Shown: positions 1 to 64,000, counted from the first letter of the stretch. The stretch: DNA of 64,000 nucleotides from an uncultured Candidatus Binatia bacterium (GCA_965218425.1 OZ244621.1:2208001-2272000), one strand, 5' to 3'. Translations and numbers: made by a program. The notes: a model not told the origin generated them from the letters alone.

Positions 1-2
1 GC

Positions 3-1046
3 CCGCCACATACGATTAGTATTCGTACCCTGGCTTGGACCTACGAATGGTGAAAGGTATTCCCATACTAGTTCGCCCGCCGCGGTCACCTCAAATATCC
101 GGCCACTCCACGAATCACACATAACCGTATTGCCATTAGCCAATCGCTGATTTGCGCCACAGATACATGTATAGAAGATGTATGGAGGATCTTCCTTATA
201 CTCCCATACTATCTGATCTGTAGCGGGTTCAATCTCAACTATGCGGGAATAGTTGGGCTCATAACCACGACGGTCGTTTCCATTGTCAAAAATAAGAAAA
301 TTTCCATTATCAAGCTCTCTGCAATCATGCTGATGGCTAAGTCTACCTCTGCCATATCTCCCAATTACCTTACCCGTTGGATACTCCACCTTGGTGGCTT
401 GATTTAGGTAACGCGTGCCTAACAAAACGTTGCCGTCACGGCATACCCAGATTGAGTTTATGTAAGGCCATATCCGTCGTGTCTCCAACGGATAACCAAG
501 CTCATCGATCTCCGGATCAAGGTGTTCATAGGCTCGCCATTCCCATACTCTATTACCATTGCGGTCGATTTCGTAAACTGCATCGCCGTATATTTGCCCA
601 TTAAGCTCAGTTCCCGGGCGGCCTCCTTTTACCTTGGCTGCAATTTCATCAGGTAAAATGCATTCCGGGGCCCAAGCGTGGTACAGTATGTTACCATTGT
701 CCTTAACATAAAAGGTATGGAATTGATTGGGAGCTTCGATTTGCCACACAATGTTTCCATCCCAATCCATCTCCATAAACATGCCACCCACCCCAGCGAA
801 CTCCATAGGAAGGCCCAATTCCTCATGACTTTTTACCCGTAATGCCGTAAACAAGTTACCATTCGGTAAAAGCACCCCGTGAGCTCCAGGGCCATAGGGC
901 ATTACCCAGCGATTCACAATATTACCTTTCATGTCAATCAACCATGTATTCTTGCCGCCTTGGGGAGCAAAAAAGGTATACCCGTCATCTGCCTTCAATG
1001 GGTCATAACAGGTAACCCCCAGCCTTGCTGTCTTAGCAATACTCAT
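3..1046 (-). CDS. Arylsulfotransferase (ASST)-family beta-propeller protein, 3' end outside the window
   Basis: Missing from the ORF track because there is no stop in the window. Manual translation from ATG 1046 (RBS-like GGAAAGGAAG) is open to the edge: MSIAKTARLGVTCYDP...GYTFFAP...WPYINS...SHQHD...LIFDNG...GANQRLANGNT...GRIFEVTAAGELVWEY, typical of ASST-like proteins. Confidence 0.75.
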   Translation of the reverse strand, partial: MSIAKTARLGVTCYDPLKADDGYTFFAPQGGKNTWLIDMKGNIVNRWVMPYGPGAHGVLLPNGNLFTALRVKSHEELGLPMEFAGVGGMFMEMDWDGNIVWQIEAPNQFHTFYVKDNGNILYHAWAPECILPDEIAAKVKGGRPGTELNGQIYGDAVYEIDRNGNRVWEWRAYEHLDPEIDELGYPLETRRIWPYINSIWVCRDGNVLLGTRYLNQATKVEYPTGKVIGRYGRGRLSHQHDCRELDNGNFLIFDNGNDRRGYEPNYSRIVEIEPATDQIVWEYKEDPPYIFYTCICGANQRLANGNTVMCDSWSGRIFEVTAAGELVWEYLSPFVGPSQGTNTNRMWR

Positions 1047-1139
1047 TTAGACTTCCTTTCCTCATACCTTAAGCGAAAATAACAGATTAATTATCTTCAG
1101 CCAAAGCCTGCATCTGCCCAAAGGTGTCCTTATCGGCTC

Positions 1140-3107
1140 TTACCCCTTCATTAAGTTAGGTAGAAATGTCGATAGTTCAGGGAAGACTATCAGGATACCC
1201 ATACCCATGAACAATATAATTACAAACGGCATTACTCCCCTAAATATCGTGGCGAGAGGCACATCTGGGGCCACGCCTTTTACGATGTAAATATTTATGC
1301 CTACTGGCGGCGTAATAATAGCGATTTCGCCTAGTAGCACTACTATGACTCCGAACCATATTGGGTCGTACCCTAGTGCCAGAACTATGGGGAAGAAGAT
1401 AGGAATGGTGAGTAAAAGTAATGGAATGTTCGGCATAAAACAGCCCAAAAATGAATAACTGATTATAATAAAAGTCAATATAGCAGCAGGGGGTAGTGCA
1501 AGCCCACCTATATACGAAGCGAGGTTCATAGGCAGCCTGCTCACCGCGAGAAATGGGGTCACTATCTGAGCACCAATAAGCATCAGAAGCATCATGCTGG
1601 TAGTGATTGCAGTATTGGTCAGGGATGTGTTAAATGCTTGCCACGTCAGGCGTTTGGTTAACAAACCAAGAAGCAATGCGCCAAAGGCACCGATACCACC
1701 CGCCTCATAAGGAGTGAAAACCCCCGTGTAGATGCCTCCAATGACTACTACAAACAGGATCAATATCGCCCAAGCACCCTTGAGGGACACCAGCTTTTCG
1801 CTCAGCGTTGACTTGGGTCCGGGCGGGCCCAAATGTGGCCTCAGCCGAACACGAATGTAAATATAGAGCATAAGCAGGGCAGCTAGGATAACTCCAGGGA
1901 CAATGCCAGCCAGAAAAAGCCGCCCAATGGATTGCTCGGTGACGAGTGCATAGACGATAAACGTTATGCTGGGCGGTATCATAATGCCAAGAGTCCCACC
2001 GGTAGCAATTGTACCAGTGGCCAGAGCATCATCGTATTTGTATTTCTTCATCTCTGGTAAAGCCACCGTACCCATGGTGGCCGCTGTGGCCCCGGTGGTA
2101 CCACTTACAGCGGCAAAACCAGCACAACCACCTATAGTCGCGATTGCCAGTCCCCCAGGTAGGGTTCCGAGCCACCGGTATACGGCAAAATAGGCATCTC
2201 TGCTCAGCCCTGAGGCATAACAGAACTCACCCATAAGTACGAAAAGGGGAATGGCTAGGTAAGTGTAATTTCTTGCCGCTTGAAATGGAATTATCCCCAG
2301 TGTAGCTAACCCAGGGGCAACTCCGATCACATAGCTGGTACCCACGAAACCAACCAGAGCTAGAGCAAAACCGACAGGCATTCCCGAGAACAAGAATAAA
2401 ATGAGTATGCCAAAACCAATGATTCCTGCAGCCATAGGGGTTACAGCCCAAGGCAGTAATCGAAACACTACAGCCACAACCAGCGCCAGGCTCATAACAA
2501 TGCCCACCATTAAGGCTATCCAACCACCTAGTTGGTTTCCCTGCACTGCACGTTTAACGCAGTCCGTGAGATCCCCTAATACGACTAAAAGAAGCAAAAG
2601 AAAGCCAAAAACTAGGAATAACTCGAAAGGAAAAAGAGGAATCCTAAGCTCTTCCGTTACCGCAGTTTGAACTCTCAAGACGTTGGCCTGCAGTAGGCTG
2701 CTCCATATTATCAAGCCTAGAAGAACTGCCACCATGATTCCGGTGATACTCTCAATTATGGCACAAGTCCTTGGCCCGAGCTTTGAGACCACTACATCGA
2801 CGGTTACATGCCGCTTCATATGGGCTGTGTAACCTACCCCGGAAAATATTATGACCACCAGCATCAGCGTGGTGAGATCCAGGGAGCCTAATATCGGGGA
2901 ATCGAACACGTACCGCAATGTGACATCAGCGACAACAATGAACACGATTACCAACATCGCCGCTTTTGATAGGTTCAGGACCAGCTCACTTAAATGACCG
3001 GCGACCTTTCGAAGCCAATCCAATTTGCCCTCCAGTTTGAATGCTGCTGATTTTAGGGTTTTAGCGAAATTTGGTGAGACTCTGGTAGCGAATCCTGATT
3101 GAAGCAA
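1140..3107 (-). CDS. dctQM: TRAP transporter fused small+large permease (DctQM)
   Basis: 655 aa polytopic membrane protein; N-terminal DctQ-like 4 TM (HVTVDV), DctM motifs AIPLFVLMGE, GGTLGIMIPPS, ITPPVG; true start may be downstream. Confidence 0.9.
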   Translation of the reverse strand: MLQSGFATRVSPNFAKTLKSAAFKLEGKLDWLRKVAGHLSELVLNLSKAAMLVIVFIVVADVTLRYVFDSPILGSLDLTTLMLVVIIFSGVGYTAHMKRHVTVDVVVSKLGPRTCAIIESITGIMVAVLLGLIIWSSLLQANVLRVQTAVTEELRIPLFPFELFLVFGFLLLLLVVLGDLTDCVKRAVQGNQLGGWIALMVGIVMSLALVVAVVFRLLPWAVTPMAAGIIGFGILILFLFSGMPVGFALALVGFVGTSYVIGVAPGLATLGIIPFQAARNYTYLAIPLFVLMGEFCYASGLSRDAYFAVYRWLGTLPGGLAIATIGGCAGFAAVSGTTGATAATMGTVALPEMKKYKYDDALATGTIATGGTLGIMIPPSITFIVYALVTEQSIGRLFLAGIVPGVILAALLMLYIYIRVRLRPHLGPPGPKSTLSEKLVSLKGAWAILILFVVVIGGIYTGVFTPYEAGGIGAFGALLLGLLTKRLTWQAFNTSLTNTAITTSMMLLMLIGAQIVTPFLAVSRLPMNLASYIGGLALPPAAILTFIIISYSFLGCFMPNIPLLLLTIPIFFPIVLALGYDPIWFGVIVVLLGEIAIITPPVGINIYIVKGVAPDVPLATIFRGVMPFVIILFMGMGILIVFPELSTFLPNLMKG

Positions 3108-3258
3108 TTCTACTTAAAACTCTCTATAACTTATTGAAAAGCTCGTGTTACTTCACTCTCTCAGCGACACCCTTCAGTTCTGGTGGTGCTAGTACTCCCC
3201 ACAAACTTATAGTGAGTCTCGATAAAATATCTCTACTTATAGTGGCTCTTTGCTATTT

Positions 3259-3288
3259 GCTCAACCGTGGAATTATCCACGGTTGAGC
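3259..3288. promoter_or_regulatory. Perfect 13-bp stem-loop between dctP and dctQM (possible mRNA stability/attenuation element)
   Basis: gctcaaccgtgga-atta-tccacggttgagc; no U-tract in the transcribed (minus) direction. Confidence 0.55.
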
Positions 3289-3330
3289 CGCTCATTCAAT
3301 TTTCAACTAAATTCAGTATAACCTCATACG

Positions 3331-4356
3331 CTACATAGACTCTAGGTACCGCTTTAAAAATGCTAGGGCCTTGCTACCAGACCGTCCTTTCTTATCCAGC
3401 ATAGCACCATAGTCAACTGGCATGCTCTTCAAGGTATCTTCCCATCTAGAGGATTCAGCTCGTGAGAGCTTAATTAGTTTGGCGCCTTCCTTGACCATCA
3501 AATCCACGCGACTTTGGTCCATTCGATCGGCTAGTTCACCCATGCGTCTTGATTGAGACTCTCCGCCCAGTGCGTTGAACGCAGCCTTCGCATCTGATGA
3601 CAAGCTCTTCCATTTGTTACGATTCATCGCAACAAAGAATGTTATACTGCCGGTATTGGGGATGGATGTGATGTAGGGCGCAACTTCATGGAACTTTCGA
3701 GAGTACGCGCCCCCCGGCTGAGTAACTACACCCTGCGCCACTCCCTTTTCGATGGCAGTGTACGTCTCTCCGAATGGTACAGCCACCGGGACAGCACCCA
3801 GTCTCTTGAGCGCCACCGCTGGCGACCCAGCATTTGACCTAAGCTTCATACCCCGTAGGTCATCCAGGTTACGAACCGGTTTTTTGGAGAAGATGGTGTT
3901 GCTCCCCAAAGTGAAAAACCACAAGGGTTTGACAGAGGCAAACTCTTTTTGGATCGCCGGAATATTCTTGTACGCAGCCCAAATTGCTGCGTTATCATTA
4001 GCCATATTTCGTTTAACTCCAGACGTCAGACCTGCGGTAATAATCCCTTCAAAGGTGAAACGGCCTGGGGTATAGTAGCTTGCTGTTTCAACAATATCAG
4101 CTACACCTGCATTAACAGAATCCCACGCTGCTTGCGCCTTGACTAGGCTATTGGACGTATAAAGAACCAATTTAACTTTGCTCCCGGTACGCTTCGCTAT
4201 CTCTTGTGCGTATGGTTTCCACCAATCTGTGACTCGATAGTGTTTTGGTGGGATCTTCAGCGCTACGTTTAGTTCGACAGGTTCGGCTGGTGCCGGTGCT
4301 AAAAACAACGCCAGTGTGCTAAGGGTTGAAACAATAATCGTTAGTCTATACTTCAT
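3331..4356 (-). CDS. dctP: TRAP substrate-binding protein DctP
   Basis: Signal peptide, motifs KPVRNLDDLRGMKLR, LGAVPV, ETYTAIEKGV, HEVAPY; directly upstream of dctQM. Confidence 0.9.
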   Translation of the reverse strand: MKYRLTIIVSTLSTLALFLAPAPAEPVELNVALKIPPKHYRVTDWWKPYAQEIAKRTGSKVKLVLYTSNSLVKAQAAWDSVNAGVADIVETASYYTPGRFTFEGIITAGLTSGVKRNMANDNAAIWAAYKNIPAIQKEFASVKPLWFFTLGSNTIFSKKPVRNLDDLRGMKLRSNAGSPAVALKRLGAVPVAVPFGETYTAIEKGVAQGVVTQPGGAYSRKFHEVAPYITSIPNTGSITFFVAMNRNKWKSLSSDAKAAFNALGGESQSRRMGELADRMDQSRVDLMVKEGAKLIKLSRAESSRWEDTLKSMPVDYGAMLDKKGRSGSKALAFLKRYLESM

Positions 4357-4437
4357 ATTTCGCCTCCCTTGCTACTTCACTTCATATTTCGCCTCCCTTG
4401 CTACTTCACTTCATATTTCGCCTCCCTTGCTACTTCA
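4351..4437. repeat. Three exact tandem copies of a 29-bp unit containing the dctP RBS and start codon
   Basis: cttcatatttcgcctcccttgctacttca at 4351, 4380 and 4409. Confidence 0.95.
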
Positions 4438-4684
4438 AAAAATAAATATTAAACTCTATGATTACCAAGATCTGAAACCGATGTCAAGTCCCTGATTGGA
4501 TCAATAAACTTGCGAGTCCTTTATAATCGGACATATAGCAAAACATATTGAATAACGTTAGAAATATTACTTAACATTCATTCTACCATCGTGGTGACAA
4601 CAATCCTGCTAGTTATCATGATGTTTGGTCGCTAAATAGTTCCCACAGGGGTAGTGCGTCGACCGAATGGGAGGAGATTGGCCG

Positions 4685-6259
4685 ATGCCGGTCAAATCGC
4701 TGGTAAGACCACAACTCTACAAGGACTCGGTCGTCCTTATGCGTATCTCGGAGGCACTTTCTGGGATCGAGGGCGTGAAGCATGCCACCGTGATGATGGG
4801 GACGGCCGCCAACAAGCAAATCTTGGAAGAGAGCGACCAGCTCACTGCCGAGGTGAAGCTAGCCGGGCCCGACGACCTCATGATTGTACTTGAGGCTGAT
4901 TCCGGCGAGGTTCTGAATTCTGCTCTCACTCACGCCGAAGGTCTCTTGTCCGAAGTCAGCAAGACACAAGGTGAAATCCACGAACGACCACCGCGGACAG
5001 CGTCGACGGCTCTAGCGCGGCTGCCGGAGGCGAACTTGGTCCAGGTATCAACCCCAGGACAGTATGCGGGGGCAGAAGCACTAAAAGCCCTTCGCCATGG
5101 TTTACACGTATTCCTGTTCAGTGATAACGTTTCACTGGAGCAAGAGATTTTCCTTAAGACAGTGGCATTACGCAAGGGGCTTTTAGTTATGGGGCCGGAC
5201 TGCGGGACCTCCCTCATCGGGGGAACACCTCTGGGCTTTGCCAACGTCACCCGCCGTGGAACGGTCGGACTTGTAGCGGCTTCTGGGACTGGTCTGCAGC
5301 AAGTGACATGCCTTATTCATCAACTTGGGGAAGGAGTCTCTAATGGCATTGGGACTGGAAGCCGGGACCTGGCACAGGCCGTAGGTGGAATCACAACGCA
5401 GCAGGGATTAGAGGCCCTCTCAACTGATCCACAGACGCGCGTCATTGTTCTCATTTCTAAACCTCCTTCTCCGAATGTGGCCGCTCGGATTCTCGAGCGA
5501 GTACAAAAAACTGCCAAACCTGTGGTAGTCCTTTTCCTCGGGGGTGACTCCGAGATGGTTCGGGCAGCTGGCGCAATTCCGGTGGTAACACTCGAAGAGG
5601 CGGCGATTTGGGCTGTGGCCCTCGCCCGAGGTGAAGACCCCCAAACTATAAAAAGCTCCTTGCCCCTCCATCTGGAGACAGTGCAGGCTGAGGGCCGACG
5701 CTTCAATTCCAGCCAGCGGTATTTGCGAGGCCTGTTCTCTGGTGGAACCTTTTGTATAGAGGCCCAAATCGTCTGTCATCAAGAAGGGTTGAATACCTTC
5801 TCTAACGTCCCTCTCGATAAAACATACACTTTGGCTAACATTCAGGGGAGCAAAGAACACACCGCCATCGACATGGGCAGCGATGAATTTACCGTCGGCC
5901 GACCCCATCCGATGATTGACTTCCGCTATCGAGTCGATCGACTATTTCGCGAGGCCCAAGACCCTACGACCGCTGTCATCCTTATCGATGTTGTCCTCGG
6001 CTATGGTGCTCACCCGGATCCCGCTGCCGCTCTCGCCCCCGCAATCCAAGAAGCCAAGAGATCGGCTCAACGAGAAGGAAGGTATCTGATAATTGTAGGA
6101 TCCGTCTGCGGCACGGAGGAAGACCCCCAACATCTATCTGCCCAAGAGGCGCGCTTACGGGAAGCAGGGATGCTCCTAGCTTCTAGCAATGCGAGCGCGG
6201 CAAGGCTGGCTGCCGCTATTACCACAAAGCGCACATCTTTCGAGGAGGCACAACCGTGA
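4685..6259 (+). CDS. fdrA: FdrA/YahF-like acyl-CoA synthetase-fold protein (oxamate carbamoyltransferase AllF-like subunit)
   Basis: YKDSVVLM, VMMGTAAN, FLFSDNV, MGPDCGT, ASGTGLQ, GTGSRDL, GLFSGGT, GRPHPMID motifs; RBS GGAGGAG before ATG 4685. Confidence 0.9.
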   Translation: MPVKSLVRPQLYKDSVVLMRISEALSGIEGVKHATVMMGTAANKQILEESDQLTAEVKLAGPDDLMIVLEADSGEVLNSALTHAEGLLSEVSKTQGEIHERPPRTASTALARLPEANLVQVSTPGQYAGAEALKALRHGLHVFLFSDNVSLEQEIFLKTVALRKGLLVMGPDCGTSLIGGTPLGFANVTRRGTVGLVAASGTGLQQVTCLIHQLGEGVSNGIGTGSRDLAQAVGGITTQQGLEALSTDPQTRVIVLISKPPSPNVAARILERVQKTAKPVVVLFLGGDSEMVRAAGAIPVVTLEEAAIWAVALARGEDPQTIKSSLPLHLETVQAEGRRFNSSQRYLRGLFSGGTFCIEAQIVCHQEGLNTFSNVPLDKTYTLANIQGSKEHTAIDMGSDEFTVGRPHPMIDFRYRVDRLFREAQDPTTAVILIDVVLGYGAHPDPAAALAPAIQEAKRSAQREGRYLIIVGSVCGTEEDPQHLSAQEARLREAGMLLASSNASAARLAAAITTKRTSFEEAQP

Positions 6260-7692
6260 GCCTAGGACTTTTGGAGCGGCAACCCGCTGTAATCAACATT
6301 GGCGTTAAAACTTTCGCAGAAAACGTGAACGCTACTGGAGCACGTGCACTCCAGGTGGACTGGCGCCCACCGGCTACAGGGGACCCGAGGACAGCTTGGC
6401 TCCTAGCAATGCTTACAGGAGATCCGGACGACCCTACCTGCCATGGATCGCAGGTCGACAGGGCTAACTTGGAGGCAATAAAGAGCCTCGTAGATGCCCA
6501 ACCGACGCTCGTGGATATTCTACAAGGCCGGGACGTCTGGCCGAACCTCGGAAAAACGATTCTACATGCTGGTCCCCCCATTGCTTGGGATCGGATGTGC
6601 GGTCCGATGCGGGGAGCCGTAATCGGGGCAGTCCTCTACGAAGAATGGGCGCAATCAGAAGGAGAGGCAGAGGAATTGGCAGGAAGCGGAGAGATTCAAT
6701 TTGCTCCGTGCCATCACTTTGCTGCTGTCGGTCCCATGGCCGGGATCATTTCCCCTTCGATGCCTCTCTTCGTTGTCAAGAATTTCGTTGGAGCGAATTT
6801 CGCGTACAGTAATTTGAACGAGGGCCTCGGTAAGGTTCTACGCTTCGGAGCGTACAACCACGAAGTGGTGGAACATCTCCGGTGGATGGAACGGATTCTC
6901 GCGCCAGCTCTGAAGCGAGCTTTGGCGGGACTCGAACAGGGCATCCGTCTAAAGCCAATCATGGCCCAAGCCCTCCAAATGGGGGACGATGTTCACAATC
7001 GGAATGTCGCGGCTACGTCTCTACTGTTCCGAGCCCTTGCAAGGGCGATCATCAGCTCAGACCTCAACCGGAAGACAGTCGATAATATCCTTGCGTTCAT
7101 AGACGGTAATAACCACTTTTTCCTGAATCTGTCCATGGCAGCTTGCAAGTCGAGCCTCGACGCCGCCCACGGCGTTGCCGGTAGCAGTCTCGTAACAGCG
7201 ATGAGCCGAAATGGCGTGGAGTTTGGGATTCGAGTTTCCGGGCTCGGAGATCGGTGGTTCACAGCACCTTGCCTGGTTCCAAAAGGCCTGTACTTCAGTG
7301 GTTACTCGGAATCCGATGCAAATCCTGACCTGGGTGATAGCTCCATCGCTGAGACAGCAGGCGTCGGCGGGTTCGCCATGGGAGCGGCACCCGCCATGGT
7401 ACAGTTCGTTGGAGGCACTCCCGAAGACGCCTTGGCATACACGCATGATATGTATGAGATCACAATAGCGAAAAACCCCGGGTTTTCCTTGCCACCGTTA
7501 AACTTTTTGGGCACACCCACGGGCATTGACCTGCGAAAGGTGGTAGATTCAGGCATCTGCCCCGTGATCAACACAGGCATCGCCCATCGGACCGCAGGGA
7601 TCGGCCAAATCGGAGCCGGCGTTGTGCAGGCCCCGATGGCTTGTATTGAAAATGGTTTGCTGGCTCTGGCGGAAGCGTTAGGGCTGCAATGA
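6256..7692 (+). CDS. DUF1116 / YlbE / YahG family protein (AllG-like subunit)
   Basis: [63 protein letters not shown] motifs; overlaps the fdrA stop. Confidence 0.9.
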
Positions 7693-7711
7693 GGCGAGGG
7701 AGGACAGAACC

Positions 7712-8815
7712 ATGATGACTGTGCAGGTTGAACGAATTCCAATGTCGGGACCAGGCGATGTCTCAGGGCTCAAGGCTCTCCTCAGCCAGGGTACCCTCAA
7801 GGCTGAGGATGTGGTTGCAATTATGGCCAAGACAGAAGGGAATGGTTGCGTCAACGACTTTACACGGGGCTACAGCACATTTGCCTTACAGGTTCTTTTA
7901 TCGGAACTCTCGGGCATCCCACGGGGAGAGATAGCCCAAAGAGTTGCCTTTGTGATGTCTGGTGGAACAGAGGGGATCCTCAGCCCTCATGCTACGGTAT
8001 TCGCCCAAACGCTAGGAGGCAAGGCTGCCACTGATCAGAAGCGACTGTCGATTGGTGTCGCTCACACCCGAGATTTTCTGCCCGAGGAGCTGGGCCGGAT
8101 GGCACAGGTCCGCGAGGTCGCAAAAGTAATCCAAAAAGCTATGCACGAGGCAGGAATTGACTCAGCCAACGATGTTCACTTCGTACAAATCAAGTGTCCA
8201 CTGTTGATTTCGGAACGGATCGAAGATGCCCGCCGCCGCGGACAGACTGCGGTCACAATGGACACGTACGAATCTATGGGTTACTCCCGAGGCGCGTCCG
8301 CGTTGGGGGTCGCCCTGGCATTGGGAACGATCAACGAATCCAAGCTGTCAGACCATGTCATCTGTGAGGACTGGGGTCTCTATTCAGGGGTGGCATCCAC
8401 TTCCGCCGGCGTGGAACTCATGAATTGCGAGGTCATACTTATGGGCAATTCATCCTCCTCGGCCAGCGATCTAATCATTGGTCACAGCATTATGAAAGAT
8501 GCGATCGACGGGGAGGCAGTTCGAGAGTCTCTCCGTTCCGTGGGCTTACGCGTGGATGGGATGGTACACCCGATGGATAGACACCGGATCGTGAACGTCT
8601 TCGCCAAGGCGGAGGCCGATCCCAGCGGCTATGTTCGGAATCGACGACATACTATGTTGAACGATTCCGACATCAACAATACCCGCCACGCAAGGGCAGC
8701 CGTCGGAGCAGTCATCGCGTGTATCGTTGGAGACCCGATGATCTATGTCTCCGGGGGCGCAGAACATCAGGGTCCTGCAGGGGGCGGGCCAGTGTCCGTT
8801 ATCGCCCAAGCGTAG
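7712..8815 (+). CDS. atzD: Cyanuric acid hydrolase/barbiturase-family ring-opening amidohydrolase (AtzD/TrzD-like)
   Basis: [62 protein letters not shown] family motifs; [12 protein letters not shown] is the cyanuric-acid-hydrolase-like variant. Confidence 0.88.
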
Positions 8816-8831
8816 TCAAGTAGGTACTCCC

Positions 8832-9782
8832 ATGAAGTTTGACCCGAATCTGGTAGTAGTCGCTATTGGCGGTAACGCCATATTTCCACAACAAATTCAG
8901 GGCACTGCTGAAGAGCAATTCCAGATCGTCAGCCGGACCTGTGAGCATCTTGTCCAGATAGTCAAGAAAAGATACCACATCGTACTTACGCATGGGAACG
9001 GGCCTGTAATCGGCAATATCCTCATTCGGATGGCCATGGCCAGCTCCGTTATTTCTCCCATGCCGATGGACGTTTGCGTAGCTGACACTCAAGGGGGAAT
9101 TGGCTACATAATTCAACAGTCATTGATGAACTGTCTGCGCGAGCACGGAATCACTATCCCTGTGGTTTCCGTCATCACACAGGTTGAAGTCTCGGGGGAA
9201 GATCCTGCTTTCCATCACCCTTCGAAACCCGTTGGCCCCTTCTATACTCGCAAGGAGGCTGACCGAATCAGCCAGGAGACAGGATGGAAGTTCATGGAGG
9301 ATGCTGGACGAGGTTACCGCCACGTCGTTCCATCGCCAGATCCCCTGGCCATCTTAGAACTAGACGCGATCCGGGACCTGAGGGAAGCGGGAGTCATTCC
9401 CATTGCGGCAGGTGGGGGAGGGATACCGGTTGTCCGTCAAGCTGATGGCCACGAACGTGGGGTGGCTGCTGTGATCGATAAAGACTTGGCCAGTGCCGTG
9501 CTCGCTATTGGGCTCAGGGCGGGGGTTTTCCTCATCCTTACCGCTGTTGATACCGTGGCCCTGGACTATGGGAAGGAAACCCAGCGCGGCGTCACAAATC
9601 TGACTGTCCGGGAGGCAAAAGCTCACCTCGAGGCAGGACAGTTCCCTGAGGGAAGTATGGGCCCCAAGATTCGAGCAGCGATAAATTATCTAGAGAGAGG
9701 GGGCGACAAGGTCCTTATCACCTCCTTGGAGCGAGCCCTCGATGCTATTGAGGGGAGGACAGGAACCCGAATTATTCCCTGA
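8832..9782 (+). CDS. arcC: Carbamate kinase
   Basis: VAIGGNA, THGNGP, TQGGIGY, PSKPVGPFY, EDAGRGYR, GGGGIPV, VIDKD, GSMGPK; start taken at ATG 8832, after the atzD stop. Confidence 0.93.
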   Translation: MKFDPNLVVVAIGGNAIFPQQIQGTAEEQFQIVSRTCEHLVQIVKKRYHIVLTHGNGPVIGNILIRMAMASSVISPMPMDVCVADTQGGIGYIIQQSLMNCLREHGITIPVVSVITQVEVSGEDPAFHHPSKPVGPFYTRKEADRISQETGWKFMEDAGRGYRHVVPSPDPLAILELDAIRDLREAGVIPIAAGGGGIPVVRQADGHERGVAAVIDKDLASAVLAIGLRAGVFLILTAVDTVALDYGKETQRGVTNLTVREAKAHLEAGQFPEGSMGPKIRAAINYLERGGDKVLITSLERALDAIEGRTGTRIIP

Positions 9783-9786
9783 CGCC

Positions 9787-11043
9787 ATGAGCCACCACCG
9801 ATACGACCTGATTGTACGCAGAGCTAGGCTTGACTCGGGCGCAATCCTCGACATTGGAATAACCTCCGGCCGAGTCGTAGCTTCAGCCGCTGCACTACCT
9901 GCTGAAGGGACGGCAGAGATCGATGCGGCCGAGCGATTGACACTTCCCGGCTTTGTCGACCCCCACCTGCATCTGGACAAGGTGTTTTCACGGGCCGAGC
10001 TTGCGCAGCCACCGGAGACCTTGACCGAGGCCATTAGAGCGTCAAGACAGCTCAAAGGGGAGTGGAGTCAAGACGCCATTGAAGAGCGAGCGGCACGAGC
10101 CGTGACCATGGCTATCCGGGCTGGGACCACGGCAGTGCGAACACATGTGGATGTAGATCCAATTATTGGTCTACAGGGATTCCATGCACTTCAGCGCATC
10201 CGTGATCGGTTCCAGGGGCAAATACAACTCCAGATCGTCGCTTTCCCGCAAGAGGGGATGGATCGAGATGGCCGGGTCAAGGAGATGCTCCGCTCTGCTC
10301 TCCAAGAAGGAGCGGACGCCATTGGTGGCATTCCTACTCTCCAGCCGAATCCTAGAGAGCACATTGACCGTATCTTCGAACTGGCAAAGCTCTACAATGC
10401 CGATATCGACATGCACGTGGATGAATCAGATGACCCAGCTGACCTGTCAATTGAGTATCTTGCTGAGAAGACGTTAGCTAATGGCTACCAGGGAAGAGTC
10501 GTGGCTGGCCATTGCACCTCACTGGCCGCCGTCCCAGTCGAGGTGCTCCACCGTGTGGCAGCCAAGGTAAAGGCGGCTGACATTTCGATTGTAACGTTGC
10601 CTTCTACGAATCTCCACTTACAGGGGCGTTCGGATCGACCCCCCGTGCGCCGGGGCATCGCCCCAATACGAGAACTGATGGAGGCAGGGATCAATGTCAC
10701 CTTTGGCTCGGACAATATCCGGGACGCTTTCACGCCTTTCGGGAACGCCCGAATGTTAGAAACCGGTCTTCTCCTTGCACATGCTGCACACATGGGGACG
10801 GCTTCGGGTTTGCGAATTATTATCCAAATGGCTACGACGAACGCCGCCCGAGCCCTCCGCCTTCCCCTTTATGGCTTCGACAAGGGAAGCCGAGCCGACC
10901 TTGTAATCTGGGATGCGGAGTCGCCAGAAGACGCATTGGTTGGATTATCCGTGCCTCTCTGGGTGGTCGTGAACGGGAACGCAGTCTCCGGTGCTCGCTT
11001 TAAGGATCGACTCCGTCCGCCCGAACCATCCCTTCCCTTATAG
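9787..11043 (+). CDS. Metal-dependent amidohydrolase, cytosine deaminase (CodA)/AtzC-like
   Basis: DPHLHLDK (HxH), RTHVD, VAFPQEG, DMHVDES, GHCTSL, GSDNIRDAFTPFG. Confidence 0.85.
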   Translation: MSHHRYDLIVRRARLDSGAILDIGITSGRVVASAAALPAEGTAEIDAAERLTLPGFVDPHLHLDKVFSRAELAQPPETLTEAIRASRQLKGEWSQDAIEERAARAVTMAIRAGTTAVRTHVDVDPIIGLQGFHALQRIRDRFQGQIQLQIVAFPQEGMDRDGRVKEMLRSALQEGADAIGGIPTLQPNPREHIDRIFELAKLYNADIDMHVDESDDPADLSIEYLAEKTLANGYQGRVVAGHCTSLAAVPVEVLHRVAAKVKAADISIVTLPSTNLHLQGRSDRPPVRRGIAPIRELMEAGINVTFGSDNIRDAFTPFGNARMLETGLLLAHAAHMGTASGLRIIIQMATTNAARALRLPLYGFDKGSRADLVIWDAESPEDALVGLSVPLWVVVNGNAVSGARFKDRLRPPEPSLPL

Positions 11044-11310
11044 GCTGAACATTCTGGAAAACAGGCAGTTCCAGATCCATCAATCCGCGGAGGTCCGCAC
11101 GGGCTCCAAGAGTTCACGCGCTTCTGAAAGACCCTGACCCAGTAGCGAAACAGGAGTCCACCTGCTACAGGAGAAGTGCCCAGGCCCAGAGGGGATAGTT
11201 GCGCATAATAAGACTAGACGAATCCAGAACACTTGATGCAAAATACGAATTTTTGCCCGGCCGTCCAAATAGATTGAAACCTCGTCGTCTACTTCGCCAG
11301 GAACGAGATC

Positions 11311-12192
11311 ATGCTGCAAATTTGTAACTTGAATATCATCGCCGCTAGTGCTGGTCTATTTCCCCTCCTTAACAGCCCCCGCTGGGAGGGTCGGATCTCT
11401 GCGGTCTTCCAGACCAGCCTGCAGATCACCGGACCTAACCAAAGGCTTATCCATCTCCAAGGCGATTCGCTCCTCGTATCCCCATTCAGTATACGCACGC
11501 CGAGCAACCTCGCGCGTAGCATTGCAGATGTTCCACTCGTCGAAGGAATGTCAGTCAGCAAGGAGGGCTCATGGATCGAGGCTCAGGGTCGCCTTCGCCT
11601 CTCGCTTGAGGAAATCTCCTATTATTGTTCGCCCCCGATGGTCAAGAGCTGGATCAATCCGGAGGCCTTGCGTCTCGCCGAACAAACTCTCCGACGCCAA
11701 GGACGTCGCGGCGGTCTCGACGCCATTCCCTCCGGGCGGGCTGCTACCAGAGCAATTCGTAAGGCGCTCACTGGCGGAGAGCCGGATCGACTCCTCACCG
11801 CCACTCTTGCGGTCATCGGTCTTGGTCCTGGCCTGACCCCGTCAGGAGACGACTTCCTAGTTGGGTGCATGAAGGGCCTCTCGCTTTTTGCCGCTTACCA
11901 CCCCAAGCTTAACAACACCCTTGATCTCCTCCGCAGCGGCATCGCAATGCTCCTTCGCACGCGGACGAGCCGCGTCGGAGCCGAGTTCATCCGCTACGCC
12001 CTAGATGGGCAGTACGCCGAAGTCCTTGACCAGGCTGCGACTGCAATGTTGACCCCCGCAGATCCAGACAAGATAGTATCCGCAGTTAGCCGGCTTCTTT
12101 CCCAAGGCGGGAGTTCGGGAACCGACACGGCCCAGGGACTTCTCGTAAGCCTCAATGCTCTCCACCGGGCCAATTGGATAAGCGGTGGCTGA
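11311..12192 (+). CDS. DUF2877 / YlbF / YahE family protein (AllH-like subunit)
   Basis: IGLGPGLTPSGDDFLVG signature and C-terminal GGSSGTD. Confidence 0.88.
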   Translation: MLQICNLNIIAASAGLFPLLNSPRWEGRISAVFQTSLQITGPNQRLIHLQGDSLLVSPFSIRTPSNLARSIADVPLVEGMSVSKEGSWIEAQGRLRLSLEEISYYCSPPMVKSWINPEALRLAEQTLRRQGRRGGLDAIPSGRAATRAIRKALTGGEPDRLLTATLAVIGLGPGLTPSGDDFLVGCMKGLSLFAAYHPKLNNTLDLLRSGIAMLLRTRTSRVGAEFIRYALDGQYAEVLDQAATAMLTPADPDKIVSAVSRLLSQGGSSGTDTAQGLLVSLNALHRANWISGG

Positions 12193-12678
12193 CAATTTCT
12201 GACAGTGGCAGAGCTGGCAAGCTTGTTTAAGGTCACACGCAGAACGGTCCGCTGATGGGTTCATGATGGGCTCATAGAACCGCGCTTTAGGCTTCGCGGC
12301 GGGAGCTGCTATCAATACATCTTCCCCGAGTCAGAGATTAACCGGTTTTTTGATGAGTATTTTCCTCAACTGAAGGACCTAGATTTAACCCACGAGCCCA
12401 GAGGCAAGACGAAGCGAGTCGAAATGATCCGGCGCATTTGAAATTTGCAAAGGATCTATGCAGGGAAGGCCACTGCAGGCAGAATGACCAAACGGTTAGC
12501 CAAGGAGTATGGCATCAGAGAGACAGAGCTAGAGAACTACGACGACGAGTCGCAGAGCCAAGACGAGGGATCGGCCACCCTGGATCGTGGATCCACACCG
12601 CGAGGGAGTCGCCCCAGTGACCTTGACCGTGGCTTCACCGAAGAACGCTGGGAGGAGGAAGAGGAAGGTAAAGGGTAG
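12193..12678 (+). pseudogene. Degenerate excisionase/MerR-like HTH protein
   Basis: In frame after the DUF2877 stop: QFLTVAELASLFKVTRRTVR*WVHDGLIEP..., with two internal TGA stops, continuing into ORF 12445..12678. Confidence 0.6.
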
Positions 12679-12703
12679 TAGCTGTAGCTAACCCCAGGGT
12701 GAG

Positions 12704-12963
12704 ATGACCGAAGAATATTTAACCATAGAGCAGCTGGGCGAGCGGCTTAATCTCAAGCCGAAGAGCATCAGGAGCAAGATGGTCAATGGAACCTTCATAA
12801 AGGTGTCCACTATTTCAGCCCCAAAGGAATAGGCCCAAGGTTCAAATGGTCAGTCGTGCTCACATGGCTTGAACAAGGCGAGCAGGGGCAGGCTAAAGCC
12901 GCAGATAATGGCGATGGAGCCCCCAAGCCAGATGGCCACTGGCTGGGTTTCGATTATCCATAA
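12704..12963 (+). pseudogene. Frameshifted excisionase-like protein
   Basis: MTEEYLTIEQLGERLNLKPKSIRSKMVNGTF / frameshift / GVHYFSPKGIGPRFKWSVVLTWLE, just upstream of the integrase. Confidence 0.6.
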
Positions 12964-13004
12964 TTTTACACCTCACATGATAGGACAGTTTGTCCTAAAG
13001 GTTT

Positions 13005-13199
13005 ATGGTGACATCAGGGCAATTCCGAAAGCTGCGTGAGTCTATGGATTACAGCCAGGCTCAACTTGGCAACCTGATGGATACTTCGGGTCGCACTGTT
13101 AGACGATGGGAGAATGGTGAAATTCAGATACCCAAGATGGCTGAGATGGCCTTGGAGTTAATCGTGCTCAAAGCGAAACAGAAGAAGGGGAGACGCTAA
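13005..13199 (+). CDS. Xre-family HTH regulator
   Basis: LRESMDYSQAQLGNLMDTSGRTVRRWENG. Confidence 0.8.
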   Translation: MVTSGQFRKLRESMDYSQAQLGNLMDTSGRTVRRWENGEIQIPKMAEMALELIVLKAKQKKGRR

Positions 13200-13828
13200 T
13201 GGCCTGCAAGGTTACGGTTAATCGTCATGGTTACCTCGCCGTTCGCCTTGCACTCAGATGGGGAGATATAGATTTAAAAGCGGGTAGGGCTTCCATTACC
13301 AAGTCCAGGTACTACGGAGCAGAGAACGCGACCAAGACTGGCGGCAGTGAAAGCGATGTGGTCCTTCTGCCCGTGGTTGTGGATCTGCTCAAGGCAACAA
13401 AGCCCCTGCATGCTACCGAAAACGATTATGTCTTCAAGAACCAAGAAGGTAGCCCCATAAACGAGGACAAATGGCGCAAGAAGCACTGGTACAGGGCTTT
13501 GAAGGCATTGGGCATCAAGCCTCGCAAGTTCTACGCTACCAAGCACACCTATATCAGTGTGGCCCTGAGTGAAGGTGTCAACATAAAGTGGCTTGCTGAG
13601 CAATGTGGGACCTCTGTAGCCATGATTGAGAAACACTATGGCAGGTACATCAAAGACGATGGAGATGCCCCTTTAAGGGCGATTTTGGGGGCTGAAACCG
13701 AAACCTTTTCGAGTGAGGAGCAGAAAACAGCGGTAAGTGTTGGGGATGAAAAGAAAGAGGGATGGTCGGGGCGACTGGATTTGAACCAGCGACTTCACGG
13801 TCCCGAACCGTGCGCTCTACCAAGCTGA
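13199..13828 (+). pseudogene. Internally deleted tyrosine recombinase (phage-type integrase)
   Basis: Short N-terminus joined directly to ALRWGDIDL (box I Arg region lost); box II-like YATKHTYIS and HYG retained; abuts the tRNA 3' end, and the last about 22 codons are the antisense of the tRNA. Confidence 0.8.
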
Positions 13829-13839
13829 GCCACGCCCCG
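13763..13839 (-). tRNA. tRNA-Pro (anticodon CGG)
   Basis: Reverse complement CGGGGCGTGGCTCAGCTTGGTAGAGCGCACGGTTCGGGACCGTGAAGTCGCTGGTTCAAATCCAGTCGCCCCGACCA: cloverleaf, CACGG/CCGTG anticodon stem, encoded CCA. Confidence 0.97.
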
Positions 13840-14078
13840 ACAATTCGCTACTGGTTATTCGTTAATCGTCAATCGTTTAGTGCCGCTCCGGGAATGAGTC
13901 CCGGAAGATTTCGTATCTTGGGAACCTGGTCAATTTAACACGGTCACGCATGAAATCATAGGAGACGTTTTTATCCCGAACCACAGAAGGCCTGGGACGT
14001 GAGACCGGGGATGAATACTCCGAACTTCCCCGAAGGGTAGCGCCCCAAAGCCGCGGATGTAAGGCCGTGGTTCGGGGT

Positions 14079-14738
14079 TTACCCTGCGGCGTCTTTCATA
14101 TTGCGGATGGTTTTGGCGTAGTCTGGAGTCTTGAAGATGCCCGAACCTGAAACAATCACCTGCGCCCCGGCTTGGACCACGCGGTGAATATTATCGCTTT
14201 TTATGCCCCCATCCGCTTCGATGAGTGCCGAGAGCCCCTTTTGCCGAAGGGCTCTATTTGACTGTTCAATTTTCGGCAGGACTTCTTCCATGAACGCTTG
14301 CCCTCCAAATCCAGGGAAAACGGTCATGATAAGAAGCATGTCGATGTCGGGGAAGTGAGACTCCACCCGCTCCATGGGTATATCTGGATTTACCGCGATG
14401 GAGGCTTTGGCTCCATGCTCACGTATGTTTGCCAAGCACTTCCTGGGATCGTGGCTCGTTTCCGGGTGGATAGAAATCCAATCCGCCCCGGCCTTAATAA
14501 ACTCGGGTGCGTATTTGTCCGGATCGGTAATCATGAGGTGAACGTCCAATGGCATGTCAGTTACCTTTCGAACCCATTCAACCACCACCGGACCGATGGT
14601 GATATTTGGGACGAAATGGCCGTCCATTACGTCCAGGTGAAGCCAGTCGGCACCGGCCTCTTTAACGGCTTGAACCTCATCCCTAAGACGGCTGAAATCC
14701 GCCGATAAAATGGAAGGAGCGATCTTTGCAGGACCCAT
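14079..14738 (-). CDS. rpe: Ribulose-phosphate 3-epimerase
   Basis: IAPSILSADF, HLDVMDGHFVPN, DVHLM, PGFGGQ, DGGI. Confidence 0.97.
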   Translation of the reverse strand: MGPAKIAPSILSADFSRLRDEVQAVKEAGADWLHLDVMDGHFVPNITIGPVVVEWVRKVTDMPLDVHLMITDPDKYAPEFIKAGADWISIHPETSHDPRKCLANIREHGAKASIAVNPDIPMERVESHFPDIDMLLIMTVFPGFGGQAFMEEVLPKIEQSNRALRQKGLSALIEADGGIKSDNIHRVVQAGAQVIVSGSGIFKTPDYAKTIRNMKDAAG

Positions 14739-14767
14739 GGATGTTACCTTTCTGTTGCCATGTGGAA

Positions 14768-15706
14768 TCAAAGTGTTTCGCCGACTCTTATTCTGGCCCC
14801 CCGGACAAAATCAGGCGCAGGCATTCTCTTCCTGTTTTCCTGCTGGACCTCTTGCAGGCCGATCACGCCTTGGCCGGTGGCTATCCAGAACCCTCCGTCA
14901 TCCGCCCTGATGACTTCGCCCGGAGGTGCTCCGGGTTCCCTGTGAATCAATTCCGCGCGGTGGACCTTGATCCAATGCCCCTTCCAGTGGGTGTAGGCCG
15001 ATGGCCAAGGGATAAAGGCCCGCACTCGACGCTCGATCTCTTTGGCCGGCAGGTTCCAATCAATCTGACCGTCCTCTTTTTTTAGTATTGGGGCGTAGGT
15101 GGCGTGCGCGTCGTATTGGGGCCTGTCGGCGATCCGGCCCTCCTTCATTCCTCGTATGGTTTCAAGCAGCAGACGAGTTCCCACTGGGGTTAGCTTGGCC
15201 TCAAGCGAACTCGTGGTCTCGTCAGCTGCTACGGAAATCTCTTCCTGTAGCAGAATAGCTCCAGCGTCCATTTGCTCCACCAGACGCATGGTTGTTACCC
15301 CCGTGGTCTCCTCTCCCTTAACCAGGGTCCAAGTCATTGGGGCTGCACCACGATACTTTGGCAGTAGGGAATAGTGAACGTTGATGCAGCCCTGAGTCGG
15401 GAGGCCTAGAATCGGGGACGGTAGGATGCGACCATAGGCCACCACCACGATCAACTCTGGCCCCCAGCCGCTAAGGGTCTGAAGAAAGTCGGCATCACGG
15501 ATGCGCTCTGGGGCAAGAACCGGTTTTTCGTGTTTCTCGGCCACCTTTCGTACGGGTGAGGACTCAATCCGCTGCCCCCTCCCTGTGGGGCGGTCTGGCC
15601 TCGTGACAACCCCAACAACGGGGTCCGGTCCTTCCAGCAGGCCCTCGAGGGTAGCGGCCGCGCAAAGGGGTGTCCCCATAAATACAATAGGCCATAAGGG
15701 TGACAT
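14768..15706 (-). CDS. fmt: Methionyl-tRNA formyltransferase
   Basis: IVFMGTP, VVAYGRIL, INVHYSLLPKYRGAAP, MDAG. Confidence 0.97.
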   Translation of the reverse strand: MSPLWPIVFMGTPLCAAATLEGLLEGPDPVVGVVTRPDRPTGRGQRIESSPVRKVAEKHEKPVLAPERIRDADFLQTLSGWGPELIVVVAYGRILPSPILGLPTQGCINVHYSLLPKYRGAAPMTWTLVKGEETTGVTTMRLVEQMDAGAILLQEEISVAADETTSSLEAKLTPVGTRLLLETIRGMKEGRIADRPQYDAHATYAPILKKEDGQIDWNLPAKEIERRVRAFIPWPSAYTHWKGHWIKVHRAELIHREPGAPPGEVIRADDGGFWIATGQGVIGLQEVQQENRKRMPAPDFVRGARIRVGETL

Positions 15707-15874
15707 TATTTTACCTAACCCAATCCATATGCAATCCGAGGAGGGAACCTAGTTATGCTCAGGGGAGCCCGGGCCAAGGTCATGGCCGGAAGAGTCCCGT
15801 TAGATCAATGAAAGCAATCTTTAGACTACAGGCTCGCAAAGTCTAAGGTGATTTGAGCCGTGTGGGAAGTGGTT

Positions 15875-16414
15875 TCAGATCATCACCCCTTGGGATTCAG
15901 GTTCGAGCTTTCCTTCACGCAATCTCTTCTTTAGTCTTCTCGTATAGAGCTCGCGCTTTAGGCGGCTGACGTGATCGATAAAGAGTTTCCCGTCGAGGTG
16001 GTCAATTTCATGCTGTAGCGCCACGGCTAAAAGCCCCTCAGCCTCCACCTTCACCTCTTTCTCTTTTTCATCGAGACCCGCCACTATTACCTGAGATGCT
16101 CTTTTTATCTCCGCGGTGAAATCGAATACGCTGAGACAACCCTCCTCCCAAACCACCTCTCCTTCCGCATGCTGAATGACTGGATTAACGAGCCTGATCA
16201 AGTTTTTACCGGGGTTCTCATGGTCCACGTCCAAAACGATGATCCGCTGTAACTGTCCCACCTGCGGCGCCGCCAGTCCTACTCCCGGGGCCGCGTACAT
16301 GGTCTCCGCCATGTCATCCATTAGCCGAATCGTATCATCCGTAAACCCCTTCACGGGTTTAGAGAGCTGCTTTAGCAGAGGATCCGGATATCGGAGAATA
16401 TCCAATAGGGCCAT
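15875..16414 (-). CDS. def: Peptide deformylase
   Basis: GVGLAAPQVG, EGCLS, QHEIDHLDG. Confidence 0.97.
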   Translation of the reverse strand: MALLDILRYPDPLLKQLSKPVKGFTDDTIRLMDDMAETMYAAPGVGLAAPQVGQLQRIIVLDVDHENPGKNLIRLVNPVIQHAEGEVVWEEGCLSVFDFTAEIKRASQVIVAGLDEKEKEVKVEAEGLLAVALQHEIDHLDGKLFIDHVSRLKRELYTRRLKKRLREGKLEPESQGVMI

Positions 16415-16422
16415 CAGCAGTT

Positions 16423-18678
16423 TTATAACATGTTGTAAGGATCCACATCAACGTGGAGGCGGACCCTGCCACCGGTATTAAGGGATCTCGCGTAATGGGC
16501 CAGCTTGAATAGATGAGGTCCCTTGTTTCCCTTGAGCAGGATCTGCCATCGGTAGCGATTGCGAAGCTTTTCGATGGGGGCCGGTGCCGGTCCCAAGATC
16601 TCGATCTGTTCCGTTCCCCTGGCATCCTGTTGGTGTTTTCGAAGGTCGTGTCCCATGGAACGGGCCCTGTCCTCCACCTCCTGGGCCTTGGGGCCATCCA
16701 TGCGCAGTTGGACCAAGCGACTAAAGGGGGGGTAGTTCAGGGCCTGTCTGAACTCCATTTCCGAGTTAAAAAAACCGTCGTAATCGTGGGTGGCGGCGAA
16801 TTGGAAGGAGTAGTGGTCGGGTACGAAGGTTTGAAGGATGACCCTTCCTGGCTCCCCGCCTCTCCCAGATCGTCCCGCCACCTGGAGTAGGATCTGAAAG
16901 GTCCGTTCAGCTGCCCGAAAATCCGGGAGATTCAAAGAAAGGTCGGCAAGAATGACCCCCACCAGCGTTACGCCGGCCACATCATGACCCTTCGTGATCA
17001 TTTGGGTTCCCACCAGGATTTCCACTTCGCCTTTTTCCCATTGGCGAAGCAGGCGTTCCTGAGATCCTCTCTTGCCGGTTGTGTCACGATCCATGCGACC
17101 GATCTTAGCGGTGGGGAATAAGCGCACAAGCTCCTCCTCCAGCCTTTCGGTTCCAAAGCCGACGGCTGCAAGGCTCGAGTTGTTGCATTCGGGACATTGA
17201 TCGGTCTGCGGCCTGCGAAAACCGCAGTGGTGACAGAAAACGCTATGTTCCTTTTGGTGCAAAGTGAGGCTGATACTGCAGTGGGGACACCGAATGACAA
17301 ATCCGCAGAGGCCACACAGTAGAAAGTTGGCAAATCCGCGGCGGTTGAGGAAGATCAGGCTTTGCCGTCCAGATGCTTGGTTTGCTTCCAGTGCCTCCTT
17401 CAATTGGGGAGAGAAGAGGCTTGTGGCAGGTGGGGAATCGCTGGACGAAGGTGGTTGATTCCGCAGCTGTTCCCTGAGGTCCACGATTTCCACTCGGGGA
17501 AGAGCCTTTTGCTCCACTCTCCCGGTCAGCTCCAGCAGCTTGTATCGGCCCAGACGACAGTTGTGAAAGCTCTCCACCGATGGAGTGGCAGATCCCAGCA
17601 GCACGGGACAATCAGTGAGTTTGCCTCGTACCACGGCTAGGTCCCTCGCCTGGTAGCGCAGCCCCTCCTCTTGCTTGTAGGACGAATCATGCTCCTCATC
17701 AACTATGATCAGTCCCAGGTCGGGCACCGGGGCAAAAATAGCAGAGCGCGCCCCCACCACCACCGACACCGCGCCTCGGGTGACGCGCCGCCACTGTGCG
17801 GAACGCTCTGCGGACGTGAGCGCGCTATGCAGTATTCCAACCTGTCCTGGAAAACGCTCTTTCAGGCGATCCAATAGTTGAGGGGTTAGGGAAATCTCGG
17901 GGACCAATATCAGGCTGCGTTTCCTATCCCTCCATACTTTTTCCATGGCCCGCATGTAAACCTCGGTTTTCCCGCTGCCCGTAACACCCGATAGCAGGAA
18001 AGTTGCAAAACCGCGGCGCACCAACCTCTCCTCCATGGATTGAAGGGCTGAAGCCTGCTCCCCCGTGAGGGCGAATTCCGGAAGGGAGCTCAACCCCGCC
18101 TCCGATTCCTTGCCTGGCTCTTTATTTATTTCCCTTTTACGATTGGATCGAAGCTTTTCTTCGATCTCTACAGCGCCCGAGGATATGAGGCGGCTGAGAG
18201 CCCGGTAAAATCCACCTCTGGAAAATAGGCGCGCCAGGGTCTTGAGCGGGATCTTTCTGCGCTTCGCCACCACTTCGAAAATCGCTTTCTCCAGCTTTCC
18301 GCCAAGGCTCGGAGACGCTTCACGGAGGACCACCAGTCTTTGACTCTCCAGCCGCAAAATGGGAGGAAGCGCTGCGGACAAAACATCCCCCAAGGGAGCT
18401 ATATAGTAGTTCGAGATCCAACGGCAGAGCCTTAAAATCACTGGATCGAGGACAGGCCGGTCATCCAGCACGGTCAGAATCTCCCGCACCTTCTCAATGG
18501 AGGTTTGCTGAGCGAAATCAAACACTACCCCCGTGATCTTCCGTTTGCCCAGGGGGACCAAAACCCTCATTCCTACTTCTAGACAGCTCTGAAGGGTTGG
18601 AGGAACTTTATAAAGAAGGGGGTCCTTGACTGGAGAGGGAATCACCACCTGAGCAAACCCCTTTCCCGCCTCTTGCAT
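16423..18678 (-). CDS. priA: Primosomal protein N' (PriA helicase)
   Basis: GVTGSGKTEVY, VPEISLTPQ, DEEHD, LNRRG, 4x CxxC, GTQMITKG; start taken at ATG 18678. Confidence 0.96.
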   Translation of the reverse strand: MQEAGKGFAQVVIPSPVKDPLLYKVPPTLQSCLEVGMRVLVPLGKRKITGVVFDFAQQTSIEKVREILTVLDDRPVLDPVILRLCRWISNYYIAPLGDVLSAALPPILRLESQRLVVLREASPSLGGKLEKAIFEVVAKRRKIPLKTLARLFSRGGFYRALSRLISSGAVEIEEKLRSNRKREINKEPGKESEAGLSSLPEFALTGEQASALQSMEERLVRRGFATFLLSGVTGSGKTEVYMRAMEKVWRDRKRSLILVPEISLTPQLLDRLKERFPGQVGILHSALTSAERSAQWRRVTRGAVSVVVGARSAIFAPVPDLGLIIVDEEHDSSYKQEEGLRYQARDLAVVRGKLTDCPVLLGSATPSVESFHNCRLGRYKLLELTGRVEQKALPRVEIVDLREQLRNQPPSSSDSPPATSLFSPQLKEALEANQASGRQSLIFLNRRGFANFLLCGLCGFVIRCPHCSISLTLHQKEHSVFCHHCGFRRPQTDQCPECNNSSLAAVGFGTERLEEELVRLFPTAKIGRMDRDTTGKRGSQERLLRQWEKGEVEILVGTQMITKGHDVAGVTLVGVILADLSLNLPDFRAAERTFQILLQVAGRSGRGGEPGRVILQTFVPDHYSFQFAATHDYDGFFNSEMEFRQALNYPPFSRLVQLRMDGPKAQEVEDRARSMGHDLRKHQQDARGTEQIEILGPAPAPIEKLRNRYRWQILLKGNKGPHLFKLAHYARSLNTGGRVRLHVDVDPYNML

Positions 18679-18725
18679 GTCTGCACTTTTATCCCCCCAG
18701 ACTCGGAAAAGCAACATGGAATCGG

Positions 18726-19148
18726 GTGCTTGGCGATGCTGAAACCCCATCCTCGGGTACCACTAACATTGCCAGTGGCAGTGGATCGGCGGCGGGAGCC
18801 GCAGTGGCTGCGGAATCGGTGAGCGTGGGAATTATACTCTCCGTTACCCCGCAGATGTCTAACGACGGATTCATCCTGCTCAACAGCTACGTCAAGTCAA
18901 GTTCTCTGGGGACACAGACCTCTGGGTCTGCCATCCCCGACGAGCTCAGCCGAGAGGCCCTTTCTAACGTGCTGATACGAGACGGGGATACGGTGGTCGT
19001 CGGGGGAATCATGAAGGATACCCGAGAGGAATCCTGGGGTGGCGTCCCCTATTTGAAAGAAATCCCTGTAATTGGCTGGTTGTTCAAGCGGATCAGGTGT
19101 CACGGGACTTCGGAGAGCTTATGGTATTTATTACTCTCCGTACGATGA
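18726..19148 (+). pseudogene. pilQ: C-terminal remnant of a secretin (PilQ-like)
   Basis: GIILSVTPQM, SREALSNVLIRDGDTVVVGGI, GVPYLKEIPVIGWLFK; only about 130 codons with a frameshifted tail; lies upstream of aroC-aroK-aroB, where pilQ commonly sits. Confidence 0.75.
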
Positions 19149-19584
19149 TGGCGGATGCGGCAGACCTGCCCGGTGCGGAACAGCTCTGGCGCAATTCCTT
19201 CAGTAAGACTGAAGGAAGTCATGTCGTTATGCCCACGGGCCCCTAGCGGGACTCGGATCCCCGTCTTAGCACCTCTATTAGTCAGTTTGCCCGCACGCCG
19301 AACTCCAGAAGAGCATGCCCGTGGTGCGGGGTTTTGTCCCATTCAAAATCCCGGTGATTGGTACTGTGCGGATCCAAATTCAGGTTGAAAGAACTACCAC
19401 CGCAGGTGCGAGTTCATGTGTCCATGGATGCTTCGTTGACCCTGCTTCTTGGGGTTGAGGGCCTCGCAACCACCGCTAAATCCCTTCCCACCGCATAGTC
19501 ACGCGGCGGTCGAGACCCTCGTGCCAACCCTGAATAATGCTGCGCGGGGTGGAGTCGCCGACCGGATTAGGGTAAGATTAGGCC

Positions 19585-20781
19585 ATGTTACGTTACTTCA
19601 CCGCCGGTGAATCCCACGGCCCCTGCCTGACCGTCATCATCGACGGTGTGCCGGCCGGATTCCCCATTGATGTAGAGAAGATCAATTTCGACCTCTGGCG
19701 ACGTCAGCAGGGATACGGTCGTGGCGGACGGATGCTGATCGAAAAGGACGAGGTCCAAATCCGGTCCGGTATCCGCTGGGGGGAAACCTTGGGATCGCCT
19801 GTGGCCCTGGGGATAGAAAATCGGGACTGGAAGAACTGGACCAAGAAAATGTCTCCACGCCCCGGGGATAGGGACGAGTCCATTGTGGTAACCAAACCCC
19901 GTCCAGGGCATGCGGACCTCGCAGGCGTTCTCAAGTACGGCCAATCTGACGTGCGAAATATCTTGGAGCGAGCCAGCGCCAGGGATACTGTTTCTCGTAC
20001 CACGGTGGGCTCATTTTGTAAGCAGTTGCTGGAACCCTTCGGCATCAAAGTTATGGGCTATATTCGCTCTTTAGGGGGCGTGGAGGCCGAAATTGAGGGG
20101 CTTACCTATGAAGAGATCTTTCAAAGGGCTGAGGAGTCCCCAGTACGGGTGGCTGACAAAGAAGCCGAGGCGAAAATGATTTCCCTAATCGATGAATGCA
20201 AAAAGCAGGGCGATACTCTGGGAGGCGTTTTCGAAGTCGTAGCCGTGGGGGTTCCGCCGGGTCTTGGGAGTTATACCCAATGGGACCGCAAGCTGGATGG
20301 TCGGTTGGCCCGTGCCCTTATGAGTATCCAAGCCATTAAAGGGGTTGAGATTGGTATTGGATTCGAGGGGGCTCGCCGCAGGGGCTCCCAGGTCCATGAC
20401 GAGATTTTTTTCGACCTCAAAGGAAAGCTCTCTGAAAAGACACCGAGAGTCGGTCCCACCGGTTTTTACCGCGGCAGCAATAATTCAGGAGGAACAGAAG
20501 GGGGCATGTCCAATGGTGCGCCCCTGGTGGCCCATGTGGCTATGAAGCCCATTTCCACCCTCATGAGCCCCCTCCAATCGGTGGATATTAGATCGAAACA
20601 ACCCGTGGATGCGTCAGTGGAACGCTCGGACGTCTGCGCCGCCCCTGCCGCCGCAGTGGTGGGAGAGTCCGTGGTGGCCTTTGAGCTGGCCCTTGCCTTT
20701 CTGGAGAAAATGGGTGGGGACTCTCTGGATGAAATCATGCGAAACTACCAGGGTTATCTGGAACAGATCAAGAGCATCTAA
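19585..20781 (+). CDS. aroC: Chorismate synthase
   Basis: TAGESHG, PRPGHAD, ERASAR, MKPISTL, ERSDVC. Confidence 0.97.
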   Translation: MLRYFTAGESHGPCLTVIIDGVPAGFPIDVEKINFDLWRRQQGYGRGGRMLIEKDEVQIRSGIRWGETLGSPVALGIENRDWKNWTKKMSPRPGDRDESIVVTKPRPGHADLAGVLKYGQSDVRNILERASARDTVSRTTVGSFCKQLLEPFGIKVMGYIRSLGGVEAEIEGLTYEEIFQRAEESPVRVADKEAEAKMISLIDECKKQGDTLGGVFEVVAVGVPPGLGSYTQWDRKLDGRLARALMSIQAIKGVEIGIGFEGARRRGSQVHDEIFFDLKGKLSEKTPRVGPTGFYRGSNNSGGTEGGMSNGAPLVAHVAMKPISTLMSPLQSVDIRSKQPVDASVERSDVCAAPAAAVVGESVVAFELALAFLEKMGGDSLDEIMRNYQGYLEQIKSI

Positions 20782-20785
20782 CCCT

Positions 20786-21325
20786 TTGTCTAAAGACCTA
20801 AACAAGAACATTGCAATAACCGGTTTTATGGCCGTCGGGAAGAGCGTGGTGGGCCGGATGTTGGCCCAAAGGCTCAAGCGACCCTTTGTGGATCTGGATC
20901 ATGCCATCGAAGGTCGCGAGGGAAGCAAGGTGGCGGATATTTTCAAACTCAAGGGTGAGGCCTACTTTCGGAAACTCGAGAAAGAAACTCTTGAGGAGGT
21001 TTTGAACCAAGACGGACAGGTCATTGCTACCGGCGGGGGCGCCGTTACGGATAAGGAAAACCTCCAGTTGCTCAAAACAAAAAGCGTACTGGTTTGTTTA
21101 ACCGCCTCGCTTGAAAAATTGCGCCAGCGGTCAGGACGCGCGAATCATCGTCCTCTCTTGGAAGGAACCCATCGATTGCAGCGGATCAAAGAACTATTGC
21201 AACATCGGGAAGAGGCCTATCGCCAATCCCATGTCAGTATCGACACTGACCACCTCCCGGTGGCGAAGGTGGTGGATGAGATTATCAAGGCAGTAAAATT
21301 ATCAGTAACGAGTACTGAGGACTGA
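20786..21325 (+). CDS. aroK: Shikimate kinase
   Basis: GFMAVGKS, GEAYFR, ATGGG, RPLL; start codon uncertain (TTG 20786). Confidence 0.93.
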   Translation: MSKDLNKNIAITGFMAVGKSVVGRMLAQRLKRPFVDLDHAIEGREGSKVADIFKLKGEAYFRKLEKETLEEVLNQDGQVIATGGGAVTDKENLQLLKTKSVLVCLTASLEKLRQRSGRANHRPLLEGTHRLQRIKELLQHREEAYRQSHVSIDTDHLPVAKVVDEIIKAVKLSVTSTED

Positions 21326-21569
21326 GCCAGGCAGCAAGGCGCGTAGGGCAGAGCGCAAAGCATGGAAAGCAGGAGGTGGGGAACAGCAGGCAATCAGCAG
21401 ACAAGACGGTTATCAAGCGTTAGACAGAACCATTGTTAAGCGCTCGGACACGAAAAGAGAGGATCTGATTTTAACTTATCGCTCGACACTAATTCACTGA
21501 ACGCTGTGCACTTAGCGCCCTGTGCTATGCCACTAGAGATGAAAGCTGATGGCTGACAGCTAATAGCTT

Positions 21570-22646
21570 ATGCAAACTCTCACAGTCAACCTGGGTGACC
21601 GCTCCTATCCCATCTATTTAGGGAAGGGAATTCTTGCTCAAACCGGTGAGCTCATGAAGCGGGCCGGTTGTGGGGAAAAGGTTGGTATCGTGACGAATCC
21701 CACGGTGGGCAAACTCTATCTCGAACCCCTTCAGGAGGCCCTTTGCAACGCAGGGTACGCCGTGACTTCCGTTATGGTTCCTGATGGAGAAGAGCATAAG
21801 AGTTTGAATTCTCTCTCTGCCATCTATGACCAGCTGATCCATGGGAGGTTCGAGCGCAGTTCTTCCCTGATTGCATTGGGAGGTGGAGTAGTGGGTGATC
21901 TGGCGGGATTTGCCGCCGCCACATTTCTTAGGGGGATACCCTACGTTCAGATTCCAACCACTCTTTTGGCTCAAGTGGATGCCAGCGTAGGGGGGAAGAC
22001 CGCAATCAATCACCCCGAGGGAAAGAATCTCATTGGGGCCTTTTACCAACCCAAGCTGGTGGTGGCGGACATAAGTGTTTTACAGACGCTGCCAAAAAGG
22101 GAGCTGGCGGCGGGTTTGGCCGAGGTGATCAAGTACGGAATTATCCAGGACCCCGAGCTGTTTTCGCTCTTGGAAGGCCATGTTGAAGACTTGCTAGGTC
22201 TCGATGAGAAAATACTACACAAGGCTGTGGCCGCCTCTTGCGCCATCAAGGCCATGGTGGTGGAAAAGGATGAGCGTGAGGAGGATCTTCGCGCCATCCT
22301 CAATTTTGGCCATACCGTTGGCCATGCACTGGAGTCTCAAACAGGATACGAGAGACTCCTGCACGGCGAGGCGGTGGCCATTGGCATGGCAAAGGCCGCC
22401 ACCATTTCCGTCCGGGAAGGCTACTGCGATGATGCAAGCGTGACACGCATCCACCACCTGATCAAAAGGTCGGGGCTTCCTACGGAGCTACCCTCTGATA
22501 TCAGGCTTGAGGATCTCGTTAGGAGGATGGAAGTCGATAAGAAATCTGGGGCTGGAAAGATCAAGTTCGTTCTGTGTGGAGGTATAGGAAAGTTCCTTTT
22601 CCACCGGCTCTCGCCCGAGGAGATTAGAAACCGGCTGAGTCACTAA
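21570..22646 (+). CDS. aroB: 3-dehydroquinate synthase
   Basis: GGGVVGDLAGF, PTTLLAQVDASVGGKT, LNFGHTVGHA, HGEAV. Confidence 0.97.
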   Translation: MQTLTVNLGDRSYPIYLGKGILAQTGELMKRAGCGEKVGIVTNPTVGKLYLEPLQEALCNAGYAVTSVMVPDGEEHKSLNSLSAIYDQLIHGRFERSSSLIALGGGVVGDLAGFAAATFLRGIPYVQIPTTLLAQVDASVGGKTAINHPEGKNLIGAFYQPKLVVADISVLQTLPKRELAAGLAEVIKYGIIQDPELFSLLEGHVEDLLGLDEKILHKAVAASCAIKAMVVEKDEREEDLRAILNFGHTVGHALESQTGYERLLHGEAVAIGMAKAATISVREGYCDDASVTRIHHLIKRSGLPTELPSDIRLEDLVRRMEVDKKSGAGKIKFVLCGGIGKFLFHRLSPEEIRNRLSH

Positions 22647-22659
22647 CTTTTTCACGATC

Positions 22660-23184
22660 ATGAAGTCACGGTTTTCCAGCGCTTCAGATTTTGCAAACCT
22701 TGCTGAACGGCTACGACAGGAGGGACGGCTGCATGAGGCCCTTGCAGTGGTTGACCGGTGCCTTAAGGATAGTCCCGGCCACCCCCGTGGGCTTTTGCTC
22801 CAGAGCAGGATCCTTTACCTAGCCGGCATGTACGCCCGGAGCCTACGAGTCCTCAGCTCCTTGGAACGGATTATAGGCAGTGAAGAGGGGCTGAGGCGGA
22901 TTAAGAAAGGCCTGGAAGGTTTATGGCAGGAACCTAAACCGAAGATTGCTCCGGCATTTGTCACCGAGACCATGGCGGAGCTTCATATAAGGCAAGGCTA
23001 TCTTTGGGAAGCTATGGAGATCTATCGCCAACTCTATGTGGCTTCGCCACAAGGTGAACTGTGGCAGAAAATCCTTCAACTCAGATCCCGTTTAGAGCCT
23101 GGAGCTGAGGATACGGAGGAGGGCAAGGTGGATGAGCGTTTGGAAGCGCTGAATCGATGGATAGAAAACCAAAAAAGGGACTGA
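22660..23184 (+). CDS. Tetratricopeptide-repeat-like protein
   Basis: Helical repeats, TETMAELHIRQG motif; located between aroB and aroQ. Confidence 0.65.
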   Translation: MKSRFSSASDFANLAERLRQEGRLHEALAVVDRCLKDSPGHPRGLLLQSRILYLAGMYARSLRVLSSLERIIGSEEGLRRIKKGLEGLWQEPKPKIAPAFVTETMAELHIRQGYLWEAMEIYRQLYVASPQGELWQKILQLRSRLEPGAEDTEEGKVDERLEALNRWIENQKRD

Positions 23185-23187
23185 TAC

Positions 23188-23634
23188 ATGGCTGGCAGTA
23201 AAAAGAAAAAGGTCCTTGTACTACACGGACCCAATTTGAACTTGCTTGGTAAAAGGGAGCCGGAGATTTACGGTCCACTGACCTTGGATCAAGTCAACCG
23301 AAGGATCCAAAGCCTTGCGAAGGAACTAAACGTTCAGGTGCAAACCCGGCAGTCCAACTACGAAGGGGAGCTGGTCACCTGGATTCAGGAGTCTCCCAAA
23401 GAATACGACGCCCTAGTGATCAATGCCGCAGCGTATACTCACTCCGGCGTGGCATTGAGAGACGCATTACTGGCGGTGGAGATACCGGCCGTCGAAGTCC
23501 ACTTGTCTAATATTTACAAGCGGGAAGAGTTTCGTCGAAGGTCTTTGATCGCCGACGCGGTGGTTGGACAAATTAGCGGATTTGGAGTGCAAAGCTATCT
23601 TCTGGGACTTAGGGCTGCCGCAGAATCCATTTGA
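23188..23634 (+). CDS. aroQ: Type II 3-dehydroquinate dehydratase
   Basis: HGPNLNLLGKREPEIYG, INAAAYTH, EVHLSN. Confidence 0.97.
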   Translation: MAGSKKKKVLVLHGPNLNLLGKREPEIYGPLTLDQVNRRIQSLAKELNVQVQTRQSNYEGELVTWIQESPKEYDALVINAAAYTHSGVALRDALLAVEIPAVEVHLSNIYKREEFRRRSLIADAVVGQISGFGVQSYLLGLRAAAESI

Positions 23635-23687
23635 TCAGGAGAGATGGATCCCTCACCCAACTCAGTTTAGCAGGCCGCAGATTTACA

Positions 23688-24203
23688 TCATTCCAGGAAC
23701 GGTGAGGCCGTGTTGAAATTCTTACGTCTCATTTCCTGGATTAGTCTATCCCGTTTATTCTCCAAGGCCAGGATCTGCCCTCTCAACTGGCTAAGTTTTT
23801 TCTCTTTTGGGCTGTAGGGGGTTAGAGGGGTACGTACCCTTGAGGGGACGGCTGCCCTTTTCTCCGGAACTCCGCCCTCTGAAACTTCATTTGAGCCCTT
23901 GGGAGGGGTGTTCTCACTGGCCTCCCGTCTTGTGACCGTTGGCTGAATCCTATTAGAACCGTGGACCACCATCCCTTTTTCTTCATCGGCCCCAGGATCG
24001 ATGATGGCTTCGATCTGGTCTTTCGCGATACCGAATTTCCCGCCCGTACCACGAACCTTGATCATTTCGCCCACTTCCCGGTGGCTCTTTACAGTGAAGC
24101 GCCTACCGTTTTTCAAGACAATGGTGTAGTTGGCAAACAGGATGCCCGTCCAGCAAAATACCAGGGCAGGGCTGAGAGGAAGGGCTCTTTTGATTAAAAT
24201 CAT
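23688..24203 (-). CDS. Exported hypothetical protein (possibly internally deleted)
   Basis: Signal-peptide-like N-terminus, IVLKNGR motif, coiled-coil C-terminus. Confidence 0.5.
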   Translation of the reverse strand: MILIKRALPLSPALVFCWTGILFANYTIVLKNGRRFTVKSHREVGEMIKVRGTGGKFGIAKDQIEAIIDPGADEEKGMVVHGSNRIQPTVTRREASENTPPKGSNEVSEGGVPEKRAAVPSRVRTPLTPYSPKEKKLSQLRGQILALENKRDRLIQEMRRKNFNTASPFLE

Positions 24204-24594
24204 AACAATGTTCTATTACATCACTTCTTACGGAGGCAAATTGCGATTTTTGCTCACGAGTCATCAAACGTTTACTCCTCGTGGAATTCATGTTATTTTT
24301 TCAGCCGTTTGTATTGCTCCATGTAAGGGCTGATTTTTCGTGAAATTTATTATGAACCTGCGTGTCGAATAGGTTTCTTGCCCTTGTTTTATTTCTCATA
24401 GCGATCCTCTTGCATTCTGAAGAATCATGGGGGCCGAGCCAAAGGTGAGCATAACCTCCCCTAAGGATGGATCACAGATTAACCAAGACAAGCACATGGT
24501 TCTGGTCACGGGTAAGGTGTCAACCTGTGGAGGCTTCATTTTGATTTTTTATCCTTATCCGTATAATCATGATAATCAGCGTCTGTAGAATGTG

Positions 24595-25003
24595 TCGTTG
24601 TCCTGGGCGCCACCAATCGCCCCGATATGATCGATCCCGCGCTGCTCCGTCCAGGACGATTCGACGAGATCGTATACGTCCCGATTCCAGACCCCACGGC
24701 GAAGGTGGAAATATTTCGCTCTCATACCCGGGGGATGGCCCTCGACGCTGACGTCAACTTGGAAAAGCTGACTGAAATCACGGATCGGTTTGCGGCGCGG
24801 ACATTGCCGGTGTGTGCATGAAGGCAGGACTCTCCGCCCTGCGGGAAAATCCTGAGGCAAAGCGGGTGACCATGGAGCACTTCTTCCGTGCTATTAAAGA
24901 GGCCCTCCCGTCCGTGACCGAAGAGATGGAAAAGGAGTATGAAAAACTGGCCCGCAAAGTAAAGCGGGAATCCGTGAGTATCGGTTTCAAGCGGGGTGAA
25001 TAA
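24595..25003 (+). pseudogene. C-terminal fragment of a Cdc48/VCP-like AAA+ ATPase
   Basis: VVLGATNRPDMIDPALLRPGRFD second region of homology; frameshift near 24800; no Walker motifs upstream. Confidence 0.8.
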
Positions 25004-25078
25004 AGAGTCGGTGCCGACGCTTCTAAAATGATTTAACCAAAGCAGACCGGTGGAGAACGCCGCCCACGTTTCCTGGGG

Positions 25079-25867
25079 TTGAAAGAAACCGCGTTCCGGC
25101 AAAAGCGACGTGCCCGTTTTTTACAGGAACCGGCAGTGACATTTAGCGAAGGCGAAGCGCAAAAGTCCAGAGCCCTGGTTGTGATGGCGAAGTCTCCACG
25201 CGAAGGGGAAGTGAAGACGCGCCTGTGTCCTCCTTTGACTCTCGCTCAGGCATCAACTTTTCATGAATGCTTACTGATGGACACTGTGGCAAAAATGGAG
25301 CGGTGCCTCTCGGCCCGGCTCTGGATCGCCTTCGCCCCCGACGGGGATGAGTATTTTCGAAGCGCCTTTGGTGAAAGAGCAAAGTTGATGTCTCAGCGGG
25401 GAAGAGACCTCGGTGAAAGGATGCATCATATCTTTGTCGACCTCTCCCAATTAGGTTACCGGGAGATCGTTGTCTTGGGCAGCGACATTCCCACCATGCC
25501 GGTCTCGTCGGTGGAGCAGGCTTTTCATGTGCTCGGTAGCAACGTGAAGGACGTGGTCTTGGGGCCCGCCGGTGATGGAGGCTACTACCTGGTGGGTCTC
25601 AAGACCCCCGTGGAGGAGATCTTCCACGGGATCTCCTGGAGTAACCCGGTCGTTTTAAGGAGTACGGTGCAACGAATCTCTCATCTTGGACTTAAGCTGA
25701 CTTTGCTTCCCTTGGCCTACGATATTGATTTGGCGGAAGATCTCGAGAGGCTTTGGAGCGACTTTGCAAGGTCTCCAGCGTTATGTGAGGAAGTCCCGAA
25801 AACCTATGCGTTTCTAGTGGACTTCTTCGGGAGTAGGCCAAGGACTCCTCCGGCATTGGATGATTAG
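25079..25867 (+). CDS. DUF2064/TIGR04282 family glycosyltransferase-like protein
   Basis: MAKSPREGEVKTRL, QRGRDLGERM, GSDIP, LGPAGDGGYYLVG, DIDLAEDL. Confidence 0.85.
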   Translation: MKETAFRQKRRARFLQEPAVTFSEGEAQKSRALVVMAKSPREGEVKTRLCPPLTLAQASTFHECLLMDTVAKMERCLSARLWIAFAPDGDEYFRSAFGERAKLMSQRGRDLGERMHHIFVDLSQLGYREIVVLGSDIPTMPVSSVEQAFHVLGSNVKDVVLGPAGDGGYYLVGLKTPVEEIFHGISWSNPVVLRSTVQRISHLGLKLTLLPLAYDIDLAEDLERLWSDFARSPALCEEVPKTYAFLVDFFGSRPRTPPALDD

Positions 25868-25877
25868 GTTGAAAGTA

Positions 25878-26310
25878 TGCTCATGAGTAATTCTACCCAA
25901 AGCAACAATGTGGATCGGACCTCAAATAATACCGATCTTATTGCCTTGGTTCGTGACATCAGTGCGCGAAAGCGGGTAATGCGATCATCGCAAACCTCAA
26001 CCGTGAATCTCTGTTCTCCGCAGTAGCCCAGGCTCTGCGCGAAATCCTCAACTTTGACATGGCCGCCATTTGTCTTCTCGACCGGGAAAAGGATGTAGTT
26101 CGCTTGTTCGCTCTGGAATCGCCGGGCCTGGTCAATCATCTCTTCGACGTTGGGGCTGAGGTTGAGCTCAAGGAAAGCCACGTGGGTTGGGTCTTGGAAA
26201 ACCGCAAACCTCTCCTACGAGCTGATGAGGTGACGGGGAAGTCCTTGCGTGTCGCAAGGTATCGCGGCCATGGAAAAATGGACGCCTTTGAAATTTCCCG
26301 TGCCGCGTAA
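25878..26310 (+). pseudogene. PAS/GAF fragments of an FhlA-like regulator
   Basis: VRDISARKR (PAS end) joined out of frame to NAIIANLNRESLFSAVAQALRE...GWVLENRKPLL (GAF), then truncated. Confidence 0.55.
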
Positions 26311-26462
26311 CTACGAGTGTTGTAGCAGTGCTGTCAAGGGACTTCCTCAACTTGAACCTTGGAAAGTATTGGTTTCAGTCCTGCTCCCCTATCCCCCGCA
26401 TGGGTATTGACTGGAACTCACGGAGGAGTACAAAGGTTCTAGTGTGTGGGAGGATTTTGCCT

Positions 26463-27107
26463 GTGAAGTTTAAATTAAACTGTGGCGTGTCCTTATTGGT
26501 TCTTTTGTTATTGAGCAGTTGCGCTACGGTGCAAGTGTCGAAGAACGTGCACAGTGGTAGACGAGCCTTAAAGCAATATGAGCCCAGAGAAGCCTTGACC
26601 CACTTTGAGGCGGCGGCGCGCGTCGATCCTGACTATACGACCCGGTTTACTCTTTTGAATACAGGAATCTGGACCTATGTGGGTAGGGCCTATTACGAGA
26701 CTGGGGAGAAGGAAAAGGCGTTGGAAAGCCTGAAGCGGGCAAAGGAGAGTCCCGACAAAGACTATTTTGCGAGTATTTTTCTTGGCCTGGTTATGGCTCA
26801 GAACGGACGGAGGAAGGACGGAATTACGGAGCTTGAGTCTGGACTAAAGGGATTGGAGTATTGGCTCGACAACATCACCTGGCAAGGCGCCGATGGACAG
26901 TACTGGGATCCGGACGGACACCTGAAAAAAGGGATTGTTGAGATCCGGGGACTGTTACGGGAAGAAAATATCAACATATCAAAGGTCGATGAAAGTGTGC
27001 GATGGTTGGGGAGGGAATTCGAAGAGGAGATAGAGCAGGTTCGGGACGATAAACAGCTTGATCGGGAAGACGACGAGAGAGGACACGACGGTAGGATAAC
27101 AAAATAG
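26463..27107 (+). CDS. TPR-containing lipoprotein
   Basis: Lipobox LSSC, TPR-like IWTYVGRAYYETG...ALESLKRA; start uncertain. Confidence 0.7.
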   Translation: MKFKLNCGVSLLVLLLLSSCATVQVSKNVHSGRRALKQYEPREALTHFEAAARVDPDYTTRFTLLNTGIWTYVGRAYYETGEKEKALESLKRAKESPDKDYFASIFLGLVMAQNGRRKDGITELESGLKGLEYWLDNITWQGADGQYWDPDGHLKKGIVEIRGLLREENINISKVDESVRWLGREFEEEIEQVRDDKQLDREDDERGHDGRITK

Positions 27108-27317
27108 CCTCAGTCCACCGGCCATTTTCAACCCAACCATCATTTGTTGTATCCACCACGGAATTAGAGCACTCGGCGTTGCCGGCCCTTGATGACACTG
27201 AGGCTGTTCCGGGGGCTGTTGTTGGGGGTGTGTATGGGCTGTCAGGTGAGCCGTTGGCGCAATGGCCGTAGCGGGACCTTTTGTTTGGCAGGTTTTGCCG
27301 TGTTGAGTTAGGGGGCG

Positions 27318-27500
27318 GTGAAGCCGCAGGCCACCACGCAGGGACAGTTCAGGACGGAGTTGGTGGGGCATGGATTGTGGGAGCGGGTGTTGGGGGAGGT
27401 AAATAGGCAATTGGAGTTGAAGGGGGTGGTCATAACCGTAGGGCGGCGAAAAAAACCGGAAATGGCGGGGCCTGGCGGGAAGTGGTTTTATCCGGGTTGA
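27318..27500 (+). mobile_element. IS5-family transposase remnant
   Basis: FRTELVGHGLWERVLGEVNRQLELKGV resembles the IS5/DUF772 region; heavily decayed. Confidence 0.45.
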
Positions 27501-27730
27501 AGTGGGTTGATGCGGGTTGAAGCTATTGTTTTTCCTGTTCCGGTTTTTTTCGCCGCCCTACAGCAGATCAATATCATGGAGGCCACGCCGGAGGAGGCGG
27601 CCCAATGAGGTTCGTTAAAGTTTTGCCGAAGTCGTAATCGGCCTCCTTGACATCGCGGTCGATCCGACATATTTTAATGCCGTTTTTCGCTCGAGACGTT
27701 CCCATAGACCGTCTTGGGAAAGGGGCGCTG

Positions 27731-28161
27731 ATGGATGTGACCAAGCGGATCATCGGTATATCTCTCATCGCCGTTGGGGTTGTGGTGGCGGTCCACATGA
27801 TCGTCGAGCCGCTGTATCACGTTTCCAGCGAAGCCAACCCATACAGCCCGGTTTGGAGCGTCATTGACTACTTCATGGCACTGGCGGTCGTGCTGGGCGC
27901 GATATTCAGCTGCATCCGCAAATAAGCGTCGGCCGCGACGGCGGCGCGCCGGTCACCCGCGAGTTCCTGGCGGCCAACACGCTGTTCTACGGTTTCCTGT
28001 TCGTGGGCATCCTGTTCTTCTGGAACTGGTTCAACCTCCTGAGTCCCGCTTTTACCGCAGTGGGGCCGGACGCCGTCTCCCTCGTGTGGGGGTTCATAGA
28101 CGCCGCGCTCCCGCTGCTCTTGGGCGCCATGGGCCTATCCCTGCTGAGGGGCGACAGCTAA
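27731..28161 (+). pseudogene. Four-TM membrane protein, interrupted
   Basis: Two TM helices up to TAA at 27925; a second frame continues VTREFLAANTLFYGFLFVGILFFWNWF...LLRGDS*. Confidence 0.6.
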
Positions 28162-28501
28162 GCCGGCGTTTCCTCGCTATCTGCCTGGCCGGTCAACGAT
28201 CGGCCGAGAATTCATGGGCCGGTCACTTATCTCGAATCAGATGGGACCTCTTCTGCTAAGCCTCGAGGTCTTACTCAAGATTCCGGACGACACCCTCGAC
28301 GAGACCGGAAATCGCATTTACCTGAACGACGGTGCGAAGGCTGAAGTTATCGCGAGGAGTGTCTATGCGCTGTTGAAGCCGGTCGCGGAAATCGCGTTCG
28401 AAGCGCAACCGTCACTCCGATCTTGCGATAAATCGCGTTAACCATTATTCTGTTATTGCGTGCGTCTCGGGAAGTATCTTTAAATAACGGGAGGAATAGC
28501 C

Positions 28502-29929
28502 ATGAGTAACCGAACCTGTTTTTACATCAACGGCAAATGGGTCGAACCGTCGACAAGCAAGACTTTGGACGTCATCAATCCCGCTACGGAGAAATCCATC
28601 GGCCCCGTCGCCATGGGCGGCAAGGAAGACGTGGACAAGGCCGTCGCTGCGGCGGCAGCCGCCTTCGACTCCTATTCGCAGACGTCGCGCGAAGAACGAG
28701 TCGAGCTGCTGGAAAAGGTCGTTGACCGGTTCAAGGCTCGGATCGGCGACGTCGCCGCGACGATCAGCGAAGAGATGGGCGCCCCGGCAAGTCTCGCCCA
28801 CGCGGCGCAGGCCCCCATGGGATTGGGTCACTTTGTGACGATGCTCGACGTCCTGCGCGAGTTCGAATTCGAAGAAGACCTCGGCTCTTCTCACGTCATA
28901 CGCGAGCCGATAGGCGTATGTGGATTCATCACTCCATGGAATTGGCCGCTCAATCAGATCGGGTGCAAAGTGGCGCCGGCGTTGGCGGCGGGCTGCACCA
29001 TGGTGCTGAAGCCGTCGGAATTCGCTCCGTTCAATGCCATTGTGTTTGCCGAGATCCTCGATGCCGCCGGCGTGCCCCCGGGCGTGTTCAATCTCGTCAA
29101 CGGCGACGGTCCGACGGTGGGAGTTCTTCTCTCCTCTCACCCCGACATCGATATGGTCTCGTTTACCGGCTCGACGCGGGCGGGCATCGAGGTGGCTCGA
29201 AATGCCGCGCCCACGATCAAGCGGGTGGCGCAAGAGCTGGGCGGCAAGTCCGCCAATATCATCCTCGACGACGCCGATTTCCAGAAAGCCATCGCCCGCG
29301 ACGTCTCCAGCATGTGCATGAACTCGGGGCAATCCTGCATCGCGCCGTCCCGAATGCTGGTGCCGAAGTCACGCATGGACGAGGCGGCGGCCATCGCCAA
29401 GGCGGCCGCTGAAAAGGTGAAGGTGGGCGACCCCAACGCCGCCGATACCACCATCGGTCCGGTGGTCTCGGAGCTGCAGTTCAACCGGATTCAAAGTCTG
29501 ATCCGGGCCGGTATCGAAGAAGGAGCGAAGCTGGAGACCGGTGGGGCCGGCCGTCCGGACGGCTTGAACGTCGGCTACTACGTGAAACCGACGGTTTTCT
29601 CGCACGTATCGAACGACATGTCGATTGCCCGGCAGGAAATCTTCGGTCCGGTGCTGTCTCTGATCGGCTATGCGGATGAGGACGAGGCCGTGAAAATCGC
29701 CAACGACACGGTCTATGGGTTGTCCGGCTATATATCCACGGGCGATCCCGAACGCGCCCGGGCTGTCGCGCGCCGGATCCGGAGCGGAAACGTTTACATC
29801 AACGGAGCCCCCCTGGAAAGCAAGGCGCCGTTCGGCGGATACAAGCAGTCCGGGAACGGCCGGGAGTGGGGGCAATACGGCCTCGAGGAATTTCTCGAAG
29901 TCAAAGCGATCATGGGCTTCAACGGCTAG
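28502..29929 (+). CDS. NAD(P)-dependent aldehyde dehydrogenase
   Basis: ITPWNWP, FTGS, ELGGKS, SGQSC (catalytic Cys), EIFGPV, PFGGYKQSG. Confidence 0.95.
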   Translation: MSNRTCFYINGKWVEPSTSKTLDVINPATEKSIGPVAMGGKEDVDKAVAAAAAAFDSYSQTSREERVELLEKVVDRFKARIGDVAATISEEMGAPASLAHAAQAPMGLGHFVTMLDVLREFEFEEDLGSSHVIREPIGVCGFITPWNWPLNQIGCKVAPALAAGCTMVLKPSEFAPFNAIVFAEILDAAGVPPGVFNLVNGDGPTVGVLLSSHPDIDMVSFTGSTRAGIEVARNAAPTIKRVAQELGGKSANIILDDADFQKAIARDVSSMCMNSGQSCIAPSRMLVPKSRMDEAAAIAKAAAEKVKVGDPNAADTTIGPVVSELQFNRIQSLIRAGIEEGAKLETGGAGRPDGLNVGYYVKPTVFSHVSNDMSIARQEIFGPVLSLIGYADEDEAVKIANDTVYGLSGYISTGDPERARAVARRIRSGNVYINGAPLESKAPFGGYKQSGNGREWGQYGLEEFLEVKAIMGFNG

Positions 29930-29950
29930 CGGATCGCCGGAGAGAAAGGA

Positions 29951-30283
29951 ATGGAGCTCGTCGAAGAACGGCAAGGGGATGTCTGCCTCCTCCGCGTCAT
30001 CGGAAGAGCGGAGGGTCCCGCGTCGAAGGACCTGGAGGAAAAGATCCTATCGCTCATTGCGGCGGGCCGGGAAAAGCTGGTGATCGACTTGTCCCGGCTC
30101 GACTACGTCGGCAGCATGGGCCTGCGCGCATTCCTCCTGGCCTCCAGGCGCGTGGACGAGGCGAAAGGCAAGTTGGTGCTTTGCTCCCTCCAGGACGCGG
30201 TCAGGCAGATATTCGATCTCGCGGGTTTCTCTTCTTACCTTACCATTGCGGGCTCCACGGAAGAAGCCGTCAAGATGATATAA
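29951..30283 (+). CDS. STAS-domain anti-anti-sigma factor
   Basis: LVIDLSRLDYVGSMGLR, VRQIFDLAGF. Confidence 0.85.
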   Translation: MELVEERQGDVCLLRVIGRAEGPASKDLEEKILSLIAAGREKLVIDLSRLDYVGSMGLRAFLLASRRVDEAKGKLVLCSLQDAVRQIFDLAGFSSYLTIAGSTEEAVKMI

Positions 30284-30409
30284 CCGCGGTAACTTCAGAC
30301 TCTTGCTTCCGGCGTGACTTTGTGCGCGATCGTCCGACCCGGCTATTGACACGCCGGCAACGTGTTGGGTAGACTCAACGGCTGCTGAGGTAGGAAGGAA
30401 GAAGGTACA

Positions 30410-30673
30410 ATGACGGAACGCAAGAAAACAGTGAAAGACCTGCGAGGCCAATCTGTGAGTGGCGTCGTTGTCGGCATAGCCGAATCTGTCGAGCGGTTCA
30501 GTGTGATAACTCTTGAGGACGGAACGATCCTGAAGACCAAGCTGACCGCGATTGAGGCCATCCGCCTAGACGGCCAGTGGGACAGTGACGGCAACCCGGT
30601 ATATAACCTCAGGAGTCAGAACATCGTGGTTATCGATGAATCGCCGGAGAAACTCAAAAAGAAGGTCCCGTAA
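30410..30673 (+). CDS. Small conserved hypothetical protein
   Basis: RBS present; LEDGTILK, DSDGNPVY motifs; first gene of a tight three-gene run. Confidence 0.7.
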   Translation: MTERKKTVKDLRGQSVSGVVVGIAESVERFSVITLEDGTILKTKLTAIEAIRLDGQWDSDGNPVYNLRSQNIVVIDESPEKLKKKVP

Positions 30674-30684
30674 AGTCGGGTAAA

Positions 30685-31332
30685 ATGGAAGCCGAGTTTC
30701 CGGTGGAAGCCGAGTTTGACGCCTACGTTGACGACCTCTCGTCGATGTCCGAAGCCTTTCCCGATATCCGTGTGGGATATGAAGCCAGGGGACAGTCCTG
30801 GGGGAAAGAAATGAGTTACCTTACGGAGGTCGGCAGGCGCCATAATATTAATACAAGCCAACAACAGCATGCCGTCGTAAAGGATGACACGTCGTTCGTG
30901 CTGCTGGTGAAGCAATGGCACGCGGAGGGAGGGGTCCCGTCGTCACTTTCAGACATGATCCTGTGTCCTTCGTACCCCGGGAAGATCGTCAAGTGCCATA
31001 CGATAAGTACGAACCAACAGCAACGTGCCGTCGTGAAGGATGACAATTCGTTCGTGCGACTGGTGGAGCAATGGCGCGTGGAGAGAGGGGCCAAGTCGTC
31101 ACTTTCAGACATGATTCTGTGTCCTTCGTACCTCCGGATTATCGGGATGGGCGAAGAAGCGCTTCCGCTGGTGCTGAGGCAGCTCAAAAGCGAGGGCGAC
31201 GATCCCGACCATTGGTTTACCGCTCTCGAGGCCATAACGGGCCAGGACCCGGTTCCGAAAGACGCTTATGGAGACACGGTAAAAATGGCTGAGGCGTGGC
31301 TTCTGTGGGCGAAAGAGAATAATGTCCGGTAG
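30685..31332 (+). CDS. Hypothetical protein with internal 52-aa duplication and a helical C-terminal domain
   Basis: Duplicated ..QQQxAVVKDDxSFV..SSLSDMILCPSY; C-terminal IIGMGEEALPL..HWFTALEAITG..AWLLW. Confidence 0.7.
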   Translation: MEAEFPVEAEFDAYVDDLSSMSEAFPDIRVGYEARGQSWGKEMSYLTEVGRRHNINTSQQQHAVVKDDTSFVLLVKQWHAEGGVPSSLSDMILCPSYPGKIVKCHTISTNQQQRAVVKDDNSFVRLVEQWRVERGAKSSLSDMILCPSYLRIIGMGEEALPLVLRQLKSEGDDPDHWFTALEAITGQDPVPKDAYGDTVKMAEAWLLWAKENNVR

Positions 31333-31777
31333 TCCATGGCCCGAACATCTGCCGAGCCTTGCTTCTCAAAATCACCGCATAACAAGCCCCCCTGCAAACC
31401 GCTACAATGGTATCGCTTGGGCCGCCGGTTCCAGCGCTCGCTGGTGGTGGCCGTCGGCGAAGGGGTTCTGGCCCCGGGGCGTCCCCAGAGCGGAAACTCT
31501 GTCCGCGTTCTTGGCCGCGTTCAGAACGCTTGGATATAAGGAATGCCGGGACGGCGCGTTGGAGGAAGAGTGCGAAAAGGTGGCGCTGTTCGCCGGAAAA
31601 GACCTCAAGCCCACACATGCGGCGAGGCAACTGCGCGATGGACGGTGGACCAGCAAGCTCGGCCCCTTGGAACAGATTGAGCATGTGAAGGTAGAGGACG
31701 TGAGCGGACCGAGTTACGGAAACCCGGTTCGGTTTATGCGGCGCGCCGGCGGCCCGACGGGCGAAACAAGCAGGTAA
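31322..31777 (+). CDS. DUF7689-like protein (putative papain-like fold)
   Basis: TSP..YNGIAWAAG, WWWP, EKVALF, PTHAARQL, WTSKLG; overlaps the upstream gene. Confidence 0.65.
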   Translation: MSGSPWPEHLPSLASQNHRITSPPANRYNGIAWAAGSSARWWWPSAKGFWPRGVPRAETLSAFLAAFRTLGYKECRDGALEEECEKVALFAGKDLKPTHAARQLRDGRWTSKLGPLEQIEHVKVEDVSGPSYGNPVRFMRRAGGPTGETSR

Positions 31778-31783
31778 GCGAAC

Positions 31784-32263
31784 GTGGCCTTGAACAAGAC
31801 CCTGTATCTGGCCAACCCCTATGGCTTCTCCGCGCAGCAGCGCGAAGGGCCGCTGACGGCGCTCGCGGCGGCCCTGGCGGCCATGGGCGCGGAGGTATGG
31901 GAGCCGTTCGCCCGCAACAACCAGATCGACCGGGCGAGCTCCGGCTGGGCCTACCGGATCGGGCAGGCCGACCTTCGCGACGTGCGCGGCGCGGACGGGC
32001 TGTTCGCCGTGGTCAACGGCTGCCCTCCGGACGAGGGGGTGATGGTGGAGCTCGGCATGGCCATCGCATGGGGGAAGCCCGTGTTCCTGTTCCGGGACGA
32101 CTTCCGCCGCTGCACCGACAGCGAGGCCTATCCGCTGAACCTGATGGTGTTCACCGGCCTGCCGGAGGCGGGCTGGAAGGATTACTGGTACGGATCAGTG
32201 GAGGAGATCGCCGATCCCGGCAAGGCCCTCGCGCGGTGGCTGAAGGACCCCGCGCCGGCCTGA
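31784..32263 (+). CDS. Nucleoside 2-deoxyribosyltransferase-family protein
   Basis: LYLANPYGFS, D..DV, PPDEGVMVELGMA, NLM. Confidence 0.8.
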   Translation: MALNKTLYLANPYGFSAQQREGPLTALAAALAAMGAEVWEPFARNNQIDRASSGWAYRIGQADLRDVRGADGLFAVVNGCPPDEGVMVELGMAIAWGKPVFLFRDDFRRCTDSEAYPLNLMVFTGLPEAGWKDYWYGSVEEIADPGKALARWLKDPAPA

Positions 32264-32314
32264 GCCCGGCGCCTGATTGCCGGCGGGGAAGCGTCGAAAG
32301 CGTCCCGATGTCCG

Positions 32315-33103
32315 CTACCCGCCGAACCGCCGGATGATCCCCAGGCGCACGATGCCCAGCTTGTTATCGATGTCGTAAGGGCACGCCCTTCGCGGCATCC
32401 CCGGCCCGCAGGAATTGTTGCCGGAGCGGTTCACGTAATGGGTGCTCCGCCCGAAGTCCAGGTACGAGCCCTCCAGCCGCACCGTCCAGCCGTCTGCCAG
32501 CGGAGCCTCTACGCCGAGGCCGATCACCCAGCCCACCTTCGTCGTGCCGTCGCGAAAGGAATCGTCGGGGTCTACCCGCGTCGTCATATTGGGGCCGAAA
32601 TCGATGTCGGTCACCGAATGATCGATCCGGGCGGCCGCCGGCCCGCCGGAGGCGAACAGCGTCGCGGGGCCCACGGACCGCTCGATCCCGGCGCGCGCCG
32701 TGGCGACCCATCGAAACTCCGATTTCACCGTCTCGTCCAATCCCACCGGATCGAGCCTGTCCGATGCCGCCGACAGGCCGCCGAACGTGCCGTCGAGCTC
32801 GACCCTGAGCGGCACGCCGCCGATCTCGAACTTCTTCCCGAGCAGCGCGCCGCCGACGAACCCCGAATCGTGGTAGTCCACGGCCGAGCCGGGGTTGCCC
32901 CAGTTCGCGAAGCCGTCGACGTCGACGATCCGGTTGTCCGCTCCGCCAAAGCCGACGAATGCGCCCATGTATGCCCCGGTCCAATCGAATCCGGCATCGT
33001 CGCTCCCTGCTCCCGCGGGACCGGCGCCCGCCAGCATCAGCAGGACCGGCAGCGCAACGGCCGCGCGCCGCCACGTGGAGCCGCGTCTCGAGTTGTCTTT
33101 CAT
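32315..33103 (-). CDS. Outer-membrane beta-barrel protein (Omp25/Omp31-like)
   Basis: Signal peptide, DWTGAYMG, GWVIGLGVE, WTVRLEGSYLDFG. Confidence 0.8.
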   Translation of the reverse strand: MKDNSRRGSTWRRAAVALPVLLMLAGAGPAGAGSDDAGFDWTGAYMGAFVGFGGADNRIVDVDGFANWGNPGSAVDYHDSGFVGGALLGKKFEIGGVPLRVELDGTFGGLSAASDRLDPVGLDETVKSEFRWVATARAGIERSVGPATLFASGGPAAARIDHSVTDIDFGPNMTTRVDPDDSFRDGTTKVGWVIGLGVEAPLADGWTVRLEGSYLDFGRSTHYVNRSGNNSCGPGMPRRACPYDIDNKLGIVRLGIIRRFGG

Positions 33104-33497
33104 CGTGACCGCCTTTCCGTACCGATTGCCCGGCAAAGGCCGCAAGCGCGAATCATGCTTGAATCGATGTTCCTTTTCCTCCCGGCCGGCAGAGCCGGCA
33201 CGCCGGGGAACAGGCCATCATTATGTCACTGTGCCGTGTACGGTTGCAAATGCCCGGCTCGACCGCCCGGCGTGACTTTGTGCACGATCATCAAAGCGTA
33301 AATGTGCCGACGCACAAGGCAGAAACCGGAGGAGCTTTTGAAACCGGTCGCCTAAAAAACAATCCTTTGCGGTCCTGTTTTCAAGTGTAATTTAGGGGAA
33401 GGTCATTTGGGTTCCTTGGAAAAAAAAGGTATGGTAACAAACCTCATTTTATAGATAAAAGTGTAAATTTTGTCGATTAACTGGGTAGGTTCAGAAG

Positions 33498-34355
33498 ATG
33501 CTCGAATTGCAGTTCCCAAGATTGATTACAGTTGCAAATTCAAGAAGCATTCTCCAATGCTGTAATCGTGCTTTAAGGAGCCAGTCTGATGTGCTATTTG
33601 ATTTCTCAAAGACCGAGTTCCTTACTCCATTTGGGGTTACTGTTCTAGCAGGAACAATTTCAAAGTGCCTTGATGACAAGAAGGTCTATTACAGGAAACC
33701 GGCGAAGGATGAGACGGCAGAATGGTTGTCCAGTATAAGCTTTACACGGTTTTTTAAAGTAGATCGGATAGGGGCAAAGGCAAAGCGAACGGGCATACAG
33801 TTGCGCCAGCTTGATGCCCTTGAGCCCATTTTTATAGAGACTTTGCTTGAGCTTATTGATTCTAAGGTTAACCTGTCAAAAGGCGTGCACGATTCAATTC
33901 GAATGAGCGTGCAAGAGCTTCTCACAAATGCGTTTGATCATAGCAAGTCTGATATCGGGTGTTTTGTTTGTGCTCAGTTTACTCCACATTCCCAGTTAAT
34001 TAGGGTATCAGTAACAGACTTTGGAATTGGTATTCTAAGGTCTTTGAAGACAGCAAGAGACTACTCGAACCTAAAGACATCTCATGAGGCTATCACTCTT
34101 GCCGTTGAAGAGGGAGTTAGTAGCCGCAAAAAGAAAGCTGCAGGGCTTGGGCTGCCACACATAAGGCGATTTACAAGGGTAAACAAAGCTAGAATGACAG
34201 TTATATCCGGCGATGGCAAGGTGGTCTTTTATCCTAAGGACATTGAGCAGAAACCTGTGCCTATCAACTTTCCTGGAACAACCATCGAGTTAGCCATAAA
34301 CGCAGATAAGGAAGGACTTTATTTCCTTACTTCTGAGGAAAAATACCTCTTCTAA
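33498..34355 (+). CDS. STAS-like + GHKL (HATPase_c) ATP-binding protein, anti-sigma kinase-like
   Basis: ELLTNAFDHS (N box), DFGIGI (G1), GLGL (G2), GTTI; N-terminal FDFSKTEFLTPFG. Confidence 0.75.
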   Translation: MLELQFPRLITVANSRSILQCCNRALRSQSDVLFDFSKTEFLTPFGVTVLAGTISKCLDDKKVYYRKPAKDETAEWLSSISFTRFFKVDRIGAKAKRTGIQLRQLDALEPIFIETLLELIDSKVNLSKGVHDSIRMSVQELLTNAFDHSKSDIGCFVCAQFTPHSQLIRVSVTDFGIGILRSLKTARDYSNLKTSHEAITLAVEEGVSSRKKKAAGLGLPHIRRFTRVNKARMTVISGDGKVVFYPKDIEQKPVPINFPGTTIELAINADKEGLYFLTSEEKYLF

Positions 34356-34379
34356 TTAGATTTCTTTGGGTAACCTACA

Positions 34380-34745
34380 ATGAGAACAACAGAAATTAAC
34401 ATTAAAAAAATATTAGGGAAGCAGACTGTTACCAGAGATGATGGAGAGGTTGTCTACGATAAAATAATCAAGTTATGGGGGCAATCTGGTCAAATCACAA
34501 TCAACTTTGCAAATCTTCTGATTGCCTCTGTATCTTTCCTAGATGAAGCATTCGGACACCTTGCGTTAGAGTATTCACCAAGAGATTTACAAAAGAAACT
34601 GAGATTTGTAAAAATAAACGACTACGACCGAGCCCTTTTAAATGATATTATCCTTTCACGGGTGCGAGAAAAGAGCCTTACTGGACAGACAGCGATAACT
34701 AAACGTAAGATTCGGCACTCTCGTCAAAAGGCAAGGAAACCATAA
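34380..34745 (+). CDS. DUF4325 STAS-like protein
   Basis: TRDDGE..., INFANLLIASVSFLDEAFG signature. Confidence 0.75.
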   Translation: MRTTEINIKKILGKQTVTRDDGEVVYDKIIKLWGQSGQITINFANLLIASVSFLDEAFGHLALEYSPRDLQKKLRFVKINDYDRALLNDIILSRVREKSLTGQTAITKRKIRHSRQKARKP

Positions 34746-35299
34746 TCTTCCCGGGAAGAAGCGGCCTCCAGATTTATTACCTCAGTGAAGCACGTAGGCC
34801 GTGACCTTTTGACCTGCACCCCTTTTTGTCCTCACCTATAAGTTAGTGGTGTTTCGTTGTGGTCCGCTCCGTACACGGTTGCAAATGCCCGGCTCGACTG
34901 CCCCGTGTGACTTAGTGCACGATCATCAAAGCGTAAATGTGCCGACAAAAACAATCGGTAGTGTCTCGGTTTGAAATTCAGCGTGGCCCGAGCTTGACGG
35001 TTGTCAACCGGTAATAGACGGGGTGTTCTCGGGTCACAAGGAGGACCTGGAAGTGAAAACTTCAACTGCCGGGAAGAACAACTATGAGTGTCCGGAGTGC
35101 GGTGACGATCTTACGCGAGACCGGAAGGGTCAAGGCTTTGTGAGACACAAGAGTAATCCAGACTGCGATTATGTATTTCCCTTATTTTTGTGCTACTTTG
35201 CCGAAACTTTAATTGAGCGACGGCACTGCTGGCCCGGTTTGCAGGCGGAACTGAACACTCGCTCCGGCTTAGTGCAAGGAGTCTTTTAAATCACTTGGC

Positions 35300-35505
35300 C
35301 GTAGGAGGGGTCGAAGGCAATCTCTTTCTCCGGGGGCCTCGATCCGGCGGGGCATGGGATTCCTCCCCCAGGCGCGGGTGATCGAGGATCTTTCCAATGA
35401 CGTCCCGCCGGTCAATGAAGCTGATGGTTCTCATTTCGCCGGAGCGCCCGGGTCGGACGTGAGGATCTGTTTCGCGCGCCTGTCCGATGAAGTAAGACCG
35501 GCGCC
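35300..35505 (-). mobile_element. Remnant of an IS91-like transposase C-terminus
   Basis: Reverse strand encodes GEMRTISFIDRRDVIGKILDH. Confidence 0.4.
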
Positions 35506-35519
35506 TCTTCAGTGACCGA

Positions 35520-36479
35520 TCAGAACTGATACTTCATGTTGAGGCTGACACCCCAGAATTGAATGTCATCCGTGCTCATTTTGTATAGAACCGGATCACC
35601 GGGGCGCATATTGGTGGATTCGTGGCTGCGAAGCTGATTCCACTCTTTCTCACCCTCGAATTCACCGAAATTCGCCCAGCGGAACTTGAGCCCGATGGTC
35701 ACCAGCTCACTGACCGGATAATCCACGCCCGCGATCACCTGGTAGCCGAACAGAGTATCCGAGAGCTTGGCGCTGCCGATGGTTGTCGTGCCGGCAAGTC
35801 TTCGGTTCAGGTCCGCGGCCGTGGCCTGGTCCGCAGGAGTGCCCACGCTTGTATTAAACGTCGCTATATCGGCGGGATCGCTCCTTCGCGCAAATCGACC
35901 GGAATAATCCAGTGACACCTGCGCGAACCCCACTCCAAACCCCGCGTACGGGATAAACTTCCAGTCCGAGCGGTAGTCGTAGTACAGGTTGACGAAGAAG
36001 TTGTTCGACAGCACGTCATCCACCCCGCCCTCGATTACGCTGAGTTCTTCCAGGACCTTGCGAGTGGTCTCCGGATCGCTGATGATCGTATCGGGGTCCG
36101 TGTCATCATAGGTCGTGCCGCGATAGAAATATTCCCCCTCGACCCTGAAGCCGCCCATGCGGTATCCCAGGGTCGCCCCCGCCAGGAGCCCGGCGCCTCC
36201 GCCGAAATCATGAAACCATGCCGTTGGAGAAGGAATTGCGGTACAGTCCTTAGGATCCGTTTTCCCGCCCGGGAGCTCGGTTGTCTGAAACCCGGTCGGG
36301 TTGACGTGCCTGTCGCACGGGGTGTCATAGTCATTATCCGTGCCGTCCATTTCCATTGATGGAGCCATCGCGACGCCCAGGTCCATCCCCGCGTACCATC
36401 CGTCCTTGGCCCATGCCGGGCCGGAGGAGACCGCTAACGCCGCCGCGAGTAAGAATATTTTTATCGAGAGTTTTTGCAT
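35520..36479 (-). CDS. Outer-membrane beta-barrel protein (Opa/Msp2-like), paralog 1
   Basis: Signal peptide AWA, DGWYAG, RVEGEYFYR, VNLYYD, PYAGFGVG, FGYQVIAG, C-terminal KYQF. Confidence 0.85.
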   Translation of the reverse strand: MQKLSIKIFLLAAALAVSSGPAWAKDGWYAGMDLGVAMAPSMEMDGTDNDYDTPCDRHVNPTGFQTTELPGGKTDPKDCTAIPSPTAWFHDFGGGAGLLAGATLGYRMGGFRVEGEYFYRGTTYDDTDPDTIISDPETTRKVLEELSVIEGGVDDVLSNNFFVNLYYDYRSDWKFIPYAGFGVGFAQVSLDYSGRFARRSDPADIATFNTSVGTPADQATAADLNRRLAGTTTIGSAKLSDTLFGYQVIAGVDYPVSELVTIGLKFRWANFGEFEGEKEWNQLRSHESTNMRPGDPVLYKMSTDDIQFWGVSLNMKYQF

Positions 36480-36924
36480 GATGTCGCCTTTCTTTCTTTT
36501 TTTCCTTGGAACGCCTCTTGTAAAGGATCGATGGAACAAGTTATCACTGGGCATTTTTTATTGTCAACCGGCACTGCCGGATCAGTGCCTATGGGACGGT
36601 CGGATCGAGACCGGCCCCGGACCGCGCCGCCGTCATCCCCTCGGCTTTTAGCAGGATCCGGCAATTTGTCAATCATGTGTATAGAGCCGCCGCGTATTGC
36701 GCTCTTGGGGTCTTTGCTCCATGAGAAACTGCGTGGGCGACTTCGACTCCGATCCCCGATAGGGCCGCATGATGGGCTCATTCACTGGAAAAGCGGTTAA
36801 GAAGACCGACAACAGCATTGATCATGAGAATCGGTCGTCAAGGGAGAAAATGTATTACATTGAATATTTTTGTATTTAATGCTATAGGAAGGCGGTCTTT
36901 TCGGCTACCGGTGAAAGGGGAGGG

Positions 36925-37629
36925 GTGACGGTGACCGGACGCCAAGCACAAACCGAAGATATTCGTGAACTACCCGCTTACTCGATTTCGGAGGCAGCGC
37001 ACTACCTTACTTTGCCTGCTGCGACTGTTCGCTATTGGTCGGTGGGCCAAGGCGGTCACGATCCACTCATTACGGTGCCCCAACCTTCACGACCATTGCT
37101 ACTTTCATTCCTCAACCTCTCAGAGCTTCACGTTCTCGCCGCCATTCGGCGCGAGCATGTTGTTACGATGCCAAAGGTTAGAAAGGCCATCCAGTACTTA
37201 GTGGAGAAAGTTCCAGTAGAAGGGGCTAATGGCAAACATCCGTTGCTCAATCACAATTTGGAGACAGATGGTTTGGACCTGTTCATCGAGCGGTATGGAC
37301 GATTAATCAATATTAATCGAGAGGGCCAAACTGCTATGCGAGAAATCATCAGTGCCGCCCTGAAGCGGATTGATCGTGACCTCAATGGTATACCCATTAA
37401 GCTCTATCCATTTACTAGGAATTCCATAGAAAACGCTCCGTCAGTTGTTGTCATAGACCCAACGATATCGGCTGGACGACCTGTTATCAACGGCACCGGA
37501 CTTACCACCCGGATTATTGCCGAGCGTTATAAGGCGGGTGATTCAGTCAAAACATTAGTGGCAGACTATGAACGCACTGACGCCGAAATCGAAGAAGCGC
37601 TTCGATGCGAGCTCCCACTCGCAGCGTAA
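36925..37629 (+). CDS. DUF433 antitoxin (VapB45-like)
   Basis: PAYSISEAAHYL, LSFLNLSELHVL, VVIDPTISAGRPVINGTG. Confidence 0.85.
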   Translation: MTVTGRQAQTEDIRELPAYSISEAAHYLTLPAATVRYWSVGQGGHDPLITVPQPSRPLLLSFLNLSELHVLAAIRREHVVTMPKVRKAIQYLVEKVPVEGANGKHPLLNHNLETDGLDLFIERYGRLININREGQTAMREIISAALKRIDRDLNGIPIKLYPFTRNSIENAPSVVVIDPTISAGRPVINGTGLTTRIIAERYKAGDSVKTLVADYERTDAEIEEALRCELPLAA

Positions 37630-37975
37630 AGAGCCCGTCCACCTGTTCTTGGATCGAAATCTCGGAAAACACATTATCGCCGAGGAACTCCGTTCGTTAG
37701 GGATGAAGGTTGAGGTACACGACGATCACCTTCCTCCGGATGCGCCGGACGAGGATTGGATCGCACTTGTTGGTAAAGAGGGCTGGGTTGCGCTCACTAA
37801 AGACAAGAACATCCGCCACCGAAGGGCCGAACTCGATTCCATTAGGAGGCATTCAGCACGAGTTATCGTAATTCAAGCAAAAAATGCAACGGGGTCGGAT
37901 ATTGCTGAACTGTTGGTCAAGTGAAGAAATCGGATTATCCGCTTCGCGGCAAAGACAGCCGCTCCAATAAACCCC
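37568..37975 (+). pseudogene. PIN-domain toxin (VapC45-like) with premature stop
   Basis: LFLDRNLG, PDEDWI, LTKDKNI; TGA at 37922 followed in frame by RNRIIRFAAKTAAP. Confidence 0.7.
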
Positions 37976-38003
37976 CCTCCTTGCCTCGAAGGGATAAATG
38001 CCG

Positions 38004-39452
38004 TCAGAACCGGTCGATCCGCTGCACCTGCATACCGACCTTGGCCGCGACGCATAGCTTGGTCAGGAGCGCGCTTGGGGTGATCTGGACCGGACCGAGG
38101 CTTGTTACATTTTGAACGCTGACGTTCATCTTGACGCCATGCTTGCCGAGATCGCCGGTGATCTTGTCGATCCGGGCCTGTGCCTCCCGCTCGCCGTTCG
38201 AAATTTGCTTCGACAAGTCCACCACCGCTTTTTGCTCGACCAGGCTTTCGATGGTTCTATCGTTGATCCATCCATAGACGTCCGTCGCCAGGAGGACCGG
38301 ATCGCTCGACGAGGCGGTTAGTTTGACTTGATGCACCGACACGGTTTTGCGGACGCCGTCCAGGCGGGGCATCGCCGTCATCCGGACGGTCTGGTTCTCA
38401 AGCGCATCGCTAAGCCGCCAATCCAGCCCCCAGCCGGAAAGCCGGCGATCGATCCACGCCAGAACCTTCCCCAATAAGCCGGTGGGCTGCACGGAAAACC
38501 GGGCCGTCACAAGCATTTTTCCGTCATCGGCGCCGCCCAGGGTGACGCGCTCAACGACCAATCTCCCCGAACCTTGTTCAATGACGATCGGCTTATCCCT
38601 CAACCGGTCGGCGATTGCTTTGTTCGCGGTCTTCCAATCGACCACGATCGGCAGTGCGATATTGAAGTGACCCGCAGGCGGATGGGGCGCCAGATCCAGG
38701 CTCGGCAAGCGCGTCCTGCCGGCCGACGGTTTCACGCCCGTCGCAAGAGCGGTATCTGCTTCGATACCGACGACAAGATCGACGCCGCGCTCGTCGATGC
38801 TTGGCTGCCCGGCGCTCACGCCTCTCGGACTCAGGCTCAGCCAAACCGGTGGTTGCCTGTTTACCTGGATCGGGCGATGGAGACCGGACCAGAATTTCGC
38901 CGCTTGATCCTCAATCAGCGTGCTACTCTCGAGATACTCGTTAAGGCGCCGGACTTCCTCGCTCACCGACTTGTCCAAGGGTATTTGAAGCAATCCACGC
39001 ACGCTATAGCGTATGGGTCCGATTTTTCCGGACGCCTTCGTCAGTTTGACCTTGGCGGCGCCGTTCGGCCGGACCCGCCAATCCGATGTGAGCCGCGGCC
39101 GCATGGACACCGTTACGTCCGCCTTGATCCGGTCAAGTGTTTCTTCGACCTTTCCCCATGGAGTCTTGACGTGCACGGTCACCGATGCGGCAAGCTGTGT
39201 TACCGCGTGCAGCGTATTTTGACTCGCTTTCAGTTCGATGGGCTGCCGGGCAACCGACCATTTGAGATAGCCTTCGTCGCCGCTCAGACTGAGCGGCACG
39301 ACTTCGTTCAGTCGGGCGGCTATCGCCTCCATCGGCACGTGGACGGGTAAAAGGATGCTGCTGTTCTTGCAGGCTCGATCAGGAACGGCAAGGGCGGGTG
39401 ACAACGGTAAAATCGCCAGGCCGATGCCGATTATCAGCCGGTTGCGCCGCAT
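38004..39452 (-). CDS. DUF4403-family exported protein
   Basis: Signal peptide; SSILLPVHV, PRLTSDWRV, FWSGLHRPIQV..PPVWL two-lobed pattern. Confidence 0.65.
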   Translation of the reverse strand: MRRNRLIIGIGLAILPLSPALAVPDRACKNSSILLPVHVPMEAIAARLNEVVPLSLSGDEGYLKWSVARQPIELKASQNTLHAVTQLAASVTVHVKTPWGKVEETLDRIKADVTVSMRPRLTSDWRVRPNGAAKVKLTKASGKIGPIRYSVRGLLQIPLDKSVSEEVRRLNEYLESSTLIEDQAAKFWSGLHRPIQVNRQPPVWLSLSPRGVSAGQPSIDERGVDLVVGIEADTALATGVKPSAGRTRLPSLDLAPHPPAGHFNIALPIVVDWKTANKAIADRLRDKPIVIEQGSGRLVVERVTLGGADDGKMLVTARFSVQPTGLLGKVLAWIDRRLSGWGLDWRLSDALENQTVRMTAMPRLDGVRKTVSVHQVKLTASSSDPVLLATDVYGWINDRTIESLVEQKAVVDLSKQISNGEREAQARIDKITGDLGKHGVKMNVSVQNVTSLGPVQITPSALLTKLCVAAKVGMQVQRIDRF

Positions 39453-40281
39453 CTCGTTCTTCCCCACGGTTGACATGAGCGCCGGGAGCGGCGGTCCGTA
39501 CTCGCTCCGCAAGCGAGTCGACGCCGACTCGACCGTAGCCGAACGGACCCCTGTCGCGCCGGTTCCGAGCGCTTCCCGATACTGAAGCCGCCGTCATAAG
39601 GCATCCGCCTATCACCGTGGCGCGCAATCTGCCTTTCAGACGAATGATCGCCGAACCGGTCAGCTCCAGGTTGTCGCCGCATTGAAGGACCGAAAGTCAT
39701 CCGTGTCGCCTCGTTGCGTCCTGCGGTCATGGCTCTTACCTCGCTGGATCTGGCCGTTTACGGTACCACAGCGCCCCTTGCCGGTCCAGATACTATGGCA
39801 GGCTTCTCGGATCGAAACCGTGGGGCCGCATGATGAGCTCATTCACTGAAATGCGATAAAAAAAGGACTTATATACTTTAGTATCCAAAATACTTTACAA
39901 AGAAGATGGCAAGGACTAGACAGATGGGATGCAGGCTAAGAGACACGGCAGGTTCTTACTCTCGGAGGCGGCCTTGCTGTGCGGTGGGATTGGAGTAGAG
40001 GCAATGTTTCCAACTGCTACGGCGGCAATATGGTTAAGCGTGGCCGGGTTAATGGCTCTTGTGGCATGGGTATGGCCTTAGGGAAATTGAGTTGAGGTTG
40101 AAGATAAGACTGACACAAACGGCAAAGGTCGATTTTGGGAATTCTTTGAAGACGTGTTTACAAAAGATGCGAAGTATATGATGGGCAATGTTTTGTCTGT
40201 TCTGCTACCGCTCGCACTATTCGTATTTTTGATGGGATTGATAAGATTTATGTTGGGATATTTGAAGGGGTAACGATGCGT

Positions 40282-40431
40282 TTACTTCTTGGGCGTCTTC
40301 CTGGCAAACCCATAGCCCTTAACCACCGATTTAACTAGCTGCTCTGGCGTTGTGGTAGAGAGAACGCGCAGATTCTCTTTATACTGAGCATCTTTCTTAA
40401 TGGCGGTCCGGGGCTTATCCTTTTGTTCCAT
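40282..40431 (-). CDS. Small basic protein (49 aa)
   Basis: RBS GGAGGGAG, MEQKDKPRTAIKKDAQYKENLRVLSTTTPEQLVKSVVKGYGFARKTPKK; below the ORF-track cut-off. Confidence 0.5.
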   Translation of the reverse strand: MEQKDKPRTAIKKDAQYKENLRVLSTTTPEQLVKSVVKGYGFARKTPKK

Positions 40432-40577
40432 GGCGACTCCCTCCCATTTTGTGTTGACAACCGTATCGATATTCCTTAGTCACGGTCAAGGAGGCGCCCT
40501 ATTGAGGGGGCTTGATTTTCTTGTGAGTTGTGGTAAGCAAAGGCGCTATACATCAATAGCCTCTTGTTAAGCTCCCC

Positions 40578-41267
40578 ATGGCATATAGAAACGCTCCCCT
40601 CGTGAAGGCTGCTTTCGAGGCCCGCTTCGCTGGCGATTTGTCCATCGAGACCAAAAGGGACCAGTTTCAGCGGATGTTAAAGCCTGAACTTCCTAATCTT
40701 TACGTCCCCAATGCAGTGCTTGGCGTGGCTAATGCCCTGCAGCACTATCAGTTCAGAAAAGAAGACAACTCGGCAACAGTGAGTTTAGCCGTTAACGGCT
40801 TCTTATACGCCACGTCGCGCTATCCAGGGTTCGACATCTTTAAGGAAGATCTGGAGATAGTATGGAAACACTTCTCGGATCTCTTTGATATCCCTGAGTT
40901 CACTAGACTGGGGCTTCGATATACTAATCATCTTCCCATAATTAGAGCGGAAGACGGCACTATACCGGTAACGAAATATGTTACGTCGGATCTGAATCCA
41001 ATAACCCGGGTGCCTACCGAAAAGACCTACGAGGTGGCCGTCTCCGTCACATGTGAGATGTCTGGTGGGCAACTCCGCCTTGCGATGCAAACCGAGAAAC
41101 GGGCAGGTGGCCTGGAGATTCTAGTGCTGGACTTGGACTTTTCTCGAACGGAGGCGATCAAGAGAGAAGAACGAGAGGAGTTTATACTATCCGCCCACGA
41201 AGAGATTGAAAAGGTTTTTTCTGATTTGATCTCGCAGGATTACAAAGAAATCATGAAGGGTGAATGA
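40578..41267 (+). CDS. TIGR04255-family protein
   Basis: YRNAPLVKAAFEARF, YPGF, RLGLRYTN, LDLD, AHEEIEKVF. Confidence 0.85.
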   Translation: MAYRNAPLVKAAFEARFAGDLSIETKRDQFQRMLKPELPNLYVPNAVLGVANALQHYQFRKEDNSATVSLAVNGFLYATSRYPGFDIFKEDLEIVWKHFSDLFDIPEFTRLGLRYTNHLPIIRAEDGTIPVTKYVTSDLNPITRVPTEKTYEVAVSVTCEMSGGQLRLAMQTEKRAGGLEILVLDLDFSRTEAIKREEREEFILSAHEEIEKVFSDLISQDYKEIMKGE

Positions 41268-41398
41268 TGAAAATGCTAACCGGCCCTATTCCGGTTAGAG
41301 ATCGAGCTTCGAATTCCACCGCATCTACGGATGCAGAGAGACCCATGATAGCTGCAACCACGATGATACCGACGCTTCGCTTCCAGACCTCCATGGGA

Positions 41399-41617
41399 TC
41401 AATTCTTCTGAGTTTCGGTGTGCAGCTTCAGGCGGGCGATCCCTTCGACCAAACCCTCAAACCGTGCCATGCGTTCACGCAGGTCTTCAACGTCCTCCCG
41501 TCCTGCGGCCACTTCGCTTTGAACCTCCGAGAGCCGACCGTTGAGATCCTTCAGGCCAAAGTGGATGAGCACCCCTAAAGCTACCCCTACCATGATGGCT
41601 ATTGTTGCTTGAATCAT
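41399..41617 (-). CDS. Small membrane-anchored coiled-coil protein
   Basis: N-terminal TM, LRERMARFEGLVEG. Confidence 0.55.
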   Translation of the reverse strand: MIQATIAIMVGVALGVLIHFGLKDLNGRLSEVQSEVAAGREDVEDLRERMARFEGLVEGIARLKLHTETQKN

Positions 41618-41767
41618 GCGGAAGTCGCTCCTCGAACGCTTGGCATATAGCGCAAACACTGGGACGTGTCAACAAACTTGTTGACCGGGGATGGGGATAT
41701 CCTATATTGCCGGTTAGTTTGGGCGCCTCAAGGTTTCTTGTGGGTTGCCGCACGATAGGAAGGTGAA

Positions 41768-42055
41768 ATGAATTTACGTGCAGGGGCAATAGCGACTCTG
41801 TGTGTGACATTGGCCGCATGTGGCGATGGGAATGTGAATGTTCCGATGGCGACGGAAACCCAACTCGATTACGTGAACGCCGCCCACGAGTCCCTGCGCA
41901 CCGCCAAGCTCTACGGTCGGCAGCAGGACGAGATATCGCTCGATAAGGTGGAACGCATCCTGATCCGACCGACCGGCTCTGGTCCGGCGGGCCGCCGTAT
42001 CCGATCAGGCAGGGCTAAGGCAAGCTTCTTGGATCGAAGCCGTGGGGCCGCATGA
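41768..42055 (+). pseudogene. Lipoprotein N-terminal fragment ending in a repeat copy
   Basis: RBS, lipobox LAAC; the reading frame runs into the 42019-42065 repeat and stops. Confidence 0.5.
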
Positions 42056-42239
42056 TGAGCTTATTTTTCTAACTCTCACTCCCTTGCTCTCGTTTTACGG
42101 TCAATAGCGCATATAGCACGAACACCACCGAAAGAAGCAGTATAACCAGTTTTCCGCCATAGCGATCCCAAAATGGCGTCCTCACCTCCACATAACTTAT
42201 CTGACATCCGGCCTTCTGTGGCCGATGACGGCATCTGGT

Positions 42240-42659
42240 CTATTGTATGATAGGTTTAATATATTCGGCTCTAAAAGACAGCGTCTTTAGGATATTTGTG
42301 CCATCTTTCAATACGAACTCAAACTCTCCAGGACCGGGGAGTTTGAGGTTCTCCAGCACAAGGTCTAAATCGCTTGTGAGGAGCTTAGAGGCTGGGTTCG
42401 AGGGTTCTTTGCCTGTGGCTTGTATCTCGACATTGCCCTGCAATCGGAGGAGCTGTTTACCTTCCGCACTTTTCAACTCGACCGCTACCGAGGATTTCTC
42501 AAACTTCTCGAACTCAAGGCGAGCAAATAGATGGAATCGAGGTACCGGCTTGGTAAAATCGGTAATCCCAAAGGTCGTGAAGATGCCTATGAGACTGTGT
42601 TTGTTATTAATCTCCCGGCGAACGTCGTCACATAAAACTGCCAGCGGGGCCTTAATCAT
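42240..42659 (-). CDS. DUF6941-like beta-sandwich protein
   Basis: LCDDVRREINNKHSLIGIF, LPGPGEFEF. Confidence 0.75.
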   Translation of the reverse strand: MIKAPLAVLCDDVRREINNKHSLIGIFTTFGITDFTKPVPRFHLFARLEFEKFEKSSVAVELKSAEGKQLLRLQGNVEIQATGKEPSNPASKLLTSDLDLVLENLKLPGPGEFEFVLKDGTNILKTLSFRAEYIKPIIQ

Positions 42660-42662
42660 GAT

Positions 42663-43013
42663 TTAGAACTTGAGTTCGAGGATATTGCCCTTCGAAGCAT
42701 CAACCTGTATAGAGGCACGTTTGCCTGCCCCGCCTCCAACGTCTTTCGGGGACGCGATAATGGGCTCTTCATTCCACCTGCTATGGTCGGTAATGACAAC
42801 GGAACCGAGTTGGCCCGCCGGCGGTATTTTACTTTCACCGACAGCTTCGATCCATGCGTCGAGCGCCTCATCCAGTTCTTGTATTGCCTCGGGAATGGTT
42901 AGCCCTAGACCGGAGAGTCCAGGAATCTCTATAAATGTCGCCACGTACTCCCGATCCTTTACGGACCACTTGACGTAACGCGCATACTGTGGTCGCTTTA
43001 TGGTTGCCATCAC
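42663..43013 (-). CDS. hicB: HicB-family antitoxin with a non-canonical C-terminal tail
   Basis: WSVKDREYVATFIEIPGLSGLGLTIPEAIQEL..W..IPP; no recognisable RHH/HTH afterwards. Confidence 0.8.
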   Translation of the reverse strand: MMATIKRPQYARYVKWSVKDREYVATFIEIPGLSGLGLTIPEAIQELDEALDAWIEAVGESKIPPAGQLGSVVITDHSRWNEEPIIASPKDVGGGAGKRASIQVDASKGNILELKF

Positions 43014-43022
43014 GATTCCTCC

Positions 43023-43298
43023 TTACAGCTTGGAGAGGATACCCATTGCTTCCGCCATACGCAACATCTGTTGTACCTGGTATGCCTTGGCTTTGCCATC
43101 CCGACCTTTTTGTAGATTCAGGGGTTGAGGGTACAGATCACGAATAAGTGTCCCCTTGGGATGCTGAAATACTATGTGGCTACCTTTGCCGCCTCGGCGT
43201 GTCCATTCCAACTGTTCCGCGAGCTTGCACGCATCTTCATATCGCATTCCCGCAGGGTTTGACCGAGCCAACTCCAGCAATTTTTGGTCGACTGCCAC
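43023..43298 (-). CDS. hicA: HicA-family toxin
   Basis: GKGSHIVFQHP, LNLQKGRDGKAKAYQVQQ; start taken at GTG 43298. Confidence 0.82.
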   Translation of the reverse strand: MAVDQKLLELARSNPAGMRYEDACKLAEQLEWTRRGGKGSHIVFQHPKGTLIRDLYPQPLNLQKGRDGKAKAYQVQQMLRMAEAMGILSKL

Positions 43299-43691
43299 AA
43301 AGTCTAGACAAATTAGTATGGCTGTATAACATGCGTCAAGGGAAGACGCTGGGACTGGGGAAGAAGCCTTTCCGACACCACTGCTTACCCTTCCGTCATG
43401 CGGACCACGGTCAAACAACCGTTCACCGATTCGATCCGTGAGCGGTCTAAGAGGAGTATGGCCTCGTTGGGGATGGTGTATTTTCTACCCCCTCAATCTT
43501 CTTGTAGGCCTCTTTTTTCGATGGATCACACATGGAAACCCTCGTTTCCCTTTCCTCCATTGGCCCAATGAGGTCCCTGTGCCGTAGCCGCTTTCTGCCT
43601 ACGTCATGCCCATATGTTGCATCTGCTTTATAGTATCGGCCGGCCGGTCATTGTGCCGTCCTGAAAACTCCCCAACATACCGCCCGAACGG

Positions 43692-43934
43692 TCACTTCAA
43701 GACGGCGCGCCGCATGAACCTGACCGAGTACCCGTGCCCCGGGCCTTTCACGGCCTCCGCATCCATAGGCTCAATGTCCTCGAAGCGCCCGGGCTTGAGG
43801 CCGCCGTAGTCGTCGCGCCGGGTGAACAGCATCACCTTTTCGTACCCCTTCTCCAACGCGCCGTCCCGGCATTCCTCGTATCCAAGTATCGCGAACGCGG
43901 CCAAAAAACCGTTCATGGTCATTGGGGGTTCCAT
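43692..43934 (-). pseudogene. Deleted paralog of the DUF7689-like gene at 31322
   Basis: FLAAF..LGYEECRDGALE..EKV and VRFMRRA shared with 31322..31777; THAARQL/WTSKL segment and N-terminus missing. Confidence 0.75.
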
Positions 43935-44046
43935 AGTTGCCTTCCGGAACGGGGTCCTCGCCTGTTACGCATCAATAGCGGCAAACCATTGCAACTTGGA
44001 TCGAAATCGCGCCGCCGTATGATGAGATCATTTACTGAAATACGAT

Positions 44047-44081
44047 AAAAAAAGGGGCCGGCCTCGATAGGAGCCGGCCCC
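44047..44081 (-). terminator. Intrinsic terminator downstream of slam
   Basis: Minus strand ggggccggc-tcctatcgag-gccggcccc followed by T7. Confidence 0.85.
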
Positions 44082-44247
44082 CGGAGCACGATAGGATTTG
44101 AACATTTGCAGATATTTTACATCAAGCATCCAGCCCGGTCAAGAAAAAAGCGCGGGCTTATTTCATCATCCCCCCACTTTCTAATCGTCCGGGCATTGTA
44201 CCACAACCGGGCCGTCCATCAAGCTTCTTGGATCGCAGTGCCGTCCG

Positions 44248-45630
44248 CTAGAACTGGCGCACGAAGCGTAGTTCGAGGTTGGTGCGCTTGTAGTCGTAGA
44301 GTTGGGCGTTGGTGTCCCGCGCCTCGTTGGTCACCACCAGTTGCGGGCTGAAGCCGTAGGCGGTGAAGGCGCGGTTGTAGACCGAGGCGCGGAGAATGCG
44401 GGTCCTGTCCTCGCGCGACTCGCCGCCCGGCGTGAAAGGGGCCCAGCGGCCCTCGTAGTTCGTCCAGCGGAACTCGCCGCTGCCGCCCACGGTGAAGCCG
44501 AACGGCAGAGCCACCGTGGCGCCCAGCCGCCCCCAGCCGGTGATGTTCCGCCAGGTCATTCTCTCCGTGCGCTCTTTTGCATATCCGGCCGCCGCCTCGG
44601 CCCTGACGATGGGCGTTATCACCCATGCGCCGCTGAGCGACAGATCGAGCACCGAGCCGTCGAGGTAATTCTTTGTCCGGTAGTCGCGGCGGTGCCAGGA
44701 GGCCCGCCCTGTCAACGTTATCCGCCGGGTGAGCCGGCGCCTGGCTTCCAGGCGGGTGCCCAGGTCCAGGTAGTAGGGCTCGCCGCCGCGCCAGCGTTGG
44801 CGGACGTTCCCGAGCAGGCTGAGCTCGGTGTTGCGGTCCGCCAGCCAGCGCGGGCCGATATGTCCCGAAAGGAACGTCTGATCGAACCTTCCCCCCGAGT
44901 GCTCCTGCCGCGACACGTTGCCGCCCAGGCGTAGCCGGAGCCGCTCTCCCAGCGGGTGCTGGTACTCGCCCCCCCCCCACACGGAGAAGCCCACTCCCGA
45001 CTTCGCCAGGTCTTCCGCGTCGCGGATGAACTCGAACCCGCCTATGTTGATGGTGTCATCGTCCGAGACGGCGCCGATGTTGGTGCTCGGAGACACCGCT
45101 CCGCCGACGTGCACCGACCAGCGCTTGCGCGCCCGCATCGTTCTCAGGAAACGATTGACGTTGGCGACCACGGCCAGTGGCGGCTTCCCCGCCAGCACCC
45201 GCTCGAAGTGCCTGCGTGCCAGGCCGTCATCCCTCTTTAGGAAGAACACCCGCGCCAATTCGAGTCGCACCCGCACCAGGCCGGGCCGGCCGATCAATAT
45301 CGTGCGCAGCGCCCCGATGGCCTCGTCCAGGAGCGCCTTGCGGTCCTGGACGGCGATGCCCGGCCGCCGCGACGCCTGGGCCGCCGCCAGGCCCCGGAGG
45401 AAGAGGACGTCGGTCCGTTTCGGGTGGGCCTCGGCCAGGGGGCGGAGGACGTCCAGGGCCTCGTCGAACTTGCCGCTGTTTACCAGCTCCTTGGCCTCTT
45501 TCACGCCGGGGACGGCGGATGGCCGACCCGAAGCTTCTTCGGCGGCCTCGGCTGCCGCTATCGCAAATGGGGCGGACAGGAGAAACAGAGCCAGCGCCAG
45601 CGCATTGCAAAGGGGTTTGATCGTCGTCAT
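44248..45630 (-). CDS. slam: Surface lipoprotein assembly modulator (Slam/DUF560; type XI secretion OM translocon)
   Basis: Signal peptide, TPR region (RVRLELARVFF, ARRHFERVL, VVANVNRFL), PSTNI, amphipathic beta strands, LYDYKR..C-terminal F; directly downstream of a TbpB-barrel lipoprotein. Confidence 0.85.
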   Translation of the reverse strand: MTTIKPLCNALALALFLLSAPFAIAAAEAAEEASGRPSAVPGVKEAKELVNSGKFDEALDVLRPLAEAHPKRTDVLFLRGLAAAQASRRPGIAVQDRKALLDEAIGALRTILIGRPGLVRVRLELARVFFLKRDDGLARRHFERVLAGKPPLAVVANVNRFLRTMRARKRWSVHVGGAVSPSTNIGAVSDDDTINIGGFEFIRDAEDLAKSGVGFSVWGGGEYQHPLGERLRLRLGGNVSRQEHSGGRFDQTFLSGHIGPRWLADRNTELSLLGNVRQRWRGGEPYYLDLGTRLEARRRLTRRITLTGRASWHRRDYRTKNYLDGSVLDLSLSGAWVITPIVRAEAAAGYAKERTERMTWRNITGWGRLGATVALPFGFTVGGSGEFRWTNYEGRWAPFTPGGESREDRTRILRASVYNRAFTAYGFSPQLVVTNEARDTNAQLYDYKRTNLELRFVRQF

Positions 45631-45683
45631 CGTCTATCTTATCTTCCTTATCTTCCGGCGTGGAACGTCAGCGGGAAAAGGTT

Positions 45684-45722
45684 AAAAAAAGAGAGCAGCC
45701 CGATGGGACCGCCCTCTTTTTG
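45684..45722 (-). terminator. Intrinsic terminator between the lipoprotein gene and slam
   Basis: Minus strand gagggcggtccc-atc-gggctgctctc followed by T7; A/T tracts on both sides. Confidence 0.8.
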
Positions 45723-45760
45723 AACGTTAGACCTCAAAGGTCATGATGCTCTCGGTCAGC

Positions 45761-48028
45761 TTATTGTTTCATCGCTCCGAACGCGCCCGCAACGTGCCCA
45801 TGGGAAGAATGGGCGTCGAACTCGCCGGCGACTGATCCTGGATGCTGATCATCACCTGTCGCGTCTGCGGCGGCATTGCCGAAGAATGCGCCGTTCCACG
45901 ACCCGGAGGTAACCGGGCTGCCGCCCACATTTCCCGCGCCCGACACCTCGCCGTCTTCGAAGGTAGTGGCTGTTAACTCGATCGTATTGAGCATTACCTT
46001 CCACGTACTGAGATCGTCGCCGTGCTCACCTTTGAAGCCATCAACCGTTCCGCTGATTCTATCATGCTGGCTGACAGCAATATCATCGCCGCCAAAGTTC
46101 GCCGTCAACTCGGCAGTCGCCGTGAACTCACCCTGGCGGATCGAGTCGAGGGAAGCGTTGGGGTTGAAAGTCTTCACCGCGTAGCGACCGGCCGCCGGGC
46201 CTTCATACGTCGCCGTGCCTTCTAGGGCAGTAACAGTACTACTGGTAAACGGCTCTGCGCCACCAAAGAATGTCTGGAAGGTTACGTCACCATCCTTGTC
46301 CACTATCGTCCAATATCCGAAACGCAGATAGTCCGTGTCCGGCACTGGAACGTTAGGCTCAGTCAGATCGTCTTTCCTAGTTGCTATCTGCTCATCGGTA
46401 TCACCAGCCTGAGACTCTCCATCTTCCCCAAGGTAGGCGGGGGTGAATGTCCATGCTCCCACTAAGGCAGCTGTGAACTCTCCTTTATCATCAGTTGTAG
46501 CCGTGCAAGTATCTCCTGTGCATGCATATTCGCCGTCCACACCGCCGAACGTGCCGTCGAACTTCCTCGGAGAAAAATCCTCGTCATCGGACTCGTAAGT
46601 GACCGTTGTAGTCGCCCCGCTAGTAGCAGCAATAAAATAATCTGCACTCACATGCTCGTTTAATTCATCAAAATTGCTTTCATTCAGTTCCAGCACGCCG
46701 TTAGTCACAGTGTCAATACCAGCATTGTCAGTGGGGTTATGGACATTACTAAACTTATCCATCGTGTCCTCGATGTTCGTATAGACGGTAGCGGTCTTCT
46801 TGCTGTCATCCTCATTCGCAACATCGGCTTTGTACCATCCACCGCCAACGTCGGAAGCGGAGCCTTTGGCTTCATCCATATCGGCTGTTGTATCGACCGT
46901 AACGGCGTCCCCCGTGCGTTTCGCCGTGGCAGTAATAGAGGTTATCGGGGCGGCCGCTCTCTCGCCTACACCCTTTATCGCCGCTGCATAGGGCATGGCG
47001 GACTCCGTTGTCGTGGCTTGAGCTAGTTCATCTCGCGCGGCACGGACCGCATCTCCGGCGGCATCGACGGCATTTTGCGCATAAGCCATTTGGGCGACAG
47101 TCCCGCCCGCAGCCGATGTCTGAAGGGCTACGGCTGCTGTTTGGGCCGCTTCGGCCTTTGCTACTAAATCTGTGGCATCATCCACGTTCGCATCTTCTTT
47201 TCCGTATGCGATTATGGCGGCGAGAGACGCCGTTTGGGCGGTATCGTAGCCGCTTTTGGCCACTGTATAGGCCACTGTGGCGTTGGCGGTGGCCAACATG
47301 CCTTCAAGTTCCTTTATTCTGGCGTTGGCGGTGCCCAAATCGGCGGTGGCGGTAGCCAACATGCCATTGAGTTCCATCACCCTGGCGTTGGCGGTGCCCA
47401 AATCGGCGGTGGCGGTAGCCAACATGCCATTGAGTTCCATCACCCTGGCGTTGGCGGTGCCCAAATCGGCGGTGGCGGTGGCCAACATGCCATCAAGCTC
47501 CATCACCCTGGCGTTGGCAGTGGCCAACATGCCATCGAGTTCCATCACCCTGGCGTTAGCGGTGCCCAAATCGGCGGTGGCGGTGGCCAACATGCCATCA
47601 AGCTCCATCACCCTGGCGTTGGCAGTGGCCAACATGCCATCAAGCTCCATCACCCTGGCGTTGGCGGTGCCCAAATCGGCGGTGGCGGTGGCCAACATGC
47701 CATCAAGCTCCATCACCCTGGCGTTGGCGGTGCCCAAATCGGCGGTGGCGGTGGCCAACATGCCATCAAGCTCCATCACCCTGGCGTTGGCGGTGCCCAA
47801 ATCGGCGGTGGCGGTGGCCAACATGCCATCAAGCTCCATCACCCTGGCGTTGGCAGTGGCTAAATTTTCATTGGCGGTGGCCAGCTCGCCCGTGAGCCTG
47901 GTCACCTCGGCCAGGGCCTCGTCGCGTTCCATTTTGGCCCCGTTGTTATTGCTGCTGCACCCGTACGCCACCATGGAGAATACGGCGACCATGCAGACCG
48001 CCATTAATTTATGAGCTGATGTAGACAT
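45761..48028 (-). CDS. Surface lipoprotein with tandem coiled-coil repeats and a C-terminal TbpB-like beta-barrel
   Basis: Lipobox AYGC (Cys24); DYLRFGYW, GTATYEGPAAGRY, ISGTVDGF, GAFFG, VAGEF, GAFGA at the C-terminus. Confidence 0.85.
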   Translation of the reverse strand: MSTSAHKLMAVCMVAVFSMVAYGCSSNNNGAKMERDEALAEVTRLTGELATANENLATANARVMELDGMLATATADLGTANARVMELDGMLATATADLGTANARVMELDGMLATATADLGTANARVMELDGMLATANARVMELDGMLATATADLGTANARVMELDGMLATANARVMELDGMLATATADLGTANARVMELNGMLATATADLGTANARVMELNGMLATATADLGTANARIKELEGMLATANATVAYTVAKSGYDTAQTASLAAIIAYGKEDANVDDATDLVAKAEAAQTAAVALQTSAAGGTVAQMAYAQNAVDAAGDAVRAARDELAQATTTESAMPYAAAIKGVGERAAAPITSITATAKRTGDAVTVDTTADMDEAKGSASDVGGGWYKADVANEDDSKKTATVYTNIEDTMDKFSNVHNPTDNAGIDTVTNGVLELNESNFDELNEHVSADYFIAATSGATTTVTYESDDEDFSPRKFDGTFGGVDGEYACTGDTCTATTDDKGEFTAALVGAWTFTPAYLGEDGESQAGDTDEQIATRKDDLTEPNVPVPDTDYLRFGYWTIVDKDGDVTFQTFFGGAEPFTSSTVTALEGTATYEGPAAGRYAVKTFNPNASLDSIRQGEFTATAELTANFGGDDIAVSQHDRISGTVDGFKGEHGDDLSTWKVMLNTIELTATTFEDGEVSGAGNVGGSPVTSGSWNGAFFGNAAADATGDDQHPGSVAGEFDAHSSHGHVAGAFGAMKQ
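47288..47854 (-). repeat. Intragenic tandem array: 7 x 63-bp and 3 x 42-bp units
   Basis: ANARVMELDGMLAT(ATADLGT) x10, near-identical at DNA level. Confidence 0.95.
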
Positions 48029-48078
48029 ATATCTCTGATCTCCTTTTCTTTTTGAGTCTATATTATTTTAGCTCTTTT

Positions 48079-48594
48079 GGTTTCAGTCGTGGTAAAGGCA
48101 GGCAGCCTCCCCGTACGATTAACGCCGAATCTACAGCATTATCCCCGGGGTAGTCAAGCCTAAAATTAAAAAAAATTGTTTGCAATGAAAAATGCATCCG
48201 ACGGTCTATCTCTTGCGCTTCCTGAAACCTTGTTCTTTATGGGTCTATGTTTTGGCCGATGGTTTCAGTCGTGGTAAAGGCAGGCAGCCTCCCCGTGCGA
48301 TTAACATCGATATCTATAAGATTATCCCTACGATAGTCAAGCCTAAAATAAAAAAAAATTGTTTGCAATGAAAACTGCATTCGACGGTCTATCTCTTGCG
48401 CCCGCTGGAACCTGTTCTTTATGGGTCTATGTTTTGGCCGATGGCTTCAGTCGTGGTAAAGGCGGGCAGCCTCCCCGTACGATTAACGCCGAATCTACAG
48501 GATTATCCTTACGATAGTCAAGCCTAAAATAAAAAAAATTATTTGCAATGGGAAAGGCGTCCGACGGTCTATCTCTTGCGCTCCCTGAAACCTT
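48079..48594. repeat. About 2.8 diverged tandem copies of a 182-bp unit upstream of the lipoprotein gene, each with a promoter-like motif on the minus strand
   Basis: ggYttcagtcgtggtaaagg at 48079, 48261, 48443; minus strand T-tract-TTGACT-N18-TAGATW in each copy. Confidence 0.9.
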
Positions 48595-48951
48595 ATAATA
48601 AGCCCCGCTGAAAAAGTCAAATTTTTTTTCCGATCGGAGGATCATGCGGTATTTCAAGCGGCCGGCGGTTTCGGATCGGGGGAAACGGGCGCGTCCGGGG
48701 AGTGCGGAATCTTTAAGGATGATTGGTTATATATAGGTAAGGATTTTTCAAGACGGCCGGTCCCCCCCTTGAAAACGACTAGTCGCGCAAGACCTGCCGC
48801 GCTTTCTACCTAATATATTGGCGGCTGAGGCGGCGGACGCTGGCCGACTTTATCTCCCTGGCGAGATCGGGATGGGCCGTCGATGATTTACTCAACTATT
48901 CAACTATAACGCGGGACGGATGGTCAAGCCATAGCCGGCGGGAGATGTCCT

Positions 48952-49166
48952 TTAGGTAAAAGGGCGGCGCTGATCAGAACGTTCGTGTCGAGAACGACAC
49001 GAACAGCTTTCATCGGCCGGAATCGCTTCGAGCTTGGCGTCCGTCAAGCTTTTCGCCGCCGCCTCCTTGCCCAAGGCGTCCATAGCCGCCGTCAGGCGCT
49101 CCCATGCGGCGCCGCGAAGCCTTTCATATTGTCGTATCGACATTATCACGCCGACCGCCCTGCCTT
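48952..49166 (-). pseudogene. Remnant Phd-type antitoxin C-terminus plus PIN toxin N-terminus
   Basis: GRAVGVIMSIRQYERLRGAAWERL... followed by MKAVRVVLDTNVLISAALLP. Confidence 0.7.
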
Positions 49167-52100
49167 TCAATTGCGTACAGCGCCGAAGACGCCCAGGAGG
49201 TTATCGCGATCGAACTTGCCGGCCGCACCCTGATGCTCGGTTCCGTAGAAGGCGCCTTCGATGGTAGCTTGTCCCACCTGCGGGTCCCGGAATGCGCCGT
49301 TCCGGATTCGTAACGCCCGCCATGACATATCGTTATGTCCCGCTTCAAAACCCGTGAAGTCGACGTCGACCGTAGCGTCATCGAAACTGACCTCAAGCCG
49401 CGCATTTCCACTCACCGGCGCATAACCTCCCGAAACCGTTTCAAAAGCACGCACTTTCCCGGACCAAACGGCTGTTCCGGATACCGGATTATGTCCCGAA
49501 GGAGTGCCATGAATGCTTCCATATGGTGTGTAATAAGTAGTTGTATTACCTGCTGTTGTGACATTCTGTTCAAGGAAAGCGCCAAATATATCGTCTCCGA
49601 ATTGTTTTCCCCAAATTCCCCACTGTTCATGTTCGTAAAACTCATACGTTCCGGAGTCATTAGTATAAGTTCCAGCAACTCTTGCAGTTCCGGTTTCCTC
49701 CAGCGTCACGGTGTCCGGCATGCGCCATGCGCCGAAGCTGCCGGTGACACTCGTTGCGTTATGATGGAACGCGCCTGCGGCTTCCTCGTGGGAGGGTCCG
49801 AAGAAGGCGCCGTCCATGCCACCGCCCCTGAATGTTCCGTCGGCTTGCAGCCCGATATCCTCGAAATCGAAGTCGTCCAACTCGCGTTTACCGCCCCTGC
49901 TCGCAACCTCCGAAAACGCCACGCCCACGCGATTGTCGGATAAGGAGAATTTTACAGTCGCGAGCCCTTGCACGAACGGATTTTCGCCCGCAGCTTGCCC
50001 GCTTTGATATCCCAGCATCGGGCCGGACCATCTTGCCAGGCCATCGGGAGGACCTCCCGACAAGGCTCCCTGGAAGCCGGCCCATCCATTATAGAAACCC
50101 GGGGGTGTGCCAATCGTGTCCATCCACTCATCCGTGTACTTCTCAAAACCGGTCCCGAACGCAACGTGCTCCAGCGTCCCCGTGTAGCTGTCAACTACAT
50201 GGCGTCCCTGAGCGCCGTCCGTAAATGCAGCCGACTGCCGCGCGATCCGAACGAAGTCATAGTCCGCGTCCAGCCTCTCTTTGCTTCGCCAGTCCCATCC
50301 GGCAGTCGAGGCAAGCACACGCTCACGGGTCGTCGTCGTCCAGTCGCTCCACCCGCCCGATGCATCATCACGCGTCTCGCAAGCAGACCCCGTTCCGCAC
50401 CGGTACTCGTACCATCCGTCGTCGGCCGGATCTGACGCGCCACGCTGGTAGGATGTTCCGGCCATATAGTCGGCGGAGGTGATCACGTCCTCGCGGCTTG
50501 GCCGGTCGTCGTGCGTGGTCCCGAAGCTTGCCAGAAGACCGGCTTGCGGGTCATGGAGCGTTCCGGCGACATCCTCATGCCGAGGTCCGTAGAAGTCCGC
50601 CAAAAGGGTCGAACTCGCCCCCGTTCCGACGATTGCGTTGTCCAACAGATCGAACGGGTAGTGCAGACTTCCGCCGGCGAAGATCTCGGGGATACCGTCT
50701 GAGTAGACTGCGAGCGACGTGAAGCTCGCCGTACCGTCCAGGGTGCCGAGGTCCACCGCCAGGTTGGCGTCTCCGGTCACCGGCGGCAGCCACGCGCGGT
50801 CGAGTGCAGCGCCGATGAGTCCGCCGGCATAGCGGACCGTGCCATGTAGACCGGCCGCCGGATAGGACAGACGGAGGTCTCCGGCACTGCGATACCCGAA
50901 CACGTCGACCCCTGCCCGCAGCAAGTCGGTGACGTCGAGCTTATGCCAGGGATTGGCCGCGCGGTCGTAGTGCGGTTGCGGGTCCGCCAGCTTCACTTGC
51001 AGGTCGCGGGATACGGAGACCGTGAACCCTGCGTAATCGGTCCAGCCCGCAAGCCCGTAGGTTTCAGGTCGGTCGCTCTCTTCCCTGATAGTTAGACCAA
51101 GATCCGCGAGGAATGCGAAGTCGATGGCATGCGGCAGGAAGCTGGGCAATGCGGCATTGGAAGCACAATAGGCCATGACCGAGGCGCAGACGCCGCTATG
51201 GACGAAATCGTACTGTGAAGCCAGTGGATCGCGCTCGCCCTCCGTCCAGACACGTGGATTAGCACTGTCCTGGAAAGGCGCGGGGCCGCCATGGACGGCA
51301 ACCACGTTCGGACCGGTCCAGGCGCCTGTCGCCGCATCGCTATAGTCAGCATAGAGCACTGTTATGGCGTCACCCCACCATGCGCCCAGCACATGACCCA
51401 TCTCATGCGTCAGCGTTCGAAATAACTGGGCCTCACCGGCCTCCTGAAGATGACCCGTGTCGATCACAATCGAGCCGAAACGGGGCTGCCATGAATCGCC
51501 GGAAGCCTGAACACCGCTTCCCCCCCGGCCGGCAAAGCCATCGGTAAAAGGCTCATATCTGACATCTATCTCGAGTCCGGTGCTGATCTCGCCTTCCGAC
51601 CCGACTCGAACCTCGGTCCTGGGGGCGGAAGGATCTCCTCTAGAGAGCCAACCCTTTAAATCGCCGGCGGGCCGCTCCCATGTAGTCCAGGTATCTGCAA
51701 TCCTGTGGCTCCATGCCTTGCCTACCCGTTCGAGCATGGCGCGGAACGCCGGGTCATCTTGCATCAATGTTCCGGCCCCTGAGAGGTTGAAGTCTATCGA
51801 TAGGGTGTCGGCCGGGCCACCCGTCCAGCGCCCGTAGGTGACGCTACGGTGGGAGCCAAGGATCCGAACTTCGTCGTCGTCGTGAAGATCCGGGGCCACC
51901 AACCCCTCGCCCTGCGTCTGCGCCGCTGCGCGAAGCGCCTTCAGATCGGCCCCATCAGCCCCTGGCGCTGGGTTCAAAAATCCTTCAGTGTTCCTCCGAA
52001 TGTGCCGGTGTCCCCAATGGTCGAGCAGGTCGGCGGCCTCCGGGTTGTTGCGCGGACGCTCGGCCAGACTGAGACCCCCGGCTTTAGTCCCCGTCACGAC

Positions 52101-52493
52101 CACATTGCCGGAGGGCAACTGGCCTTCGTGCGCCGCACTACCGTCGGGCATATCGGCGTCGGGCACGGCGTTTGATTGGCTAATGGGAAGGTTCGGTTCC
52201 GGTGTCTGTCGGGTTTGAGGCAGAGCCGTGTCTGTTGGCATGGCGGGTCCGCCGGACGATGCCGGATCGTTGCCATGCTCGTCGGGCGGATCCGGCTCGA
52301 CCTTTACCTCGTCGGCTGCGAGACCGTAGCCCGTAGAGAGGGATGTGGCTTCCTGCGACTGCATGAAGCCAAGACCCGCCATTGCTAAATTGGGACTGCC
52401 GCCACCGTTACTGACGCAACCGGATAATGCCGGCACGATAAAAACGAGTATCGCGCAAGCCGGCAAGATTTTGCTGTGCGATTTGAAGATCAT
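49167..52493 (-). CDS. Large lipoprotein: Zn-metalloprotease domain plus three TbpB-like barrels
   Basis: Lipobox LSGC; HEMGHVLG (51393-51407), distal H and Met-turn-like SVMAY; three xFxGxxHxxxAGxx..FG barrel endings. Confidence 0.8.
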   Translation of the reverse strand: MIFKSHSKILPACAILVFIVPALSGCVSNGGGSPNLAMAGLGFMQSQEATSLSTGYGLAADEVKVEPDPPDEHGNDPASSGGPAMPTDTALPQTRQTPEPNLPISQSNAVPDADMPDGSAAHEGQLPSGNVVVTGTKAGGLSLAERPRNNPEAADLLDHWGHRHIRRNTEGFLNPAPGADGADLKALRAAAQTQGEGLVAPDLHDDDEVRILGSHRSVTYGRWTGGPADTLSIDFNLSGAGTLMQDDPAFRAMLERVGKAWSHRIADTWTTWERPAGDLKGWLSRGDPSAPRTEVRVGSEGEISTGLEIDVRYEPFTDGFAGRGGSGVQASGDSWQPRFGSIVIDTGHLQEAGEAQLFRTLTHEMGHVLGAWWGDAITVLYADYSDAATGAWTGPNVVAVHGGPAPFQDSANPRVWTEGERDPLASQYDFVHSGVCASVMAYCASNAALPSFLPHAIDFAFLADLGLTIREESDRPETYGLAGWTDYAGFTVSVSRDLQVKLADPQPHYDRAANPWHKLDVTDLLRAGVDVFGYRSAGDLRLSYPAAGLHGTVRYAGGLIGAALDRAWLPPVTGDANLAVDLGTLDGTASFTSLAVYSDGIPEIFAGGSLHYPFDLLDNAIVGTGASSTLLADFYGPRHEDVAGTLHDPQAGLLASFGTTHDDRPSREDVITSADYMAGTSYQRGASDPADDGWYEYRCGTGSACETRDDASGGWSDWTTTTRERVLASTAGWDWRSKERLDADYDFVRIARQSAAFTDGAQGRHVVDSYTGTLEHVAFGTGFEKYTDEWMDTIGTPPGFYNGWAGFQGALSGGPPDGLARWSGPMLGYQSGQAAGENPFVQGLATVKFSLSDNRVGVAFSEVASRGGKRELDDFDFEDIGLQADGTFRGGGMDGAFFGPSHEEAAGAFHHNATSVTGSFGAWRMPDTVTLEETGTARVAGTYTNDSGTYEFYEHEQWGIWGKQFGDDIFGAFLEQNVTTAGNTTTYYTPYGSIHGTPSGHNPVSGTAVWSGKVRAFETVSGGYAPVSGNARLEVSFDDATVDVDFTGFEAGHNDMSWRALRIRNGAFRDPQVGQATIEGAFYGTEHQGAAGKFDRDNLLGVFGAVRN

Positions 52494-52869
52494 GGCCCCA
52501 CCTCCATGAATTTGTTCATCCTATCCACATTGCCAAGGACCATGTCAAACGTGTGTATTGGGCCGCCGCGTTAGCGGGCGCTTGCAGGGAGCCTCGATGT
52601 CCTGAACATCGTGCAGACGGCTTTCCTTAACCAAAGGACAGCCGGGTGCGGTTGCGAAGAATTTGCCTATTTTGCGAGTTTTGCAAGCTACTAAAAGGGC
52701 GGCGGGGTACCGGCTATATACGGCATTGAGGACCTTTATCTTTCACAGGTTGTGCGATCCTGTCGGTCGCCTTCCATATGCCCGGCATCTAGTTTATAAT
52801 GGCGGCGACGAAGGCCAGATAGCATCGTTGGCCGCTCTCATCAGATTGCTCCAATCGCGCAGGTTGTAG

Positions 52870-53268
52870 ATGTCCTTCACATTATTGTTGGGCGCTGTTG
52901 TTTCGTTGGCTGGCGGGATTATCGCGTGGTATTTGAATGAACGCAGTAAGCTGAAGTGGGAAAAGCACATACGTAAAGAGGACACATACAGAGGCTTTTT
53001 CGAATCTATACGTGGATTCTACGTCACGTCCCAGAACAAAGAACAAAAGGAAAAATTCCTTCATGAACTCAGGCTTGCTTGGTTGTACTGTCCCGACGAC
53101 GTGATTAAGGCTGGAAACGCTTTTCTCGGCACCGTTGCTGCGGAAACCCCATCCTCAGATGAAGAAAAAGAGCGAGCGCTTGCCGAATTTGAGATTGCTT
53201 TGAGACGAGACCTTCATGGGAAAACAAAGTTGACGGTCGAGGATCACCGTAATTGGCGCAGTACGTAA
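52870..53268 (+). CDS. Membrane-anchored hypothetical protein
   Basis: N-terminal TM, AWLYCPDDVIK, LRRDL. Confidence 0.65.
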   Translation: MSFTLLLGAVVSLAGGIIAWYLNERSKLKWEKHIRKEDTYRGFFESIRGFYVTSQNKEQKEKFLHELRLAWLYCPDDVIKAGNAFLGTVAAETPSSDEEKERALAEFEIALRRDLHGKTKLTVEDHRNWRST

Positions 53269-53277
53269 CCGTTTAAC

Positions 53278-53610
53278 TGTACAGCTTAGGGTATTCACCT
53301 GACACTTGCCGCTCCTGGATAGGGACAGTTATAGGCGGCATTTTCCATTTTGTCCTCCTTTGGTTTCTTGGTTTTCGGCAGCAGCGGGCGAAGACATCGG
53401 CAGGTGTCCTGCCGTTCATGCCGCGGCCCTGATGGGGCCTCTGGGTGTTGTACACGATCAGATAGGCATCTAGGTCTTTCTGCATCCATCTATGCTCTCG
53501 TAGAACTTGGTTCGGCCCATGACGCGGAAGTGCTCGTCGAGGAGGGTCCTGTGCAGGCGCTCGACGAAACCGTTGGACTGGTGTCGTCGGACCTTCGTGG
53601 TGCAATGCAC
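53278..53610 (-). mobile_element. IS481-family transposase 3' remnant with terminal TGTA end
   Basis: SNGFVERLHRTLLDEHFR / frameshift / YNTQRPHQGRGMNGRTP; end TGTACAGCTTAGGGTATTCACCTGACAC. Confidence 0.75.
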
Positions 53611-53879
53611 GATCTCCTAAAGCTGCAGGAACAACTCGTGAGGATGGCGTCCCGGAGCTCGATGGAATTGGAAAGCTCCCGGGAATTACTCAAATATATA
53701 TGTGGTGAACGGATCGTACCGCCTGCCGGCCGGAACCCGCCTCGGCGGGGTGCGTTTCCGTACCGCAAGGTCCCTGGGCATGGGGATGGTCCGCGTCCTG
53801 CGGAAATGGTCCTTGACGGTTCATCGATAAACCGGGTCTACGGATATTGTCAAGTTGAGCAGTAGCGTTTCCGGATGCG

Positions 53880-54563
53880 CTAGTCGCGTGATTCTGCCGA
53901 TGCCTTTTCGTACTCAAGACGCAGGTATCTATATTTTTTCGGCTTTTTGTTCTTGCCGGCCGGGTCGTAACGTTTAGTCTGGATGGATTCGCCAAGCGGC
54001 AGCGGAAGCCATAATGGGTTTCCTGGCTTTTTTGTTCCTTGTGTCATCCAGTCGGGCCATTTCTCCGTTTCGATCTCCTCCGACCTCTTCGGCGACATCA
54101 GGAGGAAGTGAGGGGTTACCAGTTCCCTTCCGTGGCGGTCCTCGTTGAATATGAGCTTCAATCGGTCGGCCTTCGATTTCAACTGTTCGTTCGTCCAGCC
54201 TGTGTGCGCCTTCGCTTCGATCAGGATCAGGTGCGTTTTCGGGCCGTCGTCGAAGGCCACGAGCAGGTCGATGTCCTCCGGGTTCCTGTAATACAGCTTG
54301 TCGTTTTTAATATGGGCGCGAGGCGGCGGTTTATTGGCGGCCAGATAGAGGGCCATCTGAATCCAGTTGAGATGGTAATCCATAGCGACGAATGCGCCGG
54401 GTGGAATCGACAACTTCTTTCTCGAGCCCTTGTTGAGACAGTTTCTGAGTTTTGTCCTGAACTGTTTGGAGAGGCAAAATGTGCCCTTGCCCAGCGTTTC
54501 GCGCAGCAGGAAGAAGTGTTCTTTTCGGTTGAGCAGTCGGAGGTACTTGATTATGTCGGACAT
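53880..54563 (-). CDS. Putative PD-(D/E)xK nuclease-fold protein
   Basis: PEDIDLLVAF..LILIEAK..W...QL motif spacing. Confidence 0.6.
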   Translation of the reverse strand: MSDIIKYLRLLNRKEHFFLLRETLGKGTFCLSKQFRTKLRNCLNKGSRKKLSIPPGAFVAMDYHLNWIQMALYLAANKPPPRAHIKNDKLYYRNPEDIDLLVAFDDGPKTHLILIEAKAHTGWTNEQLKSKADRLKLIFNEDRHGRELVTPHFLLMSPKRSEEIETEKWPDWMTQGTKKPGNPLWLPLPLGESIQTKRYDPAGKNKKPKKYRYLRLEYEKASAESRD

Positions 54564-55001
54564 TTATCCGTCCTTTCTTTTAGAGCTGATGTCTCCGATG
54601 GAGACCGACCCGTCTCGTTTACGCCTCATGGCTTACTCTCTCATGCCCGCCGGACAAATCGAACGGCAGCAAGGAGCAAGGCAGCTACCATGTATATTTA
54701 CACATTAACACAAAAACACAAATAGGAGATAAGCTGCCGGCCTCGGCTTCTGTAGTTATTGAAAAACCGGAAAAACAAGCCGCGCGGGCCACGGGACCCG
54801 TATCGGAGGGGCGGAATCGGCTCCGGACGGGACGTTCTCAGGTGGGCCTGAGAAATAGCCGTCAGGGGTTGCAAATCGTGGGAACGAATTGATATTGACG
54901 GATTATCGCCACGGCGCGTTTTGCTGGGCATGGCTAAGGTAGAGCAGGGCGCCGCGTGGCATGGCGAGGCTTGGAGAAACAATCAGGAAGGAGACAACCC
55001 C

Positions 55002-55262
55002 ATGGCTGACCAAAGTCAATCCGTTGCCAAGGTCGTGGAGGTTCAAGCCTCGTGGGACCCGGAAGCCAAGGTTTGGGTCGCTACTTGCAGTGAGATCGAA
55101 GGACTGGTGACCGAAGCACCGACCAAGGAAGAGTTGGAGCAGAAGCTGCGGGTCATGATCCCCGAGCTTTTAGAGCTGGACGGAGGGTCCGGGTCCGGTC
55201 TCCCGGAAGTGCCGTTTGTAGTTAAGGAAGGGCAACTTTCCCAGGGACGCCTCCGCACCTAG
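55002..55262 (+). CDS. DUF1902 HicB-like antitoxin
   Basis: WDPEAKVWVAT..IEGLVTEA..IPELLE. Confidence 0.8.
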   Translation: MADQSQSVAKVVEVQASWDPEAKVWVATCSEIEGLVTEAPTKEELEQKLRVMIPELLELDGGSGSGLPEVPFVVKEGQLSQGRLRT

Positions 55263-55265
55263 ACA

Positions 55266-55460
55266 ATGGCTGGGTATGGCCGGGATGTTCGTAAAATACT
55301 GAAGGACGCCGGCTGGCACCTCTATCGACAAAGTAGGGGCGACCATGAAATTTGGGCCCACCCGAATCGAGATACAAAGATCACCGTCGATAACAATATC
55401 AAGTCTCGTCATACCGCTAATGCGATACTGAAGGCTGCGAGACTATCCAAGAAGTTCTAA
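55266..55460 (+). CDS. hicA: HicA-family toxin
   Basis: RQSRGDHEIW, SRHTANAILK. Confidence 0.85.
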   Translation: MAGYGRDVRKILKDAGWHLYRQSRGDHEIWAHPNRDTKITVDNNIKSRHTANAILKAARLSKKF

Positions 55461-55756
55461 TCTTCTTCTTTCTGTGAGGCCTCCCGCTCCAAGTCATCGA
55501 TTTCCAGTCTCCGCTCTCGCAGAGTCCCGCCGCAAGACGGGCGGATTCCGCTTAACTTGAAAATACACCCGCCGGCGCTGCGCCCGCAGCCGAAGTTGCA
55601 ATCATTTCCCGGCTCATGCTTTAACCCCTGTTCCCCGGATGAGCCGAGGATTTTGCAACGTAGCAAAGAGATTCTGATATAAGGGTCAAGATGTTGCCGT
55701 CGGAATGGATCGGAAGTTCGACTACTCCGAAGAATCCGAAATTAAAGGAGGTCGGG

Positions 55757-55996
55757 ATGAAGGTCTCCGCCGAATCAATCGTCGGTATCCCGGCTATCTT
55801 GGCTTTGTCGCTGATTGCGGCCTCGGCCTTAGACCCCGCAGCGACGCCGGCCGGTGCCGCGACATATCGCGTCGTCTCGGAAAACAGGCAGACCCATATT
55901 CGAATAGGTGGCTACGAGTATGAGTTGGAAGGTGTATCGGGCCGCCACATCTTGCACTTGCCGGCGGTTGAGCCGGGTTGTATAACTCCTGACTGA
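55757..55996 (+). CDS. Small exported protein or fragment
   Basis: RBS AAGGAGG, hydrophobic signal-like N-terminus. Confidence 0.4.
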   Translation: MKVSAESIVGIPAILALSLIAASALDPAATPAGAATYRVVSENRQTHIRIGGYEYELEGVSGRHILHLPAVEPGCITPD

Positions 55997-56145
55997 CGAC
56001 CGGCACAATAAAAGGTCGCGCCGTTTGCGGCAATAAGGAAACGAACACGAAGTAAATGTCGTGTGCGTATTTGCCTCGCGCAGCACGACAGGGAAAAGCC
56101 CGTTCGGGGCGGGATTATTTCTTGGGGCAGAGGAGGAAACGCAGG

Positions 56146-57018
56146 ATGAAATTATTGAGGATGAAGTTGGCAGCGGCCGCCTTTCTCCTGGCGGCGGCGC
56201 CGTTACTGTCCGCCGATGCCGCCGGGATGGACGGATGGTATGGCGGCATGGAGCTGGGGGTGGCGATGTCTCCGAAGCTCACGATAAAAGGTCTGGATAA
56301 CGATTTCGCGGATAGCAAGAAGTGCGACGGTTTCCCCGTCGTCGCGTTGGGGAGGGATAACCCGGATAGTGCGCCGGACAGTCCCGAGTGTGCTACGGAT
56401 CGTGGGAACGATTGGGCGAGTACGTTTGATGGGGGCACGGGCGTCTTGTCCGGGCTTGTGTTGGGCTATCACTTTAAAGACTTCAGGATCGAGGGGGAAT
56501 ATTTCTATCGCACCGCAGGTCATGACCAAGAAACCGTGCCCTCGATCGGCGGGAAAATTTATGGGGAAGAGCAGGATATCATTCCCTACAACAAGCTCGG
56601 TGATATTCACTCCCACAACATCTTCGTCAATGCCTATTACGACATCCCCATCGAAACGAAGCTTCGGCCGTATGTCGGGGCAGGAGCAGGTTGGTCGCGC
56701 GTCAACCTTGATTATGCCGCCAGATTTACGCGAATTAGTAACGGAACGACCACCGTCGCCATCGAGACATTTTCGAATGGTGTGTTCGGTTACCAGTTGA
56801 TCGCCGGCGTGGATTATCCGCTCGGCGACCGGGTCACGATTGGGTTGAAAGGTCGCTGGGCTAATTTTGGTGAATTCAAGATCGAAGGGGAATCCTGGGA
56901 CCTCCTTCGCAGCCATGCGTCGCTCACCGGCCCCGGCGGCGATCCGATCCTCTACGAGGTAAAGACGGACGATATCCGGTTCTGGGGATTGAGCCTTGCC
57001 TTGAAATACCGGTTTTGA
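56146..57018 (+). CDS. Outer-membrane beta-barrel protein (Opa/Msp2-like), paralog 2
   Basis: Shares GWY.GM.LGVAM, EGEYFYR, FGYQ.IAGVDYP, RWANFGEF, LRSH, TDDI.FWG, KY.F with 35520..36479. Confidence 0.85.
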   Translation: MKLLRMKLAAAAFLLAAAPLLSADAAGMDGWYGGMELGVAMSPKLTIKGLDNDFADSKKCDGFPVVALGRDNPDSAPDSPECATDRGNDWASTFDGGTGVLSGLVLGYHFKDFRIEGEYFYRTAGHDQETVPSIGGKIYGEEQDIIPYNKLGDIHSHNIFVNAYYDIPIETKLRPYVGAGAGWSRVNLDYAARFTRISNGTTTVAIETFSNGVFGYQLIAGVDYPLGDRVTIGLKGRWANFGEFKIEGESWDLLRSHASLTGPGGDPILYEVKTDDIRFWGLSLALKYRF

Positions 57019-57029
57019 ACGATGACCGA

Positions 57030-57073
57030 TCCCCGTCGGCGGGAGTTTTGAGATCGCCGGCGGGGGATTTTTT
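57030..57073 (+). terminator. Probable intrinsic terminator
   Basis: ccccgtcggcg...cgccggcgggg followed by a T-tract just after the stop codon. Confidence 0.6.
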
Positions 57074-57082
57074 CACTCGGGA

Positions 57083-57277
57083 CGCGGTATCCGTATTTTT
57101 TCGGCTTCTTGTTCTTGCCGGCCGGGTCGCAACGCCTGGCCTGGATGGATTCCCCAGGCGGAAGCCGTAACGGTTTTGCCGTGTTTTTTGTTCCTTGTGT
57201 CATCCGGTCCGGCCATTTCTCCATTGTGATCTCCTCCGACTTCTCCGGCGACATCGGGAGAAAGTGAAGGGTTGCCC
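57083..57277 (-). pseudogene. Diverged duplicate of the 3' part of the 53880..54563 gene
   Basis: HFL.MSP..SEEI..EKWPD.MTQGTK and DPAGKNKKPKKY shared. Confidence 0.85.
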
Positions 57278-57450
57278 GTAACCGGCATGCCGAAGTGATC
57301 TTTACTGTAACGGGGATTGCCGAGGCCTGCGGCGGGCGTTCTTCCCGGTAAGTATGTTGTTGACTTCGTGTCGACATATGGACTACATGCCGTATTATAG
57401 GGAATTATATATCAAAGTCGCATTTTTTCCCTGAATTATATAGGAGAATT

Positions 57451-58200
57451 ATGGACGCCTGCGTCAAATTTTATAGGTTCTTCCTCATGGTTGTCATTGC
57501 CGTTGGTCTTGTGAGCGGCCCGGCGCTGCAATCCAGGTCTCACGCAAATGGGGACCCCGCTCCTCCTGGAGCCGGCGCAGGCGCAGGAGACCCATGGGAA
57601 AAATTCAACAGAAAGATGTTTTCATTTAACCGGGAAGTCGATCGCTGGTTTCTGGAACCGGTTGCCGCAGGATACGACTTCGTCCTTCCCGATGTGGCGC
57701 AGACCGGCGTCAGGAACGCTATCAGCAATATCGACGTGGCGCGCCGACTGGCAAATAGCCTCCTGCAGCTCAAGTTTGAAGGAGCGGCGCGGGAAATCCT
57801 TCGCTTCACCATCAACTCTACTTTCGGTATCGGCGGGCTAGTCGACTTTGCAAAAATCTCAGCGGGGATTCCACAAAGCGACGAGGATACCGGGCAAACC
57901 ATGGGAGTTTACGGCATAAAGCCCGGCCCCTATTTGGTCCTTCCCTTTTTTCTTCCCCCCATGACGGTTCGCGACGGCATCGGCGCCATATGTGACCGGG
58001 CCATGAATCCACTCCTTTACGTCGGTATGTTCGTGGACGGAGCAACCGGGGTAGGCAACGGCGCCTCTGCCCTCAACGCCGTCAACGAGCGCTCCCGCAA
58101 CCTGGAGGCCTTTAAGCGGCTTGAGGACTCGGTCGATGACCTGTACGGCGCCGTGCGCAACGCCTATCTGCAAAAACGGGAAGCCGCCGTCAGGGAATAA
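57451..58200 (+). CDS. mlaA: MlaA/VacJ family protein
   Basis: DPWEKFNRKMF.FN, RFTINSTFGIGG, EDTGQT, GPYLVLP, RDG, Y..VRNAYLQ. Confidence 0.9.
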   Translation: MDACVKFYRFFLMVVIAVGLVSGPALQSRSHANGDPAPPGAGAGAGDPWEKFNRKMFSFNREVDRWFLEPVAAGYDFVLPDVAQTGVRNAISNIDVARRLANSLLQLKFEGAAREILRFTINSTFGIGGLVDFAKISAGIPQSDEDTGQTMGVYGIKPGPYLVLPFFLPPMTVRDGIGAICDRAMNPLLYVGMFVDGATGVGNGASALNAVNERSRNLEAFKRLEDSVDDLYGAVRNAYLQKREAAVRE

Positions 58201-58224
58201 CCGCCCGGTCGTCATAATCAACTC

Positions 58225-58300
58225 GTGGACAGCGGCCTTCGCCTTCGACACGAAGCGCAAGGCGGTCTTGCTCGTTGCGGGGGACGAATCAGGCGGCGGC
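58225..58300 (+). pseudogene. Fragment of a RelE/HigB-like toxin
   Basis: AFAFDTKRKAVLLVAGDESG. Confidence 0.55.
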
Positions 58301-58605
58301 AAGGAACAAGGCGGCCGCCGTCCGGAGGATCCTCAAAGAATCCGGGGGGCAGAAGCGCTGGAACGGATGCTTGAGGAGCGCCCGCAGTCTCCGGTTCTTT
58401 AACCCTAGCGGCCAGGCCGCCGCTGAGCCGAAACATATAAGAGTCGCCTGTCGGAAGCCGCTAAAAAGGATTTTAAAGCAATATGTTATGAGGCTGTCCT
58501 TTCGGTAAAAGGGCGGCGCTGATCAGAACGTTCGTGTCGACGAACTGGTGAACGATGCTGGTCCGTGAGGCCTGACGCCTTCCCGGAAAGATCGTCCGCG
58601 ATCTC

Positions 58606-58636
58606 TTGAAGCTATATAGCGGATACGCTATATAGC
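58606..58636 (+). promoter_or_regulatory. TA promoter with a double palindromic operator
   Basis: TTGAAG-N17-TATATA overlapped by GCTATATAGC x2 (58611, 58627), just before ATG 58641 (probably leaderless). Confidence 0.65.
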
Positions 58637-58640
58637 CGGC

Positions 58641-58964
58641 ATGGCATGGACGGTCGAAACCGTCTCCAGTGTCGATGCCGAAATCGAGGCCCTGCCCGTG
58701 AAGTTGCGCGCCCGGCTGGTTCGGCTGCTGGAGACGATAGAGAACGTCGGTCTGGAAGCGCTCCGTGAACCGCATGTCAAGCATCTCGACGGCAAGCTTT
58801 GGGAACTGCGGGTCAGGGCTGAAGGGGGAACCGCCAGAGGGATCTACGTGACGGCACAGCAACAGCGGATGGTGGTCCTGCATGTCTTCGCGAAGAAGTC
58901 GCAAAGGACGCCGCGGCGAGCGCTGGCGACCGCCCAGGAACGCATGAAGCAGGTGAGGCCATGA
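58641..58964 (+). CDS. RelE/ParE (Gp49-like) toxin
   Basis: EPHVKHLDGKLWELR, RGIY, LHVFAKKSQRTP. Confidence 0.9.
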   Translation: MAWTVETVSSVDAEIEALPVKLRARLVRLLETIENVGLEALREPHVKHLDGKLWELRVRAEGGTARGIYVTAQQQRMVVLHVFAKKSQRTPRRALATAQERMKQVRP

Positions 58965-59245
58965 CGAGACTGAAGGAACTGAAGAAACGCCTCATGGAAG
59001 ACCCGGAATTTCGGGAGGAATACGCGCGGGCCGATGACGAGTTCAGGCTGATCGAAGCACTGGTTCGTGCCCGTATGGCGGCCAAGCTGACGCAGGCGGA
59101 ACTCGCCCGGCGCCTAGGGACGACCCAGTCCGCCATCGCGCGGCTGGAGAGCGGCGGCGTTTCGCCGTCCTTTACTACCTTGCGCCGCTACGCCGAAGCG
59201 ACCGGGACGCGGCTGACCGTCGGCTTGGTACAGGCTGACCGCTAA
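58961..59245 (+). CDS. Xre-HTH antitoxin
   Basis: DPEFREEY, LTQAELARRLGTTQSAIARLESG, TLRRYA. Confidence 0.9.
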   Translation: MTRLKELKKRLMEDPEFREEYARADDEFRLIEALVRARMAAKLTQAELARRLGTTQSAIARLESGGVSPSFTTLRRYAEATGTRLTVGLVQADR

Positions 59246-59347
59246 ACGGGCCGGAGTGCATCGCTGATTCGGCGATTCACAAACTACCGTCGCAGTCGTT
59301 ACCCGGCGCCTTAGGCGATCATGCCGGCGATGCAGGTGGCGGTGACT

Positions 59348-59710
59348 TCAGAAGATCGTTAAGGAATTTTTAAAAAGCGTGTTTCGAAGTGCCATTGCTT
59401 CATTGGCCAATGAATCGGCTTGAAACCTGGCAGCATCGGCATCCTTTGACAAGCGTCTATGCTGTGGGTTGTAGCCTCCATCATTACCCCATGGTGAAAC
59501 TTTCTTTAAGCGTGCCTTTGTCGGTTTCCATCGTTCCTGTGCTGTCTCATATGCTTTATAGACAGACGACCCCATGACTGCATCGTCAGCGCGCTTGTTT
59601 GCCCTTTTGCGAATTTCCTTGGCGAGCTGGCGGAGTTCGATTTGACGTTCAGCCTCGGCAATGTCCGCTTGAGTATCCGCAAAGGCCGGGGAAGCGAGCA
59701 AACCGCACAA
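59348..59710 (-). CDS. Exported hypothetical protein, 5' end unclear
   Basis: Signal-peptide end LASPAFA; the upstream part abuts the next gene. Confidence 0.45.
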   Translation of the reverse strand: MCGLLASPAFADTQADIAEAERQIELRQLAKEIRKRANKRADDAVMGSSVYKAYETAQERWKPTKARLKKVSPWGNDGGYNPQHRRLSKDADAARFQADSLANEAMALRNTLFKNSLTIF

Positions 59711-59729
59711 AATGAGAACGGCTAGGGCC

Positions 59730-59972
59730 TTATGGTAGATTGATTGGAAGAATCACCACAGTGGCAAAAGTGGCAAGGCTGATCGTGATGCTGAGTCCGA
59801 TCATCCACATGAGAATGGAGCGCGTCGCGGCTAAATCGGCTTTAGTGGCAAGATGGCCGAAGTCGTTTTGAACGTTGCGGACAATCTCGGCTACCGCTTC
59901 GGCTTGCTCGTGTCTCATGCCTGCGGCTTCGAGTTTGCGTGCGGCTTCAAGTGTGTCGAAAGTCTGACCCAT
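59730..59972 (-). CDS. DUF1640/CCDC90-like coiled-coil protein
   Basis: FDTL..ARKLEAAG...QAEA, LATKADL, C-terminal TM. Confidence 0.75.
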   Translation of the reverse strand: MGQTFDTLEAARKLEAAGMRHEQAEAVAEIVRNVQNDFGHLATKADLAATRSILMWMIGLSITISLATFATVVILPINLP

Positions 59973-60110
59973 GGCCGTTCCCTATAGCTTTTTATGCCTA
60001 GAGTCAAATGACCCCGGATTTGCGATTCTTTGCCGGGGTAGTATTCTTTTACTACAATGACCCTGACTCCGGGTTGGGGTCAACCCCCTAGTCCCTGCCC
60101 TGCTGAACGC

Positions 60111-60335
60111 CTAGTTGGTTTTTAGCCGGAAATCGCCGCCCAGGCCGGCCCGCATCTCGTCGAGGTCGCCGTCCCAGCCGGACCCGCGAAGCCGTCGGGC
60201 TTCATCGATGCCAAGGGGCTGTGCCGCAAGGGCTCGAAGCGCAAAGTTGACCGCCTCGCGCTTTGTTTTCAGACGGTAACGGCGCATGACCTCCGCGCAC
60301 GCCTCATCGTCGATATCCACATTGGTGCGTGACAT
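60111..60335 (-). CDS. vapB: VapB antitoxin (orphan)
   Basis: MSRTNVDIDD, TKREAVNFAL, GWDGDLDEMR; no downstream vapC. Confidence 0.82.
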   Translation of the reverse strand: MSRTNVDIDDEACAEVMRRYRLKTKREAVNFALRALAAQPLGIDEARRLRGSGWDGDLDEMRAGLGGDFRLKTN

Positions 60336-60643
60336 ATACCCAGCATATACCGTAATGGGATGCCGGCCAATGGTCTTGAGGCGTGTGACGCGGAGCCCCA
60401 GCCAGGATTTCACTCATGGGCCGGGGCTCCGCCTGTAGCTGTTTAAATGGGTTTTTCTTGCCCATTTAAGCCCTATTTAACACCCGTAACCGGCATGCTG
60501 AAGTGCTCGTTGCTATAATGTGGTTTTTTTCGTAATCCGGACTCGGCCGGACCGCAGCCATGGCGACCGCCCAATGAGACAATGCGCCCCGCACAAGGTC
60601 CTTACGACGACCCTGCGGGTCAGGCCCGGCACGGTCCATGCGG

Positions 60644-60865
60644 TCAAAAGAGCACTGCGCATCGCAGTGTGCAGGTTCCCAGTCGATTCCCCAGATTCCG
60701 ATCCTCGCTGTTGGCCACGCACACCGATATGCACATCTGTTTCATGGTGAGGGGTCGGGCTGAAAGCCCTTGTCCCTGCCCCAGAACGAGGTTCACCGGC
60801 GAGGCGGCCACGATGGCCGCCAAAATGGCCAGCGCGGCGAGTATGGTGATGATATTGCGGTTCAT
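60644..60865 (-). CDS. Small exported Cys-containing protein
   Basis: RBS AGGAGG, signal peptide, CxxxC...CxxxC. Confidence 0.55.
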   Translation of the reverse strand: MNRNIITILAALAILAAIVAASPVNLVLGQGQGLSARPLTMKQMCISVCVANSEDRNLGNRLGTCTLRCAVLF

Positions 60866-61171
60866 GGTGTTTCCTCCTATGCGGTAGCTTTCATGTTAAA
60901 GTCGCGGCGATCCGATTCGACGACCGCCCGGAGACCCTGCGCAATCGTCTGCTCCACCGACTGCGGGTACGGGTAGTCCCGCTTCTTGTCGCATCGTGCG
61001 CTGCCGCGGCGGCTACCCTTGCCGGCCCGACGACCGTGACGGTCGGGGCTCTCGCGTGCTCTTGCGGCCGGTTTGTTTCACTCCGCTGACGGGCGCTCCT
61101 AAATAGTGGACCACTGGAAAAGTGTCAACCGGAAACCGACCCGTATCGTCTGCGCCTCATGGCTTATTGTC

Positions 61172-61486
61172 TCATGCTCCTCGCTCGCTGAGCGCACGCA
61201 CGACCGCCTCGGGGTCACGGTCGATGACTGTCAGCAGGACGCGGGCGGCGCGACCTGGAACACGGCGCCCCTGTTCCCAATCTTGCACGGCGCGCGCGTC
61301 GAGACCGAATCGGTCCGCGAACTTCCGGCGACTCAACTTCATACGCTTCCGTAGCGCAAGAATATGCTTTGCAGATGGATCGTCGACAATGCGGCACGGC
61401 AGATTCACTTCGCCGCGCACATGGGCAAGAACCTCGCCCAAGGCTGCCTCTACCTCCTGACCCGCCTGGGTTCGTCCTGTCTTCAT
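61172..61486 (-). CDS. higA: HigA-like HTH antitoxin
   Basis: LSRRKFADRFGL..VQDWEQGRR.P..AARVLL. Confidence 0.88.
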   Translation of the reverse strand: MKTGRTQAGQEVEAALGEVLAHVRGEVNLPCRIVDDPSAKHILALRKRMKLSRRKFADRFGLDARAVQDWEQGRRVPGRAARVLLTVIDRDPEAVVRALSERGA

Positions 61487-61815
61487 CGGCTTGCCTCCTC
61501 TTTCTTGATCGCGGCCACCAGCCGCGACAGGGTTTTTCTGTCTGCCGGAGTCAGGTCGTCACGGTCGGCCTTTGCATAGGCTGTCAGCATGTAGATTGTC
61601 TCCGGTCCTGCGTGATGGAAGTAAATCGTCCGGATTCCACCTCGCTTCCCTCGTCCCGATCCTGTCCAACGCAACTTGCGAATACCTCCCGTTCCCCGAA
61701 GCAAAGGCGCTCTGCCGGGATCGGCACCGATCGCCGCCTCCATTTTCCGGCGATCATCTTCCGACATGAGCTTGCGAACGGCGCGCTCGTAGGTCCTGGT
61801 GGTGAAGATTCGCAC
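61483..61815 (-). CDS. higB: HigB-2/RelE-like toxin
   Basis: GTGGIRKLRW..GRGKRGGIRTIY, AYAK..DL. Confidence 0.9.
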   Translation of the reverse strand: MRIFTTRTYERAVRKLMSEDDRRKMEAAIGADPGRAPLLRGTGGIRKLRWTGSGRGKRGGIRTIYFHHAGPETIYMLTAYAKADRDDLTPADRKTLSRLVAAIKKEEASR

Positions 61816-61823
61816 AGGTCTTA

Positions 61824-61852
61824 ACTATGCGGCAATGCCGCGCAATTATCAA
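61824..61852 (-). promoter_or_regulatory. higBA promoter/operator
   Basis: TTGATA-N17-CATAGT containing the palindrome GCGGCA-T-TGCCGC, 8 nt before the GTG start. Confidence 0.6.
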
Positions 61853-61942
61853 GGGCGGCCTCACTGACGACTTCAACTTAGAAGCGGCGCTGTTGCGCGA
61901 TTCAACCCAGGCGCGGGCGGGGCCGCTTTCCCGACCTCTCGT

Positions 61943-64000
61943 TCACGACACCACGGCGGCGGCATCGTCACGCGTGCCGCGAATCGACCATCCGGTGGTC
62001 AGCCCGACGACGAACCAACCCATCGCCAGCATTCCGGCGGCGAACACGGTGTCTCCGATCGCGCGGAGCCAGCGAAAAGTCTCCATTAACGGTGTCTGGA
62101 GGAATTCGGCGGATCGCGCGTACCACATCCCGTGCTCGACACTGGCCCAGGTCTGTGCGAGTCCGACCGGGAGCAGGCTGAGGACGACCATCAACCCCAG
62201 GCCGATGTTCATCGCCCAGAAGGCGAAGGTCAACGCGCCGGTGCGCCAGGCCTGGCGCATCGTCAGAACACGGAGGCTCAGAAGCGTGAGACCGATGCCC
62301 AGCATGCCGTAAACGCCGAAGAGGGCGGCATGTGCGTGCACCGGCGTCGTATTCAGGCCCTGCATGTAGTAGAGCGCGATCGGCGGGTTGATCAGGAACC
62401 CGAACAGTCCGGCTCCCACCAGGTTCCAGAACGCGACGGCAGTGAAGAAATAGATGGGCCACTTGTAGTTTCGGACCCAGGAAGTCAGGCGGGTCAGGGA
62501 CCAATTGTCGTAACCCTCGTAACCGATCATCACCAGCGGCATGAGTTCCAGCGCGCTGAAGGTGCCTCCGAGCGCCAGGACGGCGGGAGTCGTCCCTGTG
62601 AAGTACAGGTGGTGAAACGTGCCCAGCACGCCGCCGGTCAGGTAGAGGATGGTCGTGAACAGTACGGCCATCGTCGCGGACCGGACACGAACCAGCCCCA
62701 GCCGCGTGAACACGAAGGCGATGATCGAGACGGCGAACACCTCGAAGAAGCCTTCCACCCACAGGTGGACGACCCACCAGCGCCAGTACTCTGCAATCGC
62801 CAGGTTCGTTTCCCGCCCCCACATCAGGCCGGCGCCGTAGAACAGGGCGATCGCCCCCACCGACAGCGTGAAGACCCACAGCAACTGGCGGTCTACGCCG
62901 CTGGCCCGCCGGAGGGCCGGCCGGATGGCCCGCAGCATCAACGCCAGCCAGAAGATCAGTCCGGCGAAAAGAAGAATCTGCCACAGCCGCCCCAGATCGA
63001 CGTACTCATACCCTTGATGACCGACCCAGAAGTTGAGGATGTTTCCCAGTTTCTGGTGGATGGCGAAGGCCTGCCCTGCCATCGAGCCTCCGACGACGAG
63101 GATAAGCGCCGCGAAGAGCGTGTTCACCCCGGCTCGCTGGAACCTCGGCTCGTGCCCGGCAATGATCGGCACCAGGCAGAGGCCGGTGGCGAGCCAGGAC
63201 GTCGCGATCCAGAAGATGCCGAGTTGCACGTGCCAGGTGCGCGCGAGCGAATACGGCACCCAGTCGGCCAGCGGGATTCCGTAAAATGCCGTGCCCTCCA
63301 CACCGTAGTGGGCGGTTACGATTCCGGCCGCCATCTGGACGAGCAGCAGTGCGCCGACGACCCAGAAGTACTTGGCCGTGGCCCGCATGGAAGGCGTCGG
63401 CTCGACACCGATGAGCGGGTCCCTGGGCGGCGACGCCTGCGAACTGCTCCAGTCTCGGCGCGTCGCGGCGTAGAACCAGGCCAGCCCTCCGATTCCGCCC
63501 AGGAGCAGTACGAAACTCCCCACCGACACGAGCACGATCAGGCCGGTCGGTCGGTTTCCGATCAAGTCTTCAGGAGGCCAGTTGTTCGTGTAAGTGATGT
63601 CGCGGCCGGGGCGCTCGGTCGCGCAAGCCCACGTGGCCCAGAAGAAGAAAGACGCCAACTCGACGCGGCGTTCGTGGGTCGACACCGTGTCGGGCGGCAT
63701 CGCGTAGCTTTCCCGCAAGGCGGCCATTTCCGGATCGCGCCCGAACAGCCCCGTATAGTGACGCTGGACGGCGCGGATGGCTTGTGCCCGTAGCGGCGAT
63801 ACGCGAACCGTCCCGGTCGCCGGGTCATAGGTGTTGGTTCGTATTTCCGCCTCCAGTCGCGCCCGCAGCGCGGCCCGGCGTTCCGGATCCAGTTCCGCGT
63901 ACGCCCGGTTTGATTCGTCCTTCGCCCAGGCGTCCAGGATCCAGACGGCTTCTCGATGGAGCCAGTCCGCGGTCCAATCCGGCGCGGTATATGCCCCGTG
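61943..64000 (-). CDS. norB: Quinol-dependent nitric oxide reductase (qNOR), 5' end outside the window
   Basis: Frame open to the window edge (HGAYTAPDWTADWLHRE); YTNNWP, RTWHVQL, WWVVHLWVEGFFEVF, GTFHHLYF, SALE, HAHAALFGVYG. Confidence 0.95.
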   Translation of the reverse strand, partial: HGAYTAPDWTADWLHREAVWILDAWAKDESNRAYAELDPERRAALRARLEAEIRTNTYDPATGTVRVSPLRAQAIRAVQRHYTGLFGRDPEMAALRESYAMPPDTVSTHERRVELASFFFWATWACATERPGRDITYTNNWPPEDLIGNRPTGLIVLVSVGSFVLLLGGIGGLAWFYAATRRDWSSSQASPPRDPLIGVEPTPSMRATAKYFWVVGALLLVQMAAGIVTAHYGVEGTAFYGIPLADWVPYSLARTWHVQLGIFWIATSWLATGLCLVPIIAGHEPRFQRAGVNTLFAALILVVGGSMAGQAFAIHQKLGNILNFWVGHQGYEYVDLGRLWQILLFAGLIFWLALMLRAIRPALRRASGVDRQLLWVFTLSVGAIALFYGAGLMWGRETNLAIAEYWRWWVVHLWVEGFFEVFAVSIIAFVFTRLGLVRVRSATMAVLFTTILYLTGGVLGTFHHLYFTGTTPAVLALGGTFSALELMPLVMIGYEGYDNWSLTRLTSWVRNYKWPIYFFTAVAFWNLVGAGLFGFLINPPIALYYMQGLNTTPVHAHAALFGVYGMLGIGLTLLSLRVLTMRQAWRTGALTFAFWAMNIGLGLMVVLSLLPVGLAQTWASVEHGMWYARSAEFLQTPLMETFRWLRAIGDTVFAAGMLAMGWFVVGLTTGWSIRGTRDDAAAVVS

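Follow-up and report, generated by a model that had tools for sequence, protein, structure and literature searches.

The window analysed here, a stretch of 64,000 nucleotides, belongs to the closed genome of an uncultured soil-type bacterium (one contig of 4,459,497 bases, 4.46 Mb, 97% complete). Positions 4685-12192 hold an operon of six co-oriented genes on the plus strand: AllF/FdrA, AllG/DUF1116, AtzD, carbamate kinase, a CodA/AtzC-like aminohydrolase and AllH/DUF2877. An earlier note on this DNA had listed the same six genes, and ORF calls and family searches found all of them on that strand; the allF start that it gave, 4685, is likely the ATG, with GGAGGAG 8 nucleotides before it. The features are as follows:

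1140..4356, minus strand: TRAP transporter, doubtful member of the system (DctP at 3331-4356, fused DctQM at 1140-3107; Pfam DctP, DctQ, DctM)
4357..4684, no strand: divergent intergenic region upstream of allF, presumed promoter region (weak sigma-70-like matches)
4685..6259, plus strand: allF/fdrA-like subunit, succinyl-CoA-synthetase-alpha-like (NF004760; longest ORF from 4667, 4667-6259)
6256..7692, plus strand: allG (DUF1116)-like subunit (PF06545; overlaps allF by 4 nucleotides)
7712..8815, plus strand: predicted AtzD/TrzD-family cyanuric acid hydrolase (NF052395; starts 19 nucleotides after allG)
8832..9782, plus strand: carbamate kinase (TIGR00746; likely start 8832, 16 nucleotides past the AtzD stop; longest ORF 8745-9782)
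9787..11043, plus strand: metal-dependent aminohydrolase of the CodA/AtzC group, candidate ammelide-type deaminase (PDB matches; likely start 9787, 4 nucleotides past the kinase stop; longest ORF 9742-11043)
11044..11310, no strand: spacer of 267 nucleotides before allH (no Rfam match; stops in the allH frame)
11311..12192, plus strand: allH (DUF2877)-like subunit, after the 267-nucleotide gap (PF11392, E 1.4e-20)

The presumed promoter region gives three weak matches of the sigma-70 type, and shuffled sequences give at least as many; a 29-bp unit is present three times at 4350-4437, upstream of allF. The spacer before allH has no consensus promoter or terminator. Membership of the TRAP transporter in the system is doubtful: near AtzD and AllF/G it is found only in the window and in a 99% twin locus (L015), it is co-oriented with upstream genes for an arylsulfotransferase, a sulfatase and sulfate activation, and it has the same low GC content as these (45-48%).

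The oxamic transcarbamylase of E. coli converts oxalurate and phosphate to oxamate and carbamoyl phosphate, and all three of its subunit families (AllF, AllG and AllH) are encoded together in the window. AllF reaches 497 bits with the FdrA model NF004760 (cut-off 433), shares 38% identity with E. coli FdrA and matches FdrA of PDB entry 3dmy, titled 'Protein fdrA', with an E-value of 8.5e-81. AllG matches PF06545 (E 9.4e-97), has 50% identity to E. coli YlbE and scores 410 bits with PDB entry 3clq, which is titled 'Uncharacterized protein'. The first ~55 residues of AllG are the counterpart of the C-terminal tail of E. coli FdrA: residues 6-53 match positions 507-554 of the FdrA profile and residues 427-478 of 3dmy. 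AllH and E. coli YlbF share 30% identity (E 3e-11). As all three subunits meet their family models, AllG with 50% identity to YlbE, an unchanged specificity for oxalurate is possible. The carbamate kinase scores 368.8 with TIGR00746 (arcC, cut-off 358.25), in a match that begins at ORF residue 37, and shares 37% identity with E. coli AllK/YbcF. The whole genome has a single AllG and a single carbamate kinase, both inside the operon.

The only AtzD-family gene of the genome is the one in the operon. Its product (Pfam family PF09663) scores 548.6 bits with the equivalog model NF052395 'cyanuric acid amidohydrolase' (cut-off 360) and 542.5 bits with TIGR02714 (cut-off 153), and is closer to the solved cyanuric acid hydrolases 5t13 (495 bits) and 6bum (491 bits) than to the barbiturase 5hwe (299 bits). 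The serine motifs MSGGTEG, ASTSAG and VSGGAEHQ and the arginine motifs are conserved with 6bum and 5t13, and the motif YSRGASALG aligns with both identically or nearly so. According to the available part of the paper on the Moorella cyanuric acid hydrolase, the active site consists of Ser83, Ser231 and Ser347 with arginine-containing oxyanion pockets contributed by three domains (PMC6557486). By our own reading of the alignment, the motifs of the window protein correspond to these three serines and arginine pockets. Homology thus argues strongly for a cyanurate hydrolase that would open cyanurate to 1-carboxybiuret.

The aminohydrolase reaches no cut-off among the NCBIfam models (best 298 versus 438); its PDB matches are the cytosine deaminase 4r7w (203 bits), AtzC (4cqb/2qt3, 196 bits) and E. 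coli CodA (188 bits). The alignment motifs are HLHLDK, FPQ, HVDE, GHC and SDN, of which HLH, the H of HVDE, the D of SDN, GHC and FPQ align with AtzC His60, His62, His217, Asp303, His249 and Gln160; the mononuclear metal site (HxH, His, Asp) and the catalytic His and Gln of the AtzC/CodA group are therefore present. Substrate residues are Lys65, Asn304, His219 and Trp309 in AtzC, with Thr66, Asp314 and Glu217 as CodA counterparts (PMC4577212). In the window protein, the Lys of HLHLDK and the Asn of SDN are AtzC-type (Lys65, Asn304), the Glu of HVDE is CodA-type and a Phe stands in place of Trp309. It is with this Lys and Asn that AtzC binds ammelide at its second ring oxygen (PMC4577212), and the window enzyme probably supplies cyanurate from ammelide-type compounds.

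The absence of BiuH, AtzE/AtzF and urease from the window, stated in the earlier note, extends to the whole closed genome (for BiuH, to the 8 of 11 isochorismatase-family genes scanned), and speaks against the alternative raised there that a complete hydrolytic biuH/atzEF route elsewhere accounts for the flux. No urease alpha subunit was found in the genome and no urea carboxylase above cut-off. Four amidase-signature genes, all outside the window and one of them GatA, reach neither the AtzE cut-off of 425.75 (TIGR02715; best non-GatA score 250) nor the AtzF cut-off of 511 (TIGR02713; best score 235 bits, for GatA), and tblastn of the genome with a true AtzF returned only GatA, at 29% identity. 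For BiuH (NF050097, cut-off 370), the best score was 102 bits among 8 of the 11 isochorismatase-family genes, those with the strongest Pfam matches. The genome thus has no recognisable enzyme for carboxybiuret, biuret, allophanate or urea. Nor does the operon show the E. coli-type association with genes that lead from allantoin to oxalurate (allB, allC, allE, allD): tblastn with E. coli AllC, AllE, GlxK and YbbY found nothing in the genome, and the only AllD-like genes are two distant ones of the Ldh_2 type (29-31% identity) at other loci.

Consistent linkage of the AtzD gene to the transcarbamylase genes in other genomes, on which the earlier note had made its proposal depend, was found within the clade of this AtzD. 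With linkage defined as AllF and/or AllG within 10 kb of AtzD, all nine genome loci with an AtzD of at least 67% identity are linked, as are four metagenome loci. The nine represent at least five phyla (Binatia, two Rokubacteria, two Thermodesulfobacteriota, Hyphomicrobiaceae, an alphaproteobacterium, Baltobacteraceae and Casimicrobiaceae). AllH, searched with a profile built from the window protein, is present in 6 of these 9, and two of the three loci without it are contigs of 3-6 kb. Among 71 loci with an AtzD of at most 61% identity none has AllF or AllG nearby; the partners there are the usual ones, an isochorismatase-family hydrolase (50/71) and allophanate hydrolase (25/71). An even sample of 400 Pseudomonadota gave AllF/G at none of the eight AtzD loci examined, so that the arrangement is a minority form. 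On the AtzD tree the 13 linked rows require 2 changes, compared with a mean of 12.4 after shuffling, and none of 500 shuffles was as low. The linked AtzDs thus cluster, with moderate support (SH-like 85-91, none starred) and with one unlinked row (L026) falling inside the group. As other lineages show this linkage too, chance does not account for the arrangement.

Five related genomes were searched further. In three the sole carbamate kinase is the one in the cluster; the other two (G001 and G004) have no kinase at E <= 1e-30 and keep the AtzD-AllFGH cluster, which there includes an allophanate hydrolase (809 bits) or a urea carboxylase (1880 bits). None of the five has a BiuH above cut-off; as these genomes are MAGs, absences in them are weak evidence. 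Bmp-type ABC transporters and GntR regulators recur in related loci. Among 80 environmental AllG loci, AtzD is present in four and an adjacent carbamate kinase in 26-28; E. coli-type AllC, AllE, GlxK and YbbY are found in none and an AllD-like gene in one. The AllG proteins of AtzD loci interleave with AllG proteins that adjoin genes for allophanate hydrolase (AtzF) or BiuH-like proteins. The metagenome locus L155, whose AtzD is 52% identical, combines AtzD and AllFGH with an enzyme of the xanthine-dehydrogenase type.

On balance, the operon probably serves to break down the s-triazine ring by phosphorolysis with conservation of ATP: cyanurate would be opened, an AllFGH-like enzyme would make carbamoyl phosphate and the kinase would make ATP. 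The CodA/AtzC-like enzyme would, judging from its active-site residues, deaminate an amino-dioxo ring, for example ammelide to cyanurate, and AtzD would, with strong support from homology, open cyanurate to 1-carboxybiuret. Opening of cyanurate alone frees neither ammonia nor energy, and a downstream enzyme is therefore needed. From gene linkage we infer that this is the AllF-AllG-AllH-like enzyme, which would phosphorolyse the ring-opened ureide by moving its terminal carbamoyl group to phosphate: the favoured substrate would be carboxybiuret, giving carbamoyl phosphate and allophanate, and further or alternative substrates may be allophanate (to carbamoyl phosphate and carbamate) and biuret (to carbamoyl phosphate and urea). 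By homology, the carbamate kinase would then convert carbamoyl phosphate and ADP to ATP and carbamate, which decays to NH3 and CO2; each ring would be expected to yield one to two ATP. Where relatives lack the kinase, carbamoyl phosphate would go to biosynthesis, and the remainder would fall to allophanate hydrolase or urea carboxylase. Those points of the earlier note's reading that lent themselves to computation were all borne out. The note had left three substrate routes open: that from ammelide via cyanurate to carboxybiuret fits best, because AtzD is above the equivalog cut-off and has the catalytic motifs and the deaminase has the AtzC-type Lys and Asn, whereas the barbiturate and parabanate routes found no support. 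It knew of no biochemical description of such a combination, and our literature search likewise found no published account of this triazine route. The combination suggests an undescribed breakdown of the triazine ring that captures ATP and is not hydrolysis alone.

Several observations count against this reading. No dedicated transporter or regulator for the route is evident in the genome, and accessory genes in relatives point to differing substrates: the AtzF in the operon of locus L016 suggests allophanate as a product, the urea carboxylase in L021 is suggestive of urea or allophanate as an intermediate. The sole characterised enzyme of the AllFGH type was, in the available part of its description, assayed with oxamate and carbamoyl phosphate (PMC11326118). 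Alternatively, the operon might merely house two separate nitrogen-scavenging functions: AllFGH and the kinase would use external or oxidatively formed oxalurate, and AtzD and the deaminase would independently turn cyanurate into biuret, which would leave the cell or go to an unrecognised enzyme. In favour of this, AllF, AllG, AllH and the kinase agree with E. coli allFGHK in family and in order of similarity, and allFGHK next to biuret genes has been read as oxalurate degradation in the available text of PMC12625717. However, AtzD is inserted 19 nucleotides after allG and 16 nucleotides before the kinase, its pairing with AllF/G is kept across phyla and follows the AtzD tree, no oxalurate route is evident (AllC, AllE and GlxK are absent from the genome and from all 80 environmental AllG loci) and AtzD by itself would give neither ammonia nor energy; two unconnected functions therefore appear unlikely.

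The ring might also be of the pyrimidine type or another cyclic ureide: the deaminase could convert, for example, 6-aminouracil to barbiturate, which would be opened to ureidomalonate and cleaved by the AllFGH-like enzyme to carbamoyl phosphate and malonamate. Ureidomalonate, an N-acylurea and close analogue of oxalurate, resembles oxalurate chemically more than carboxybiuret does, the residues of the deaminase do not tell a triazine from a pyrimidine dione, and the xanthine-dehydrogenase-type enzyme beside AtzD and AllFGH in L155 is what an oxidative pyrimidine route would need. The AtzD scores speak against such a ring (548.6 bits with the equivalog model NF052395, whose cut-off is 360; 491-495 bits to cyanuric acid hydrolases versus 299 to barbiturase), as does the operon, which lacks a uracil dehydrogenase and any enzyme for malonamate or malonate, and we regard this as quite unlikely. 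We give slightly less credence still to nitrogen assimilation as the only function, with carbamoyl phosphate going to arginine and pyrimidine synthesis, the kinase clearing the excess and any gain of ATP incidental: it would suit the two of five related genomes with AtzD-AllFGH and no kinase, but not the position of the sole kinase inside the cluster in this genome and three of five relatives, nor the adjacent kinase at 26-28 of 80 environmental AllG loci.

In its logic, the proposed triazine route resembles the fermentations by arginine deiminase/ornithine transcarbamylase and by agmatine/putrescine transcarbamylase, which likewise release carbamoyl phosphate from a ureido group by phosphorolysis and gain ATP from it through carbamate kinase. 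The transcarbamylases of these fermentations have the fold of the ATCase/OTCase family. According to the available part of PMC11326118, the AllFGH enzyme has no relation to that family.

Among the closest known systems is allFGHK of E. coli (Kim & Kim 2022, PMC9843812, and the available part of Kim & Kim 2024, PMC11326118), which has the same three subunit families and a catabolic carbamate kinase, AllK, in one operon; identities of the window proteins are 38% (AllF), 50% (AllG), 30% (AllH) and 37% (kinase). The proposed chemistry would also be the same, with phosphate taking over a carbamoyl group from a nitrogen that has an acyl or carbamoyl substituent, and ATP formed from it in turn. The E. 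coli genes follow allECD, which lead from allantoin to oxalurate, whereas the window genome has no such genes and its operon houses a predicted cyanuric acid hydrolase and an AtzC/CodA-like deaminase. The gene order differs too, allH being last and past the 267-nucleotide gap, and AllG in the window has at its N-terminus what is the C-terminal tail of FdrA in E. coli.

Hydrolytic mineralisation of cyanuric acid is described, in the available parts of PMC6219798 and PMC5806882, for atzDGEHF of Pseudomonas sp. ADP and for AtzD/TrzD with BiuH and AtzF in Rhizobium and others. The window shares with it a first enzyme of the AtzD family, and the AtzC-like enzyme mirrors AtzC, which feeds AtzD in atrazine degradation; unlike these organisms, the window genome has no AtzE/G/H, BiuH or AtzF anywhere. 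A transcarbamylase and a kinase take the place of the downstream half, which would make the route phosphorolytic, with energy conserved, and not purely hydrolytic. A similar neighbourhood has been reported in comammox Nitrospira, where allFGHK is collocated with trtA/biuH/atzF, and in ammonia-oxidising archaea, where it is collocated with biuH; in the available part of that paper the authors read it as a separate oxalurate pathway (mSystems 2025, PMC12625717). Like the window, these loci place AllFGH and carbamate kinase beside enzymes of the triuret/biuret/allophanate network, and like the relatives of the window locus they have Bmp-type ABC transporters and GntR regulators. They differ in that the same part of the paper gives these genomes as lacking atzD, whereas in the window, which has no BiuH, AtzD itself is the partner.

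The earlier note had placed six genes on one strand between 4685 and 12192, and Pfam and NCBIfam matches to their families confirm this set:

4685 onwards, plus strand: AllF/FdrA; NF004760, 497 bits against a cut-off of 433; ATG preceded by GGAGGAG
6256 onwards, plus strand: AllG/DUF1116; PF06545, E 9e-97
third gene, plus strand: AtzD-family enzyme; NF052395 'cyanuric acid amidohydrolase', 548.6 bits against a cut-off of 360
8832 onwards, plus strand: carbamate kinase, likely start 16 nt past the AtzD stop; TIGR00746, 368.8 bits against a cut-off of 358.25
9787 onwards, plus strand: amidohydrolase of the cytosine-deaminase/AtzC group, likely start 4 nt past the kinase stop; below every NCBIfam cut-off
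last gene, ending at 12192, plus strand: AllH/DUF2877; PF11392, E 1e-20

The starts of AllF, the kinase and the deaminase are the likely ones, read from the sequence. With intergenic distances of -4, 19, 16, 4 and 267 nt in gene order, the genes form a tight operon with one longer gap ahead of allH; in this gap neither an Rfam family nor a consensus promoter or terminator was found, and Rfam and promoter/terminator scans of both intergenic regions gave nothing above shuffled sequences. Within residues 1-58 of AllG (window 6256-6430), about 55 N-terminal residues align with the C-terminal tail of FdrA from E. coli (FdrA profile positions 507-554; PDB 3dmy residues 427-478), so that the allF/allG boundary is placed differently than in E. 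coli.

Along its whole length the AtzD homologue matches two cyanuric acid hydrolases of solved structure (5t13, 495 bits; the Moorella thermoacetica enzyme 6bum, 491 bits); the barbiturase 5hwe scores 299 bits. In the Moorella enzyme, three serine motifs and arginine-bearing motifs make up a three-fold active site (PMC6557486); all of them are conserved in the alignment with the window protein. The match to solved structures and the retention of the active-site motifs lead us to take, by homology, cyanurate as the predicted substrate and 1-carboxybiuret as the predicted product. Publications on TrtA and on the cyanuric acid hydrolase of Moorella yielded no remarks on gene context.

Among its PDB matches the deaminase scores about the same against a Klebsiella cytosine deaminase (203 bits), AtzC (196 bits) and CodA of E. 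coli (188 bits). In an alignment read against the residues named in the AtzC structure paper (PMC4577212), it has the metal ligands, the catalytic His and Gln, and also the AtzC-type Lys (HLHLDK) and Asn (SDN), which in ammelide-type substrates contact the additional ring oxygen; the Glu in HVDE is of the CodA type and the position of AtzC Trp309 is occupied by Phe. Given these AtzC-type residues and the hydrolysis of ammelide by AtzC, for which it was the assay substrate (PMC4577212), it is plausible that the deaminase makes cyanurate from ammelide or a similar amino-dione. Among the loci in which AtzD is linked to AllF or AllG, the gene is present only in the window and in L015, its 99% identical twin, and is thus an accessory of this operon outside the conserved core.

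The host genome is closed (4.46 Mb, 54% GC), and the absence of BiuH, AtzE/AtzF and urease, previously noted for the window, extends to all of it, for BiuH as judged from the eight strongest Pfam hits among the eleven isochorismatase-family genes, the best of which reaches 102 bits on the BiuH model with its cut-off of 370. The whole genome has no urease alpha subunit, no urea carboxylase above cut-off and four amidase-signature genes, one being GatA and all scoring below the cut-offs for AtzE and AtzF. The genome has one copy each of AtzD, AllG and carbamate kinase, all within the operon. The AtzD reaction by itself frees neither ammonia nor energy, and the operon partners are therefore the only candidates for the next step.

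Linkage of the AtzD gene to these partners in other genomes, as the earlier note proposed, was tested with an AtzD protein scan of one genome per species (80 loci) and held. AllF and/or AllG lie within 10 kb of AtzD in all nine loci with an AtzD at least 67% identical to that of the window, and in none of the 71 loci with an AtzD of at most 61% identity. The nine are from Binatia, Rokubacteria (two), Thermodesulfobacteriota (two), Hyphomicrobiaceae, an alphaproteobacterium, Baltobacteraceae and Casimicrobiaceae; one of them, L022, is a 3-kb contig with only a C-terminal fragment of AllF. The AllH profile identified AllH in six of the nine, with contigs of 3 and 6 kb accounting for two of the three misses, and carbamate kinase adjoins in four. 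The 71 unlinked loci have other neighbours: an SsuA-type ABC transporter (53), an isochorismatase-family hydrolase (50), an allantoinase-like cyclic amidohydrolase (39) and allophanate hydrolase (25). Open reading frames were taken from a codon-position GC filter joined with a longest-ORF list, as some loci are GC-rich; several clusters with no Pfam match (e.g. 'unk418') are probably antisense-frame artefacts.

When a tree is constructed from 91 AtzD sequences (FastTree, omitting L018 and L060, which have no single high-scoring segment spanning 300 residues), the 13 AllFG-linked rows require two label changes (shuffle mean 12.4, 0/500 as low); branch supports are 85-91, none starred, and one unlinked row, L026, joins a long linked branch. 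An even sample of 400 Pseudomonadota yielded nine further genomes with an AtzD-family gene; of the eight loci examined, none has AllF/G and three have AtzF and an isochorismatase. The association is real and recurrent, and it is a distinct, minority and horizontally mobile form.

Five related genomes were checked as a whole; all are MAGs and absences are correspondingly weak. BiuH is above cut-off in none (one match at 266 bits), AtzF in one (L016, immediately upstream of allH-allF-allG), urease is present in three, and carbamate kinase in three, each time solely as the in-cluster copy. The two MAGs lacking the kinase have the in-operon AtzF (L016) or, just downstream of AtzD, a true urea carboxylase (L021, 1880 bits against a cut-off of 1304). 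In the latter, from Baltobacteraceae, the order at L021:9381-16249 is allF-allG-allH-ydcZ(DMT)-atzD, followed by a 319-aa protein with only the C-domain of allophanate hydrolase, a SnoaL-like protein and the urea carboxylase; a search of this MAG gave no complete allophanate hydrolase.

To look at the transferase from the other side, metagenomes were scanned with an alignment of eight AllG proteins, and the best 80 of 571 confirmed loci were evaluated, a set tilted to the operon's own subfamily and with many short contigs; neighbours were called by tblastn and clustering, with Pfam/NCBIfam run on cluster representatives. Among these best 80 of 571, carbamate kinase lies beside AllG in 26-28, a BiuH-like isochorismatase in 11-13 (representative 279 bits, under the cut-off of 370), a true allophanate hydrolase in 8-11 (representative 785 bits, cut-off 511), a free-standing allophanate-hydrolase C-domain protein in six and AtzD in four; a PF04199 'cyclase' is present in 22, with xanthine-dehydrogenase-type subunits alongside in 14-17. 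E. coli AllC, AllE, GlxK and YbbY were found in none of the 80, and AllD as one weak match. The AllG tree (FastTree, 87 rows, SH-like supports only) has a cyclase/molybdoenzyme branch of 39 rows and a second branch of 48 rows, where rows linked to AtzD, rows linked to AtzF or BiuH-like genes and kinase-only rows are mixed and E. coli YlbE forms a long branch. AtzD partners and the transferases beside biuret and allophanate enzymes are therefore members of one subfamily, which points to a common substrate class from that network.

Two proteins of about 545 aa (L124:4242-5879 cluster, 12 loci) and 383 aa (L119:9196-10347 cluster, 7 loci), both with no Pfam/NCBIfam match, recur in metagenome loci with BiuH-like, AllFGH, carbamate kinase and AH_C-domain genes. 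The other large AllF/AllG/AllH branch (L123, L125, L131, L137, L146, L161, L162, L172, L176, L180-L182 and others) combines the PF04199 'cyclase' with a three-subunit xanthine-dehydrogenase-type molybdoenzyme and, in 7-9 loci, a thiolase-like + ChsH2-OB pair, and looks like another undescribed heterocycle pathway with the same transferase.

From gene linkage we infer that an AllFGH-like enzyme phosphorolyses the ring-opened ureide; no substrate-bound structure of the family is among the PDB matches. Three ureides could serve. Carboxybiuret would be the direct product of AtzD, with a terminal carboxylate like that of oxalurate, and its phosphorolysis would yield allophanate, in agreement with the AtzF gene inside the L016 operon. 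A reaction with allophanate would agree with L021 (urea carboxylase, no AtzF in the MAG), with ten loci that have a BiuH-like enzyme and the kinase and no full AtzF, and with archaeal biuH contigs that often have allFGHK and no atzF (PMC12625717). Biuret would be converted to urea, which the window's genome is unable to use. We favour carboxybiuret as the substrate, with allophanate as a probable second one. The ATP-yielding interpretation is the best available, and none of the computational tests run refuted it. A wider reading, which we regard as possible and rather doubtful, is that AllFGH-type enzymes are general ureide phosphorylases, not oxalurate-specific, that strip carbamoyl units stepwise from linear poly-carbamoyl compounds, with the operon enzyme using both carboxybiuret and allophanate and the family also serving BiuH-linked nitrifier clusters and a third, cyclase/molybdo-hydroxylase-linked heterocycle pathway. 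If this were true, each cyanurate ring would yield two ATP by way of two carbamoyl phosphates, no hydrolytic amidase being needed, and cyanuric acid and related triazines would be energy substrates besides nitrogen sources.

Uptake genes vary by locus. A Bmp/PnrA-type ABC transporter is present in L016, L018, L019 and L023, and four linked loci have, beside AtzD or AllF, a conserved protein of about 445 aa with about 12 hydrophobic segments and no Pfam family (L017:5337-6920, L019:8173-9930, L020:2762-4099, L023:8584-9918; faint Na_H_antiport_2 match, E 1e-4 to 7e-3). This is probably the pathway's uptake carrier in these four organisms; the window's genome has no homologue. The TRAP transporter that runs divergent from allF is unsupported as the operon's uptake system: it is present only in the window and the 99% twin and in no other linked locus, it shares strand and GC content (45-48%) with the sulfur-gene cluster further upstream, and it is probably not part of the system. 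The 11-kb patch of 45-48% GC (genome 54%) to which both belong covers window 1-5000 and genome 2,202,000-2,208,000 (L185:6000-12000, L185 being the upstream stretch of the same genome) and has only minus-strand genes listed for it, namely those of the TRAP transporter, two arylsulfotransferase-family proteins, a sulfatase, a HAD hydrolase, PAPS reductase and ATP sulfurylase; it may be a separately acquired cluster for sulfated aromatic compounds. Window 4350-4437 is a perfect tandem repeat (29 bp x3, 100% matches). On the minus strand, every copy contains AAGGGAGG as ribosome-binding site together with the dctP ATG. In the two upstream copies this ATG leads straight to a stop (ATG AAG TGA, Met-Lys-stop), and the third copy provides the actual start of dctP. 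For related strains, assemblies from short reads break at this repeat.

Three features flank the region:

L185:4693-5517: IS element (rve integrase), at the far end of the low-GC patch
within 13199-13839: short phage-integrase-family ORF (209 aa, 27.6 bits against a cut-off of 27.1), overlapping the tRNA-Pro(CGG)
13763-13839, strand opposite to the integrase ORF: tRNA-Pro(CGG), just downstream of the operon

Together with the low-GC patch, they fit horizontal acquisition of the region, short of proof. No att-type repeat of the tRNA-Pro was found in the 90 kb upstream (no 14-mer in common), and an AtzD-family gene is absent from all of 400 further genomes sampled from the phylum. Across the same genes, proteins of the closest public relative, a MAG labelled Candidatus Binatia, are 97-99% identical. 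Near-identical DNA, at no less than half of the sampled words, is present in 16 sequencing runs belonging to 11 studies; a strain of roughly 98.4% identity has one contig that covers 4463-12313 and thus the complete operon, and in a related strain (run X9) the contig stops at 12313, with 12313-13760 uncovered. Metatranscriptome contigs (two libraries, one study) overlap in part with allF, atzD, the allG/atzD junction and the kinase/deaminase junction. We do not count them as proof of transcription, as DNA carry-over is possible and contigs are no measure of expression rank; the uncovered parts of the operon likewise have no meaning for expression.

The breakdown of s-triazine herbicides, melamine and pool-chlorine stabiliser funnels through cyanuric acid, which also originates from oxidised purines. 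To our knowledge, every described route past ring opening is hydrolytic and wastes the energy of the ureido bond. A phosphorolytic route, if true, would be a new reaction class for triazine and biuret degradation, and would explain ring use by organisms that have AtzD and lack BiuH, AtzE, AtzF and urease. The statement that no biochemical description of this combination is known still stands after a full-text literature search, which most subscription journals lie outside: for cyanuric acid, carboxybiuret or allophanate joined with AllFGH or carbamate kinase, only PMC12625717 was relevant, and a 2025 guanidine review mentions the two topics apart from each other.

In E. coli, AllFGH was identified in 2024 as oxamic transcarbamylase (PMC11326118). 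A 2025 mSystems paper describes allFGHK adjoining biuH/trtA, reads it as a collocated oxalurate pathway and states that atzD is absent from its genomes (PMC12625717). Phosphorolysis of ring-opened ureides, if true, would give the AllFGH transcarbamylase a second, perhaps more widespread, substrate range and would change the annotation of allFGHK in nitrifier and soil genomes, where it is now read as oxalurate degradation.
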